A stretch of DNA of 63,758 nucleotides, counting the filler, from Folioceros fuciformis (lineage: Eukaryota): assembly GCA_049999805.1 (NCBI GenBank). It is 13 parts of 13 records of this genome, joined end to end, with 100 filler letters (N's around TTAATTAATTAA, not from the genome) between each part and the next. Parts side by side here need not be neighbours in the genome. Positions count along the whole stretch, not along the records: positions 29,795 to 31,929 come from JBNGIO010002061.1; 12 more parts are not named here. One strand, given 5' to 3'. The notes beneath the pieces are model-generated. The model did no database searches. It was not told where the DNA came from and saw only the letters and a program-made list of their open reading frames with translations. This document shows positions 1 to 63,758 of the stretch, piece after piece (within the stretch, counting starts at the first letter, position 1; each line of letters starts with the position of its first letter). Made by a program: the position numbers and the translations under genes.

Positions 1-588
1 AGCCTCCTCTTCTAGTAGTGCCCCGATAGTATTTGACAGTGAGACTGCTGTAGCTGCTGCTGTTCGCAGGTTACTGTTCTGTGTGCTCACAAAGACTCGA
101 TATCTGTCTGGCAAGGACATGAGGAGTGCAACTGATGCCTGGAGTTGAGAGACCTTCGTCCCTACTGCTACCAACTTCTACCTCAAATGCCTGAAGTGCA
201 TCACATGCTCCTCAACTATCTCAGATTCTTTCATCTTGCAATTCCAGAACGAGCGAGTGGCGTGGACCAACGACGATTGGTTTGTCGTAGCAAACATCTG
301 GGCCAAGGCTGTCCATGCCAGATGTGCTGTTGTGGCGTCCTCTATGTGGTGTATCATGCTATTGTCAATAGTGAGTTCCAAGATGGCCCCGGCCTTCGAA
401 TCCTTCTTATTCCATGCCGTAATGTCTGCTGTCGCTGCGTTTTGTCCCGGGTGAGGAGCAGAGCCATCCACCACCTCCCACAGGTCTTCTATCATCAGAA
501 GAGTCTTAACCCTGTGTGCCCAGACATCATAGTTGGACCCTGAGAATTGGTCCTTGTCTTTAAAATCAAGTTTCATTGAAGTCGTCAT
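1..588 (-). mobile_element. Ty1/Copia gag (UBN2/Retrotran_gag_2-like) remnant with an in-frame stop; runs off the window start
   Basis: Motifs FSGSNYDVWAHRVKTLL..EDLWEVVDG and WNKKDSKA..I..TI. After the TAG at 178-180 the same frame continues with LLMSLPDRYRVFV. Confidence 0.85.
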
Positions 589-1821
589 GGTTGGTTGAAT
601 TCTCCGTTGATAAGCAATTGTCTGCGTGAGCCAAGTTGGCAGATTGCCCGAAAACCAATCTCGTGATTTTGACGGGGGTGGAGAAAGCGACCTTGGCCTA
701 CCCCAGCGACAAGGTTGCCCAGCCTCTCTCAGTTTTTCTGCGGAGGTGGCTCTCTTAAGTGGCATACTGGACATGCCACCTTAATAGGCTTGATTGCATC
801 CTCATTTTGTTGACAGTCTCTAACAGGGACTGATGATTGAATCACCGACGTCGAATCAAGAATAATTTGCAGCCTTACAAATACTCTCTCCAGGATATGC
901 TCAAGAACTGTGATATGATCATGCAAACCTTTAATCAAAGAAGGTAGTTGATTTGGTGAGCCTAAGCCCGCTCTACTAGCTAGGCGCCCCGATTGCTTAC
1001 AACATGAGCAAATAGGGTCTTCTTCTCGGTGTAGGTGCAGAAGCGAAGAGGTGTGAATTGCGGCAATCTCCGTACCTAAGGGTTCGAGAAAGCGTCTCTC
1101 CTATGCTTGATAGAAAGCTAGGCGAGAAGTCTCTGCTCTGCCGACCTACATGGCACCCTCTATCTCGGCGTCTGCGCGGCATGGCGCACGCAGTTCATGT
1201 GCATAAAGCCGCAGACAAAAAAAAGGTTGTGGGATGTCTCAAAGATGCACATACGCGCCAATCCGTGCAGCAGCTAGCCTGCAGATGTGGTCGCCCAGGC
1301 ATGCAAACAGATAATCATGGGCACACACACAAAAAAACGCATGTGCGTCCATGAATTTGCTGGCCTGCATACTGGAAACTGCAGGAGTTTGTTCGCACAA
1401 TACTGTATAAGCCATTGCACGGATTTTGCAAGCGCGCAATCACGACACCCCAAAAAATCTAGCCGGACGCATTTGGTAGTGATTCTATATTATGCCGCGC
1501 TCGATGTGAATGCCTATGGATGCCACCATCTAGAAACCTGCTCTAATACCATAGAAAGTTTTTAGATCGAACAAGAGGATTTGTATTACAGCTGAATCTC
1601 TTTAAGAAGCACTCTTGACAGTTGAAAGCAGTTAGGTTACCTCGATATCTACATATATACAATAAATTAACTTATTCTATTTGACTATTTCGATATGCTA
1701 TTGCTAGACTAAACTAACTTAAAGTACTTTTTTACGTAAAAGCAACAAAAAGACACTAGGTCAAAGAAGAAGGCAAGAAATCAATATTGAACATATACAT
1801 AATGTTACCTCAGTTACATTT

Positions 1822-2420
1822 AAAAGATGGTCATAAGTTCGTGTGTCCTTGCGCACAAAGTAATTTTTAAATAGACCGTTGGAAGAAAAGGTTAGTTTGC
1901 TTAGGCACAAGAGTTGCGCTTAAGTTTGCTTGCAAATGTGCGGCGAGGTTGGAAATATGTGCCTAAGGCCTTGTTTGCTTGCAAATGTATGCTATCACAA
2001 CTACGTCTCATGCTTATATTCCATGCATTTATAACATCCCAAATTTAGTACATTCCAAATTTATAGGGCTTTAGGGTTTTGTGGCATAATGAGGCCTCAT
2101 GCAATTTTTTTTGTGAATACATTAAATACAAAGCATAATTATAATTGAACGGCATTTTAGAAGATGGTCATAAATTTGTGTGTCTTTGCGCACAAAGTAA
2201 TTTTTAAAAAGACCGTTGGAAGAAAAGGTTAGTTTGCTTAAGCACAACAGTTGCGCTTAAGCTTCGTTGCACATGTGTGGCGAGGTTGGAAATATGTGCT
2301 TATGGCCTTGCTTGCTTACAAATGTATGTTATCACAACTATGTCTCTTGTTCATATTCCATGTATTTATAGTATTTCAAGTTTAGTACATTCCAAGTTTA
2401 TAGGGCTTTAAGGTTTTGTT
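1822..2420. repeat. Diverged direct repeat, two copies of ~260 bp (~1822-2084 and ~2161-2420)
   Basis: Both copies read aagatggtcataa...gcgcacaaagtaattttt...gaccgttggaagaaaaggttagtttgctta...tacattccaa.tttatagggcttta. Confidence 0.9.
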
Positions 2421-2952
2421 GTAATACTACTAGAATAGAAATTTATAGAGATTTAAGGTTTTGTGGTTCTGCTACTACATTAAAAGTTTATATGGTTTAT
2501 AAGTTTATAAGTTTTATAAGTTTATAGGGTTTATAAGTTTTAAAAGTTTATAAGTTTATAGTGTTTTGTGAGACTGCTACTACATTAAAAATTGATAGAG
2601 GCTTAGCGTTTGGTGCATAAGAAAGGGTATAAATAAATTATATAAAAAAGTAATTTAATTATAGGGATGAAAATAGTGAAGTAGCATCCTTAATACCTCA
2701 AAAAGGGATTTGATGTTGGTAGCGTCTTATTGTGTTAGGATCATTTTATTAGTTTGATTTTAGTTTCTTTCTTGATGATCTGGGAAAGAACAATTAATTT
2801 AAAAGTTAGCTATTAAAATTAGAATAAGTTTAAAAAACATTTAACTGTTAAAATTAAAATTAAAATTTTAAAAATTAACTTTTTAAAATTAAGAATAAAT
2901 AATTTCAAAATTATTGTAAATGGAAGAGTTTCGGAAACAGACCATACATGTT

Positions 2953-5900
2953 CTAAAACATGCGTTTCTGACGTTCCCTGAGAAGAATCTCGTCAAGCTT
3001 ATCTTTTATCACATTCCATGGGACGAATACACCGCAGGAACCCTTGTACACTAGATTTCTTCTGGCGTAATCTGCCCGGAACTTCGAGGACAACCTGCTC
3101 CATGCTTCCTGCATTGCTTCCGCGTGCTTTCTCTCGAAGGCTTTGTCAATTAACTTACCGAATTTGGTTTTAATATCCTGGGTGATAGCCCGCATCTCCT
3201 CGGTGATGTCCGCTTGGCTCAAACTTTAGGAGGTCATGGACAAAACTCGGAACGCCATCAGAACATTACTTGGCACAAACAACATGGGGAGGAAGATTAC
3301 CACGAAGCGTCAAGAGGGCAGAGGTTGCAGAGAAGAGAGTAACTCACGTATGGGTGTTGATGCCCAAAAGTTCGCCAGACGACGCAAGAAAGACAGCTCC
3401 CCCTGCACAGCCAGGAAAACACTTGTATGTCGCCAAGACATTGGTTTTGCTTAGTATCTTGGAGATCACGCCCCGCACTACAGTCACAGGCTCTTCTTGC
3501 GTGTGTTCAACTGTGGGACTGACTGCGGGCCAGTTCACTCGAGGATGAGATACCATGAACACCTGCTCACCTAGAAGTTGCTTCATGTTGTCTGGCAGCT
3601 CAGGGGAGACTGTGCCAGTGGCAGGGGAAGTAAGGCCTAGATGGGAACCTCCTGGCATGTCCAAGAAAGTCAGATCAAGGTCAGGAAAAGAGGCCTTTTC
3701 CCAGACGCTCACACCTTCCACTGCAAATTCATGGCCCTTGCCTAGCACAACGCCGTCACTGTTCATCACATTGTGCATAACTGTCAATCCCAAATTTCTT
3801 TCCACTACAATAGCTGACCCCACGATAGCTCCCCCCGAGCCGCGAAGACTGTACACAAACTGCGCGCTCATCTTGAAGTAGCTGGACCTTATGTTTTGAG
3901 GAATCTGTTCCTCTTCCACTACGAGAGATTTGGGTGCCTCTTTGGGAAGGGAAAAGTTAGGATCTGTGGGCGCTTCTACCGTGCCAGACGAGCCCAACAT
4001 GGATTGAATTGCTCCGGCATTTGGATCGGTGATAGCTCCGGTAAGTAGCAGTGCGGAAGTTGCCACAAGCTTACTCACTTCGGAAGTCGATTGTACATTT
4101 GTCGCATCTATTTCTTGTACTCCATCCTTGTCCTCCTCTTGATCAGTCACCTTGTAGTCAGAAATGGAAATAAAACCTGAATTCCCCGGATATGGGAGTG
4201 CAACGAGGCAAGGATGCTCACCAATCGTAGCATCAAATGTGAGGAACTCAGGTGGATCCTCGAAGACATAGTTTTCCAGAGGAATAGTAACTTTAACTCC
4301 TGTCAACTCCTGGAACCTGTCTGTTACCCACTGTGCTGCATGAAACACACTTAGTCCATACGTCCGGATAACATAATTGATGGCATTAACCATCCCTTCC
4401 TGCCGCAGCTGGTTGCCAATCAGCCAGCCCTTGAGTTCATTGCGTTCTTCTAATTGCAACTCAGAACAAATTTTCCTGAGAGCATTTTCGTAGAGCCGCA
4501 TTGTTAGCAGTCCTTCTTGCCACTTTCGATCATTCTCCTCCCGCAGAGCCCTGCGGAGGGCTATGGCTGTGCGAGCCTGCCCCAGCTTGTACCTCTTCCT
4601 TTGCCGCTCTTCCACAATCCGCAGCTGGCGCATGAACAGGGCATGGGCATCCTCAATACCTTCCAACCGTCTGACCTCCCTAATGGCCTCCCCAAGAGGG
4701 TCTTTGCCCTCAGGATCCTCTAGATTGAGCCTATCCTCAATTCCTAGGTTGCCTAAGGATGCCCTGATGCCCACCTTGATCGTCACAGAAGAATCATGAG
4801 GATCAGTGACCTCCGTCAAGTCCACATGCATTCTCTGCGAGTCGTTCCTTCCGCCCCGGGTTGTCAGTTGCAGGGACACGGAATGATCAGACATCTCGAG
4901 CAATTTCACTTGAACCTCTTGCTCCAGGCCGAAAGAATCATCATCCTCTCCTTCAAATCCTGCCTTTTCCTCAACTGTCCGGATAACTTTTCGCAAGGCA
5001 TCCCTGTCCTCTGATAAGGTCGCTAGAACCTTTCGGACTCTAGATTCCTCGCACGGCAGGTCGGACTCCTTTGCAGCAGTACTACCTGTTCGTCCAAGCA
5101 ACCGCCTTAATGCTCTGATGTGGCCCTCCAGGTCATCGAGCGATTGTTCAAGTTTTCCGTATAGAGCTTGGGCAAGGGCTTTAGCCTGGCGAGCACAAGC
5201 TGGGTCTGTCTCCTTCTCAAGCGCTTCCAAATGCTTCAGATGCTCAGCAAGAACATGGTCTTTTGCCTCCACCAAAAACCTCATCTTCCTATGCCTCAGC
5301 AGCTGTGACTGCTGTTGGAGCTCTTGCTCAAGCTCGCCCAATGGAGGCCTCCGGTACGAGGGACCTATCTCACTCCGACTGAGTACTGCGCTTAATGGTA
5401 GTAAGACCTTCTCGTCATCTGAGCTTGGCTGTTTACTTGCAGTCCAGTGTGCCCCTCTCTTCACAGCAGCTTTCTGTGGAAGGATCCTGCTCAGGCCGAC
5501 TGACGGGTGCCTCGCCAGCTTGGCAACAAACGCAAATTTGTCCACTGCTAAAGCCAAAACCCTTTCGTTGATCACCTCAAGCCACCGGCGAGCTGTATCG
5601 TAGCGATCCGACATGGTCGGAATATTAGGCTCCTCCATTTCCGACTGGGCATCGGCAAACAACTTTTCTGTGATCACAGCTTGCCGCTCAGCCTGCAATT
5701 CCAATTGCTTCTCAGGTGATTGGTACTTGGCCAGTGTGGTACGAGCCTGGCAAACCAGCATAGGCAACTTCTTGTGATACGCTGCAGAGTGAACCATGAC
5801 TCGTCGATTTGCTCGGAGAAGGCATTGCCGGCGTTCGACCGAATAGAGAAACTGAGATTGAGATGCGGTCAAACGACTAGGTCGAGGAGGTAATGGGAGA

Positions 5901-7192
5901 GTCAGAGGGCGATCTGGAGCTCTGAGTGCAAGCTGTCGTTCCCTCTGTTCTGCGACTCTCTTTATCCAGTTCTTCGCTTTCTTCTGGAAAAACTCGGTCT
6001 GCATCCTTTTCATACTTACGGACTTGCCTTCCCACTTCACCAACTGCAATCCTGGATCCTCAGTTCTTTCGTGCACCTCAGATGTGCTCTGTCCGACATG
6101 ACCACGTAAGGAGATTTCGAGGAGATTCTGGACTAGCTCCTCTTCAGCATCCCGTCGAGCTGGAGTGCCCACTTCAGCAAGCACGAAGTTCTCCAAGAGC
6201 TTAGGCTGAAGCTGGCCGTGGTAGATCAAGAAATTGTTCTGTCCCAGAGGCAGAGCTGGCCGCCGCTCCTCTTCCTGGTGCCACGACAGAGGAGCCTTTG
6301 GCAAATTCCCTGGTCTACTAAGGTCCAATCCCCAGGCGTGAGACGGGGGAAGGTGGAGCGATATCATCCCCGACGTCTGCAGAAGGGGAACGTCGTCCCG
6401 ACGCACATCAATCACAAATGCATGAATGGCTGGAAGCTGGCTGTTTGTATCCCCAGGTGAGGACGTCAATGGTTCCAGTGTCCTCAGTGTCTTCATATCC
6501 AGCTTGGAGAGCACCGGCGCTGTGATTCCTTCGTCTGACCTTATTCCAATTGAGCTCCACCCCCCATATCTCCCACCTGATGAGGTCGGCAGACGAACAA
6601 TCGTGGCAGTTCTTTCCTTCACCACCCCAATCCTGAACTCTGGTTCAGCAGACGAACCGGACAACCTGTGCAAGGTGACACGAGTGGTGATCTGTATCTG
6701 CAACGCAAATGCGGCAAGGTCTGGATAGCTCAAAATGGGCGACTGTTGCAGCCCCTTCATATCCTCTCCTGATTCCGGACCGGCATCACCGTCCTCCTCT
6801 GTGTACTCATGTACGGAGCCATCAGAGGAGTCAAGGGCAAGTGCGGAATCCCTGGCACATATCGTGTCATCCAGGTCCTCTTCGTACTGCCTTTTTGCAC
6901 CAGCTGCTAACTGCTGCTCGGCAGTCGGAAGCAACGCCATCATGAGGGTGACATCAGAGTTCTGGTTTGATGCCGGTGGCTGCTTTGTCCCACCTGCTCC
7001 TCGTGTCCGAGGGAACCGTCTCTTGACTTCAGCAACTACATCCTGTGGTGGGTCTTCGCTCTCCTCCATTTCTTCGTCTTCGTCCGTCTCCTCACTTTCC
7101 TCGTCCGTTTCTCCGCTTTCCTCCTCAACTTCGTCCTCCGTTGTATCTTCGTCGTCATCAGACACAGGATTCTTCCTGGGTCTGCTTCTGCC
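2953..7192 (-). CDS. Large uncharacterised protein (>1300 aa, 5'-incomplete): acidic N-region, coiled-coil-like middle, C-terminal trypsin-like domain; one predicted intron at 3224-3347
   Basis: The 1273-aa ORF is open to the contig edge. Trypsin-like motifs: GSAIVV..LGLTVMHNV, DLDLTFL, VFMVSHP, RGVIS, PGCAGGAVF..SGELLGIN. A GTGAGT...AAAG intron joins it in frame to ORF 2953-3222, which ends GVFVPWNVIKDKL. Confidence 0.7.
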
Positions 7193-7292
7193 NNNNNNNN
7201 NNNNNNNNNNNNNNNNNNNNNNNNNNNNNNNNNNNNTTAATTAATTAANNNNNNNNNNNNNNNNNNNNNNNNNNNNNNNNNNNNNNNNNNNN
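7193..7292. other. Artificial contig linker. The same linker recurs at 11467, 20914, 26789, 29695, 31930, 37624, 39324, 45703, 56991, 59583 and 62474 (100 bp each).
   Basis: Identical N-run + TTAATTAATTAA (stops in all six frames) + N-run. Confidence 0.98.
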
Positions 7293-7566
7293 GGTGGATG
7301 GGCAGGTATAAAACGAGGAGAGTGAACAGGTATACAAGGAGGAGGACTAGTAGATATACGAGAGGAGGATGGTCAGGTATGAAGGACGACGATGAGCGGG
7401 TATGCACGAGGAACACGAGCACAACGGGACGACGAAGAAACGAAGAGAGCGACAGCAGCGTGAAAAGAAAACCGGCGACTGGGGAAAATTCGAGCAAGAC
7501 GGCAGAGAAAGGGACGAAGCCAACAGGAGAAGGCGAGCCTAGGTTGTAAACAACCACAGTAGGGTT

Positions 7567-7753
7567 TCCAGTCTGGGGAACAGTGCATGGACAAGGAAAT
7601 CCGCAAGCACATGTCTCGTGTCGTGGACGATGGTATGGCATACCAAAGAGGGCAGATGAGGGGTGTCAGATCTTTTTCTCACTTTCCAATCTGGGTAACA
7701 GTACATGGACAAGGAAATCCTCAAGCTCATGTCTGGTGGACTATGGTATGGCA
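7567..7753. repeat. Short diverged direct repeat (~70 bp x2, ~120-bp period)
   Basis: tcca.tctggg.aacagt.catggacaaggaaatcc.caagc.catgtct...gtggac.atggtatggca occurs twice. Confidence 0.8.
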
Positions 7754-8723
7754 CAGCAAACAGGATAGATGGGAGGTTGTAAGATCTTTTTCTCAACACA
7801 TCACACATAACGCTGTGGTGTGGTGCATGGCACGAACACTTCGCTGCAGAAAATGAAAGCCCACGAGTAAAAAATTCTCCCACCACGTCTTTCGCGGTCT
7901 TTCATATGGTGGGCGATGGTGGGCGATGGTGGGCGAGAGTGTGGGAGGGTTAAACAATTGAAGCTAGGACGTATTTGGGAAGTTGGGATGGCTTGGCTGT
8001 CAAGGAATTCCAAGATGAAGTTGTTTTCTACATGCCTACTGCCACTGGAGGAGGCGCTCCTGTGTTTACTACCGGCGACTTTCTACGGGGTTGCTCATCC
8101 ACCCAGCCGTCTTCCTGCTGCTTTGACAGGCAATATATTGATTTGCTCATTTCGATCAGCAATGGGTGTTAGTGTTGCACTGCTTCTGTTACAGCTGGAG
8201 GTCAAGAGAGCTGCAAAGGGTAGGTGCATTGCATTGGCCATCCGACCTTAAAGAAAAGTAGGGATAGGCTATTATACAAAACCATCCCGGAACAACTCTC
8301 AACAATCAGAAGCTTCAGACGTGTGCAACGTGAACATCTCAACATCTTCAGATTGTTGGTGAGCGATGTCCTTATGATAAATCCTTAAACCGCCACGTTG
8401 TAAATGCCTTGCCATAAACATTAACGACCTCAAGGATTCCATGACGTTGATCGATTGAGGAAAAGAATGGAGAGTCTGTGCGTTGCAGATCAGTGCATGC
8501 AGCAGCGGCACAAGTTGAGCTGAGACACCACTCCATTCCACCAGGCAGACACCTGGAACTAGCTACGCCACTGTACCGGACCTGTTCCCGGCTCAGGGTG
8601 GCAAAATATTTCATGAGCAACAAGGTATGACGGTTCGTCCAAGGAGGTACACAAAAGAAACGGTGACCGACATCCAGGTTGGCCTTTCGCAAGGACGGGC
8701 ATGGATGAACTAGTGTTTCAACT

Positions 8724-10497
8724 TCATATTTCATTTGCCTTGGCCAACTCGACCTCAATCAAGCCAATGCACTCACCGACAGATTTCCGTTCAGCCATGG
8801 CTGACGTTAACTTCAAGTGTAGATTCTTGTGTCGGCGCAGTAGTGTTATCGTATTGAGAACAGCCCATCGAATCTGCGAATCAGCTTTCTTCTGGGTAAA
8901 CCTTAAGCCCTTCAGAAGGGCATCGAGCTGCGTTACCAACGTTTTAAATATCATTCTCGCTTAGACAAAGTACAAGAGCTATTGAAAACAACGCCGACGG
9001 TGGAAGCACCATGTAGATTAGACGATTGAAGGTAGACTACCTGATTCAGATCAGCAAGCCCACCCTCCGCAACACCGAATGACAAATATTCTGTTGCCAC
9101 GCCAGCTAAGGCAATGCATGTGAACTTATCCAGCATCTGCTAAACACACTTGGAGTCTTCAGCACAAAAGCAACTTGCTGTGTGGCTCGAAAAGCATTTC
9201 ATCCTACATAGGGGAAGATATACTTACCGTAGATGATAGTTTTCCAGACGCTACCTGCAAATCCCAGCACCAAAGCAAGGATAGTTTAGAACTACAGCAC
9301 TGGAAGATCAAAGCACGCCTTTAGCCACTCTGGTGGAAAGGCACCTCTTCCTGAAACTCAAAATCAACGAAAGTAGTTCCTGCTTGAATGTTGAATGTGC
9401 CATATTTCCGAAAGGCATCAAAGCTTGACAGCGTATATTCTTCGGGAAGGACTCCAACGAGATACGATATCAAGAAGTGGCCTGCCTCGTGCTGCTTAGC
9501 ATCAAGAACAAACGTCAGAGCGGATCCCGACCCTGTATGCAGAAGAGACGAGGCAACTGATCTGCGACCAAGTGAAGCCGAAATGAACCCCAATCCTCGA
9601 TGTCTAACCGCCGGAAAAGAGGGTATACTCACCTGTGCAACCCTGTCTTTGTATTTGCTGCTCAGTATCCGCCCAAGGGAGTCAAGAAGCAAACCTTCTA
9701 AACCCCCTCCGTTTAGGATCTGCAGATGATCAGTGTAGCCTCACAACCTGCTCTAAAGGAGTTGTCTGCAAGGAGGAACCCAATGACTCGTTGCAAGGGC
9801 AGTGCTAAACCTGATCCAAACTTCCAAGGAACAGAAACGAAACGACTGCCGCAAGTAACTGAAATTGATCGAGTCCAAGAGTCTGCCACGCAGCAATGCC
9901 ACCAGCAGCAGCCGCTATCTGCAACGCTCGCCGCACTCCTCCAAGTGTTGCATCCGTAGGAGACAGAAAGCGTGAAGTGTCTATCTTATTCAGTCGCAGT
10001 TCTTCCAGTGTGTAAATCCTCTGAGGGACCTACAAAAAGGTGCGACATTCAGCTATCCCCTTGATACGCTCCTGCGAACGACACAGACGCATCCTACCCT
10101 GCCCTATCGTGAGGCATGCGAAACAAGAACAGAATTTCCAAGGAAAGAGGCTTGAAGTTCCAAGTACTTGAGCTGCTCCGCCAAAACCACGCAGCCCTGT
10201 TTCTCCTTGACGAGCTCTGGCAAGGGCCAAAGCCCCTCTATCATTGCCATTTCTTAGCTCTTCATCCAACGCCTTCAGCAATTCGACCCTCCCAAGCTCA
10301 CCATTCCTCAGGAGCTCCAGCTTCGTTTCCAATCTTCCCCCAGCCTCATACTGCTGTTTCTTGTTGGCATCAAGCGCACAGCGACAAAAACCGTGGGCCT
10401 TCAGCAAGTTTCGATAAACGGGGCTTACTGCACAAAAGCCTGCACGGAAGCCATGACCAGTCAGAGACGACCCGTGACTCGCGAGCAGAGCCTCCAT
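8724..10497 (-). CDS. Putative plastid M41/FtsH-like zinc metalloprotease domain protein (At5g27290 family), 7 exons
   Basis: Spliced exons give GLRGFGGAAQ|VPQRIYTLEELRLN, HEAGHFLISYLVG (HEXXH), NIQAGTTFVDFEF, CIALAGVATEYL and FTQKKADSQIRWAVLN. Confidence 0.9.
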
Positions 10498-10538
10498 CGA
10501 AATATAGACTCACACATCCATCTTCGTTTAGATTAGGG

Positions 10539-10734
10539 TGGGGTGCGCCAGGCGATGGAAGTAGTGCAATACCAATGCGACGCGCGCAGAGCCGAGATAG
10601 CAAGCTATCCCGTAAGGCCTGCCCCTGAAAGAAATTAGATTAATATCATGTGAATCGATGATCCACGTATCAGATATTAAACTGATAAGAACAGATACTA
10701 CACTTGATCTTAGCCAAAAGGCCGAGAAAGGTAC
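10539..10734 (-). ncRNA. U2: U2 spliceosomal snRNA
   Basis: Minus strand reads GTACCTTTCTCGGCCTTTTGGCTAAGATCAAGTGTAGTATCTGTTCTTATCAGTTTAATATCTGAT (branch-point pairing GTAGTA), then GATAGCTTGCTATC and ATTGCACTAC. A TATAA lies ~30 nt upstream. Confidence 0.96.
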
Positions 10735-10817
10735 GAAACAAATGGGTGGAAGGGTTCAGACCTTATACCAAAAGCTGGACGGCGGTCGTTTGTTAAGCAA
10801 TATGGCGTAAATAAAAA

Positions 10818-11466
10818 TTACGACATACGCAGATCTTTCCTTTCGCTGTTGTCACGACACAGAAAGCTCAACGACTCAGGTGCAGTTATGCCTTCCTCCT
10901 GCACAGCCCTGTAAAGAACAAGGGCCTCCAGCTCCATGTCTATATGGGAATATGCTGCTCTCATGCCATTCCATGTCACCAAATCTTTGTGAGGAAGTCT
11001 ATCAAACACACACTGCGCATCCTCCACCTTGCCACACTTTGCATACATGTTTAGCAAACTGCTTGCTACAAATACGTCAGTTTGAAGGCCTCGTTCTCTG
11101 AGTTCAGAATGAAGCTACCTCCCCTCCTCCAAAGCCGGTGCACCAAACTTGCACATGGAGGACGCACACAAAAATCATCAAATCGAGTCCAACTATCTCT
11201 TCATCCTGCATAGCTCTGTAGAGAGGAAGAGCTTCCTGCCTATGCCCTGCTGAGAGTACCCTGCTATCATGGCACTCCATGTTACTACATCCTTTCGACC
11301 GAGCCCGTCGAACACGCTTTGGGCTTCCTCCAGGCTGCCACACTTGGCATACATGTCTACCAAACAGTTTGTGACATACAAATCACGCTCTGCACCACTT
11401 GCCAACTAGTCAGGGACCTGTTGCCCAGCTTTCAAGTCTGCTCCCTGGCACAGGCCTGAAGAGCTG
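10818..11466 (-). pseudogene. PLS-class PPR gene remnant, frameshifted
   Basis: NCLVDMYAKCGSLEEAQSVFD..DVVTWSAMIAGY and NMYAKCGKVEDAQCVFDRLPHKDLVTWN are separated by frameshifts and stops. Confidence 0.85.
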
Positions 11467-12149
11467 NNNNNNNNNNNNNNNNNNNNNNNNNNNNNNNNNN
11501 NNNNNNNNNNTTAATTAATTAANNNNNNNNNNNNNNNNNNNNNNNNNNNNNNNNNNNNNNNNNNNNGGTACGTGCAGCGTGGTACGTGGATGAGGCTTGT
11601 CTGTTTCTCCTGCGCTTGCTGCAGATTCGTGTCAGCTTGGCCGGCCTCTGGCAATGCCGGCCTAGGCTAGCTCGGCTCGGCTCGGGGTTAGTCACGTTGT
11701 GTGATGCCGGTCCTGTTTTAGGACGCAAGAAGAGGTTGCTTTGGTGTTGAATGCGGTGCTTTGAGCTAGGCAGGGGTGGTGGATGCTTTTTTGGCTTCCT
11801 GGCTGCTGGATGACGTGCCTGATAACGCCGGGGATGGGAAGGAATGGGATGGTTCGGTGTGGGTTGAGATGAGATGAGATGAGATCAGAGGGGATGGAAG
11901 GGGAGGGGAGTCTTGTTGTCTAGAGCCGGCGCCGGCGGCGGGGAGGCGCCGGGGGGTGTTGGATAAGGTGCACACTCACACATGTTTCCTTCTCTCGTCG
12001 AGTAGGGAGCTTTCGGTAATGCACAGGTTGCTGCTGCCGCTGCCGCTCCCGCCGCTGCTTGGTTGCCGTGTGGTGCGTGTCCTGGAGTGACCTAGGATTA
12101 GTATCCCGAGTGGCTTCACCATGGCCGCTGCCTTCTTGTGCAGTCTAGC

Positions 12150-15070
12150 ATGGAGGAGAATGACAAGACCCCGCCAACAGCAGCGCCTGAAGATGGCCAG
12201 GCCTCCACTAGTAGCAATGGGGGCGCGCAGCAGCCTATGCGTGTTTCCAAGAGGTTGAAACAACTTGCTCCCGTGAAGAAGGAAGCCAAGAAGCCGCGGC
12301 GTGCAGCTGAGACTGCAGTCCCTGCAGCGGCCAGGGTGCCCGCTGCAGGGAGGAAGAGGGCTGCCAAGAGGAAGAGAGCGGCGGAGACGGAGGCGGATGA
12401 TGAGGATGATGCGTCGGAGATGGATGCTGTCAGAGCGCTCATGGGGATGGGGGCCATGAATTTCGGGGCCGCTGCTTCCCCCGTCAAGTCCAAGGCAAGT
12501 GCTGCTGCCGCTGTGCCTCAACCGCCCTTGCTCTGGCTTTGCAAAGGGAAGAGATCTGAACGGCGAAGGAAAACGGAAAGCACAGGTACCAGCGGGGATG
12601 CGCCCACTCCTCCCACCTCCTCTCACCAAGGAAAGCCGGCTTCAGTTGCCCCGGCCAAGTGCGAAGATGGCTGCCAGAGCGACAACGAGACACAACGCAA
12701 GTCCCCCTCGGTCTTGCGTTTCAACTCCTCCGACTCCAGCACGGATTTCGCGGTTACGGATTCTCGCGCTCAGAGCCCTAGCTCTCCTCTGCCTCCTCTT
12801 GCCACTGACGCCTGCATCACCATTCTTGCCAAGCTAGAGGGTATTCAAGTACCCGCACCGTCTCTCCAGCGGCCTCTGCGACCAATCAAGAAGCTCCCAA
12901 CCTCCAGAAAATCCAAGGTAATGCGTCTCATCCGGACTCCTTTTGCCATGCCAGCGCTAGTGTGGGTTCGGCCCCTGCGCCTGGTGCCTGTTATCGCATT
13001 GCAGTCATGCCTCGTTCGTTGCCTGATTCAAGATGCTTTCTCCTTCGACATCCTTGATGATCCGAGGTCCTTTTTTTTTTTTTTTTGTGCATTAGGTTGA
13101 CGACAAGGTGAGCGAGCTCGTCGATGATAAGCTTCAAGATGCAGCACTTAAACAAGTAGGGAAGAGCAAGTCCAAGCCTTCCAGGCGTCAAGTCACAGCT
13201 GTCGCTGTAAAACTAGAGGGCTCAAGCTCCGAGACTGTCTCTGCTACAAGCCTCAGAGACTTGGGCGCACGACCGGCTGAGCAAGAAGGGAACTGGTCTG
13301 AACAGCCACGCTTGGCTCTTGCCTCTGTTAAGGACGAGACTAAAAATGAGCTGGCCCTAACCAAGGTCACGGGTCACCAGAAGCCGGTGCAGCGAAGTGG
13401 GGGCAAGCCCAAGCCTGTCATGAGTGAGGTAGAAACTTTTCTTCGTTAACTTCTGCTCTCGTCTGATCTTCCTGTCGCATGCCCACACTTCCCACACGGT
13501 GCATGGCGGCGCCACCGTTTTTCCCTGAATCTCCCTTTGTTAGTCTTGTCTGCAGACTGAGAGAGAGTCAAGGAGGCTGAGACGAGTACAAGCTAATCGT
13601 GAGTCAGCCAGGCAAACCATTAGGAGGAAACAGGTAGTCTAGCTGTTTGATGTTGACTGTCCAGCACCGTCATCTGGCTAAACGTCATGAGACATATTTC
13701 CCTGCAGTATGGAATGTGTTTTATGTACATTTTGTCTTGCACCACATTTTCTGATTGGATTCATCGTATTGCCTGTGTTGCGACATGTTTCGTTATTCGA
13801 CATTGCACCTATCTGACGATACTCATCGCTCCTTTTTCTTTTTTGAATGTGAAGCTTCACTGTGAAAAGCTGGCCCTGAAAGCTGCAAGTCTGACAAGTG
13901 AGCAGGATGCCCTGAATCAGGTTTGACATGCGCTCTGAGAAGATGGTGCAAAACCTGGATCTGTTTACTCTTGTTTTAATCTTGACGCGCTCCTTTTGGC
14001 TTGCAGGAGTACCAGTACACAGTCAAAGAGCTGCAGCAACTCTGTGACCTCAATCGCCGATTAAAAGAGGATGTGAGTCTTATTCGTATACCCTTTTATC
14101 TGCCAGACTCAGAGGTGCTTGGTTATTTTTTTAACCAGAATCCCCACGTCTTGGCCTGCAGCTTGCTGTCTGCACAGGGAACAACGAACCAATTCAAGCC
14201 ACACCAGATGCTGTCCGCATGCCAGTTCCACCGAACTGCATGCCCCATTTCCAGTTCCCGCCCATGTTCCCGCCCTTGAATCCATATCTGTGGAGCGCCT
14301 TTGCCGCAGCTATAGCACAGGAAGCTGTGAAGAATATGGGGCATCCTCATGTCCTTTCAGCGACAGCGTCCGCTCCGGTGGCAACTTCTAGGGGACATGA
14401 ATATCCCGCGGTTTCCGGACCCCCTGATCAACAAGCGCCCTTACCCATGTTGGCCGCTGGCCAGCCATTGCAAGTAAGGTCCTTGAAGGCAGGTGATAAT
14501 GTATCAGCAGCTGCAGCTGGATTGGACAGAGGACATCCGGATGGTGCAGCGGGAGGGAAGGTGTGCGGGCCATCACTTTTGCCGCAGCTTGAGAACAGAG
14601 ACGCTGTGACAAGGTCTTCCGATTTCCAAGGGAAAGCGAGTGAGCATCATTCCTTCATGGGTTTCCCTTCACTGCCTACCTCGGCATTTCCTGGGGGATT
14701 AACCGGTATGACTATGCCGCCTGGATATGATGGAGTAGGAGGGGGTCAAACTAATGCGATGGGCACTGCTTTGCCGTTTCCATTTGCACATGGACACCAT
14801 GGTAGTAGGACTGGTGGCCTGGTACGGCCTCAGGTAGCTGGCAAAGTCATTGGCATAGGGGGTTCGTCGCATGGTCCTCAGTTTTTCTTTGACAGTTCAC
14901 ATCAGCAAGTGTTGCCTGGAATAACATCTGCCAAAGCTCCCGGAGCAGCCATGGCAGCAGCAGCTGCAAGGAGGAGGAGGAAAGAGCTCACGAAAAGTAA
15001 AAGCGTTCTCCGGCAACAGTTAGCAAGGGGTAATTCTGCGGAGGTTGCAGTGCCGGCCGCATTACCTTAA
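12150..15070 (+). CDS. bZIP transcription factor, AtbZIP62 (At1g19490)-like, multi-exon
   Basis: The exon at ~13556-13633 encodes ERESRRLRRVQANRESARQTIRRKQ. Zipper exons follow, and the C-terminus has AAAAARRRRKELTKSK. Confidence 0.85.
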
Positions 15071-16378
15071 TGGCTGAAGTTACTTTATCTTGATTTATGC
15101 GTTACCTCTTACGTATGCTCGAATTTCCAGCAGATGCGGAAATGGTTGTTGGAGGGGTGACATATCTATTCTTTGTGATTTTTTTCCCCTGGCTTTTAGG
15201 TTTCAAGTTGGATTTCATGTTATTGGGAAATGGCCACTACAAGAGAACAGGGACGTTTCTGCTCGCTATTAGGGTGGAGGGCCCTGAAGGCTTTCCGACA
15301 TGACTTCTGAGGATGACGGGTGGAGGAGAATACACACTTGACTCATTGCTTGTGTGAGTTTCCAGGATTCGTGGATGGTCAGGGGTCTAAGAACGTTTTG
15401 TACATTTATGAGGTTTGGTGCTTGAAGGAGCCAGGATGGAAATTAGAGATAGCTATTCATTTCTTGCAGCGCAAAATTGCCACAAGCAAGAATTTTTGTC
15501 GCATGCAGTATGTATGAGAAGGCGAGGTATCGCAACCACGAGGGGAGAAATTTCCGAAGGAAGGGTAATGGAATTGTGTGGTTGGCATGGACCCAGGGAG
15601 TCGCTGTGGGTGGTTATCTTCATGTGGGGGGCGGTCTCTGGCTTTGAAAAAGAGATATTCGTCTGAAAGATTTATATTCGTTTGATGGATTGATTTGACG
15701 ACTAGTATTGTTTCTTGATTTTCGCAGTGCAGTGATTTCTAGGTAGTGTAGGTCTCGGGGATCAAGATGCTTTAGCCGTGTCATACCTCAGGCTCAGGCA
15801 TTTCTCACTGTGTCAGGAAAGACTGGCTCAAATATGGTGCTGAGCGTGTGTTCTGTCAGGCTCCGACGTCCCTCTGCCTCTGCCCGATTTAATTTTGCAA
15901 CTGTGCATGAGGCCCGGTTGCTTGGGGGAATCGGGCCTAAATATATTTGATCTTATGACAGTTGTTTAAATATATATATATATTTGATCTTATGACAGTT
16001 GTTATTAACTGTATGCACAGCTACAAGTAATTTATCGAGTAATTGTGATTCATTCATGAACTAGGTTACTATAAGTGTATGAAACGGATTGAAACAAAAT
16101 TGATGTGTTTTGAATTGGTGTAATGCTGAATAACGCGATCGCCTTCCTATCACGACTGCGAGGTATAGTAGGGGTAACTAGAGCATGCATCAATCTGTGG
16201 ATTTGTAAGCATCCTGTCATTACCTACTGAACATGCACTCCAGTTGGGCAATTAACTTGTCCACGCCCCGGACCATGCGATCCCCAGGCTGGGGTTTGAC
16301 AGCATTCTTCCGCACTTGCTCTAAAACAGGCCTGTGAAGCATCAGGGTTCTTTTTGCCAGTCCAGCTCGACGGCAGCT

Positions 16379-18165
16379 ATGGCGTCCTCACATCAGCGGC
16401 CGTGGAAGACACTGCTGCTCTTGCTCCTGCCTCTGCTGCTTTTGCTCGCTCCCCTCTCTTCCCGCGTTGGTACGGTCGTGCGCTTTGCTCTTGTGGCTTT
16501 GACCGTATTTGAGGCAGTCTGCAATGAGCTGGAAGGACTAGATCTACGTCTGCACGCGTGTGATTGATAGATTCGGCTTGCAACTTGCATGTCGTGATGC
16601 TGACTGTGGCGATTCGCAGGTGCGTACGCCCAAGCAAACGGGGATGCAGCTGAGGATGCGTCCTATGCTGCCGTAGAGGAAACGGGCCTCGTCAGTGAAG
16701 GCAGCGTTGTGGAGGACATCGGACCAGCTGCCGGTGTCGAAACCGCGGTCTTTTGGCCCAAGAAGCCCGACGGATGTGAGTTACTCCTTTAAGTTGCTGC
16801 TGCGCTTTGGAATTGCCACTGATCTGTGCTCGCATGCAGTTCGAGATCTGCTAGGGCTTTTGATTTGAGTCAGGGATGATGCTTGTGGTTGAAATTCCAG
16901 TTTGAAACAGTTTGTCGTAGAGTTCCAGGCCCCTGACTGTTGTGCGTGCTGATCGTTGGCAGCAATTACAGCAGGACAACCTGCAGAGATTATTGTCGGA
17001 ATCACGAACCTTGGTATGTTCTAGAAGCTTATGATTGTTCTGTTTCCAGTTATAGAGTTTTCTCGTGGCGCCAGCTGACCAACCCTCCTGCCATTCGGAT
17101 CGTATGGCTCTAGTCAAATCAGATGTTGACTTAGTTTCCATTCCCTGTGGTGAGGGGGATTCTTGTTGGTGCGTCTTAGGGAAGGCGTTACGACCATGGC
17201 CAGCACTGAGACTCTCATGGTGACATGTAGGTGACAATGATTTGAAGGTTTCATTTATCCAAGCAAGTCTGCTCCCACCTTACGATCATAAGTACTTCAT
17301 TCTGAACTTCACGGCACAGGTATGCCTTGATGCCGCTACCTACACCGGTTTTGACGTGGTATGGGTCCGTAAAGGTTAAATCAAATGCTTGCCCTTGCCT
17401 TCTATATGTCACGTTGTTTGTGGATGTGACTTCAGGAGCTCCACGATGCTGCTGTCCCGCACGGTGTTCAGGCCTCGTTCCCCTACTCCTTCACCGTCAA
17501 CAAGTTCCTGCAAGTAAGAATCGCAACACTTGGAGGTCGTTTGCTCTGTTGTGGTCATCATTTTCGGAGGAGTTGACCAGGTTTCTTCGGTGCTGGACTA
17601 TTTCAGGCTGGCAGTTTTGCACTCGTTGGGCATGTTTATTACTATGTGGGGGAGCAGATTCACAAGCACGTCTTCTACAATGGGACTGTGGATGTGACAG
17701 AAGCTAGCAGTGTTTTTAGTGGAGAGTCCCTATTCCTGTCTACTCTAGGGCTTGGTTTACTAGGTCTGCTTGGAATGTGGGTCTATGGCCAAGTTCAAAA
17801 ACTCTCGAAGGTGCGGTCTCTTGAAATTTGTGTTCGCAGTCTCCTCCACTCTCTGCGTACCTTGTTCATACTTTCGTCTATGGGGCTGCTCCACGACCAC
17901 TTGTTCGCTCACCACGGTCACCTGTCTGCTTACCTCCAGAAATCAAGAAGGCCAAAGAAGGCGGAGACAGGCACTCGCACCATTCCAGCAGATGGTGCGA
18001 TCAACGAGTGGTTAGAGGTATTTCCAAGTGCTGCACCCTGAACCTCGTCTTAGATTTCTGAATTTCTGGACTCTTTGAATGTTGACTTCAAATTTTGATC
18101 AGGGTACGGCCTTCACGGCAAACAAGGCTGTTGCCACCAAGCTGAAGTCTAAGAAGAAGAAATGA
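16379..18165 (+). CDS. Translocon-associated protein alpha subunit (TRAP-alpha/SSR1), multi-exon
   Basis: Signal peptide, then AGQPAEIIVGITN, LNFTAQ, VQASFPYSFTVNKFLQ, FYNGTVDVTEA..SGESLFL plus a TM helix, and NEWLE|GTAF...KSKKKK*. Confidence 0.9.
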
Positions 18166-19320
18166 ATGCCAACAAGCAGCTCGTCTTTCTGAACCAGCTC
18201 CTTAGCGAAGAGCTAGAATATCCTCGCTCTTCACGGATCAGTTTCCGTCGTCTTAGCACCTAGAGAGATAAAAAAGTTAGGCAGCATCTTCCATTTTTTG
18301 GCGCAATGTCTTCACCTGTCTTCACTCCTGGTTTGATCAAAGAATTTATCGTACCAAGTGATGTGCCCTATGCTGCTGATAATGGGGCTCGGTGCGGATT
18401 TGTCGTGGTCACTTGCACTTCCGTTTTAACTCTGAAAGGAGGGGGCGAGGGAGGGGGGATTGCGCGGGGGGCCGGTGGAGTGACGTAGTGCTGGTCCACG
18501 GTACCTGACCCGATGCTGGGTAGGCTTGAAGGGATGCTTGTGCGGAATGGGGTGTACCTTTCAGAATCTGGATGGATCTTGGTAGGTTGCGACGTCGTAT
18601 GATGGCACAGAGGTTGTAGTCGTGACAGATATGGCTGTTTGAAGACTCCGTGGGGACACTGCACAGCGATTGAAGTGTGGACAATTTTTTTGTGGCTGTG
18701 ACGATTGCAACTGCTTGGTCGTGCAGTGTACTTACTGTGGGCCGTTTCTTTCCATAGCAGCTATGATTGGACATAATCATTATCCGCTCGTGTAAATATA
18801 GATGAAGCAACAAAAATACGATAATATTCTGTTCCCTTTCTTGCTGCTCTTGCAGTGGGTTGTTTCCCTGGTCTACAATGGCACGCGTTTCTACTCTCAC
18901 TACATATCGTTACACAGCAGCAGCACAAATTTACATGCCACAGTGCACGTCTGCAGAGAAAGGTAGATACTGTAAAACATTCTCACGATGCATCAAAATG
19001 TCACGACCAAAGAGGACATAATTATGTGCGAGGTCCACACGCTTTGCTGACTACCATGCCACAGCATGACAGTCTGCAGTGAAGGTACTCGCTTGGCCTG
19101 CCTAATACTGAAGCTGCATTTCCAAGTGGGCCGTTGCGTGCCGTCGGTCTCGCCAATTTCGCGCATACATCGGTCGGTCATGTTCCAAAGAGAGACTGTA
19201 CAGACTTGTGAAAAAATGGAGGTTCATCCCGAAACACCCATCAGCGCAGTTCAAACCAAGTTCCTAGCTGAGAGGCGATTTCAGTGTAGAATGTACTTGC
19301 AGATACAGGTTCCTCCATCT

Positions 19321-20797
19321 CTACACGTTGTACGGCAGAGTACCACCGGCTTTCAGGATTTCTTGTTCCAGCTGCAACACACAATTGGCGTGAGAGATGA
19401 TTCCCCACTGCCTTCACATTTCCATACCTATTGGATTCGAAGACTATCAACCCAGATGAGGAAGACTCACCCGGAGTAACGTCTCTAGCTTATTTCTGAC
19501 GAGGGCAAACTCACGTCTCAATTGCTGCAGTGCCTGTATGCATCTGCCCAAGGCCACGAACAGAAGTTGCTGTCAACCATTGCACTGCATTACAGAGACA
19601 AAACATACGCGAGAAGGTTGACAGAGTCCATGGTCTGGCACACATACCCCTCACGGTTTTCATCATCACAGAAGGCACGAAAATTCACACAGACGGTTTT
19701 CACGCGTTGGGCACCGATGCTGGAGGGACGGAATACTTGTTAGCGGATCGTAATAACCGACCTTCGAAGGCAGCCTCGCAGGCAGGTCACATATCACTGC
19801 CTAAACGATACAGATTCCTCTACCTGGAGCTACTGCCTTTGAACTGATGGACTTGAGCATCGATCCTCTTGTAGTCAGTTGGCTCACTATCGCTGCAGAG
19901 ACCAGTGGAACAGATGAGCACAACAGCAAGCAAGGCAAGGGATGTACGTGTAAGTGACGGGAAGAATCGGAACAACTGTATACACGACAGTTGGGACAGC
20001 TCTGATGGCAGGCTGGCCTGAAAGACTTACACAGTTTCCGCCAATTCCGCAAGAATTCGTTCCGAATCCTCCAAAAACAAGGTAACTACCTCTTCCACAA
20101 AGGTGGGATTGCTAGCGTCCTGCAATTGCTGAAGCTGCGCAAACTGATCGTCAAGCCAACCCTGCAGGACACGCAGGCCCGCTCAGAGACTGACTTCCAA
20201 ATTCACATCCAATGCACGACACCGGAAAGGGGGATGTGGCCGGACCCAACCACCCCAGCAGATGTGGACCGAGGCAAGACCTAGCCACGATAGGCAACAG
20301 CCGCACGCTGGGCACGGACAGCGGCATCTCACAAACCCAGGCATGGAGCCGAGGACCGACACTTGTAGCAAAGCCCTGCCATAACCGAATTTCTCAACAG
20401 GACACCCGCATGACCCCTCTTAGGGGCGGACTACTTGCCCCGGAGAATTGCAGAGATGCAGCACACTGGAGAGAAGAATTGAAAGGACAGGCGCCGGACA
20501 ATTCCGCCACACCGCGCATCCTCAATTCCTCGGGCAAAACCAGCAATCCCGCCCTCACCCCACCCAGCCAGACATCGCAGTAGATTCACAAGTAGCAAGA
20601 CGGCAGAGGAGGCCAGAGCCAAGGGGAAGCGGACACTAAGGAAACGCAACACCGGATTGCAAGATGCACCAGACCAAGAGCCTACCACAAGGCCAATCCT
20701 AGTCCTGGAGGATAAAGAAACAGCCAGGAAGCGTCACCTCCGCAAACAAGCTCTCAGTGAAATCCAGCAGCTGCTGCTGCATCCTGGCAATCTCCAT
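19321..20797 (-). CDS. AHP: Histidine-containing phosphotransfer protein (AHP/HPt), 6 exons, phospho-accepting His intact
   Basis: Exons read by hand: MEIARMQQQLLDFTESLFAE|GWLDDQFAQLQQLQDASNPTFVEEVV..|..VHQFKGSSS|SIGAQRVK..|..|LEQEILKAGGTLPYNV*. Confidence 0.92.
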
Positions 20798-21013
20798 CTA
20801 TCCTTCCGCCCTGCTCGTCTGGCAACAAGACGCTTTTCCGACGACAAGCGGCAGCGACGCTGACACAGCACCAACCGAAATCTTCGCTAGATTCAGCTAA
20901 GCCCTCCCAACATNNNNNNNNNNNNNNNNNNNNNNNNNNNNNNNNNNNNNNNNNNNNTTAATTAATTAANNNNNNNNNNNNNNNNNNNNNNNNNNNNNNN
21001 NNNNNNNNNNNNN

Positions 21014-21214
21014 TGTCCTACGCCTGATCGGAGCTGGAAGGGAGCCCTCGAATCCATCATCGAGTTGATCAAGTCCGACCCTCCATCCACAGCAGCAAGG
21101 AACCCCATCGCTCCTTCGTGGGAACGAAACCCAATGTCTCAACGACAGTGGGATAAGTGTGGCCACTAAAGGTGGAACCCGTTGGCAATCAGTGCCCGGG
21201 ATTTTGCCTCCACA
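21014..21214 (-). mobile_element. Terminal fragment of an LTR-like repeat (same family as 25358 and 57644)
   Basis: Near-identical to 25358-25558. It ends at the same TGTGGAGGCAAAA terminus with a different flank. Confidence 0.85.
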
Positions 21215-21255
21215 CAGGGCACTCCTTCCACAATGTGTAATAATGGCAAAAAAAA

Positions 21256-21509
21256 GGCTGGAGTGCGTCGGTAGACCGACACACTCCAGCCAGAATGTGT
21301 AACAATGGCAAAAAAAATGGCTAGAGTGCGCCGGTAGACCGGTGAACTCCAGTTATTATGTATGCAAAACCGTAACAAATGCAGAAGAGTGTATGTATGG
21401 CTGGAGTGCGCCGGTCTACTGGCGCACTCCAGCCATTTTCTGGAACGCGACGGGTAGCCTGTTCAAGAGAAATCAGTTGGAGTGTGCCGGTAGACCGGCG
21501 CACTCCAAC
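21256..21509. repeat. Array of four ~34-36-bp palindromes, probably transposon subterminal repeats
   Basis: Variants of GGCTGGAGTGCGCCGG-TAGA-CCGGCGCACTCCAGCC at 21256, 21319, 21399 (inverted) and 21476. Confidence 0.85.
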
Positions 21510-21519
21510 CAGCATGCTG

Positions 21520-23149
21520 AAAAAAACCTAAGGGATCTGAAAGAAAGCTTACCACTTTTGCGAATGCGGTCTGGAATCTAAGGAGATGTAAGTCTTCCAT
21601 ATGCTTGGGACACAACACTTCTGCTTGCTCAAACGTTGCGCACTTCAAAGCCATCCTGAAAGCATGTTGGATGAGATGGATTCTTTTCCTCTTGCCCACC
21701 ACTATGTCCATGTCCTTGAGGTGCAGCTTCCCCTGGATAACCTTCTATGTCACATCAATAAGCATCTCTTCGCCTTTAACACCTGCTGGGACTCCTTGAA
21801 AAGCCCTCCAAGGCCTGCCCTACATTGCTGCAACCTTCTTCGAACACTCGTTTACCATTGGCGTACTACTGGAAGCGAGTCTAGCTTCCCCAGGTTTCCT
21901 CTTTGCTTTTGCGCGCTTCTTTGTGCCAGAGCTTTCTCCTGCTATCTGTTCAGGCAGCTCACTCCTCTCCCACATTCTGAATATCTTGTCCACGTTCTCC
22001 CACAAGATCCCACTACACCTAGCCAAGCGATACAGTAATGTCTGCCTGTCTACCATCTTCTGCATCTAGTCAGTGTCCCGAGGGCCGCCTGCTTCATCTG
22101 TCATCCCGAGCAACCTGTAGAGATTGCGCACTTCCACTTCACAGGGGGCTTCTCATCCAAGCCATGTTTCCTATAGAAGATATCCAACTCGTCGTGGATA
22201 TACCTTTTTACTTATCTGCATACACATTATGATCCACTGCAAGGAGTCACATTTCCTCATCTGTCAGTCCTGCATAAAGGTGCCCCTCCATCCATTCGTA
22301 CTTGTCCTCAATTGGGTACATCTGGTGCAGCTTCTGCATAACTGCGAAGCAGTGGTTTCCTCCAAGCACTCCCATCTGGTACTGTTGCGCTGTGATCTTG
22401 TCCAGCGAAATATCTTCTTTCTTAGAAGCCTGTTTGGGATCTATCATGCAAAGGAGAGGCAAAATGCCTTCCTTCACTGACCCTGACTGCATCTGCCTGA
22501 CCAGGCACTTCATCCACGCTTCGTCTACCTCCCGTATATGTGCATCTGCTGTAATGTAACTGGTTGGATGTAGGATGTCGACATGCAGGTCAAACGTTGT
22601 TGATCGAATCCGTTTGGCATGAGCTTTTCTGCGAACTGCATTCAATTAGTCTTCATCTTGTGCAACTCTCTCCATTCTTTCTGCATCTGTCTCCATTGTC
22701 CGTGGCGGCTCCTCTTCGCAAGTAGGACCTTGCGCCTTTCGCCTCTGCTTACGCCGAGCAGTTGCTTCGCTTATGAGACCTGCCATCCTGTTCTTCGTCT
22801 TCTATGGTGAAGAAGCGGCCACTGAAACATTTCTCGTCGTTAGGCAAGATGTCAGCGTCAGTGGCTTCCCAAGATACTAGTTTCTTCACACACGAAAACA
22901 GAAAGAACAACGGGTGAGTATATGACAGTAACCTGTGTTTTGCTTCCACATCTTCGAGGGAGAGGTGGTTGCGGTCTTCCTCTTCCGTTGCACAGGGGTG
23001 CCGGTAGCCTGGTGCACCGTCTTCTGTTTCTTCCGGGGTGGGGATATCTCTATTGGTGAATCTTCTTCACCGTCTTCCTCCTCTCCTGACCCTCGAGCCG
23101 CATCCACTACTTCATTCAGGCTGTCTTCCGTGGAGGAATACTCTCCCAT
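21520..23149 (-). pseudogene. Decayed gene with an acidic/NLS-like N-terminus and a ParB/sulfiredoxin-like domain; probably transposon-borne
   Basis: PPRKKQK, then IREVDEAWMKCLVRQM...MGVLGGNHCFAVMQKL...HLYAGLTDEE. Downstream frames are broken by stops and frameshifts. Confidence 0.55.
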
Positions 23150-23209
23150 CTCTTTCTCCTCCTCACCGCTTAGCTATTCTGGGTCAGAGATGTCTTGCAG
23201 TATAACGTG

Positions 23210-25357
23210 AGATCATCCATGATCCTTGTTGCACATCTTGAAGTGAAACCCAGACAGGAATTTGCAAAATCAAGAAGCCTTACTAGATACTCTAGAACAT
23301 TACCACAGACAGAAGGCACTTCTCTTTCTGCAAGGAATTCAACAATCTCCTGCAGACTATGGTTATATTGAACCAGGATAACATAGTCTTTCCTGTTCAT
23401 GTCTTCATTCTCTTTCGAAATCACAAACGGTTTCAGCAAAGAGACATGAAACACATCATGAGAGAAGATCCAACTAACCAGTTGTAGTTTGTAAGCCACA
23501 TTCCCAATGCGCTTTAAAACTACAAAAGGGCCTCCATACTTAGGCCTTAACTTTGGGGACAATCCTTGAGGTACTGGGAAGTGCTTCAACTTCACCCAAA
23601 CCTTGTTACCCACTTGAAATTCTGCCTCTTTCTTGTGCCTATCAGCAAACTTCTTTTGCCTGTCTTGAGCTTTGGCCAAAATCCTCTTAGCAATTTCATG
23701 CCTGGCCCTCGACTGCTCAATAAATTCACGTGGTTCTCTTGCTACTATCTCAAACATGCCAGCATTCAACATGGAAGCTGCGTCCATTGCTTCATTACCT
23801 GTCATCTGAAAAGGTGTATAGCCTGTGGAGCTATGTATAGTATTGTTATAATAAAACTCTGCATCCTCAAGATGATCACTCCAATTTCTCTGGTCCATCT
23901 GTACATAGTGTCGTAAGTATTCCTCTTGGATTCTGTTTACTCTTTCTGTAGATCCATCTGTATGAGAGTGATATGCTGTGCTTAAACATAGTTGCACTCC
24001 CAAGCTCTTCATAAGCTGTTGCCAAAATTCCGCTGTGAATATGGGATCTCTATCACTCACAATTTGCATAGGCAATCCATATAACACATAGATATGCTTC
24101 TTAAACAATTGAGCAACTTCTGAAGCCTTCACTTGCTTCTTCGTGGGGATAAAGTGTGCTTACTTGCTGAACCTATAAACAACAGTCATGATAGTTGTGT
24201 ATCCATTATTGGCTGGCAATGGCATAACAAAATCCATTGATATGCTCTTCCAAGGTGCACTTGGAATAGGCAGGGGTTGCAACAAACCTCGTGGATTTGT
24301 CTGCTCTACCTTATCCTGCTGACAATCGACACAATACTTCACATACTCTACAGTATGTTTGTACATTCCAGGCCAGTAAAACAGCTTCTTCAACTTCTCA
24401 TAAGTTCTGTCAATTCCCGGATGACTAGCACTTGGCACATCGTGACATTCTACAAGCAACTTTGGTCTCAACTCTTAAGAATTAGGAATCACAATCTTTT
24501 GCTTGAACATTAACAAGCCATTTCTAAGCTTAAACTTAGACCCCGGTTGCTCCACCTCATTGATCCAATCTTGCACTAATGGATTGCGTAGATAAGCCTC
24601 CTTAATCTGCGTGAGTGTCCCTTGGCTTAATCACCACCTGTGTTGCAGCTAGCTTTGGATTCTTCAGCTTAAAAACAGATATTAATCTCAACTCCTGCTT
24701 GTGACTGAGAGCATCTGCCACGAGATTCTCCTTCCCTGGCTTGTACTTAATCTCCACATCATACGTCACTAGGAAATCTTGCCATCTAGCTTGTCTTGCA
24801 TTTAGTCGCAGCTTATTAGAAAAGAAGCTTGTACTTACATTATTTGTGTTACAGCGCAAAAGATCTTCCAAGACGATAGTGTCTCCAAATCTTGAGACAA
24901 TTGATGACGCCTGTCATCTCCTTCTCATATGTGGGGTATTTCCTCTCATGTTCATGCAACTTTCTTGATTCGTAAGCCACTGGCCTACCTTCTTGCATAA
25001 GCACTCCTCCAATAGCTGTATCTGATGCATCAGTATACACTTCTATATCTTTCTTTGGATCATAGATTGCTAATACTGGGGTAGTGCTGAGTTTCAACTT
25101 GAGAAACTTGAATGCCCTTTGACATTCCTCATCCCATTTCCAAGCCTTCGCCTTCTTCAAGAGATCAGTTAATGGGGCAACAATTTTGGCAAACATCAGT
25201 ACAAATCTTCTATACACACTAGCCAATCCCAAAAACATACGCACTTCATGCACATTGCTTGGCGGTAGCCAACTCTGTATGGCTTTTACGTTATCAGGAT
25301 CCATCCTAATTCCATCAGTAGAGACAATGAATCCAAGGAATTTTATCTCTTCCTTAA
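23210..25357 (-). mobile_element. Ty3/Gypsy (chromovirus-like) pol remnant: RT end, RNase H, integrase, degenerate chromodomain
   Basis: IKFLGFIVS, YTDASDTAIGGVLMQ, ECHDVPSASHPG, ISMDFV, IVSDRDPIF, GSTERVN, PKYGGPF, EIVEFLAERE..EYLV. Contains frameshifts. Confidence 0.93.
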
Positions 25358-26788
25358 TGTGGAGGCAAAACCCTGGGCACTGATTGCCAACGGGTTCCAC
25401 CTTTAGTGGCCACACTCATCCCACTGTCATTGAGACATTGGGTTTCGTTCCCACGAAGGAGCGATGGGGTTCCTTGCTGCTGTGGATGGAGGGTCGGACT
25501 TGATCAACTCGATGATGGATTCGAGGGCTCCCCTCCAGCTCCGAATCGACGTAGGACAGGCCTCGCTGTCCGGCGGTCGGCTGCACCTCTCTTGGTGCCC
25601 ACAAACTCACTCCAGTCACTACAACGACCCTAACCTCTTAGATCTGCGACTTCCCTCACACACTTCACTCACTCTCTCACTCCAGCACCAACACCAACAA
25701 CCAGCAACGACACCACTACCTTCTACACTTCCCTACTGACTCCTCCTACCCGGCAAGAGTCACTAGACTAACCCCAAAGTAAAGAAAGAAGGGAACACAC
25801 TCCCCTCTTGGATATCTCCTCCCCACAACGTTACCAGACGCCATGAGACATGGCCGGCCTACAGCACTTGTTCAAGCAAGGAACAAGAGTGGACAGGTCG
25901 AGAGAAAGACACATCCTTTACAATCAAGAGCTAGGGGCAAGCCCCTACACCCTGGCCATTACACCTTGTGATCCTACTAGACACTATACAACCGGCAACA
26001 CGCTGCCCGCGATCCTACCAGACACTGTACAGCCGGCAACACGCGGCTTGCGATCCTACTAGACGTTGCACAGCCGGCAACACACTGCAGGCCCTAAACC
26101 AAGCAGGGACAGACCACAAGAGCTCATGAAAAGAGGACCTCCAAGAGCTCACGAAGGGATAGACTGACTCCCAAAGTGAATGACTCCCTCCTCCTATAGG
26201 CTCACCTGATCTTATAGGAGCCTCTCTCTCTCTCTGACTTCACCTCTCTCTAACTTGAGAAATATTATTTTAATAGCCTAGCCGGCTATCACCAGCCACT
26301 TATTTAGACTTCTAGCACATCCTGCTACCAATGAGCTCCTGGCCCTACCACCACAAGGATCTACCACCTCTTAGACCATCCTGAGACTTCGGAGGATGTA
26401 TGATCTTCAAAGATCTGCGGACGCCGCCTCTTCCTTGCTGGGTGGCCGCCCTCTAAGTCTTCCCCTGCAACTGTTCACCCTTGGTGGCTGAGCTAGCCTC
26501 CAGGGGAGGAGTATGAGAAGTGGGAAAGATAGAGAAGAGGTGGGAAGGAGTGGGATCAGCAGCCGGAACTTGGCCTGAAAACGGTAGCTTATTCAGCGGG
26601 ATCAGCTTCCAGCCGAAATGGTTCCTCAGCCATGGAAGACTGACCCTGGGGTGTTGGGGGAGGCCCCCAACTAGGAGGAGAAGAAAGCAGATGAAACGGA
26701 GTTGAATTGGAATTTCTGGAATTAAATCCGGGAAAATAGGGATGAAAATAGAAAAGGAGAAATTAGGAAAATAAAAAGAAAATAAATA
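25358..26788 (+). mobile_element. Long LTR-like repeat inserted into the Gypsy RT; runs to the contig end
   Basis: Starts with TG exactly where the pol frame breaks, and the sequence recurs at 21014-21214 and 57091-57644. The extent beyond ~25900 is inferred. Confidence 0.75.
25970..26088. repeat. 41-bp tandem repeat x3 inside the LTR
   Basis: gatcctac.agac..t..aca.ccggcaacac starts at 25970, 26011 and 26052. Confidence 0.9.
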
Positions 26789-26964
26789 NNNNNNNNNNNN
26801 NNNNNNNNNNNNNNNNNNNNNNNNNNNNNNNNTTAATTAATTAANNNNNNNNNNNNNNNNNNNNNNNNNNNNNNNNNNNNNNNNNNNNACCAAACCATAC
26901 CACTATTAACCCTTTTTCAACCAAAACAAACTACTACCCCAAACTTTGGAGGTTCACATCGACC

Positions 26965-28505
26965 ATGTCAGACGCCATGAGGCGGGCATGGATGTGTTCC
27001 CGGAGCTGAAGGTTGTGTAGATCACTAGCCAAGGGGGAGGAGGGTTGCTTGAAGCAGATACGGTAGACGCGAGAGGTCCATCGAGGAGGTACATAAGCGA
27101 GGTGTGGCGACAATTCTGGCTGAACCCGGAGTTCCTGAACTGCGTGTTTGATGCAAGAGACAGCCATGGCCCAAGCAGGTTGCTGTACCACATTCGGCAA
27201 GGGAGTCACACATCGTTCTTGAGCGAGACAGTTGTGAGTGCCCTCAAACCACGGCCAAGTTCACGGCATTGTATGCCAATGTATGGGTTTCGTGTTGACA
27301 CTTGCGGTGCACAATGCAGGCACGGTTCTTTGGGTTCCTGCTATACAGGGTGTTGGCAACCAGCGTGCAGGTGTCTAAGCCCATGACCACGGCCACAATC
27401 GCGCACGCACTCGGCACTCAGCAGTATGGTGTGCACCGTACTTGGGAGGATGCGCGCAAATCCTCGGTACTCCGGAAGGCCTTCAAGGCGGACATGAAGG
27501 CCTGCTACCATGAGGTAATGGGCATGTTTGCCCTGTTGAAGGCAGCCGCATGGGCCCCTGCCAATCGACAACTGGCAGCCATCCAGGAAGGGGTGGCATT
27601 GTTGCTGCAGCTGATCTATAGTTGTTCCGCCACTTTTCACGCCTGAGACCAGGGCCACAATTGGGGGTGGATGTCGCGGCGCTGCAGGGGAAATTGACGA
27701 AGGACCTGCTATTCAGCAACTGCTATCCAATTGGGGGAATGGTCGGGGAGGGCTTCAGGCATGTCCTTTACAGCTTGGATTCCAGGGCACTTCTCTCGAT
27801 CGTGGACACCATGTCCTTGGAGGTTGTGAGTTTTTTCTTCTCTGGTGCCTGTGGGTGTAGACCCGAAGAGTTTCTGCGGGCGACTACTTTCCATGCATGC
27901 TCGCTGGAGACCAGGGAGATGTATGCCACAACCATTAGGCGGCTGAGCTTTGCACAAAGGGCCAAACTATACACATTCATCACAGATAGAGTTTTTTTCA
28001 GCGAAGGGGATCCAATGACAATGACGGAGGTCCCTCTCTTGGCTGATGGGCAACTGCCTACTTCAAGGACCTGCACAAGCACGTTGCTGCTCCCTCGATA
28101 CGAGTGTGTCGCCAGCATGCAAGAGCGCATTGAGGTGGCCAGAGCCCACAATGTAGTGTACGGTGTAGGGTTATTAAAGCCCAATGTGCTTAGGCTAATG
28201 TGTTTAGTCTAAGATTAGTGTCTAGTTAATGTGCTTAGACTAATGTGTTTAGTCTAAGATTAGTGTCTAGTTAAATATCATTAGTTTAGATTAGCTTAAG
28301 CTAATCTGTAGGAAGCTTCTTGCGCAGCTTCCTGTGAGCTTCTTGTGAAGCTTCCTAGGGAGCTCTTCTAGAGGGTATAAATACCCCCTTGAGCTCCCTT
28401 GCCAACTACTCTCAATGTGACCTCTTTTTCTCCTCTCCTCTCTGCCTCCTCTTCTCTTCTCCTCCACCATGCTCCTCTAGTGGTCCTACATACGGGTTGC
28501 CGTAG
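26965..28505 (+). pseudogene. HECT E3 ligase-like domain, no evident introns, frameshifted and interrupted by a solo LTR
   Basis: N-lobe-like DARGPSRRYISEVW, then LSFAQRAKLYTFIT and LPTSRTCTSTLLLPRY (catalytic Cys). Removing the LTR restores a YGLP* end. Confidence 0.75.
28164..28490 (+). mobile_element. Solo LTR (327 bp) with a 5-bp target-site duplication
   Basis: TGTAGG...CCTACA inverted termini, TACGG on both sides (28159-28163 and 28491-28495), and an internal TATAAATA. Confidence 0.93.
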
Positions 28506-29794
28506 TGAGTTGGATCCTTAGAGTTCGTAACCAAAGGGAAGGGACGAGGGATGTGCCTCTGTGCATCGATGTGGGGCTAAGAGAGTTGTCATAATTGGGT
28601 GGGTTGAGTAGTACGCTAAACCCATGCTGCAAATGCAAAACCAACATTACAACCCAATCCTACCTAGAACATCAGATGCGGCGAGCCAAGTCCTTGCTAT
28701 CTCCTAGCAAATCGGGATGGTAGACGAGAATGTCGCCTTCCTAGGCAAGGGAGCACGGGCCCATGGCTCCGCCAGCGCGAGGAGGCTGAGAGGTAAGCGG
28801 GATGGGGTGGTGAGCCTGGGCTGTTGCTGGGCCTGGGCGCACTCGCAGAGCACCTTGGAGGAGCCCTCGATGTGGCATGGGAGACGGGTAGAGAGCCTGT
28901 AAGGTCCGCGAGCGAGAACGTGGAACCCACTAGGTCGCCAGGCCCGATCGGGGTGTCGGTAAGGGCGCTTGGCATGGGATGAGTGGCCGCCTGGTGGGCA
29001 CGACTGGGTGGGGAGCATGCTTGGTTGCCGGGCCTGGACGGACAGCCAGCGATGCCGCCATGGCTGGCATTATGAGGCTACAGATGGGCCTGCGGTGTGG
29101 GAGAGGACGGGCGGATTTGCCTTGTGCAGTGAGCCGGCCATTGATTGCCAAACCTGCAAGCGGAAATGCAGGCACCAATAGGATGGTGTGGTGCAGGGGA
29201 TGAGGGGGCTAGGAGGATTGTTGCTTAGATGAAGAGAGGGGGTGGGCGGGAGCGCAATGGGAGGTGACGACAGGAAATGAGAGCTATCGTGAGGAGTGCA
29301 AGCAACGGGTGAAGGAGGCATAAATGCTAGGCGGCACTGTCGGTATAACAACTGGATGGCTGAGATGTGGAGGCGATGATGAGTGGCTTGCATGCAGTTG
29401 CTGGCAGTTGGGGCAGGCTTGTCTAGTTCAACTAAGCCAAACGTGTCACACATGGCACGAGTGTATGCCGAACTTGCCTGCGCGGCCAACAGGGGGTGCA
29501 GTGTGATAAGGGGCGCGGCCAGCAGGAGCTGCCGTAGTGTGATCGGAGGCGGCAGAACCTGCGAGCGCAGTGAGATTGCAGGGGGAGCAAGAGCAGTGGC
29601 ACTGCGGTCGCATAGGAGAGGAGGAGTGGGCGCAAAGCGATTACAGGAGGGGGTAGGAGCAGGCGCAGTGCCATCGCTAGTGTGGGCGTTGAGANNNNNN
29701 NNNNNNNNNNNNNNNNNNNNNNNNNNNNNNNNNNNNNNTTAATTAATTAANNNNNNNNNNNNNNNNNNNNNNNNNNNNNNNNNNNNNNNNNNNN

Positions 29795-31210
29795 TGTGCA
29801 TTGCAGGTCAAGTTACGACAGATCTTGTTCGATGGGCTCAGCGGTATGCAGTCTCATCAGTATAGCATTGCGCGTAACTTGATCAGATTTAACTACGATG
29901 GTATGGACGTGTTCTTGGAAAGCAGTGGGGATATTCGGGACGAGACCGGGGACATCGGGGATCGTGTTGACATTTTGATGAGGTCAGTCAAGAGCAAAGA
30001 CGAAACGATCCAGTTTCTCGAGCAGCGTATTGTTGCGGAACTGAGAGCATTCTGTGCCTCTCCTGAAGGCAGTCCTGGAGTTGAACTAGTAGACGGGATC
30101 ATCAGGACTGAGTGTGTGGAGAAGCTCACTCTCTGTATTCACCGACACAGTCAATCGGTTCTCAACCAGCGTTTGATGGAGTGCCTTCTAGATCATCACA
30201 AAAGCCATCCAGTACAGACTTCCTCCGGCTCGAAGTCGTCCGATTATCGATGGTGCTGGCCAGAAATGCCTGAAGCCGGTCTATCCTGTGTATACGAGAA
30301 AGCCAGGGATCTGTTAAGTAGCGAAGAGGTGCAGTCTGATTTGCAGCAGCGTGGGCCCCGTCCATCCCTCGACGCAACGAGTGGCCCTTCAGCTGGAACA
30401 AGTCAGCCACAGGTACCGCCTATACTCAAGTCAGGGAAGGAACTATCATACCCTAACGAAAGGGTTAAAGGAGGTCACCGGAGAGGTCTTGCAATGATAG
30501 TCAGCATGGAAGACCACAGACGTGGAGGACAGGTAGACAGAGGGCAGCTTAAATCTCTCTTCGAGATGTTGAAGTTTCATACAGATATCGTGGTGAACAG
30601 TCTTAAGGAAGGGACATCAAGGTTGAAAGGCATTCTTAGGGGTCCTCGCCTAGCTGAAGACGACTGCTTTCTGTTTTGCGTGAACGCCTTTGGTGGGACT
30701 GATGAAGACGGAAGAGAGTATGTTTGCTCAGGTGAAGCAGTGAATGCGGAGAAACTGTATGTTGAAGAAGATATTTTGAAGCCCATCGGTGAATGCGAGT
30801 ATTTGGCAAACAAGCCCAAGGTGGTTGTCATAAATGCTTGTCGAGGCACTGGCAGTCTGGTCAGAAGCATGAAAGCACAGGGGTCGGGCCCCGCCAACCT
30901 TGCCACGACCAGCAAACCCGAGCGGTCAGACGTTGAGGGAAGCCAAGGGCCCAGCAAGAGAATCCGACACTTGTATCACGCGAAAGATTTTCTCATCGTC
31001 TTCTCTACCAGTCCTGGAGATTTATCCTTCAGAGATGTTCAGGAAGGCACAAACTTCATCATAGCTTTCGTGAGAGCCATCATTAAGCACTCGCGAACCG
31101 AAGATGTGGTGAGCATTCTAACAAGAGTGATTGGGAAGGTCACCAAAATGCAGGGAGTGCAGTGTCCCCAGTTCCTCAGCACACTCACGGGAAAGCTATA
31201 CTGGTCTTAA
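29795..31210 (+). CDS. 5'-incomplete TORNADO1/ROCO-like protein (COR-region end) fused to a caspase-type peptidase C14 domain (p20+p10)
   Basis: N-part: LQVKL..VDILMRSVKSKDET..GIIRTECVEKLT..RHSQSV..YRWCWP..EKARDLL resembles TRN1. C-part: RRGLAMIV, RRGGQVD, DDCFLFCVNAFG, CEYLANKPKVVVINACRG, DFLIVFSTSPGDLSFR..GTNFI, ILTRV, QCPQFLSTLTGKLYW. Confidence 0.85.
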   Translation, partial: CALQVKLRQILFDGLSGMQSHQYSIARNLIRFNYDGMDVFLESSGDIRDETGDIGDRVDILMRSVKSKDETIQFLEQRIVAELRAFCASPEGSPGVELVDGIIRTECVEKLTLCIHRHSQSVLNQRLMECLLDHHKSHPVQTSSGSKSSDYRWCWPEMPEAGLSCVYEKARDLLSSEEVQSDLQQRGPRPSLDATSGPSAGTSQPQVPPILKSGKELSYPNERVKGGHRRGLAMIVSMEDHRRGGQVDRGQLKSLFEMLKFHTDIVVNSLKEGTSRLKGILRGPRLAEDDCFLFCVNAFGGTDEDGREYVCSGEAVNAEKLYVEEDILKPIGECEYLANKPKVVVINACRGTGSLVRSMKAQGSGPANLATTSKPERSDVEGSQGPSKRIRHLYHAKDFLIVFSTSPGDLSFRDVQEGTNFIIAFVRAIIKHSRTEDVVSILTRVIGKVTKMQGVQCPQFLSTLTGKLYWS

Positions 31211-32029
31211 CCACTCCATTCTCTGCAAATGCCTGGTTGGCTAGCGTGAGGAGCGTGTGGTCAGGGCCTGTAGTGACTTCCATCAAGTGTTAGGTATCAA
31301 GTGTCTCTCTAGCTACATACTGTACTGCCAGCTTATTGGTGTGTCGAACTGCCTCTGGTCTGACCTTCTCACGTCTCCTCCCGTTCTCTGCCTGGCGTTG
31401 GGAGCTTGTGCTTTCGTGTCACAGTGATACCAGTGATAGCACGTTTTGGGTTTGGTGCTGTGGCCGTAGTTTCTCCTGGTTTGGACTACATCTTTCTCTC
31501 TCTTCCTCTTTCAATAAAGCCCGGGTTCTCTCCACTAAATACTGACCGACATACAGTACATGTACTATATTTAATACTCTTGTCCCGATCAGCAGCAGCC
31601 AAGAACGTTCTCGATCGCGCAGGAAACGTGTGGGCCGGCCAATCTCCGGGCCGACCGACCACCAGTGGAATACAGTACGGTGTTGCAGCGTACTGGGAGC
31701 TGCCAGTAGTGACATGCCTGACATCTCTGTGTCGGTGCAGATTCAAAAAATAGTAGACCGACCTGGTTTGCGCTGTGTTGAGCTCTGTTTCCGTTTGTGC
31801 AGTTACCGTGGGAATTGGCAGAAACTCCAAAAGCGGATTTCAAGTAAATTCTGGTTGATGAATCTCCAGTTGCCTAATGCACAGGTTGATTTCAAGTAAG
31901 TTGTTCTTCCCGGGATCCTTCAGGATGTCNNNNNNNNNNNNNNNNNNNNNNNNNNNNNNNNNNNNNNNNNNNNTTAATTAATTAANNNNNNNNNNNNNNN
32001 NNNNNNNNNNNNNNNNNNNNNNNNNNNNN

Positions 32030-32466
32030 TGTGTGAAGAGAGGGGTGGGAATCATGTAGTGCAAGGACAACCTGGCTATGCTATGGTTGTGGGTGAGAAA
32101 AATTGCAAGTGGATTCGCAAGCTTTCAGTGAATGGTGCCAAGATGTTCTTTTTTCTAGTCAAGGTAGGGCTTCATGTGGCTGCTGGGATAGACATACCAA
32201 ATGGTATGAAAGGACTTGCATTAGGTACAGAATCCATCTTGGCCAATAGTGAATTGGTACTAATGCAAGCCACAGATAGGGATGATGGGGAAGTGGCCAT
32301 GGATGGAGAGTTGACAGAGCTTCTTGAGTCCCTTCGATCTCAATGCCAAATGTGGAAGTTATTTGGGTTGCAACAAGTGAGATACTTGGAAGACAAGAAA
32401 GCAGCATGGCTGTGTGATGAATGCATAATGAAGTGCAAGGATAGGGGGCTTGTTGTAGATTGTTGA
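32030..32466 (+). CDS. 3' end of a TORNADO1-like gene (canonical C-terminal domain)
   Basis: CEERGGNHVVQGQPG, LVKVGLHVAAG..IP and FGLQQVRY..KKAAWLC parallel the TRN1 motifs CE..MHVVEDQ.G, RIGA..AAG..IP and FGLWRVRY..IAWIC. Confidence 0.8.
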
Positions 32467-33524
32467 TTTTCGAAGATTAGGAGTATGAAATGTAATAGGT
32501 TTGCTTTACTATGCCACTTTGTATGTAGCATTGCAATGCACCACTATTAATCATATATTGTAATGAAGGATTTGGATTCAAAAGCATGGTTGTATTTTAT
32601 TCTATGAATGATGATGAGAAATAGTGTAATCCAATGTTAGTTAGCATAACATTTTATGAATCGAATATTATGAAAGAGACTTAAGACGAAAGCCTAGAAT
32701 CCATATTTGTAGGTTGTGGGAACATTTGCTCACTTCCGCATGCGACATGCAGTGCTAAGGGTTTAGATATGTGGGCAAGCTCTTTTGTTGACATTTTCCA
32801 TCCTGATGCCAGTAGCCCCAATTAAACATAACGTAGTGAAAGAAGGATTCTGGTCAAATCAAGTACAGTGGTTGGACAATAGGTCTAAGAGGGTAACGTA
32901 TGTTTTGTGCTCAAGATTCCTTGTTGAGCTGTGCTCTTTTAGTCGATTGTCTCCCTCATGTGCTCCACTCCTAACAATTGGTCTCATGAAGCAATTCGCA
33001 TGTAACAGCAACACTTTAAAGGTGGCTATCTAGATTGACTATTCCTCCACCTCTTTGGGTTTATACTTATACGGAGATGCAAACCCATCATGGCCTCGAG
33101 ATGGCAGGGCAACTTTTCACATCTCCAAACATACACCTTCGGCTTTCAGTAGGCTCTCTCGAGATTGACAAATGGTTGAAGGAGACTAGAGTAGGAGGCC
33201 TTTAACGATGACCAACTCAAAACTCCAACATTAGGATGGGGGAAGGCTATGTGTAGCAAAACCTTTGGATCCTTGTTGTGAGACCTTGGGGCACATATTC
33301 ATGATTCTACTGAATGGAATTCCTCTTATAGAGTATGAGGCTATCATTGCTTCCTAGTACTTGAAAGACCTTAAGTATGGCTTGGCAAGATGTCTAGCCA
33401 CGTGATAGTGATTCAACAGCTAATAGTATTGATCCAACAACTAATAGTATTAATAGAATCAAGAGTGCACGGTCCCATTGTGTCATTCGTGGAGGAGGTT
33501 GCGATAGAATCAGCACTAGTTGAT

Positions 33525-33611
33525 GGCCTACGAGAGTTAGTGAGTACCAAGGGACATGATCTAGTCCTTGGCCTACGAGAGTTAGAGTACCAAGGGACAT
33601 GATCTAGTCCT
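33525..33611. repeat. ~45-bp tandem duplication
   Basis: ggcctacgagagtta(gt)gagtaccaagggacatgatctagtcct occurs twice. Confidence 0.85.
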
Positions 33612-33870
33612 CGCAGTTCCGTAGGCATTTTAGATCAGCAGTCATCCTTCTCGGCTGGACAAGGACGACAAAGGCCTGACGTTTGGTGCCGTGCAGCGCT
33701 CAAGGCATTCGGTGTCCTCATCAATTGCTGTGGAAGGAACTCGGTAAGCAAAGCGAACCATACCCGAACCTTGTTTCTTTGAAAACAGAGCAGTGGACTC
33801 AGCATGAAAATCCCGTGCTGAATCTTAGCATCCCACATCCACCAGAGCATAGAGATAGGTACTGGGAAGG

Positions 33871-34073
33871 CCAAGGTGTCCCAGTCTCTACTTCTGTGTC
33901 ACCCCTTAACGGAGAGGAAACTAGCTTGCACCTTCCTAGTCCAAGGTGTCCCAATCCCCACTTCTATGTCACCCCCTCACGGAGACAAAAACTAGCTTGC
34001 ACCTTCCCAGTGAAAGGTGTCCCATCCTCTACTTTTGTGTGTCACTCTTTACGGAGAGAAACTAGCGCGCACC
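33871..34073. repeat. ~70-bp tandem repeat x3
   Basis: aaggtgtccca...acttct.tgtcac...acggaga..aaactagc..gcacc occurs three times. Confidence 0.85.
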
Positions 34074-34280
34074 ATGCTGAAACCGAAGAGGGAACAAGGC
34101 GAACACCAAGCATCCAAGCGGGCAGATCATTGTTTGTCATTAGGAAGACTTGGGTCAGGCAAAGGCAGTTATTGCGAATCGCAAGGGATCGGGTGTAAGA
34201 GAGGAGACAGGTGCACCTCGAGTTGATCTGGTTGGTCGGACAAGGATACCATCACCTCAATTTGAGTGCTGCTGTCACTT

Positions 34281-36380
34281 GGCATCCATTCATTAGTCTC
34301 TTACCATGAAGGGCCATGAAGAGGACAAGCAGACTCATCAGTAGTACAAGAATTATCACCTCGGGTCCGGTAGCTCGGCGAGCCAGGAACAGCCAGGGAA
34401 GGAAAAGGCGCCATGGACAGACACGCATGCGATGGGGGAGAGGGAGGCCTTCGTCTTTCTGGAGTTTGTGACTGCCTCTTCTTCTCTACTACTGCCTTCA
34501 TCCGTTTTCGTACCAGTCCCGACCTCCTGCCTCTCTGCCAACTTCATAGGGGTGGCGGCTGGATTTGGCAGACGATGCACCACCATGGAAGCCATGAAGA
34601 GAGGAAGATAAAGTAAGCTTGACAGGAATAGCTTGCGTGCCGTTGCAGACGACGACTGGAGATAAAATTGAGATGCCATCAAAGGCATGCAAGTTATCAG
34701 CATGCTTGTCTCCACCGTGAAGTACTTGGAAGTTGTACCCCCTGTTCAGGAACGTGGCAAGACAGATGAAATTGCATCTGAGAGACCACAACTCCCCAGG
34801 CAATACGGCACATGAAGCTTCGACCCGTCACTACTTACATTGGTAAGCTAAAAACCCGAGAGGAAAGAGATAAATGCAATTCCGACGAGCTGCGGAAGCC
34901 GTTCTTCTACCAGAAACATCAAGAAGTGAGAGCATCTTGTACCTGAATCACAACGTCTTGTCAAACATCAGAAGTAATTTTGCCGAAATCTGAGACAGGC
35001 TAGTCGTCTCGTCTTCTTCGATTGAAGACATTAATGAAGCAAAATACCAGAAAATAAAAGAGCCTAAGCCATACCCTCCAGCTGCATAATCACTTCGGCA
35101 GAGAAATGCCAAAGCCATGAAATGCGGAATCTGCCAGAAGTACAAAGCACCAGCAAGCACCCAGCTTGCCGGATCAAGGTGTCCAGAGGCAGCAGCCCAT
35201 CTGCCACCAGCGAGTAAAATCATGAGTGGCAAAGACTCATCTTCCAATTAAGCTAACCCTGAAGGCACACAGCTAAAGCACAACAGGAAACGCAGTAACA
35301 CTGTTGTCTCTATAACACAACGGAACATGGACAACAACATCACGCAAGAGGTAGCCCCACGCATGACCAACTACAATTTCAATTGCAAGTGGTGCCACAA
35401 ACTCAACCTACCCCATGAGCGGAGGAATGGCACCAACAACTGCCCCAACCCAAGTATTAACAGGATGGATCTGCTTGAGAGGAGTGTATGCGACGGTGTA
35501 CAACGCGATGTTCGCAGCTCCTAAGGTGGCTGTCAATGCGTTGGTCTGCAACACAGTTGAGAAAGAAATTTCCCATCAAAACCGAGAACGAGAGCTTTGA
35601 CACAGCAAACAGGATATATGTTTGTTAAGGCGGGCGCCCTAACAAAAAGCAGAGTCACTCCACACCATCCCGTGGTCGGAAGAGTTCGAATGGAGAGAGA
35701 GCAACCTTCCAGGCTAGTACAGTAATGCCAGTAACGCCAAGACAGGCGGCCCACACCAAAACATGAGACACAGTCTCGCGCCCTGACGGCAGCGGCCTTC
35801 GCATGGTCCGCTTCATAACAGCATCGTTGCCAACTTCCATCGCCTGGGCCATCAATCCATGGCATCAGCCTGGAACCAAAGTTCACGGAATTCATGCATG
35901 GGCAGCATTCCCCGAGCTGCAACATCATCTGCAAACCGCAAAAACTAGCACCTGGTTGAATGCGTTGGCAGATGCAGCAGCCATCATGGTCCCAGCTGCT
36001 GTCCACAACCTCTCCGCTTCCCACTACAAATCCTACTCCTGCAGTAGACACGACCAGCATGCTGCAACCAGCAGGGAGGGTGGATCCACATGTCAAAATC
36101 CTGCAATTGGCATCCAGGCGAGACACAGTTCTATTGTTCGGCAGATCTCACTTGAGCCGTGCCTTGGATAGCTGCCAATAGCATTGCCCGTAGTTGCCGT
36201 ATGGCCTCCGCCAGCGGCCTGGATGTATGGGGCAAGACATCGGTCCGTCCGGCAGCTGGTGCTGCTGCTGCCAGAGCTCAAGAAGCTGAAGCAGAAGATC
36301 GGCGCACACCGAGGACCAGGAGAGCGCCGCTTCTCCAGGCCCCCGCCGCTCTGACCAGTGCTCCCAGCGTCATGGCCATT
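34281..36380 (-). pseudogene. COX10: Protoheme IX farnesyltransferase (heme O synthase), intron-containing, with frame disruptions
   Basis: [78 protein letters not shown]. There is a frameshifting deletion near 36000, a stop in exon 1 (36278) and a C-terminal frameshift. Confidence 0.8.
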
Positions 36381-36980
36381 CCCACCTGCCAGAGAGCGCG
36401 TCGACACCAGTGAGGAGCACCAGGAGCTTTGAACAACTGGACGCCACTGGAAGCCGGGCGACCATACGGTGACCGGACGCGCCGGGGGGAGTGGGACCCC
36501 TTAGTGACCGGATGCACCGATCATCTCAAGCCCTATTCTCATCATCGTCGGTGACGGAAGAGCGATCGCCATGCAGCTGCGTGATAGGGTAGGAAGGGAA
36601 TGAGTTGCATCGTATGGGTTGCAGAAGAAGAAACAACGAGAACAAGGATGGAATTCATTTATGGAGATCCTTGCCCTACATGTTGTCCATCAACCGTACA
36701 TGTAAGCTGAATTTTTTTGAATCAGATCACTTGATCCGATTTAGTGGTCTCCCCTTTGTTTGGACGCGCAGTGATGCCGTATCTGCAAGATTTCATCGCA
36801 AGTATGTGATGTTCTTACTGAAACATCTTTTCCTCCGATTTCAGCCGTTGCTGTATTGCAAGCCTTCCGTTTCTGATGTCTCCCAAAACCCTAAGACTTG
36901 AGCCATGTCTATACAGTTTTTCGGACCGTCTTATGGTTTATCTGTACTGCAAGACTGATGACATATGGTCCCTTGTGCAG

Positions 36981-37623
36981 GTTGACAGCCACATTCAGCG
37001 GCTTGATAAGGACCTGAGGAAGTTTGAGGAGGAGCTGAGGAGAGGTTTGACATCGAAGCCAGCATTCTGAGTTCCTCTCGTTCTTACTCAGTTTCGGTTA
37101 TAACCTGTCCATCTTCTTGCGCAGAGCAAGTTCAGATTGGGGGCCAAGGAATTGCAGCAGGGTCAGAGATTCTCATGCAAGAGGAATCAGGGAGGAAAGA
37201 GTACGCACTCAAGACCACCACTTTGTTTCAAAGTGTCCATTCCCTCCTGCAGTTCTCTTTCAGCATGTCGCATCCTGCTTAATTTGCTCTCTGCAGCAGA
37301 GGGCAGTACAATGTTCCTGCTGCCCCACAAGTGGAGATGGATCTTCCAGTGCATCCAAACGAGCCAACGTACTGCTACTGCAACCAGGTCTCGTTTGGTG
37401 AAATGATAGCTTGCGACAATTCAGAGGTGCACATTCTTCCCTCCCTAGCTAAGTTTCTGACACCACTCCAGTTCTTCCCTGCCACCTCTTTCTCAATGCC
37501 TTTTACTCATCTCACTGTTGCACTTGGACATCAGTGCCCGATAGAGTGGTTCCACTTCGACTGTGTCGGCATCACTGCCCGGCCAAGAGGCAAATGGTAC
37601 TGCACCGACTGCTCTACAGTGAT
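36981..37623 (+). CDS. ING-family PHD finger protein (ING1-like), partial
   Basis: [21 protein letters not shown] and [49 protein letters not shown]. The 5' exons are unclear and the 3' end is cut by a linker. Confidence 0.8.
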
Positions 37624-37723
37624 NNNNNNNNNNNNNNNNNNNNNNNNNNNNNNNNNNNNNNNNNNNNTTAATTAATTAANNNNNNNNNNNNNNNNNNNNN
37701 NNNNNNNNNNNNNNNNNNNNNNN

Positions 37724-38740
37724 GCGGTACCTCAAGGGTACTCCTAACTATGGTCTCTGCTACAAGCCCAGTGGCAAAAGGAGTCTACAATTGACTTGCT
37801 ATGTCGATGCAGATTAGGCTTCCGATGCAGATACCCGAAAGAGTCTTTCGGCTTATTGCTTCCTTGCCGGCTCCACTATTGTGAATTGGTCTTGTAGGAA
37901 ACAAGCCTCTATATCTTTGTCCTCCACGGAATCGGAGTACAAAGCTCTCACAGAAGCCACGAAGGAGGCAGAGTGGGAAAGGAAGTTATGCGAAGACTTG
38001 GGTATGCAACAAGCAAGACCTACGCTTATTAACTGTGATAATATGTCAGCCATCGCCCTGGTTTCCAACCCTGTGTTTCACGCCCGTACTAAGCACATCG
38101 AGATTCAACATCACTATGTTAGAGATGCTGCTGAGAGGGGCTTATTGAAGATACAGTATGTGTCAATAGATGATAATACGGTTGATGTTCTGACCAAGTC
38201 TTTGCCCAAGTTTAAACATTGTTTCCACAGAGAAGGGCTTGGACTTGTAGATTGTAGTAGCTATGTGACACTACACAAATCACTCATTTGGTGAGGCTTT
38301 CCGTGTTTGTTCCAACATCTACAAAGATAACTTAACTAGAGGACTTGCTTCTGCTCTGGTCATGACTGGTGCTCTACTGCGTGAGTTGTTGTCGACGACG
38401 GACTCAGCGTCAACAGGTGCGACTAGAAGATGTGACAACCGAGTCGAAGATGGTAGCCTTCAGTGATAGTTACTTTTAGTTGTTATCTCCTTTTCTTAGT
38501 TTGGAGCTCTCAGAACGGCAACATGTCTGAGAGGGAGAGTTAGAAATAATAGCAGACCACGTTGGTTCCGTACCAATATGGTTAGTCAGCTAGACCTAGT
38601 AGTTAATATAGGTAGTTAGCTAGGCTAGCGAAAGGACACACCCCTTTGGGAGACCACCTATAAAAGCCCACCTATGAACACACTTAATTCAATTTGTTAA
38701 TATAGTATCTTTGTTTAAGACGCTTCCACATGCAATTCTA
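37724..38740 (+). mobile_element. Ty1/Copia RT end/RNase H, polypurine tract and probable 3' LTR
   Basis: RYLKGT, YVDAD*, WSCRKQ..LSSTESEY, CDNMSAI..NPVFHARTKHIEIQHHYVR. Purine tract gagagggagag at ~38528, followed by a TATA-containing segment. Confidence 0.9.
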
Positions 38741-38758
38741 ACTTAACAAGCAGAACGC

Positions 38759-39323
38759 CTACGGGCAAAGTTTGGCCCTCTGTGTACCCATAGTTCCATC
38801 AGATTGTAAGCAAAGGATGGAGTCACCTGTTTGTTTTTCATGAAAAGCACATGTCTTGTAGTCTTTAAAGCATGTCAATGCCTGGTTTTTTTGTTTGAGG
38901 AAATATATGATAGTGAATCTTGTTAGGTCATCTATGATGAGCATAAAGTACAGGTAGCATGGAGGGACCTCCTTAAGGGTCCGCACAAGTCTTAACGGAC
39001 TAATTTGAGCCGTTTGCTGGCTCTTGTTGCAGGGCCCTTCAGGAAAGGAGACCGCTGGCTCTTAGCTAGTGAGCAAGCTGAGCATATGCCAAAATCTTCA
39101 ACTCAGGTGAGTGATATGCCGTCAGCTGCTCTGGTCTTGAGCATGTTTCGCATCCGCTGCAGGTGCATGTGTCCCAATCTAGCGTGCCATAAGAAGGTCT
39201 GATTTTGTGAGTGGTTGTTGGTGTCTGCAACTAGGGATGATGGTGGTGCCCAGGGTATAGCTACATCTAGATGGTACAAGTTGAAACGTGATGACAAGCA
39301 GGCCACTCAAGTCATCCGCCAAG
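38759..39323 (-). mobile_element. Ty1/Copia GAG-pre-integrase/integrase remnant
   Basis: LWHARLGH, CSACSLAK, DLCGP, YFMLIIDDLTRFTIIYFLKQK, CLQSDG. Confidence 0.88.
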
Positions 39324-39513
39324 NNNNNNNNNNNNNNNNNNNNNNNNNNNNNNNNNNNNNNNNNNNNTTAATTAATTAANNNNNNNNNNNNNNNNNNNNN
39401 NNNNNNNNNNNNNNNNNNNNNNNGGTGGAGGAGGAGAAGGAGAAGGTGAGGCTTGCGGTGTGGCGAGCGGAGCCGGGAGAGAGGAGAGGAGGAAGGAGGA
39501 GAGGTGTGGCGAG

Positions 39514-39996
39514 ATGGCGATGGCGGCGGTGAGGAGGTTGCGGGGGCATATGGCGCCGCTGCAGCAGCAGGCGCGGTGGATGTCGAGCTCGGCGATAGCC
39601 GGCTCCAGCACCCGGAGTCGGAGCGGGTCGTGCAAGGTGGCGGATCGGACGCTGCGGCTGACGGTGGTGGATGAGGACGGGTCGCGGCATGCAGTGCAGG
39701 GGCTTACGGGCCAGACGGTGCTGAAGACGCTGGTGAGCAGCAGGCTGGTGCATCCGCAGATGCATCCGTTGGAGGACATCACGGCTTGCAGTGGCCAGTG
39801 CGAGGTGACGGTGGCTAACGAGTGGCTGCAGCGGTTGCCGCCCCGGTCTCCGGCGGAGGTCGATGTGTTGAAGGCGGCGAAGGGCGGGGGACAGGTGGAC
39901 AGGCACTCGCGTTTGGGATGCCAGCTTGTGCTCACGCCCGAGCTGGAAGGGATGGTGGTTGCCATCGCTGATGAGAAGCCCTGGAACACTTTGTAG
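39514..39996 (+). CDS. Mitochondrial 2Fe-2S ferredoxin-like protein (complex I ferredoxin, At3g07480-like), intronless
   Basis: KVADR..GLTGQTVLK..HPLEDITACSGQCEV..EWLQRLPP..HSRLGCQLVLTPELEGMVVA..KPW, with a basic transit peptide. Confidence 0.88.
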   Translation: MAMAAVRRLRGHMAPLQQQARWMSSSAIAGSSTRSRSGSCKVADRTLRLTVVDEDGSRHAVQGLTGQTVLKTLVSSRLVHPQMHPLEDITACSGQCEVTVANEWLQRLPPRSPAEVDVLKAAKGGGQVDRHSRLGCQLVLTPELEGMVVAIADEKPWNTL

Positions 39997-40915
39997 CCCT
40001 ATTCGGCTTTTTTGTTTTGCATTCGATTCTTTCACGTGTTGTAGACGGAGGAGGTTGTAGATCGCTCCGCGTCGCGGGCAAGACGTCTCCGCTTACTTAC
40101 TCTGAAAGGTGCAGTCAGGAAGGAAGGTGCAGCTGGATCTGGGAGCTGGATGGATATGCATGCAGCTTCCGATGTACGTGGATCGACTCTGATGTCCAGG
40201 GTTTGCTCAGTTGCTCTTATGCAAATTTCTGTGGTGCTTGCGTGGGCGTCAGCTTTGGTTGGGAGTTTCGTTCTCCAGGTCGGGTGTATTCTACATACCA
40301 CGGCGTAAGTAGCGGCTTGATGGTTGTGCACGCGACTGTGGTTCCAGGAATAAGTCGGCGAACTGGGATAACTGGTTGAAGACATGGTTGTGCACGTCGG
40401 GACCGAGAAATGAGCATGTTGGTGAATTGTAAAGCTGGTGATGCTCTGGCGATTACTATTCTAGTTCCGGAAACTAGTGTACATAGTCAATACAAGGTTC
40501 GACTCTCATGTGTCATCAGCAACCCAAGTGTAGTACAGAACCTTAGGATAGATAGCCTTCCACACCCTGCATCTGAAATGTTCCACTTCAGTGTACGCCA
40601 TTCTTGATCACAAAGCCTGCACGTTTGCCGATGTATATCACTTCCGCTGATCGATATGCGGGCACGTCCCTACTCGCCGGGACACAATTTGCAAGGGAGA
40701 CATTTCAGTTGTGCAGAGATATTAGACCAGCCCATTACTCGAAGCTCAATCCATTTCACCCGACGTCTCAAAGAACCCGTGCTTCATATCAACCTTTATC
40801 ACTGGCTCTTTCTCAGTTGCCTCCAAGATAATCACCACCTCAAAGAATCTATTCCACACCCAACGTAGCGAGAAAAAATTGAAGCCTCTCAACCTGAGGC
40901 GACATCCATCCTGTT

Positions 40916-42362
40916 TCACAGATTCAGAGTCCTGAAGAAAAAGGGAACCACCTCGATTACCGACCAGCCAACCCCTGCATATTGCAACAACCTGACACCC
41001 GTGTCCACATCAAATGGTTCAATCTCTTGACCTAGGAATAATCTGTTCTTGTGGCCCGATTCCTTGGCACTGGCCGGCGAAGTAGTAACCACTGTGTTCT
41101 GCTCTTTCTCAACCTGCTTAGAATGCAGAAGGGGAATATAAGAGGAAGAATAAATGGGCAGGCCGACAGATCGTGATAAGAGTGGCAGCAACCGGATGGA
41201 CAAAGCTTTCGTGATCCCTTTGACTGTCAAGATGACAGGCAAGCCCAACAGAGACCTCCTTGTGAGGACCATGAAGCCAGCCCACGTATGCAGGGGTATG
41301 GCAACAGGATCGCCACCAGTGTAGGCAAAGGCCCGATGTGAGCCACATACAACTCCCAAGACCACGCCATTAAAGGCTGTGTGGAACTCAAAACTGGGTG
41401 TCCGCAGCTGAGGAGTAGGATATGCAAACTGCAGCAGCACAGACAGCGCAGCCCAGAATAGTTGGACTGCAGCGATGCAACAAAACAACTTTTTTCAGTA
41501 CGGTGATGCAAACCTCGTCTACAATGGGCTTGCCAGGCCTTCCAGAAAACAGCCCGCATCATCCAGACTGGAACTCACCATTCTGGCCCCCGGTGATGAA
41601 GGCATCGAGAACTTGGTCCACAGATATCCAGATAAGAAGCAGCACAACTCCTAAACCAGCTCCTGCAATGATGTCAACCGGTGTATGCATCCCCAGATAA
41701 AGTCTGCCGAAGATGACCAGCACCACGATGGGCAGAAGCAGTGCCAGAACAGTCCCGAACCAGGGTGATACTGTTCCCCCCAGACTATATAGAAGATACA
41801 CCGACAGGCACAACGTATTCATGGTATGAGACGAAGGCAGCCCATACTCCATTGCAGCGTCCTTCTCAGCATGAGACGTGACATATCTTCTCACAGGTGG
41901 GGAAGGGGGTCTCGGAGCGCTCACCACATCCTTCGTAAAGTTGCCCACATACATGCACGCTGCCATGAGCAGAGTCATCTGCCTACCCAATCTGCCGTGC
42001 CCAGACTGTCACCCATCCCACCTGATGATCAGCACAAGCCAAAGGCACATACGCGCACACGAAACCTAAATCACCACAACTCAGAGTCCGAATTCTACCC
42101 AAAAAAGCAGCGGCAGGAACGCTTGGTAGAACTCCACGGAAACAACAGTCGATAGCCCGGAGAACAGGGAATCCAGAAACGGATTCTGCGTCAACTGCAA
42201 ACGCAGCAAGAAAGGTACACCCCTCTCCACCCACTTGGAAACACCAGGCTGGATGGCCCCTCGCAGCAGGCCTGTCATCTTCATCCTCCTGCACAAGACC
42301 ACCGCGGCCAGCAGAGCCACGATAGTGACAAGTTGCCACATCGGGACAGCCGCCATGACCAT
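40916..42362 (-). CDS. LPPD: Lipid phosphate phosphatase delta / sphingoid-base phosphate phosphatase
   Basis: PAP2 motifs KDVVSAPRP, EYGLPSSH and GRLYLGMHTPVD; FAYPTP..TPSFEFHTAFNG; DVDTGVRLLQYAG. Confidence 0.9.
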
Positions 42363-43362
42363 AGCTTTCCCCACAGGGGCATGTACTGCCCACAATCCAC
42401 TCATCTAGCCAAAACACGTCGTCCAATCTGCTGCTGTTTCACGACTGGAAGAAAAACATATTCCCCCGTCCGCTCCCACCGATCTGGATCAACCCCTCTC
42501 TGCTTACAATCATCCGCTACAATATCCACCTCCTTCGTGAATGCTCTGCAGAGCTTTCACCAGATGATGAGGCGCTGCTAAAAAGCTTCTGCCCATGTCC
42601 TCCCTTCTCCACAAATAAGTAGCGACACATCAGGCTCATTCCATACCATGTGCTCTCGATCAGCGGTTGTTTCCATCTACGATTCAAAGCTGGATACTAT
42701 TCATGGATTCCGGCGACAGGCCGGTGTCCCACCGTCCTGACGCCTTCTCTGCAGCCCACTTGTTGACTAATTGTACCTATATGTATGTACTTGGACCATT
42801 GACGTTAACCGCGCTTGCTCTCCACAGAAACTGCAGTTACCATAAGAAGCCATGGTACTTGTGAACCATATTCCATATTTTGTGAACCATATATGTATTC
42901 TAGATATTGCTAAAGCTGGCGACGTCGGAGCGGCTAGTTCTTCGTCCAGCTTTGAACTGCACGTGGCGGCCTCACCAGCACAGTGTTCCTGTGCAGCGTC
43001 CTCCAAGCCGACCTTTGAGATCGCAGAGACGGGACAAGGAAAAAATTTCAGCTCTGGATCACATCTGCGCTCATTTTGCTGGCACTGGATCTCTTCTTGT
43101 TCGGAACAACAGAAGAGGCTGCACACTGGACATCGTTCTCTCTGGCCTCATATGTACGTGCTTCCAGGTCTACAGCTCGGAAGCTTAGTGACTGCGTCGG
43201 AGGGAAGGGATCTCTGTCATTTTGCTTTAGGTGAGCAAACTGAGTCTGCTCAGTCTCTCATATGGGAGATGCGCACATCGGTGCCGTTGTGGAAGGCTGG
43301 CATTTTGGTAGTGCTGTGGCTAGCGTCGTAAGGCTGTTGATCGGGCGAGCAGAGGGAATTTG

Positions 43363-45267
43363 ATGGCTAGGAAGGTGATGAAGGCCTTATGGGACGGCAA
43401 ATGGTTCATGTTTGTTTTAGGCATTTGGCTGCAAAGTGTGTCCGGGGCCTCGTACGTGTTTGGTTCCTATTCCTCTGCCATTAAATCTTCTCTGAATTAT
43501 GATCAGCAGACTTTGGATCTTCTAGGGTTCTTCAAAGACATCGGAGCGAATGTGGGAAGTCATGCGGGATTTCTCTTCAACTACGTTCCAGTCTGGACTA
43601 TCTTGCTCATCGGAGCATGTCAGGGATTTTTCGGTTACTTCGCCGTGTGGCTTGCTGTCACTCACCGGATTGCACCTCCTCCGCTGTGGCTGATGTGTAT
43701 TTTCATATGCGTGGCTACGAACGCGCAACCTTTTTTTAACACGGCCGTCATTGTGACGGGTGTGGAGACCTTTCCAAGCCGACGAGGAAGCGTGATCGGG
43801 TTACAGAAGGTGAGGGATGAAGGGGAATGCTACGTTGACTAGAGAGGAGTCTTCCCGCTCTGGATGATGGTCCAATATTCTGTCCTGTGTGTGCAGGGGT
43901 ATCTGGGCCTCAGTGGAGCGATTCTTACACAGATATACCACGCTTTGTATGGCCAGCAACCCAGCTCGTTCATCTTGATGATTGCTTTCTTACCAGCTGT
44001 GATTTCTCTTCTGGCAGCAGCTAGAATTCGACCTATTGCAGGCCCTTCTGAGGACGATGAGGAGAAAACCTTCGATGTGATCTTCTGGATTGCACTAGCT
44101 TTGGCTGTCTACCTGGTGGTTGTGATTATCTTGCAGAATGCAAGCACAATGACCAGTTCCACAAGCTACTGGTTCGTTCTTGTGGGCATGGTTGTCATTC
44201 TTCTTCTTCCTTTGGCTGTTGTCATCAGATCAGAATTTGATGGAGTGAAGAAAAGCAGCGTCCATGTCGCAGTTACGCAACCGTTGTTAGAAGATGGCAT
44301 CATTGATCAGCCATCTGGCATTAATGAATGTGTTAAAGGTGTTGTTGAGACCTCAGACCTGCAGTACGAGCGTACCCCAGGGTTTCGTGGACACGATCCG
44401 GGGTCTGACGATCCACACAGGATTGCGTCCATTTCCAAAGCATCGGTCGACGATTCTGTCAACAGTGGACATACTCATCAACCCTTAAATGGATCTGCCG
44501 TCACAGAGGAATATTCTATCCTTCAGGCCTTGATAGAACCGAATTTCTGGCTGCTTTTTCTATGCATGGCATGTGCAATGGGGTCAGGGCTCACTGCCAT
44601 AGACAACCTTGGGCAGATTGGTGCTTCTCTCGGTTACAGGCAAGGTCAAATCGAAACATTCGTTGCCCTCCTGAGCATTTGGAATTTTCTAGGGCGTGCT
44701 GGGGCTGGATTTATTTCTGATCGTTGTTTGAAGCACAAAGGGGTGGCGAGGCCCGTCTTCGTAGTCATCACATTGGCCGCAATGAGTCTAGGGCACTTTG
44801 TGATAGCCTGGGGCATCCGTGGGTGCCTTCATGTGGGCTCCGTCGTCATTGGCTTGTGCTATGGAGCACAGTGGGCTCTGATGCCATTGATTACGTCAGA
44901 CATTTTCGGCTTGACGAATTTCGGTACTCTCTTCAACACCATATCTATTGCCAGCCCGCTGGGTGCATACATTTTCTCGGTTAGGGTTGCTGGTTATTTC
45001 TACGACACGGAGGCACGGAAGCAGCTCCTTGGGACCCATGTTGGAAGAAGCATTTCTACTGAAGGGCTCTTCTCGTCTGAACCCTTGTCGTGCGATGGTC
45101 CCAAGTGTTTTCGGCTGTCATTTGTCGTAATGGGTGTAATGTGCCTAGTAGGCAGCGCAGCCTCTGGTATCCTGGCTTTCCGAACTGGGAAGTTTTACAG
45201 GCGAGAGTTTGTGAAACTGCAGCTTGAACACCAAGCTAGGAGAGAGAAGGCTTTAAGGAATGAATGA
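43363..45267 (+). CDS. Nodulin-like / NFD4-like major facilitator protein, 2 exons
   Basis: FGSYSSAIKSSLNYDQQTL..FFKDIGANVG, FPSRRGSVIGLQK|GYLGLSGAI, GSGLTAIDNLGQIG, SIWNFLGR, CDGPKCF. Confidence 0.93.
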
Positions 45268-47242
45268 CGAGTATCCTGATTCACCTTCCATGCTTCTTCA
45301 TTCGATGAAGCCAAGTTCGGACCCAATTTCAGAAATCTTCCTTCGGACCAAAGCCAACTGCAACACCATTCTCCCCACACAAAGCTAATTCGTCACTCCT
45401 GCATAAATTCAAATCATTGCTCCTCCGCTTCTGGTTGGGTGATAGATCTCTGGTTGTTTGATGATAGTCATTTGTTCGAATCCATGACTTCCTTCACTTC
45501 GCACGTCAATTACTTATCCTGATAACGAACTTCTCCTGATCGGTTTATGATGAACGATAACGAATTTCTCTTCTGCAGGGTCACGAGTCTCGATCAAAGT
45601 GAGGAAATTCGTCCCCCGCTCGAGGCAAAGGCACGGCCTGACGGCGGCCAAGTTCCAGTGACGAAATCATTGACCGCCCGAGGCAAGAGCATGGCCTAAA
45701 GGNNNNNNNNNNNNNNNNNNNNNNNNNNNNNNNNNNNNNNNNNNNNTTAATTAATTAANNNNNNNNNNNNNNNNNNNNNNNNNNNNNNNNNNNNNNNNNN
45801 NNCTATAGAAGAAAGGCCAAAAGGGGGAAAGGGGGAGGACAAGGGAGCTATATGAGGAACAACCCAAATACGGTAGGGAAAGGGGGACTAGAGGAGGAAC
45901 TTACAATTCGAAGAGGGCTCTAAACACCTTTGTCGTAGTAGATCCAGCCATATTGTAAGGTGGGGTGGTTTTTCTTTATGTTTTTTACAGGCTTTTACAG
46001 AAAAAGCCACATTCAACAGGGTCCACTGCCCCTATCTAGTCTGAATCTAGACCAGAGATGCTACTTGCTACAGCAAGCTTGGCTAGTGCATCCTCTGTAT
46101 ATAGTATATTGGGTAAGCAATCATCGGAGGTGTGTTTGTCTTTCCTTTCTATGGGTAAGGTATAGGGATTGCTTGTGTTAGCTCTAGTGAGGTGGTTAAT
46201 TTTGTGTTCTAACCTAAATAATGATTTGTGTAGGTTACATATTTCAGCTTGTTTTTCCTAGTGATCAATTTCACTATGTTTGAGGAGGCTAATCTATGAC
46301 ACTTCTTAAAGTGCTGTAAGAAAGTAAATGTTTAAAATTGTCGACTTTCTAGATCTTCTAAGTGGGTTTCTATCTCAGGTAGAGAATGATTGGAGAAATG
46401 TATGCTTTGTGATGCCCTATGGAGTTTTACATTATATCCTCAGCTGTAATCTTAGCCGCATTTCCAGATTTTATCCTTTTTTGGTCAAAAACATGATATG
46501 TGTGGGCATGTGGATGCATAATTTAGGGTGTGATGGTTTGTTTCGTATAGAAGATACTTTGGAAGCCATATGTACTTACCTTGAAAAAAAAATTTGATTT
46601 GTCTAATGTTCTATTCATTGTGCATCAATCTACCGGTGCACTTCAAAAGGAATATGACTTGACAAATGTTTCCATCCAAACTAAGACTATCAACCTTGTC
46701 AAACATGACATAACCTTCCATCGGCACTTGGGATCAAGTTAGTATTGTAGATTATCTTGATTTGTTCTTGAGTCCTATATGATGTCAACATTTCGAAGCC
46801 GTTGGTCTTCATTATGTGCAAAATAATCACCCTTTACATGGGTCTAGAATTGAACCTTGAGTGGAGTTTTGGCATTTAGCCAATACTCGAGTCCAAGTTT
46901 GAAAATAAAAGAGTTTAAGAACAAGGTCTGCACCAACTGGTAGGATTCCGCTAAAATGGGCTTTGAATGAAAAATAAAACAAAAATTTCCGACATACATC
47001 CAGGATTTGGATAGTTCCAAGTCGTACATTTGAAAATTTTGCCAAAAAGCAGCATCCAAAATTCAACCTTTCCACCTCCTTAGGTAGTTTGAGTCGAAAG
47101 CGTTCGAGGGTAAAAACTCATCATATCTGGTTGCATAGAATGCCTAACCCAAGTGAGGTTTGAGACCCACTAATATTCCTCAGTCGTTGGAACTTTGTAA
47201 AGTACCTAGGTGACATAAACATATTCCCAACCTAAGAAGTTT

Positions 47243-47665
47243 GGTGAGGTGTTATTGTTAGATAACATGTTAAGGTGTGCTCGGGGTTATTCAACCATGG
47301 CAGTTAGTTTACGATGAGCAGGAGTTTGGTGAGGTGTTGTTGTTAAACAACATGTTAAGGTCTGCTCAGGATTATTCAACCATGGTGGTTAGTAAATGAG
47401 AAGCACGAGTGACATGAGGTACTTGTTGTCCATGGAAGAATAGAGTAGGAGGGGTTGATATTGGCTTACCATGGTACTTATGCTTGCCTTTTGAATCCCT
47501 ATCCAAGCATCGGTTCCTTACATAAGGACAAGCAACTGCACTCACAAATGGACAACTTGTGGGTATTGTTGTACACTGTCTGCAACTTCTTGGCGGATAT
47601 TTTGATAGCATGAGGTGACTTGGACCACCTGGTAGTTGTGATGAAGGTCACAAGGCTATAGCCTT
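47243..47665 (+). repeat. Degenerate duplicate of the PPR pseudogene segment at ~48588-48968
   Basis: Shared blocks include gttaaacaacatgtt, gatattggcttaccatggtacttatgcttgcctt, ttttgatagcatgaggtgacttgg and tgtgatgaaggtcacaaggct. Confidence 0.85.
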
Positions 47666-48010
47666 TGGGATAGTTCTCAATTTTATTTTATTTTTAAAAT
47701 ATGAGAATTTTAATTAAAATTAATTATTTTTGTAAAATTTTAATCCAGATATTTTATTTTGAATACCTAAGTGAGAAAACCTTTTTGCTTAGCTGCGTTC
47801 ATATTGGCCCTTCAAGATGTTATCCCCATTACTTATTTATATAGTATTTACATAATGATAAAGTCTTCATTGCTTTAATGTAAGGTACCAATATGTTTGG
47901 ATAAGTGATAATATGTATATATATTAAAAATATTATTTAAGTATTTTTATTGCTACACATTATATTATTACATATTATATATATGTTTGTTGGTCAGATC
48001 GTGATATCTC

Positions 48011-48094
48011 GGGGTGGTGGCGCAGTTGGCTAGCGCGTAGGTCTCATAGCTGTGAGGAATCCTGAGGTCGAGAGTTCGAGCCTCTCTCACCCCA
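48011..48094 (+). tRNA. Elongator tRNA-Met(CAT) with a 10-nt intron (48049-48058)
   Basis: GGGGTGGTGGCGCAGTTGGCTAGCGCGTAGGTCTCATA-[gctgtgagga]-ATCCTGAGGTCGAGAGTTCGAGCCTCTCTCACCCCA, with a T-run terminator at ~48107. Confidence 0.96.
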
Positions 48095-48589
48095 ATTCCG
48101 GCGCACTTTTTATGTCCTTTAGGTTGAAGGACATCGTCGAGGCGGTGACGGTAACACACACGCAGCTCAGTTCGCTTCGCTCTCTCACCCCAGAGTGTGT
48201 AAGTCGGTAGGACTTTCTGGAGAGTTTGACAATATTGCGTGTCTCTTCATACACACACGCAGTGAGCCCCGCTTCCCATTCAGGTGTCACGTTGCTCGCG
48301 TTCAACCCCTCTCAGTTGTGGTGTGGCCATACCTTGACCTATCTTCCGAGAGGGGTCCATGATTTGGTTTGTGCACAGAGATCTCACAAGGAGGTCCGGC
48401 TCACCTCACCTTAGGATTGTCAGTCCCTGGCAAATAAAGCCTCCATGTGCTCCAGGTGCAGAAGTGTAAGGAGCCCAGCGTCTCCACTTTGGTCATGTGT
48501 GGACGGGGACGGGTTTTGTAACGACTGCCGTTGCCAGGAGGAGGACCAGTCCAGGCAATAACGTTGTCCCAGCGTAAGGAGTCCGTCGA

Positions 48590-49560
48590 GGTGCTGTTGT
48601 TAAACAACATGTTTTAGTCCGCTTGGGGTTCTCCAACCAAGGTGGTTACGAGGAGCAGGAGCGACATGCAGGCTCGGACACGAGGCTCTGTTTGTCTATG
48701 GACAAACGGAGCTGGAGGGGCCGATATTGGCTTACCATGGTACTTATGCTTGCCTTGTGAAGGCCTGTGCAAGCACCGGTTCCTTACGGAAGGGCAGGCA
48801 GCTGCACTCACAAATCGTCGAAAGACAGCTTGTGGGTAACGTTGTACACTGGTGTGCAGTTACTTCCTGGCGGACATGTATGCATGGCTTTTGATAGCAT
48901 GAGGTGACTTGGGGCGCTCTGGTATCTGGGTATGGTGGTACTTGTGATGAAGGTCACAAGGCTGTAGCTCAATCGATGTTAGTTGCCGGTCTTCATCCTA
49001 ATGCCGCTACTTTTATTTGCCTTTTAGTAGCATGCAGGGACGAGGGCTTCGTCCACGCGGGTCGCAAGCACTTTGATGCCATGGCTGAACAGCATGGCAT
49101 CAAACCTACTGTCATGCATCTCAATTGTTCGGTTGACCTTCTTGGGCGTGCAAGCCATTTGGATGAGGCGGAGAAGCTGCTACTGCCATGCGAGGACCGA
49201 AGTTATGTTGTGGGATTAACGTCTTTGTTGAGTGCCTGCGAAAGCCATGGGGATATAGGGGGCAACGTGGTGTTGTGAAAGCATTGTCAGGCTGGACCCT
49301 CAGGATGCGACGGCATGTGTGCTCATGGCCAGTGCCCAGGCGGATGCAGGTAGATGGGCCGATGTTCACAGGATTGAAACACAGACAAGGGAAGGGTAGC
49401 AGGAGCTGACAAAGAAAGCTGCAGTGGCGATCGTAGAGAAGAAGAAGAAGCCGGTGCATAGATTTGTGGTGGGATAAAGGAGGTAGGATGTTTGCCCTTA
49501 AGGCACAGAGCACAAATGTAAGTTTGAAGCAGGAAGGAAGCCACGTCCCTCCCACGAAGT
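48590..49560 (+). pseudogene. PLS-E/E+ class PPR pseudogene
   Basis: TWGALVSGY, PNAATFICLLVAC, HLNCSVDLLGRASHLDEAE, SLLSACESHG and VHRFVVG, with frameshifts and stops. Confidence 0.85.
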
Positions 49561-50982
49561 TGGGGGTTGAAGCCACCCCGTGAGAAGGAAAGGCAAGACA
49601 TGCTTGTACGGAGTTTGCACGGTCTGTCAAGCCTGTGCATGGCTCCGTTGTCCACCCTAACCCGTGCCAGAGAATATGATGACACTGGCCACACTGGCAT
49701 AGGGATTGTGGCACCTTTGTGGTAGCATCTCCAAACAACCCAGTCTCAAACCAAGGAGCACACCTTCCCTCCAGGTTTGATGTTGAGACTAAAGTTTCTG
49801 TTCTTGGAGCACTTTTGTCGCCACCCCAAATGACATCGGCATATGTGATGCCATTTTCCTCTTCACACGGACACGCAGGTTGATGTGGCCTGAAGGGATT
49901 GTTCGATCGGTTTGGTTCATCCGCTCTGGAATGCGCCTACCATCGTAGGTGGGTTTGATTTAACCAAGTTGCTCTTTTTCATTAGGTACTTTTGTTATGA
50001 AAAATGACACAAAATCTAACCGATAATTGCAGAAAGGCATGGTGCGAAAGTCATGACAAAATGGTGGACGGTTGGCTGCCTTCCAGTTCACACCATCGCG
50101 TTCCCAGCCCACTCCCGCGTCAAGCTTCAGCACAGCCAACACATGCCAGCCGGATTCTGCTGCAGCTCCTTTCACGGAACTTTACATGTGCACAGTTCCC
50201 AACAAAAGTAAGCAAGCAAGATTTGCTTGCGGAATCCAAACATGATTACAGAAGAGATCAGGAATGCGAGTGGTGTTAAAGTAAGCGAAACGAGACAAGG
50301 GGCGGTGTAAATGAGAGTAGCGTTACCGGCATCGATGTACGTGGTAATTATGTAACGTATGTTGCGCGTGAGCGATGTTGGGGTGTTTTCCCTCGTCGGG
50401 GTTAAAGCGGGTGTCGCCGCCGGAGCGATCGGGGCCGTCGATGCAGGCCAGGGCCAGGAACCTGCCTTGCATAACGCCATGAGCTATGGCGATGCACATG
50501 CCCATGTCCTGCTCATTGTGCAAAGAAGCGCAAGAGCAGGTAGCTGCGGCATCGCTATCGGCATCGACCAGTGACGCCAGTCAGGCGGACGCTGCATAAG
50601 CACTTCCGAGGCCAGCCAGCGCGCCAGTTTCAGCTCCAGCCTGTGGCCCAGGCGGCCGCCAAGCCCAGCCCAAGCCCACGGCATCGCCACTGCCTCCTCT
50701 CAGGGTTTGATTACCAGCGCGTGGAATCCCGGAATGGCGGCCTAGATCGGCTGGCTGGATGCGCGCAGGATCGATGCCGCTAGGATGCCATCGGGAAGCG
50801 GCGGGCTGCGTCTCTGGGAGTGGCGCCACCTGATCTGATGCGGCCCAGGGGACTTTTGCTATCTCTGCTCTCGCCTCTTGGACGGCTGGACATCCTAGCT
50901 TCTTCCTGAATCATCTTCTGCAGGCGGGGGGCGAGGCTGGTAGCCTCAGGTTTAGATTGCCGCGGCCCTTGGCCACACCAGA

Positions 50983-52020
50983 ATGGCAGCGGAGGATCTC
51001 ATAGAGCTCAAGTTTCGCCTTCACGATGGCACGGACATTGGACCCAACAAGTACGACCCAGCCACCACCGTCGCCGTCTTGAAACAGAACATTCTTAGTC
51101 AGTGGCCCCAAGGTGAGTGAGGCGCTTGCGCTTGCTTCTCCTGCTCTCTTTTTGTTCTTTTTTTTTTTGTCCCCTTCTGTTTCGGCGCTCACGCCCCTCG
51201 CCACCGCTGGATGCTGAATTTGAACCAGTGGCAGCTCTTGATCGTCTGGTTGGTTAGTAGGTTGGTAGGTAGGGAGATAGGGAGGGCATTCTTGACCTGA
51301 GTCGGGTGAAGTACGATTTGTGTTGCTTGGATGCGGAACAGCTTTGGATGCATTTCTATGTCCTCCTTCTGTATGCGTGGTTGAAGTCTTGACCCGTGTT
51401 TTCTGGGTCCCAATTTCTTTCGAAGCAGAAAAAGAGAATGGGCCGAAATCGATTAGCGACATGAAATTGATCAACGCCGGGAAGGTTCTTGAGAATAGCA
51501 AGACCTTGGCTGAGTCGAGAGTTCCTGTTGGCGAGCTTCCTGGTGGAGTTATCACAATGCACGTGGTTGTCCGCCTTCCTACGTCCGATCAGAAGGATGG
51601 TAAGTTTACTTCAGTCTGGAATGGTTTGGCTGCGCTTGGCTTGGGTTCGCCGTCCACCATTCTCCTGTTCAAGGAGTAGTAAGCTGCAGGGGATTGGGTT
51701 CCAGTGGACTGGACGGAAGTGTTGAATTGCTATTTTTCCCCTTTTCGCCTCCGGGCATGTTGTATACTGCAGTGGGGTTGCTCGGTGTGCTCCGATCAGA
51801 TGGCAGCATGATTTGTGAGTATAGGGTTAACATGTTGTATAATGTTTCTGACATGGGGCAATGAGTGGTTCCCTGATCTCTGAGGGCTTTTTATCTGTGT
51901 ATCATTTGTCCGACCCATCATTGGTGCTTGTTGCTGAATCTACTCCCTGTGAATGATTCAGCAGAAAAACAGCCCTCCGACGCTCCCAAGAACAATAAAT
52001 GCCATTGCGTGATCCTTTAG
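50983..52020 (+). CDS. MUB: Membrane-anchored ubiquitin-fold protein, 3 exons
   Basis: MAAEDLIELKFRLHDGTDIGP..QWP|EKENGPK..KLINAGKVLEN..TMHVVVR|..KCHCVIL* (CaaX box). Confidence 0.94.
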
Positions 52021-53345
52021 CAAGGATCTCTAGGACGGTGTGTTGAGGGTGAGGTGGTGGAATCGATCCGCCTTCAGCTGAACCTGTATTTGAATTTTGG
52101 CACCCTCAGCCACACCCTGGTAATGCTGTAGTGCTGCTGCGAAGGAGCCTGAAGTATACTTTACAGAATTTGGGGAGAAGCTTTAGGTGCTACAGAGTTT
52201 ATGGTTATCTATCCAGTAATTCTTGGAGGCCTGGTGAGGCCCATATGGTCAAATTTTCTAGAGCTGCAAGGAGATCTTCTAGTTGTGGATGTGACTCGGA
52301 TGAGCTGTGAGGCAGCATGCACTAGCCTTCTTAGTATGAGCAAATCCATGGGCAGCAAGAGGCTTGAACGAGAATTGGCAAGACGACAGCAGCCCAGCAG
52401 TCGACCCTTCACTCAACCTCCCTCCGTGAATGGGTCTGACCGAAATGTGTTCCTGGTCCTGGTCAATTATTGACCCAGCACCTCTAGCCAAATTTCGACT
52501 GATTTGTCTGATCCCTTCGTGGATGAGGCAGGCATAACTCCAGCTCAATCATACTACCATGGAAGCCTAAACAAAATTAAGGACCTGCAGGTACATATTT
52601 CCAGAGGATGGAATCAGTGTGATTTGGTTGCCTCTTTCACTCTCCGTGGTGGCTTTGAAAGGGGTTTTATTGTAGGTGTGGCGACCCTAGTTGATCTGTG
52701 GTATAGTGGTGGCTGGGCAGTACGTTCCAGTGGTTTGCGTGGATTCCTGACTAGAAAGCTCCGTCAACCGTGTTTGAAGTAAGCTTCCTCCTCTGCTCCT
52801 GTTGGGCACTGGTGCACGGTCAGAAGCAGCCGGCCGGCGGTCTTTCTCTTCGGGTTCGTGGCAGGGGTGCTGTGTATTTTAATGTTGAACGTCTAGGCAG
52901 GGGTATGATGGTGTCTATGGGTTTGGGCTACGTAGCGGACGTCCCGTCCCTCAATACCTCTTACTTGAGAGAGGCGACGAAACGTTCGCTCCGTCGCAAG
53001 TCCTTTTTTTATGTCTTGTTTGTCTGCACCACACTGGCTAGCTTCCATGTTCGTAAGCAGGCCACAAAAGTATCATGTTGACCTCTGTCACGTTTTAGCC
53101 ATAAAGGAAGTAGATTTTATTTTCATCCATGTACAGTTACTTACATATATTCGTCATACTGTCAATTTTTTCACATACAGCAGGAGTTCCAAGAATCTGT
53201 TGGAACCCTGATTCGAAACTGTACAACGAAAGACGCGAACCAGATCCCCCTGTTCAGGAATCTTGGTTGCACACATACCCAGGGATATGTATGTCCTTCG
53301 CGAGAAAGGTACAGCCTTCGTTCATTAAATATTTACAGGCCCAGA

Positions 53346-56300
53346 TCACCTGACAGTGGAACTCCTCGCCCTAGGATGCAACCGCGTACCCAAGTAAGGA
53401 CTTGAGACAGTCAGGTGTGACTTGGCTGCTTCTGTCGACTCGTCCGTCAAGTTACTTGACGAGAGATGAACATTCAGAGCCTCTTCCGTCAACCCACTTA
53501 GAGACCGATGACTCTTCCCGCTGTGGCTCCGCGGTAGTACTGTGCTATGGGTTCGAAGGCGATCGTTTCCCACCTTCGGCCCACCACTATTGTTGTCAAC
53601 AAAGCTTGCTTGCTCCGAGTCATCTGGAATCGGAGTGTCGGCCTCTTCAGCGTCGTAAGACCACTCTTCATCATCTGGCTCGTCCCCTTCGTCACCGAGT
53701 CGAAAGTCATCGCCATCTTCATCAGATATGATACTTTGGTCGTCAACTGAACCTTCCACCTGGAAAAAGCGCACCTCCTGTTCAGATCTCTCCCCATACT
53801 ATACTACTGTAGAAGGGAGTGCAAATGAGCAGCCCGAGCCGAGTACCTCATCCTCCTCTGCTTCTTCAGCGTCACTGTTGTATTTGGATTCCTCCTCTTC
53901 GGCTTCCTCCTCACTGTCTGAAACGCTTAAGTCGTCAAAAATTAGCTGCATACAACACAGTAGAGGAGGTGAGCGACCATAAACAGACGGCAAACTAAGT
54001 ATTTGGACATAACATAACAAAACAACCGAGAAAACGTCTACCTCCTTGTCAGAGTTGTCTCGAGGAGAAGACGAGTGCTCTCGAGGAGAAACAGCGTAAG
54101 GAGAACCATGACCACTACCATCATAGGGGTCCCCTCTGGAGCTTTGACCGTCCACACTACCATGACTACTTGTCCCACCAGCATCATTGGGCCAAGCACT
54201 GAGACCGTAACTTCCAAACTGCAGATTTACAGGTTCAGCTGTTCCTATCTCCCCTGTGATGGGTCCATAAACTGGACTGCCAATCTCACTGCTATCGCCA
54301 TTGCTGAGGAGTTTTCCCTCAGCACTGGACGTCACAATAGGCCACGCCTTTGCAACCGAACCATCCACATTCATGAGAGCCATGAGTTGCCGGGATGATC
54401 CTTTCCTCTGAATAAGTTGAAACATATACTTAGAGCTGAGAGCTGAAGCCGCATACTGATTTTGATACTCCTGGTTCACCACCTTCACTGTCATGGTGGC
54501 CCTGTCAAAGAGGGGCTCCCCCTTCTCTCGTCTTCTTAAGGAGCTGAAAATAGTTGCATGTATAGCTGCGACACTTTTATCCACATTGGTGTTGTTTACT
54601 TTGGGCACCAAGAATTTGTCAGCTCGGGAACACAGGTACTCTTGAATTGTCCTGATGTTGCGGATGTACTTGACATACTTGTTCCTCGCCGGATCTAAGG
54701 TCATGTATTTTGCTCGGACTGCAAACCGCTCGAGATGCTTAGCCTCGTTCGATATATACACCATGAAAGGTATGATGGACGGATGTTTCGCCATCAAAGC
54801 CATCTGCGTTGAGGAGAGAGAACACGCGTCAACACAGTGCTTTACACAGGTTACTCCTAATTAAAAACCATGGGCTCTTATGACGTAACGTCAACCTTGG
54901 CCGGAGCACACAATTAAGGTGACACTAAGAGAGACTGCCACAGAATTCAACCGTGCGAGACATGTTAGGTGCCACTGAGGACTTACCACAAAATTTAAAC
55001 TCAAATGGACGCCCTCCACAATTACAGACTCTCCCTTTTGTTCCCACGAAGTTAGAAGTCTGTCCAAGCTATCAATCACCATCTCACTTTGCGCTTTGTA
55101 GCCTGCTAAGGCCATAGTCTTGGGCCCGACTAATGAATCAGCCCAATCAGGTGAAAGATCAGCTTGTACACTCTTCAGTTTGCCGTCACCGCTACCCAGT
55201 GGAGGCTCCAGAACTTCAGCAGGGAAGAGATTTTCTCCACCATTATATCTGGCAGCCACTGAACCATTAAGATGAGCTCCATTGAGACCAAGTTCATCTG
55301 AACTAGGGTGCATAGGTAAGCTCGACATCTTTGCTGCCCTCTTCTTGGATTTTGCTTCAGCAACTGCTACAGGATCCAAACACTCCCCAGCATGATAGGT
55401 GGATGCCCAAAGCAAAGGATTTTCCTTCTCGTCAACAAAACTCCTCATCATATGCCGCAGAGAGTCAGTGGAGACTACTGTTGTGATGCCTAGCCTGCTT
55501 GCCTGCACAAATCATGAATCAGCGTGTGCTGCTGTGGGAACAGAAAACACTTCACAGACTGAAGTCTTGGTAAAAAAAATCAGGGGTCTTCGAAAGAGGC
55601 AGTCTTTTATGCACCCAAGGAATTTGACATTCTAGGGCAGGATCATAACTGACTGACAAAGAGTGGGAACATACCAACAGTGAAGAGAGTGTGGATTTGC
55701 CACAACCACTCGTTCCACACAGCAAAATTGTCACCGACGACTTCCTTTCCCGAACCCTAAGGAAGATCAAGAGGCATTTGGGTTCAGGTTCACCACATCA
55801 AGCAGAGCTAAGAAAAATAAAAATAAAAAGAACAGGACAGGTCCCTCCATTCTGAGCTAAGTTGATGGGCTTCGCAGCAAACCAGAAAAATGGTAACGAA
55901 GCAAGAAAAAAAAGAACGATCTGGACAACTATGGGGATAGAGGAGGAGATGAAAAGACGAAGCAACTCAGACATGACCCTAGCTAGTCGTTACCTGCAGG
56001 CCATGGTCAAATCTGCTCGCTGATTGGGGCCAACATACTGGTACTGCGCCAAGGCCTCGCAGACAACGTCTAAAAATTTTTCCCGGGTGATGGTAACCGT
56101 GGAGCGCTTTCTGGAAGCGTGCTTCTTGATACCGGGTGCCAGGGATTCGAGCTCCTTGCCATCAATCTTGGTTGGCTCCTTACTTCGTTTACTCACTTCC
56201 TCTCCATCTAAGCTGATCCCCGGTGGCATGAGAATCTTGCTCGGTTTAACAGGAAGCTCAGCCTTAAGGATGTCAAACACCCGATCACAAATCTGAAACA

Positions 56301-56627
56301 GAATCCAAGAAGCTAGATGAAACAAAAGGCCCCTTTGCCAGTTGCGACACAAAACACAAGACGAGGTGACCCGGCCAAAAAGGACAATAAAAAGAAGGGG
56401 AAAAAAAAAAAAAACCAGAGCGATGGAGTATAGGCGGCCCGGCCGCACATGAGAGAATAGCAATTTACCTTGAAAGCGTGGCGAGGTTTGCATCCCATGA
56501 ACTGCAAAGTACTCTGCAGTAGGGAGCGCGTGTAGCGAGAAGGCGGTCCACCTGGTCGCCTTCTGCCGGGGGACTCAGTGTCCCCATCTTGGACCAGAAT
56601 GTAGACAACTTTGTGGCGGTCCGTCAT
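53346..56627 (-). CDS. LPA1: P-loop NTPase LPA1 homolog (2-phosphoglycerate kinase-like), multi-exon
   Basis: [23 protein letters not shown], Walker [51 protein letters not shown]. Confidence 0.92.
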
Positions 56628-57090
56628 GGCTAAAGGTTTGTGCTCGCCCGCAAGTAGCTAGCACGAATTCAAAAGGGACAGCAACCTACAGGCAAAAGGG
56701 AGCGCAACAACAACAGCTTGAGCATTGGAATCGCGGTTACCAAGATAAGATGAGATCCGTAAAGAGATGAGATTTGCGAAATTGGTGCACAAGCCAGATC
56801 AAGGCACCACTCACAAGCACCAGGCGGACAGGGAAACGTGAATGCCGGATCCCGGGGAGCGGGAGGGACAATGTCTAGCGGAACTTGCCCGTCACACTCC
56901 AGCGGTAGTGCTGAATAGAGGCGACGCAGGCCGGCCTGGCCTGGAGCGCAAGCAGAGGCGGGGAAAAAAATGGAGGGGGAAGCAGAGGCANNNNNNNNNN
57001 NNNNNNNNNNNNNNNNNNNNNNNNNNNNNNNNNNTTAATTAATTAANNNNNNNNNNNNNNNNNNNNNNNNNNNNNNNNNNNNNNNNNNNN

Positions 57091-57644
57091 TCGACCTGTC
57101 CACTCTTGTTCCTTGCTTGGACAAGTGCTGTAGGCCGGCCATGTTTCATGGCGTCTGGTAAGGTTGTAGGGGGGAGATGCCCAAGAGGGGAGTGTGTTCC
57201 CTTCTTCCTTTTGTTTGGGGTTAGTCTAGTGACTCTTGCTGGGTAGGAGGAGTCAGTAGGGAAGTGTACAAGCTAGTGGTGTCGTTGCTGGTTGCTGGTA
57301 GTTGCTGGTGTTGGTGCTGGAGTGAGAGAGTGAGTGAAGTGTGTGAGGGAAGTCGCAGATCTGAGAGGTTAGAGTCGTTGTAGTGACTAGAGTGAGTTTG
57401 TGGGCACCGAGAGAGGTGCAGCTAACCGCCGGACAGCGAGGCCTGTCCTACACCTGATCGGAGCTGGAGGGGAGCCCTCGAATCCATCATCGAGTTGATC
57501 AAGTCCGACCCTCCATCCACAGCAGCAAGGAACCCCATCGCTCCTTCGTGGGAACGAAACCCAATGTCTCAACGACAATGGGATAAGTGTGGCCACTAAA
57601 GGTGGAACCCGTTGGCAATCAGTGCCCAGGGTTTTGCCTCCACA
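57091..57644 (-). mobile_element. Third copy of the LTR-like repeat starting TGTGGAGGCAAAA
   Basis: Reverse complement of ~25358-25900, with the same terminus and a different flank. Confidence 0.87.
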
Positions 57645-57923
57645 GAGGCGAGGACATACACCTTTACAGCTTCAGACGTGTGTCTGGTTGCTCCGGTGCT
57701 GGAGCGATCGGTGTCGCTTTTGTTTTATGCTCCGCCTCTGAACAGGTTCGTGTGGGTGACTCTGTGAGTTTCACTAAATTTGGTAGCAGGGTGTTAATCC
57801 TGTTTAATGACTGATTCAGTGTGTTCCTCACAACGTCCACAGCATCTACCAGGTCTTCTGATTGAAGGCAGATTGCTCTTTGATGCGTGTCTTCGTGAAT
57901 CGCCTCAGACCTGGTTAGGTAAG

Positions 57924-57993
57924 TGTGAACCTCCAAAGTTTGGGGTAGTAGTTTGTTTTGGTTGAAAAAGGGTTAATAGTGGTATGGTTTGGT
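57924..57993 (-). repeat. ~70-bp segment shared with 26889-26958, ending ...GGAGGTTCACA; probable LTR 3' terminus
   Basis: Reverse-complement identity with the start of the 26889 contig stops exactly after CA. Confidence 0.75.
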
Positions 57994-58479
57994 TTTCTTT
58001 TTCAACTTATTTTCCCTAATTTTCTATTATTTTCTGGTCATTTTTCCTATTTTTCTTTGTGCTAATTAGGTTAATTGATCAAGAAATAGTTGGTTTGGTT
58101 ATAAGAGTGGGTATAGGTTTGGTCCCAGACCTGGGAAGGTTTAGGTTCGGTACCAGGCCATAGGGTTGGGAAAGTTTGAGTCTAGGTCTGGTGATTAGTT
58201 TAATATTAATTAAAGATATATAATATTAAATGATTAAATAATAATATAATAATATTAAATAATAAAAGAAATTGGTAGGGGAGGTATTGGGGCCGTTCTA
58301 AGTGAAGGAATGGTGCCTACCTATTGATGGGACGTGTGGCCAGATTGGTAGGTACGTGGTTGGGAGAGTTGACTAGCGTAGGGGAGTGATAGACGTAGCT
58401 GACCAGGCTCAGAGGGGAGCGATTCCGCGGAAACCTACAACCACCGTGGGATTGATGTGGCCACGATACATGTGAGCGG

Positions 58480-59582
58480 GTGCCTGGTAGGGATACTATG
58501 CCCGCTTGCCCACATCAGGTAACGCAGAACCCGCTTTGCTAGTCCAATGTTGTTGGCCAGGATTAGCTAGGAACCTGGACACATAGTGTGATGCCAAGGA
58601 AATCTCAAGCCGCGTCCACCCTGCTAGCTAGACGAGGCATCCGGCCAGTTCTCCGAAAGGTACCCCTTCCATCTCAGCTCGTTCTTCTTTTGTTGAAGGT
58701 GATTGTTCAGTTCACATGATCGCTCCTACAGGTACTGGTGTCTCCACGGTCTTGCACTCCGTCATATTGAACTTGTCCAGCAGTCTTTTGACATAGTGCT
58801 CTTGATGAATGAAGATGCTGTGGTCGACAGGATTGACCTTGGCTTGTACCCCTAGGAAAAAATTGATGCTCCCCTGATCTGTCATCTTAAATTCAGAGGA
58901 TAGTATGTCTTTCACCTTTTGCATGATCCTTGGAGAAGTCGCAAAGATGAGAGTGTCATCAACATACAGCGCAAGGTAAGCTGTGTCCTTCCCTTCTCTC
59001 AGCAGATAGACATTACCATTAGATGGAGATTGTACGAATCTTGACTTCATTAGGTAGTCATGTATGCGCTTGTACCATGCTCGAGGTGATTGTTTCAACC
59101 CATACAGGTTTTCTTCAGCCTACACACATGCGTTGGATGCTCCTTGCTAACATACCCTTCTGGTTGTTGCATGTACACTTCTTCATCAAGTACGCCATTC
59201 AGAAAGGCTGTTTCAACATCCATTTGATGGACTTTCATGTTCATTTCTGCAGCCACGGCTAGGAGAGTGTGGACCGAGGTAGCACAAACTACGGGTGAAA
59301 ACGTTTCTTTGTAGTCCAACCCTTCCTTTTGGGAAAAACCGTGCACAACTAACCTCACCTCATACCTTCCCATGCTCCCATCCCGTTTTAGCTTGTGCTT
59401 GAAAACCCACTTGCAGGTGATGGGTTTACGGTTGGTTGGCAAGGGTTCTAGTACCCATGTGGAGTTGTCCATCAGCGACTTGTATTCTTGATCAATGCCG
59501 ATTCTCCAATGAGCCTTATCAGGTCCAGTCAATGATTCCTGGTATGTCCTTGGCTCCCCCAAGTCTTGTGCTGACACTAGAG
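58480..59582 (-). mobile_element. Ty1/Copia reverse transcriptase remnant
   Basis: EPRTYQE, CKWVFKHK, YKETFSPV, HQMDVETAFLNG, KQSPRAW and LYVDD, with frameshifts. Confidence 0.95.
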
Positions 59583-60031
59583 NNNNNNNNNNNNNNNNNN
59601 NNNNNNNNNNNNNNNNNNNNNNNNNNTTAATTAATTAANNNNNNNNNNNNNNNNNNNNNNNNNNNNNNNNNNNNNNNNNNNNGTCCGCTCTGAGCCAGTG
59701 GGGAGCTGCAGATATTTGAGTTTCGCCTCCAATTGCTACCCCATTCTTCGTGCGTACTACCACCTCATAATGTGGCTTTGTGTAGAGCTGAAACTTCCTA
59801 GTCCCATGCAAAAACCGTCGCCTCTAGTTAGTTGGGGGAAAATCCAAATCCCTAGGGGGCAATATGTTCTCAGACGGTGTCCATTTCTCCATGAATAATG
59901 GACTAAAGATCCACGCATTTTTTGTAAGTGGATGAGGAATCTAAACTTTGGAACCTCCCTGCTTGATTATACTCACATACTCCCTACATTGGTAGGCTTG
60001 GGCCTAATGGATAGTGAGTCTGCTTGATGAA

Positions 60032-60227
60032 CCCCTCACACATTACTTCTCCTTGCATACCATGTCGAAAAGGTCATCCTCAGGGGGCTCCTACACAATT
60101 CAAGCTAATGATAGCAAACACTGCAAACTCCCCTCACACATTACTTCTCCTTGCATACCATGTCGAAAAGGTCATCCTCAGGGGTCTCCTACACAATTCA
60201 AGCTAATGATAGCAAACACTGCAAACT
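60032..60227. repeat. 98-bp tandem duplication
   Basis: cccctcacacattacttctccttgcatacc...ctgcaaact at 60032 and 60130. Confidence 0.92.
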
Positions 60228-60338
60228 CACACACATCACAATGTTTTGTGCCTAAAGGCGGTAGGGAAGTTGTTGGCCACATCACACATGTCTACAAATG
60301 GGCTGTTGTTGGAGGAGCAAAAAATGAGAAAGGAGGTT

Positions 60339-60443
60339 TACAATTAATTGTGTACAAGATTAGAGTCAGAATGTACAATTAATTGTGTACAATATTAGAG
60401 TCAGAATGTACAATTAACTGTGTACAAGATTAGAGTCAGAATG
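60339..60443. repeat. 35-bp tandem repeat x3
   Basis: tacaattaattgtgtacaagattagagtcagaatg at 60339, 60374 and 60409. Confidence 0.93.
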
Positions 60444-61329
60444 TCTTTTGACACACACCATGCCATTGCCAGCCAAAGGAGGCCCAAGGAGCAGCCCTTA
60501 ATAGTGTGTTATCCATTGAATTGACTCTGACATATTGGTTTTTGTATTTCATTTTTTGAGTACTTTGTATGTCCGTTTATTCCCATAAACTTCATCCTCA
60601 TGTCCATACAATGCTATACATATATAGTGGAACAACATCTCCATCTAGGACCTCCCATGGGCGTTACTCCACGTTTAACCGTTCCTCCGGAAGTTCTCTG
60701 TGTGCGACGAACTTACTACGCGCATCCTCGCTTTTGCATTGCCGGCCTTGAAGAAGTCGGGTTTCCATAACACTAGCCAGCAGTTGCCTTGTGAGGTGTT
60801 ATGGCATGGTGCGTTCAGTACACATCCGCGTGCCATCTTGCACACTACGGAGTTGGAGAGCCTAAGTATCCACCCTCGTAAGTCACAACTTGGCACAACA
60901 AGAAATGCGGAGTCACCGCGGACTAGGTAGCCACACGCGGACAAACCAAGTGGGCGAAGGTGGTCTTTCGTTAAGGGCGCTCAGTGTGCCATAAATAGAC
61001 TAATTTTCATCAATTTCAGCCACATTTGTCCCCGGGATTCGTTTGTGGCAACACCGTCGTCCAAATTCCTTCGCGCTGTGACGCGGAGAAGGTCACCTCC
61101 GTCGTCGCTTGCTTGTTCCGAAACTCATATCTCAAGGCACCGGAGTTCTGGAATCAGTAGTCTGTACAACTTTCCGGATGCTCGATCTCGCGCAGCCTTT
61201 TCATCCAGGAAATGGCACAGGGCACGTAGCCTACAGGAGCCATCCAGAACTACTTCACCAGGGGACCAGTTTCCTCATGCCAAATACAGAGCCCAATATT
61301 GGTGTAGAGTGAGTAAAGTATGTTGACAC

Positions 61330-61750
61330 CAACAAGGTCCTCCTTGCATCCATCTCCTTTGCTTCCTCCCACGTCTCAGCCACTGCATAAATGTTGGACA
61401 TGAATGAAAAAAGTGTAGAATCTTTTCCATCCAACTTCACTGCAAGCTCAAAAGCCTGTTACCCAACCTCAACATTCTTCCACTTCTCACAGGAACCTAA
61501 TAGCATGAGCAACATTGCAGCAATAGGAGGAAAAAGCATGGTCTTGGTGATCTCTAGAGCCTTGCCTAAATGGCCTGCATGCCCCAGAAGATCCATCATG
61601 CATCTGAATTGGTGTACGATTGCACTGATGCCATAATCCTTCCGCATCACCTCCAAGTACTTTCATCCCTTGTCCACTAGACCAGCATGACTGCACACCA
61701 TCAGCACACGGAGAAAGGTAGTGAAAGCCATTGACCTCTACACAGACCCT
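61330..61750 (-). pseudogene. PLS-E class PPR remnant
   Basis: MRKDYGI..HQFRCMMDLLGHAGHL..LLGSCEKWKNVEVG*QAFELAVKLD..MSNIYA. Confidence 0.82.
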
Positions 61751-61968
61751 TTCATTATCAAACACTAGCAGAGATCGTAAATAAGCAAAATGGTTCCAAA
61801 GGTCTGCAACAAGTATCTGCACAAACAAACACCATTTAGCAACATTTAATCATGATGAGAATCATAGCTGCTTCAGGTAGCAAAACATAGCAAGCAGATA
61901 GTAAAAGCTTTGCACAAAAAGAGTTGTATGCATTGTTTATAATAGAAAGTACAAAGCCTTTATATAGG

Positions 61969-62132
61969 CTAAGTGGTTACAACCATATGGTGGTTGTAAC
62001 CATAAGTAGTTCTAACCTCTAAGTAGCTGTAACCATAAGTAGTTCGAACCTCTAAGTGGTTGTAACTATAAGTAATTCTAACCTCTAAGTGGTTGTAACC
62101 ATAAGTAGTTCTAACCTCTAAGTAGTTGTAAC
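61969..62132. repeat. Minisatellite of alternating 16/17-bp units (33-bp period)
   Basis: Repeated taagt.gttgtaacca and taagtagttctaacctc. Confidence 0.88.
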
Positions 62133-62573
62133 AACTAACTACTCAATAAACTACCTAAAGCCCTAAGAACTAAATTAATTAATAGTCTTAGGTGCCCTAA
62201 TGAAGAGTGCCCTAAATAGGTCATATTTCATCACTCCCACTCACTATGAACTAGGTGTGAAGAAATGGCTTCAAAATAAGCCTGAAAAGGCTAGTTAGCT
62301 CCAACTAACTTGAAAGCTATCTACTAAGGAAAACAATTAAAAACTGGCTTAAGTTACATTTAAGTAGAATTTAATGTAATCAAAACTAATTACCAAAAAA
62401 TTAATTAGGAAATGATGAATTCCTAAACAAGGTAAAAATATAAAAGTAAAAGTAAAAAGGAGTAAAAAGTGAANNNNNNNNNNNNNNNNNNNNNNNNNNN
62501 NNNNNNNNNNNNNNNNNTTAATTAATTAANNNNNNNNNNNNNNNNNNNNNNNNNNNNNNNNNNNNNNNNNNNN

Positions 62574-62921
62574 GTCCTTAGGCTGTTGCCACACATGTAT
62601 GACCGGTATATGAGGTCTCATTTCCTCCCCGACTTCGCCCATGCAGAGCACATGTATGCGGATCCAAGCTACGACTTCTTCTCCAACGCTGCGGACATTG
62701 TGATCCCAGTATTCTCCTTGGTTCTTGCTTTTGTAGTCTGGGTCCAACAGAGTTGCAGCTATGCTCCCTGGGCTAGGTTCTTTTCGAGGTCTTCCAAGCC
62801 TCAGGGAGCTGTCTCACGCTGGACGACTGAAACAGAACTTTCCAGAAGAATACAGCAAGCGCTTTCTTCTATACCGGAAAACAGGCCGATCCTGACGAGG
62901 GGGGAGGACCCCAATGACTAA
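62574..62921 (+). CDS. 3' end of a DUF2921-family membrane protein
   Basis: RLLPHMYD..YADPSYDFFS..DIVIP..LAFVVWVQQ matches the recalled C-terminus of the family. Confidence 0.7.
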   Translation, partial: VLRLLPHMYDRYMRSHFLPDFAHAEHMYADPSYDFFSNAADIVIPVFSLVLAFVVWVQQSCSYAPWARFFSRSSKPQGAVSRWTTETELSRRIQQALSSIPENRPILTRGEDPND

Positions 62922-63247
62922 GTCTGGCGTACCCCCGAGTTCGGATCAAATAATTGCTGATTGTGAACGGAAGGGCCGGAAGTCTTCCCCGAGTTTCTCT
63001 GTCAGGTATCAAGTTAACCAGTGGGAGTGTGAGGAACGATGAGCTCGAGACACTGACAATTCTACACTTGGTCGTGTTCAAGCAAGTTTGAAGTGTAGCG
63101 AGCTTTGGCGGTCGCGAGAACTTGAATTTTTAATGTTCGTTCTGAGCATTGTTAGTTTAGGGTGAAGATTGGAAATAGCGAGGCATAGGTAGACACTCAA
63201 ATAAATGTTGAAGAAGAAAGCATGAAGAATCCCGGATTTCGCAGTTA

Positions 63248-63758
63248 CTACAGCTGAAAGGAATCTGATGATATGACCATATGGGTCCCACAAAACTGTA
63301 AGCACAACCCCCCGGGGATTGACAACCTAACATTCCTCTGTGAGTGCAGAACTGTGATCCTAAGACGCTCGACCTGATCAAAGGTAGTACTGTTACCGGT
63401 AAAGCCGTCTAGAAACTGTTTAAGAATCCTGCGCTGCAAAGCAACTGGAAGGGATTGCAGCAGCGAGACGTTGAGGCGCCTGCCTACTTCCTCACCAGAT
63501 GAAGAATATAGCGATGTTTCGGACTTGCATCTGATACTGTGGCACAAGCCATCCAGGTACAGATCCTCACCTTGCAGAATCTCCGCACACCTTGCGAGAG
63601 ACTTGTCTATTCCCGCCTGGAAGTGATGTCTAAGATAAGGGAGCAACTGATGCCGGATCCTATTCCTCTGTATCTCCAAAGAGTGATTGCTAGGATCCGG
63701 CCACAACGGTAAACCCACGAGCCCCCCGAACTTCCTGATCTCCGTCCTCGTAGTGTCG
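63248..63758 (-). CDS. tilS: 3' part of tRNA(Ile)-lysidine synthase, cyanobacterial/plastid type
   Basis: TRTEI..LPLWPDPSN..RNRIRHQLLPYL..LARCAEIL..EDLYL..LQSLPVALQRRILKQFL..TFDQVE. The frame is open at the window end. Confidence 0.85.
   Translation of the reverse strand, partial: DTTRTEIRKFGGLVGLPLWPDPSNHSLEIQRNRIRHQLLPYLRHHFQAGIDKSLARCAEILQGEDLYLDGLCHSIRCKSETSLYSSSGEEVGRRLNVSLLQSLPVALQRRILKQFLDGFTGNSTTFDQVERLRITVLHSQRNVRLSIPGGLCLQFCGTHMVISSDSFQL

What the first reader, a model, noticed from the sequence alone, without database searches (positions are those of the whole stretch)
29795..31210. Caspase-type (p20+p10) domain fused to a TORNADO1/ROCO-like protein in a plant genome
Seen: one uninterrupted frame joins a TRN1-like region (to ~30360) through a Pro/Ser linker to a domain (~30449-31210) carrying the ordered caspase signatures. 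These are RRGLAMIV, R-G-x-x-x-D, DCF, C-x-x-L-x-x-KPK-x4-NACRG (TGT at 30839), an inter-subunit linker, DFL..ST.PG..SFR..G..FI, ILTRV and Q.P...STL...LYW. Established: plants are considered to have metacaspases (DxCHSG motif, Arg/Lys specific) but no QACRG-type caspases, and TRN1 is an LRR-Roc-COR protein whose family dimerises through COR. Inference: a sensor-GTPase-protease module in which Roc-COR dimerisation brings caspase domains together, as in animal or bacterial immune and cell-death platforms. The caspase domain may have been acquired horizontally.
Basis: partly seen in the sequence, partly recalled or inferred. Interest (0 to 1): 0.93.

Follow-up and report, generated by a model that had tools for sequence, protein, structure and literature searches.

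The report
Caspase-type domain on bryophyte ROCO protein
A short contig from what looks like a bryophyte genome encodes the tail of a ROCO GTPase-family protein whose usual end is replaced by an animal-type caspase domain, a protease type that plants are said to lack, although this copy has lost the catalytic histidine.

Summary
The window is 13 short contigs joined by N/TTAATTAATTAA linkers. The finding fills a 2,135-bp contig whose open frame (29795-31207) runs off the 5' end.

Residues 1-185 are a COR-B domain. The best fold match is C. tepidum Roco COR (Z 10.6). There are 101 sequence relatives, and all 21 that carry a name are bryophyte ROCO proteins.

Residues 227-471 are a caspase-type C14 domain (Pfam E 9e-27). 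By fold it matches caspase-9/-8 at Z 27, against 12-18 for metacaspases. It keeps NACRG and both S1 arginines.

The fusion is real. Three diverged proteins from other assemblies share the same layout, and read-derived contigs bridge the junction.

All 7 other family members have His, and so does most of the read depth in three runs (CAT). The family is multi-copy.

TRN1 orthology, horizontal origin and function remain untested.

ROCO-caspase fusions are described in bacteria. My searches found none for plants. I rate it a new variant of a known kind, of high interest.

The parts
29795..30349 (+). COR-B domain of a ROCO protein (aa 1-185), cut at the contig's 5' end
   Evidence: phmmer found 101 relatives. 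In the long ones the match lies directly after Roc and COR-A. The AF2 model has pLDDT 83.5. Its best fold match is C. tepidum Roco COR, 3dpu_B residues 807-940, Z 10.6, rmsd 2.7, 130 aligned; LRRK2 1702-1860 scores Z 7.3. It is 45% identical to a hornwort ROCO transcript over aa 3-181.
30350..30472 (+). Pro/Ser-rich linker (aa 186-226)
   Evidence: Low pLDDT from about aa 190 in the N-terminal model. It has no homology with the canonical continuation of P0003.
30473..31207 (+). Caspase-type peptidase C14 domain, p20-like and p10-like parts in one chain (aa 227-471)
   Evidence: Pfam PF00656 E 9.2e-27 over aa 230-469. PDB sequence search: Dronc 3.5e-13, caspase-8 2e-9. AF2 pLDDT 76, pTM 0.77. 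Foldseek top hits are all caspases, E about 1e-15. VIA-align: caspase-9 Z 27.3 against metacaspases 12.3-18.4.
30518..30520 (+). Arg242, aligned with the first S1-pocket Arg of caspases (R-x-G-x3-D)
   Evidence: Aligned to the Arg of caspase-8 and Dronc. Invariant in 8 of 8 family members.
30689..30691 (+). TTT = Phe299 at the catalytic His position
   Evidence: Aligns with the H of SHG/THG in caspase-8 and Dronc. It is H in the 7 other family members. Other copies read C and A at 30689 and 30690 (CAT = His) in 81.6 of 103.6, 71.1 of 71.1 and 1299.9 of 1299.9 depth units in runs X1, X2 and X3.
30839..30841 (+). TGT = catalytic Cys349 in NACRG
   Evidence: Aligns with the C of QACQG/QACRG. It is C in 7 of 8 family members. 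Coordinates.
30845..30976 (+). Inter-subunit linker (aa 351-394), contains Asp residues (for example ERSD-V)
   Evidence: pLDDT below 50 for domain residues 136-171. Length varies among family members.
31031..31033 (+). Arg413 in SFR, aligned with the second S1-pocket Arg of caspases
   Evidence: Aligned with the R of VSYRN in caspase-8. Invariant in 8 of 8.
31208..31210 (+). TAA stop codon
31513..31518 (+). AATAAA, a possible poly(A) signal
   Evidence: Position. In run X3 (RNA by the tool's guess only) depth falls from 153-568 to 8-39 in the bins after 31522. The DNA runs X1 and X2 show no such fall. This is a weak hint only.

Best explanation
The contig holds the 3' end of one member of a multi-copy ROCO (Roc-COR GTPase) gene family of bryophyte type. 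In this family the usual C-terminal module after COR-B has been replaced by an animal-type (C14A-like) caspase domain.

Shown: the COR-B fold and its bryophyte relatives; the caspase fold; the catalytic Cys and both Asp-pocket arginines; the same two-domain layout in three diverged proteins from other assemblies; and many near-identical copies in reads labelled with one organism.

Inferred: in family members that keep the His-Cys dyad, an N-terminal sensor and the Roc GTPase cycle control COR-B-mediated pairing. That pairing brings two caspase domains together through their last beta-strand, as in initiator caspases. The enzyme is then switched on and cuts after acidic residues in a cell-death or immune response.

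This particular copy has Phe in place of the catalytic His. It is most likely inactive, either a cFLIP-like regulator or decoy of its active paralogues, or a copy on its way to decay.
For: Caspase identity:
- Pfam PF00656 scores E 9.2e-27 over the full profile.
- All 60 PDB sequence hits shown, out of 185 with E<=1, are caspases; the best are Dronc at 3.5e-13 and caspase-8 at 2e-9.
- The AF2 model has pLDDT 76.
- Foldseek's top hits are all caspases, the best being caspase-9 3v3k_A at E 1.9e-15.
- In VIA-align, solved caspases and cFLIP score Z 23.2-27.3 at 17-27% identity. MALT1 scores 20.0-21.3. Metacaspases AtMC4, AtMC9, Yca1 and TbMCA2 score 18.4, 17.9, 15.0 and 12.3 at 8-11% identity.
- The ESM Atlas's nearest clusters are chordate caspases, score 0.96.
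- R242, C349 and R413 align with the caspase S1 and catalytic residues.

COR-B identity:
- There are 101 relatives.
- Roc and COR-A lie just upstream of the match in 4 of the 7 relatives scanned.
- The fold match to C. tepidum Roco COR is Z 10.6 over 130 residues; LRRK2 COR-B scores Z 7.1-7.3.

The fusion is real:
- P0061, P0110 and P0111 align collinearly over both domains: 30% over 470, 29.5% over 440 and 28% over 418 columns.
- Run contigs span 30239-30520 (X1) and 30364-30496 (X3).
- One X3 contig runs 32 letters past the contig's 5' end. By my hand translation it encodes TFLGPGFFPR, identical to the hornwort COR-B.

Plant origin:
- 21 of the 23 COR-B relatives looked up carry names, and all 21 are bryophytes: Marchantia 12, Riccia 6, Ceratodon 2, Nothoceros 1.
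- GC3 and CpG ratio match the plant-like contigs of the window.
- Runs from two studies labelled with the same organism hold the sequence.

His is present in the rest of the family: H in 7 of 7 other members, and CAT in most of the read depth.

Pairing: the predicted homodimer scores 0.74 against a best control of 0.34 among 3 controls. That mark was reached by 21 of 30 proteins solved as pairs of one chain and 0 of 23 solved as single chains. On eukaryotes it was reached by 17 of 29 proteins solved as pairs of one chain, but by only 1 of the 7 with no older solved relative. The runs agree in at least 61% of contacts and the partner's pLDDT is at least 75. The interface is the last strand, domain residues 242-252. 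Because caspase dimers are solved, this pass may come from memory.

Precedent: bacterial LRR-AP-GTPase-COR proteins carry C-terminal effectors that include caspase and trypsin domains (PMC8195603, passages read).
Against: - This copy lacks the catalytic His, so the protease mechanism cannot hold for it as it stands.
- No Roc, COR-A or sensor domain is on the contig, so its upstream architecture is inferred from relatives.
- Pfam COR-B does not hit the window protein itself. It hits only 2 of 51 short relatives at E<=0.01, and a family profile finds no PDB sequence.
- At least one copy carries a 1-base insertion.
- Among the listed differences between copies, 17 changed codons are non-synonymous against 12 synonymous, so constraint is only mild.
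- No run on record as RNA holds the sequence.
- No annotated plant proteome returned the caspase domain. All 7 family members come from unnamed Logan or JGI assemblies, so the plant source of those members is not shown directly.
- Gln of QACRG is Asn here, so Asp specificity is a prediction.
Confidence: 0.75

Rival explanations
1. This copy is a non-functional relic. It is one of many recently amplified, partly decaying paralogues, possibly spread with repeats, and the His-to-Phe change marks loss of function rather than a regulatory pseudo-enzyme.
For: 139-219 short read-derived contigs per run lie on the 2.1-kb stretch at 90-99% identity. The 3' flank is repeated too. One copy has a 1-base insertion behind 31084, and one joins 30123 to 30377. 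The assembly broke on both sides of a 2.1-kb piece. The Phe codon differs from His by two bases and is the minority form. The 17:12 ratio of non-synonymous to synonymous changed codons shows weak constraint.
Against: The 471-codon frame is intact up to a stop at the same place as in relatives, where LYWS matches LYWR and LDWS. Cys and both arginines are kept. A 17:12 ratio is still below the roughly 3:1 expected without selection (my estimate, no call). No transposon features were found on the contig.
Confidence: 0.3
2. The caspase segment is not a dedicated gene end. It is an insert or an alternative 3' end inside a canonical ROCO gene, and the usual C-terminal module lies downstream on the next contig.
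For: tblastn with five full-length or transcript ROCO relatives hits COR-B at 29801-30349 and then the canonical C-terminal module at 32032-32463. Both are on the + strand and in gene order. In the COR-B tree each caspase-bearing protein pairs with a protein that has the canonical module: P0001 with P0003 at support 0.95, and P0110 with P0082 at 0.99.
Against: The contigs are joined by artificial linkers, so adjacency in the genome is unknown. The contig on the other side holds no ROCO part. About 156 residues of the canonical middle part are missing. No splice joint leaving COR-B was seen. The family is multi-copy, so a chance neighbour is possible.
Confidence: 0.15
3. The contig is foreign DNA, from an animal, protist or bacterium living on the plant, or it is a chimeric mis-assembly.
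For: It is a short unplaced contig. Caspases of this type are otherwise animal proteins. A metagenome contig, L001, holds an ordinary animal-type caspase exon.
Against: The same open frame carries a COR-B that is 45% identical to a hornwort protein and 35-41% identical to liverwort proteins from chromosome-scale assemblies. Its composition equals that of plant-like contigs. Three independent collinear homologues exist. Read contigs bridge the junction in runs of two studies. The bacterial/archaeal and viral scans found no relative.
Confidence: 0.04
4. The domain is a divergent plant metacaspase.
For: Pfam PF00656 covers both caspases and metacaspases, and plants have metacaspases.
Against: No metacaspase appears among the 60 best PDB sequence hits. 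Metacaspases score Z 12.3-18.4 at 8-11% identity, against 23-27 at 22-27% for caspases. The domain has the caspase R...R S1 residues and NACRG, not the metacaspase motif (the motif is recalled; the residues are).
Confidence: 0.02

Closest known systems
Animal initiator caspases (caspase-8, caspase-9, Dronc; MEROPS C14A)
   Same: Same fold at Z 23-27 and 22-27% identity. Single chain with p20 and p10 parts and a long disordered inter-subunit linker. Cys in an xACRG pentapeptide, both S1 arginines, and a predicted dimer through the last strand.
   Different: No CARD or DED prodomain; a ROCO COR-B sits upstream instead. Gln of QACRG is Asn. This copy has Phe for the catalytic His. The host is plant-like.
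cFLIP-type pseudo-caspases
   Same: Caspase fold with a lost catalytic residue. The c-FLIPL protease-like domain 3h13_A scores Z 23.6. This suggests a possible role as partner or regulator of active paralogues.
   Different: From recall, cFLIP has lost both His and Cys; here only His is lost. No pairing with an active paralogue was tested.
Bacterial LRR-AP-GTPase(Roc)-COR proteins with variable C-terminal effectors, including caspase (Kaur et al. 2021, PMC8195603)
   Same: Same logic and order: the GTPase switch, then COR, then an effector at the C-terminus. Caspase and trypsin are among the listed effectors, and several paralogues with different effectors occur per genome (passage read).
   Different: Those are bacterial. 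No bacterial or archaeal relative of this caspase domain was found, and there were no NCBIfam or PADLOC hits. The COR-B here belongs to a bryophyte family.
Plant ROCO protein TORNADO1 and the bryophyte 'COR domain-containing' ROCO family
   Same: The COR-B relatives are bryophyte Roc-COR proteins. TRN1 is described as LRR-ROC-COR (PMC4104024, passage read).
   Different: Orthology to TRN1 was not tested. The canonical family members end in a different module of about 300 aa, seen in P0003, P0005 and P0082, where this protein has a caspase.
Plant metacaspases (C14B)
   Same: Same clan fold and the same Pfam family.
   Different: Much weaker structural and sequence match, and different S1 residues.
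Brown-algal ROCO candidate immune receptors (PMC11378527)
   Same: An expanded ROCO repertoire in a multicellular photosynthetic eukaryote, with module shuffling (title and abstract seen).
   Different: That paper's text has no occurrence of 'caspase'.

Membership tests
Caspases (peptidase C14A) | Match to the Peptidase_C14 profile above the curated cut-off | tested here: met
   PF00656 at 94.7 bits against a cut-off of 21.4, E 9.2e-27, profile positions 1-233 of 233
Caspases (peptidase C14A) | Caspase fold that is closer to solved caspases than to paracaspases or metacaspases | tested here: met
   Caspases score Z 23.2-27.3, MALT1 20.0-21.3 and metacaspases 12.3-18.4. Foldseek's top hits are all caspases.
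Caspases (peptidase C14A) | Catalytic Cys in the QACxG-type pentapeptide | tested here: met
   NACRG with Cys349, TGT at 30839-30841. The Gln is replaced by Asn.
Caspases (peptidase C14A) | Catalytic His (SHG) | tested here: not met
   The window copy has Phe299 (NAFGG). All 7 other family members have His, and most read depth shows CAT.
Caspases (peptidase C14A) | Basic S1 pocket (two Arg) for an acidic P1 residue | tested here: met
   R242 and R413 align with the caspase-8 and Dronc arginines and are invariant in 8 of 8. This rests on alignment only.
Caspases (peptidase C14A) | Cleavage after Asp | not testable with these tools
   Needs an enzyme assay.
Caspases (peptidase C14A) | Placement within C14A in a phylogeny that includes C14B and bacterial homologues | not tested
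   No reference sequences could be obtained. The only tree has a single fish caspase-8 as outgroup.
ROCO proteins | COR-B domain | tested here: met
   Fold match to C. tepidum Roco COR at Z 10.6, and to LRRK2 and LRRK1 COR-B at Z 6.1-7.3. The match lies after COR-A in relatives. Pfam COR-B does not hit the window protein itself.
ROCO proteins | Roc GTPase and COR-A upstream in the same protein | not testable with these tools
   The contig ends inside COR-B and no genome is held. Relatives P0004, P0006, P0007 and P0008 have Roc and COR-A.
TORNADO1 orthologues | Closest relationship to angiosperm TRN1 | not tested
   No TRN1 sequence was available. All 21 named relatives are bryophyte proteins and none is named TORNADO.
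Metacaspases (C14B) | Closer match to metacaspases, with their active-site context | tested here: not met
   Z 12.3-18.4 at 8-11% identity. None appear among the 60 best PDB sequence hits.
Bacterial AP-GTPase-COR-effector conflict systems | Homology of the effector to the bacterial versions, or a bacterial host | tested here: inconclusive
   The pattern scan of 185,579 species' genomes found no relative, and there were no NCBIfam or PADLOC hits. These searches see close relatives only.

The most novel reading that the evidence does not exclude
Some bryophytes have true, Asp-directed caspases. These are wired as exchangeable death or immune effectors onto ROCO GTPase switches. They have been swapped in at the COR-B boundary more than once, or are used as alternative gene ends. 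Inactive copies like this one act as cFLIP-like brakes. This would be a plant counterpart of animal apoptosome/DISC-type and bacterial AP-GTPase conflict systems.
Probability: 0.3. Interest if true: 0.92.

Novelty: new variant of a known kind. Interest (0 to 1): 0.8.

Why it matters
Reviews state that caspases are restricted to animals and that plants have only metacaspases (abstract of bioRxiv 10.1101/2023.04.28.538660, seen in the listing). They also state that plant ROCO genes are limited to TORNADO1 of flowering plants (PMC4104024, passage read).

A family of caspase-type domains with a conserved dyad and Asp pocket, sitting on bryophyte ROCO proteins, would contradict the first statement. 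Together with the many bryophyte ROCO relatives found here, it would also contradict the second.

It would give plant cell-death research a directly testable candidate for the long-sought 'caspase-like' activities. It would also link plant, animal and bacterial switch-plus-protease immune architectures.

Tried and rejected
- No whole genome is held for the window, so copy number, the upstream exons and the order of contigs could not be checked.
- The search for homologous proteins with 'longer' lengths found nothing. With 'near' lengths it found only P0002.
- The ESM Atlas gave no usable hit for the N-terminal part.
- Foldseek on the N-terminal model gave nothing at E<=0.001, and the family profile A4 hit no PDB sequence. 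Only the VIA-align wide search recovered Roco COR.
- Pattern scans for the caspase family found no relative in bacterial/archaeal genomes or in viral contigs.
- The metagenome scan with P0002 gave only L001, an ordinary animal-type caspase exon that is not a family member.
- NCBIfam and PADLOC gave no hits for 5 family members.
- Earlier findings of this scan gave nothing.
- No RNA holder is listed for the contig. Run X3 is RNA only by the tool's guess.
- Repeat and Rfam scans of the contig and window showed no transposon or RNA feature bearing on the finding. The promoter/terminator scan is not meaningful for a eukaryote.
- A C14A versus C14B phylogeny could not be built, because no reference sequences could be brought in.
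- Five literature searches, found no paper describing a caspase-type domain on a plant ROCO protein. Subscription journals and supplementary files were not searchable, so it may still be in print.
- Whether other neighbouring contigs continue each other's genes was checked, and no case was found.
Full report
**What the window is.** The 63,758-base window is not one stretch of genome. It is 13 contigs of 1.2-11.2 kb joined by identical 100-base linkers of 44 N, TTAATTAATTAA and 44 N. The finding fills one contig, 29795-31929 (2,135 bp). The open frame starts at the contig's first base and ends at a TAA at 31208-31210. The gene is therefore cut at its 5' end, and the 'uninterrupted frame' covers 471 codons (P0001).

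Other contigs carry a copia gag, a gypsy-type integrase, a Nodulin-like/NFD4 protein and a HECT domain, so they look like plant nuclear DNA. GC, GC3 (0.53-0.55) and CpG ratio (0.71) of the finding's contig are the same as in those contigs. No whole genome is held.

**The C-terminal domain is a caspase-type domain.**
- Pfam Peptidase_C14 matches aa 230-469 over the whole profile, E 9.2e-27.
- Against PDB sequences, 185 distinct chains match at E<=1. The 60 shown are all caspases, led by Dronc (3.5e-13) and caspase-8 (2e-9).
- An AlphaFold model built on an 8-sequence family alignment has pLDDT 76 and pTM 0.77, with a disordered stretch at domain residues 136-171 where caspases have the inter-subunit linker.
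- Foldseek's top hits are all caspases; the best is caspase-9 3v3k_A at E 1.9e-15.
- A Foldseek-independent comparison with 48,161 representative chains gives a clear order:
  - Caspase-9 1jxq_A scores Z 27.3 (rmsd 2.4, 209 aligned, 24% identity) and 4jj7_A scores 27.0.
  - Caspase-4 scores 24.9, CED-3 24.0, cFLIP 23.6 and Dronc 23.2.
  - Paracaspase MALT1 follows at 20.0-21.3.
  - Arabidopsis metacaspase 4 scores 18.4 (8% identity), a Geobacter protein 18.1, metacaspase 9 17.9, yeast Yca1 15.0 and trypanosome MCA2 12.3.
- The ESM Atlas's nearest clusters are chordate caspases, score 0.96.

A proper C14 phylogeny could not be built here.

**Active-site residues.** In the HMMER alignments to caspase-8 and Dronc and in the family alignment:
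- Arg242 (R-x-G-x3-D) and Arg413 (SFR) sit at the two S1-pocket arginines.
- Cys349 sits in NACRG, with the Gln of QACRG replaced by Asn.
- The His of SHG/THG aligns with Phe299 (NAFGG, TTT at 30689-30691).

It is a feature of this copy, not of the family. The seven other family members all have His, while Cys is present in 7 of 8, having been lost in P0061. When contigs of public runs were laid on the stretch, the other copies read C at 30689 and A at 30690, giving CAT = His. This form accounts for 81.6 of 103.6 depth units in X1, 71.1 of 71.1 in X2 and 1299.9 of 1299.9 in X3. Only 40 of 170 differences were printed. A change at 30691 in the same contigs would have had the same support, and none is listed.

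**The N-terminal part is a ROCO COR-B domain.** Pfam gives no hit on it. An exhaustive phmmer search of 1.84 billion representatives finds 101 relatives at E<=0.001, 30 of them at <=1e-10. Of seven scanned with Pfam, four long ones (P0004, P0006, P0007, P0008) have Roc and COR-A. In P0004, P0007 and P0008 the matched stretch lies directly behind COR-A. The best hit, P0003, has a weak COR-B match over the same residues.

A model built on 51 sequences has pLDDT 83.5. Foldseek found nothing. The wide VIA-align search put the C. tepidum Roco RocCOR and COR structures first: 3dpu_B at Z 10.6, rmsd 2.7, 130 aligned, residues 807-940, and 3dpt_B at Z 9.6. Unrelated small domains reach Z 7.5 or less with about 77 residues aligned. 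LRRK2 residues 1702-1860 score Z 7.1-7.3 and LRRK1 scores 6.1.

Of the 23 relatives whose clusters I looked up, 21 carry names, and all 21 are bryophyte proteins: Marchantia polymorpha 7, M. paleacea 5, Riccia sorocarpa 4, R. fluitans 2, Ceratodon purpureus 2 and the hornwort Nothoceros aenigmaticus 1. Many are annotated 'COR domain-containing protein' and none is named TORNADO. The hornwort transcript is 45% identical over aa 3-181. The similarity stops exactly where the window protein turns into a Pro/Ser linker, while the hornwort protein goes on into a different module of about 300 aa.

**The fusion is real and recurs.** A profile search with the caspase part found seven family members, all from unnamed Logan or JGI assemblies, followed by a fish caspase-8 (5e-19). 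Three of them (P0061, P0110, P0111) align with the window protein collinearly across COR-B, linker and caspase: 30% over 470, 29.5% over 440 and 28% over 418 columns. Four (P0002, P0107-P0109) are known only as the caspase part.

Read-derived contigs cross the junction, at 30239-30520 in X1 and 30364-496 in X3. One X3 contig extends 32 letters beyond the contig's 5' end. By my hand translation it reads TFLGPGFFPR, identical to the hornwort COR-B just upstream of the aligned part.

The three holding runs belong to two studies and carry the same organism label. Chimera and contamination are therefore unlikely.

**A multi-copy family.** Each holding run lays 139-219 short contigs on the 2.1 kb at 90-99% identity, with up to six variants at a place. 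The 3' flank is repeated as well. One copy has a 1-base insertion, and one joins 30123 to 30377. Among the 33 printed differences inside the frame, 29 codons change: 12 silently and 17 not. That indicates some constraint, but not strong.

In X3, which is RNA only by the tool's guess, depth falls about tenfold or more after 31522, just behind an AATAAA at 31513-31518. The DNA runs do not show this fall. This is a weak hint of a transcript end.

**How it probably works.** What follows from established knowledge:
- ROCO proteins pair through COR (PMC7159879, passage read).
- From recall, initiator caspases are switched on by induced dimerisation.
- Bacterial LRR-AP-GTPase-COR proteins carry variable C-terminal effectors that include caspase and trypsin domains (PMC8195603, passage read).

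The caspase domain here sits exactly at that effector position. A predicted homodimer scores 0.74 against a best control of 0.34 among 3 controls. That mark was reached by 21 of 30 proteins solved as pairs of one chain and by 0 of 23 solved as single chains. The runs agree in at least 61% of contacts and the partner's pLDDT is at least 75. The dimer uses the last strand, as caspases do. Because caspase dimers are solved, this pass may reflect the model's memory.

My reading is that His-bearing paralogues are GTPase-gated, dimerisation-activated proteases with acidic P1 preference, acting in cell death or immunity. I put this at about 40% for the mechanism. The Phe copy in the window is inactive: either a cFLIP-like partner or a decaying copy.

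**Domain exchange.** In a FastTree of 84 COR-B segments, the window protein pairs with the hornwort protein that has the canonical end (support 0.95). The caspase-bearing P0110 pairs with the canonical-ended P0082 (support 0.99), far away in the tree. P0061 and P0111 were left out because less than 100 residues of COR-B matched. This suggests that the caspase was placed on ROCO backbones more than once, or that it is an alternative end.

The next contig in the window opens with the canonical C-terminal module, 37% identical to P0003 residues 449-602. It lies on the same strand and in gene order. Whether the two contigs are neighbours in the genome is unknown.

**Novelty.** ROCO-plus-caspase is described for bacteria. 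Caspases are described as animal-only, and plant ROCO genes as TRN1 of flowering plants only. Six full-text searches found no report of a caspase-type domain on a plant ROCO protein. Subscription journals and supplements were not searchable. I rate it a new variant of a known kind, of high interest, with the architecture well supported and the function open.

Noticed in passing
window 32032-32466 (+), first bases of the next contig: An open frame running off the contig's 5' end encodes the canonical C-terminal module of the same bryophyte ROCO family. It is 37% identical to P0003 residues 449-602, E 1e-20, and also matches P0007, P0008, P0014 and P0058. It lies on the same strand and in gene order behind the COR-B-caspase contig. 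It could be the downstream exon of the same locus or a paralogue.
   Followed up: partly
window 3347-7192 (-), first contig: An intron-free open frame of 1,282 aa runs off the contig end. It has an acidic, low-complexity N-terminal part and a C-terminal Trypsin_2 domain (E 4.9e-7). Where the Ser motif of trypsin-like enzymes would be expected, the sequence reads GCAGG (motif recalled, alignment not checked). It has no other Pfam hit.
   Followed up: partly
relatives P0004-P0101: Liverworts and mosses hold many ROCO (Roc-COR) paralogues. At least 7 named Marchantia polymorpha clusters are among the hits, and one Riccia protein carries a weak alpha/beta-hydrolase match (E 0.0015, below the curated cut-off). 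This is at odds with a 2014 review stating that among plants only flowering plants have ROCO genes (PMC4104024).
   Followed up: partly
window 31525-31582, variant copies in runs X1 and X3: Some copies replace 56 bases of the 3' flank with 16 letters that contain two TTTAGGG units, the plant-type telomere repeat (recalled).
   Followed up: no
window 10538-10734 (-) and 48011-48094 (+): A full-length U2 snRNA gene (159 bits) and a tRNA gene lie on other contigs.
   Followed up: no
L001 959-1609 (+): A metagenome contig carries a single exon of an ordinary animal-type caspase (LSHG, NACQG) flanked by AT-rich sequence. It is unrelated to the plant family beyond the shared domain.
   Followed up: yes
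window 37285-37623 (+), end of the contig 32030-37623: An open frame running off the contig's 3' end reads like a PHD finger of the ING type (HFDCVG...KWYCTDC; resemblance recalled, not tested).
   Followed up: no
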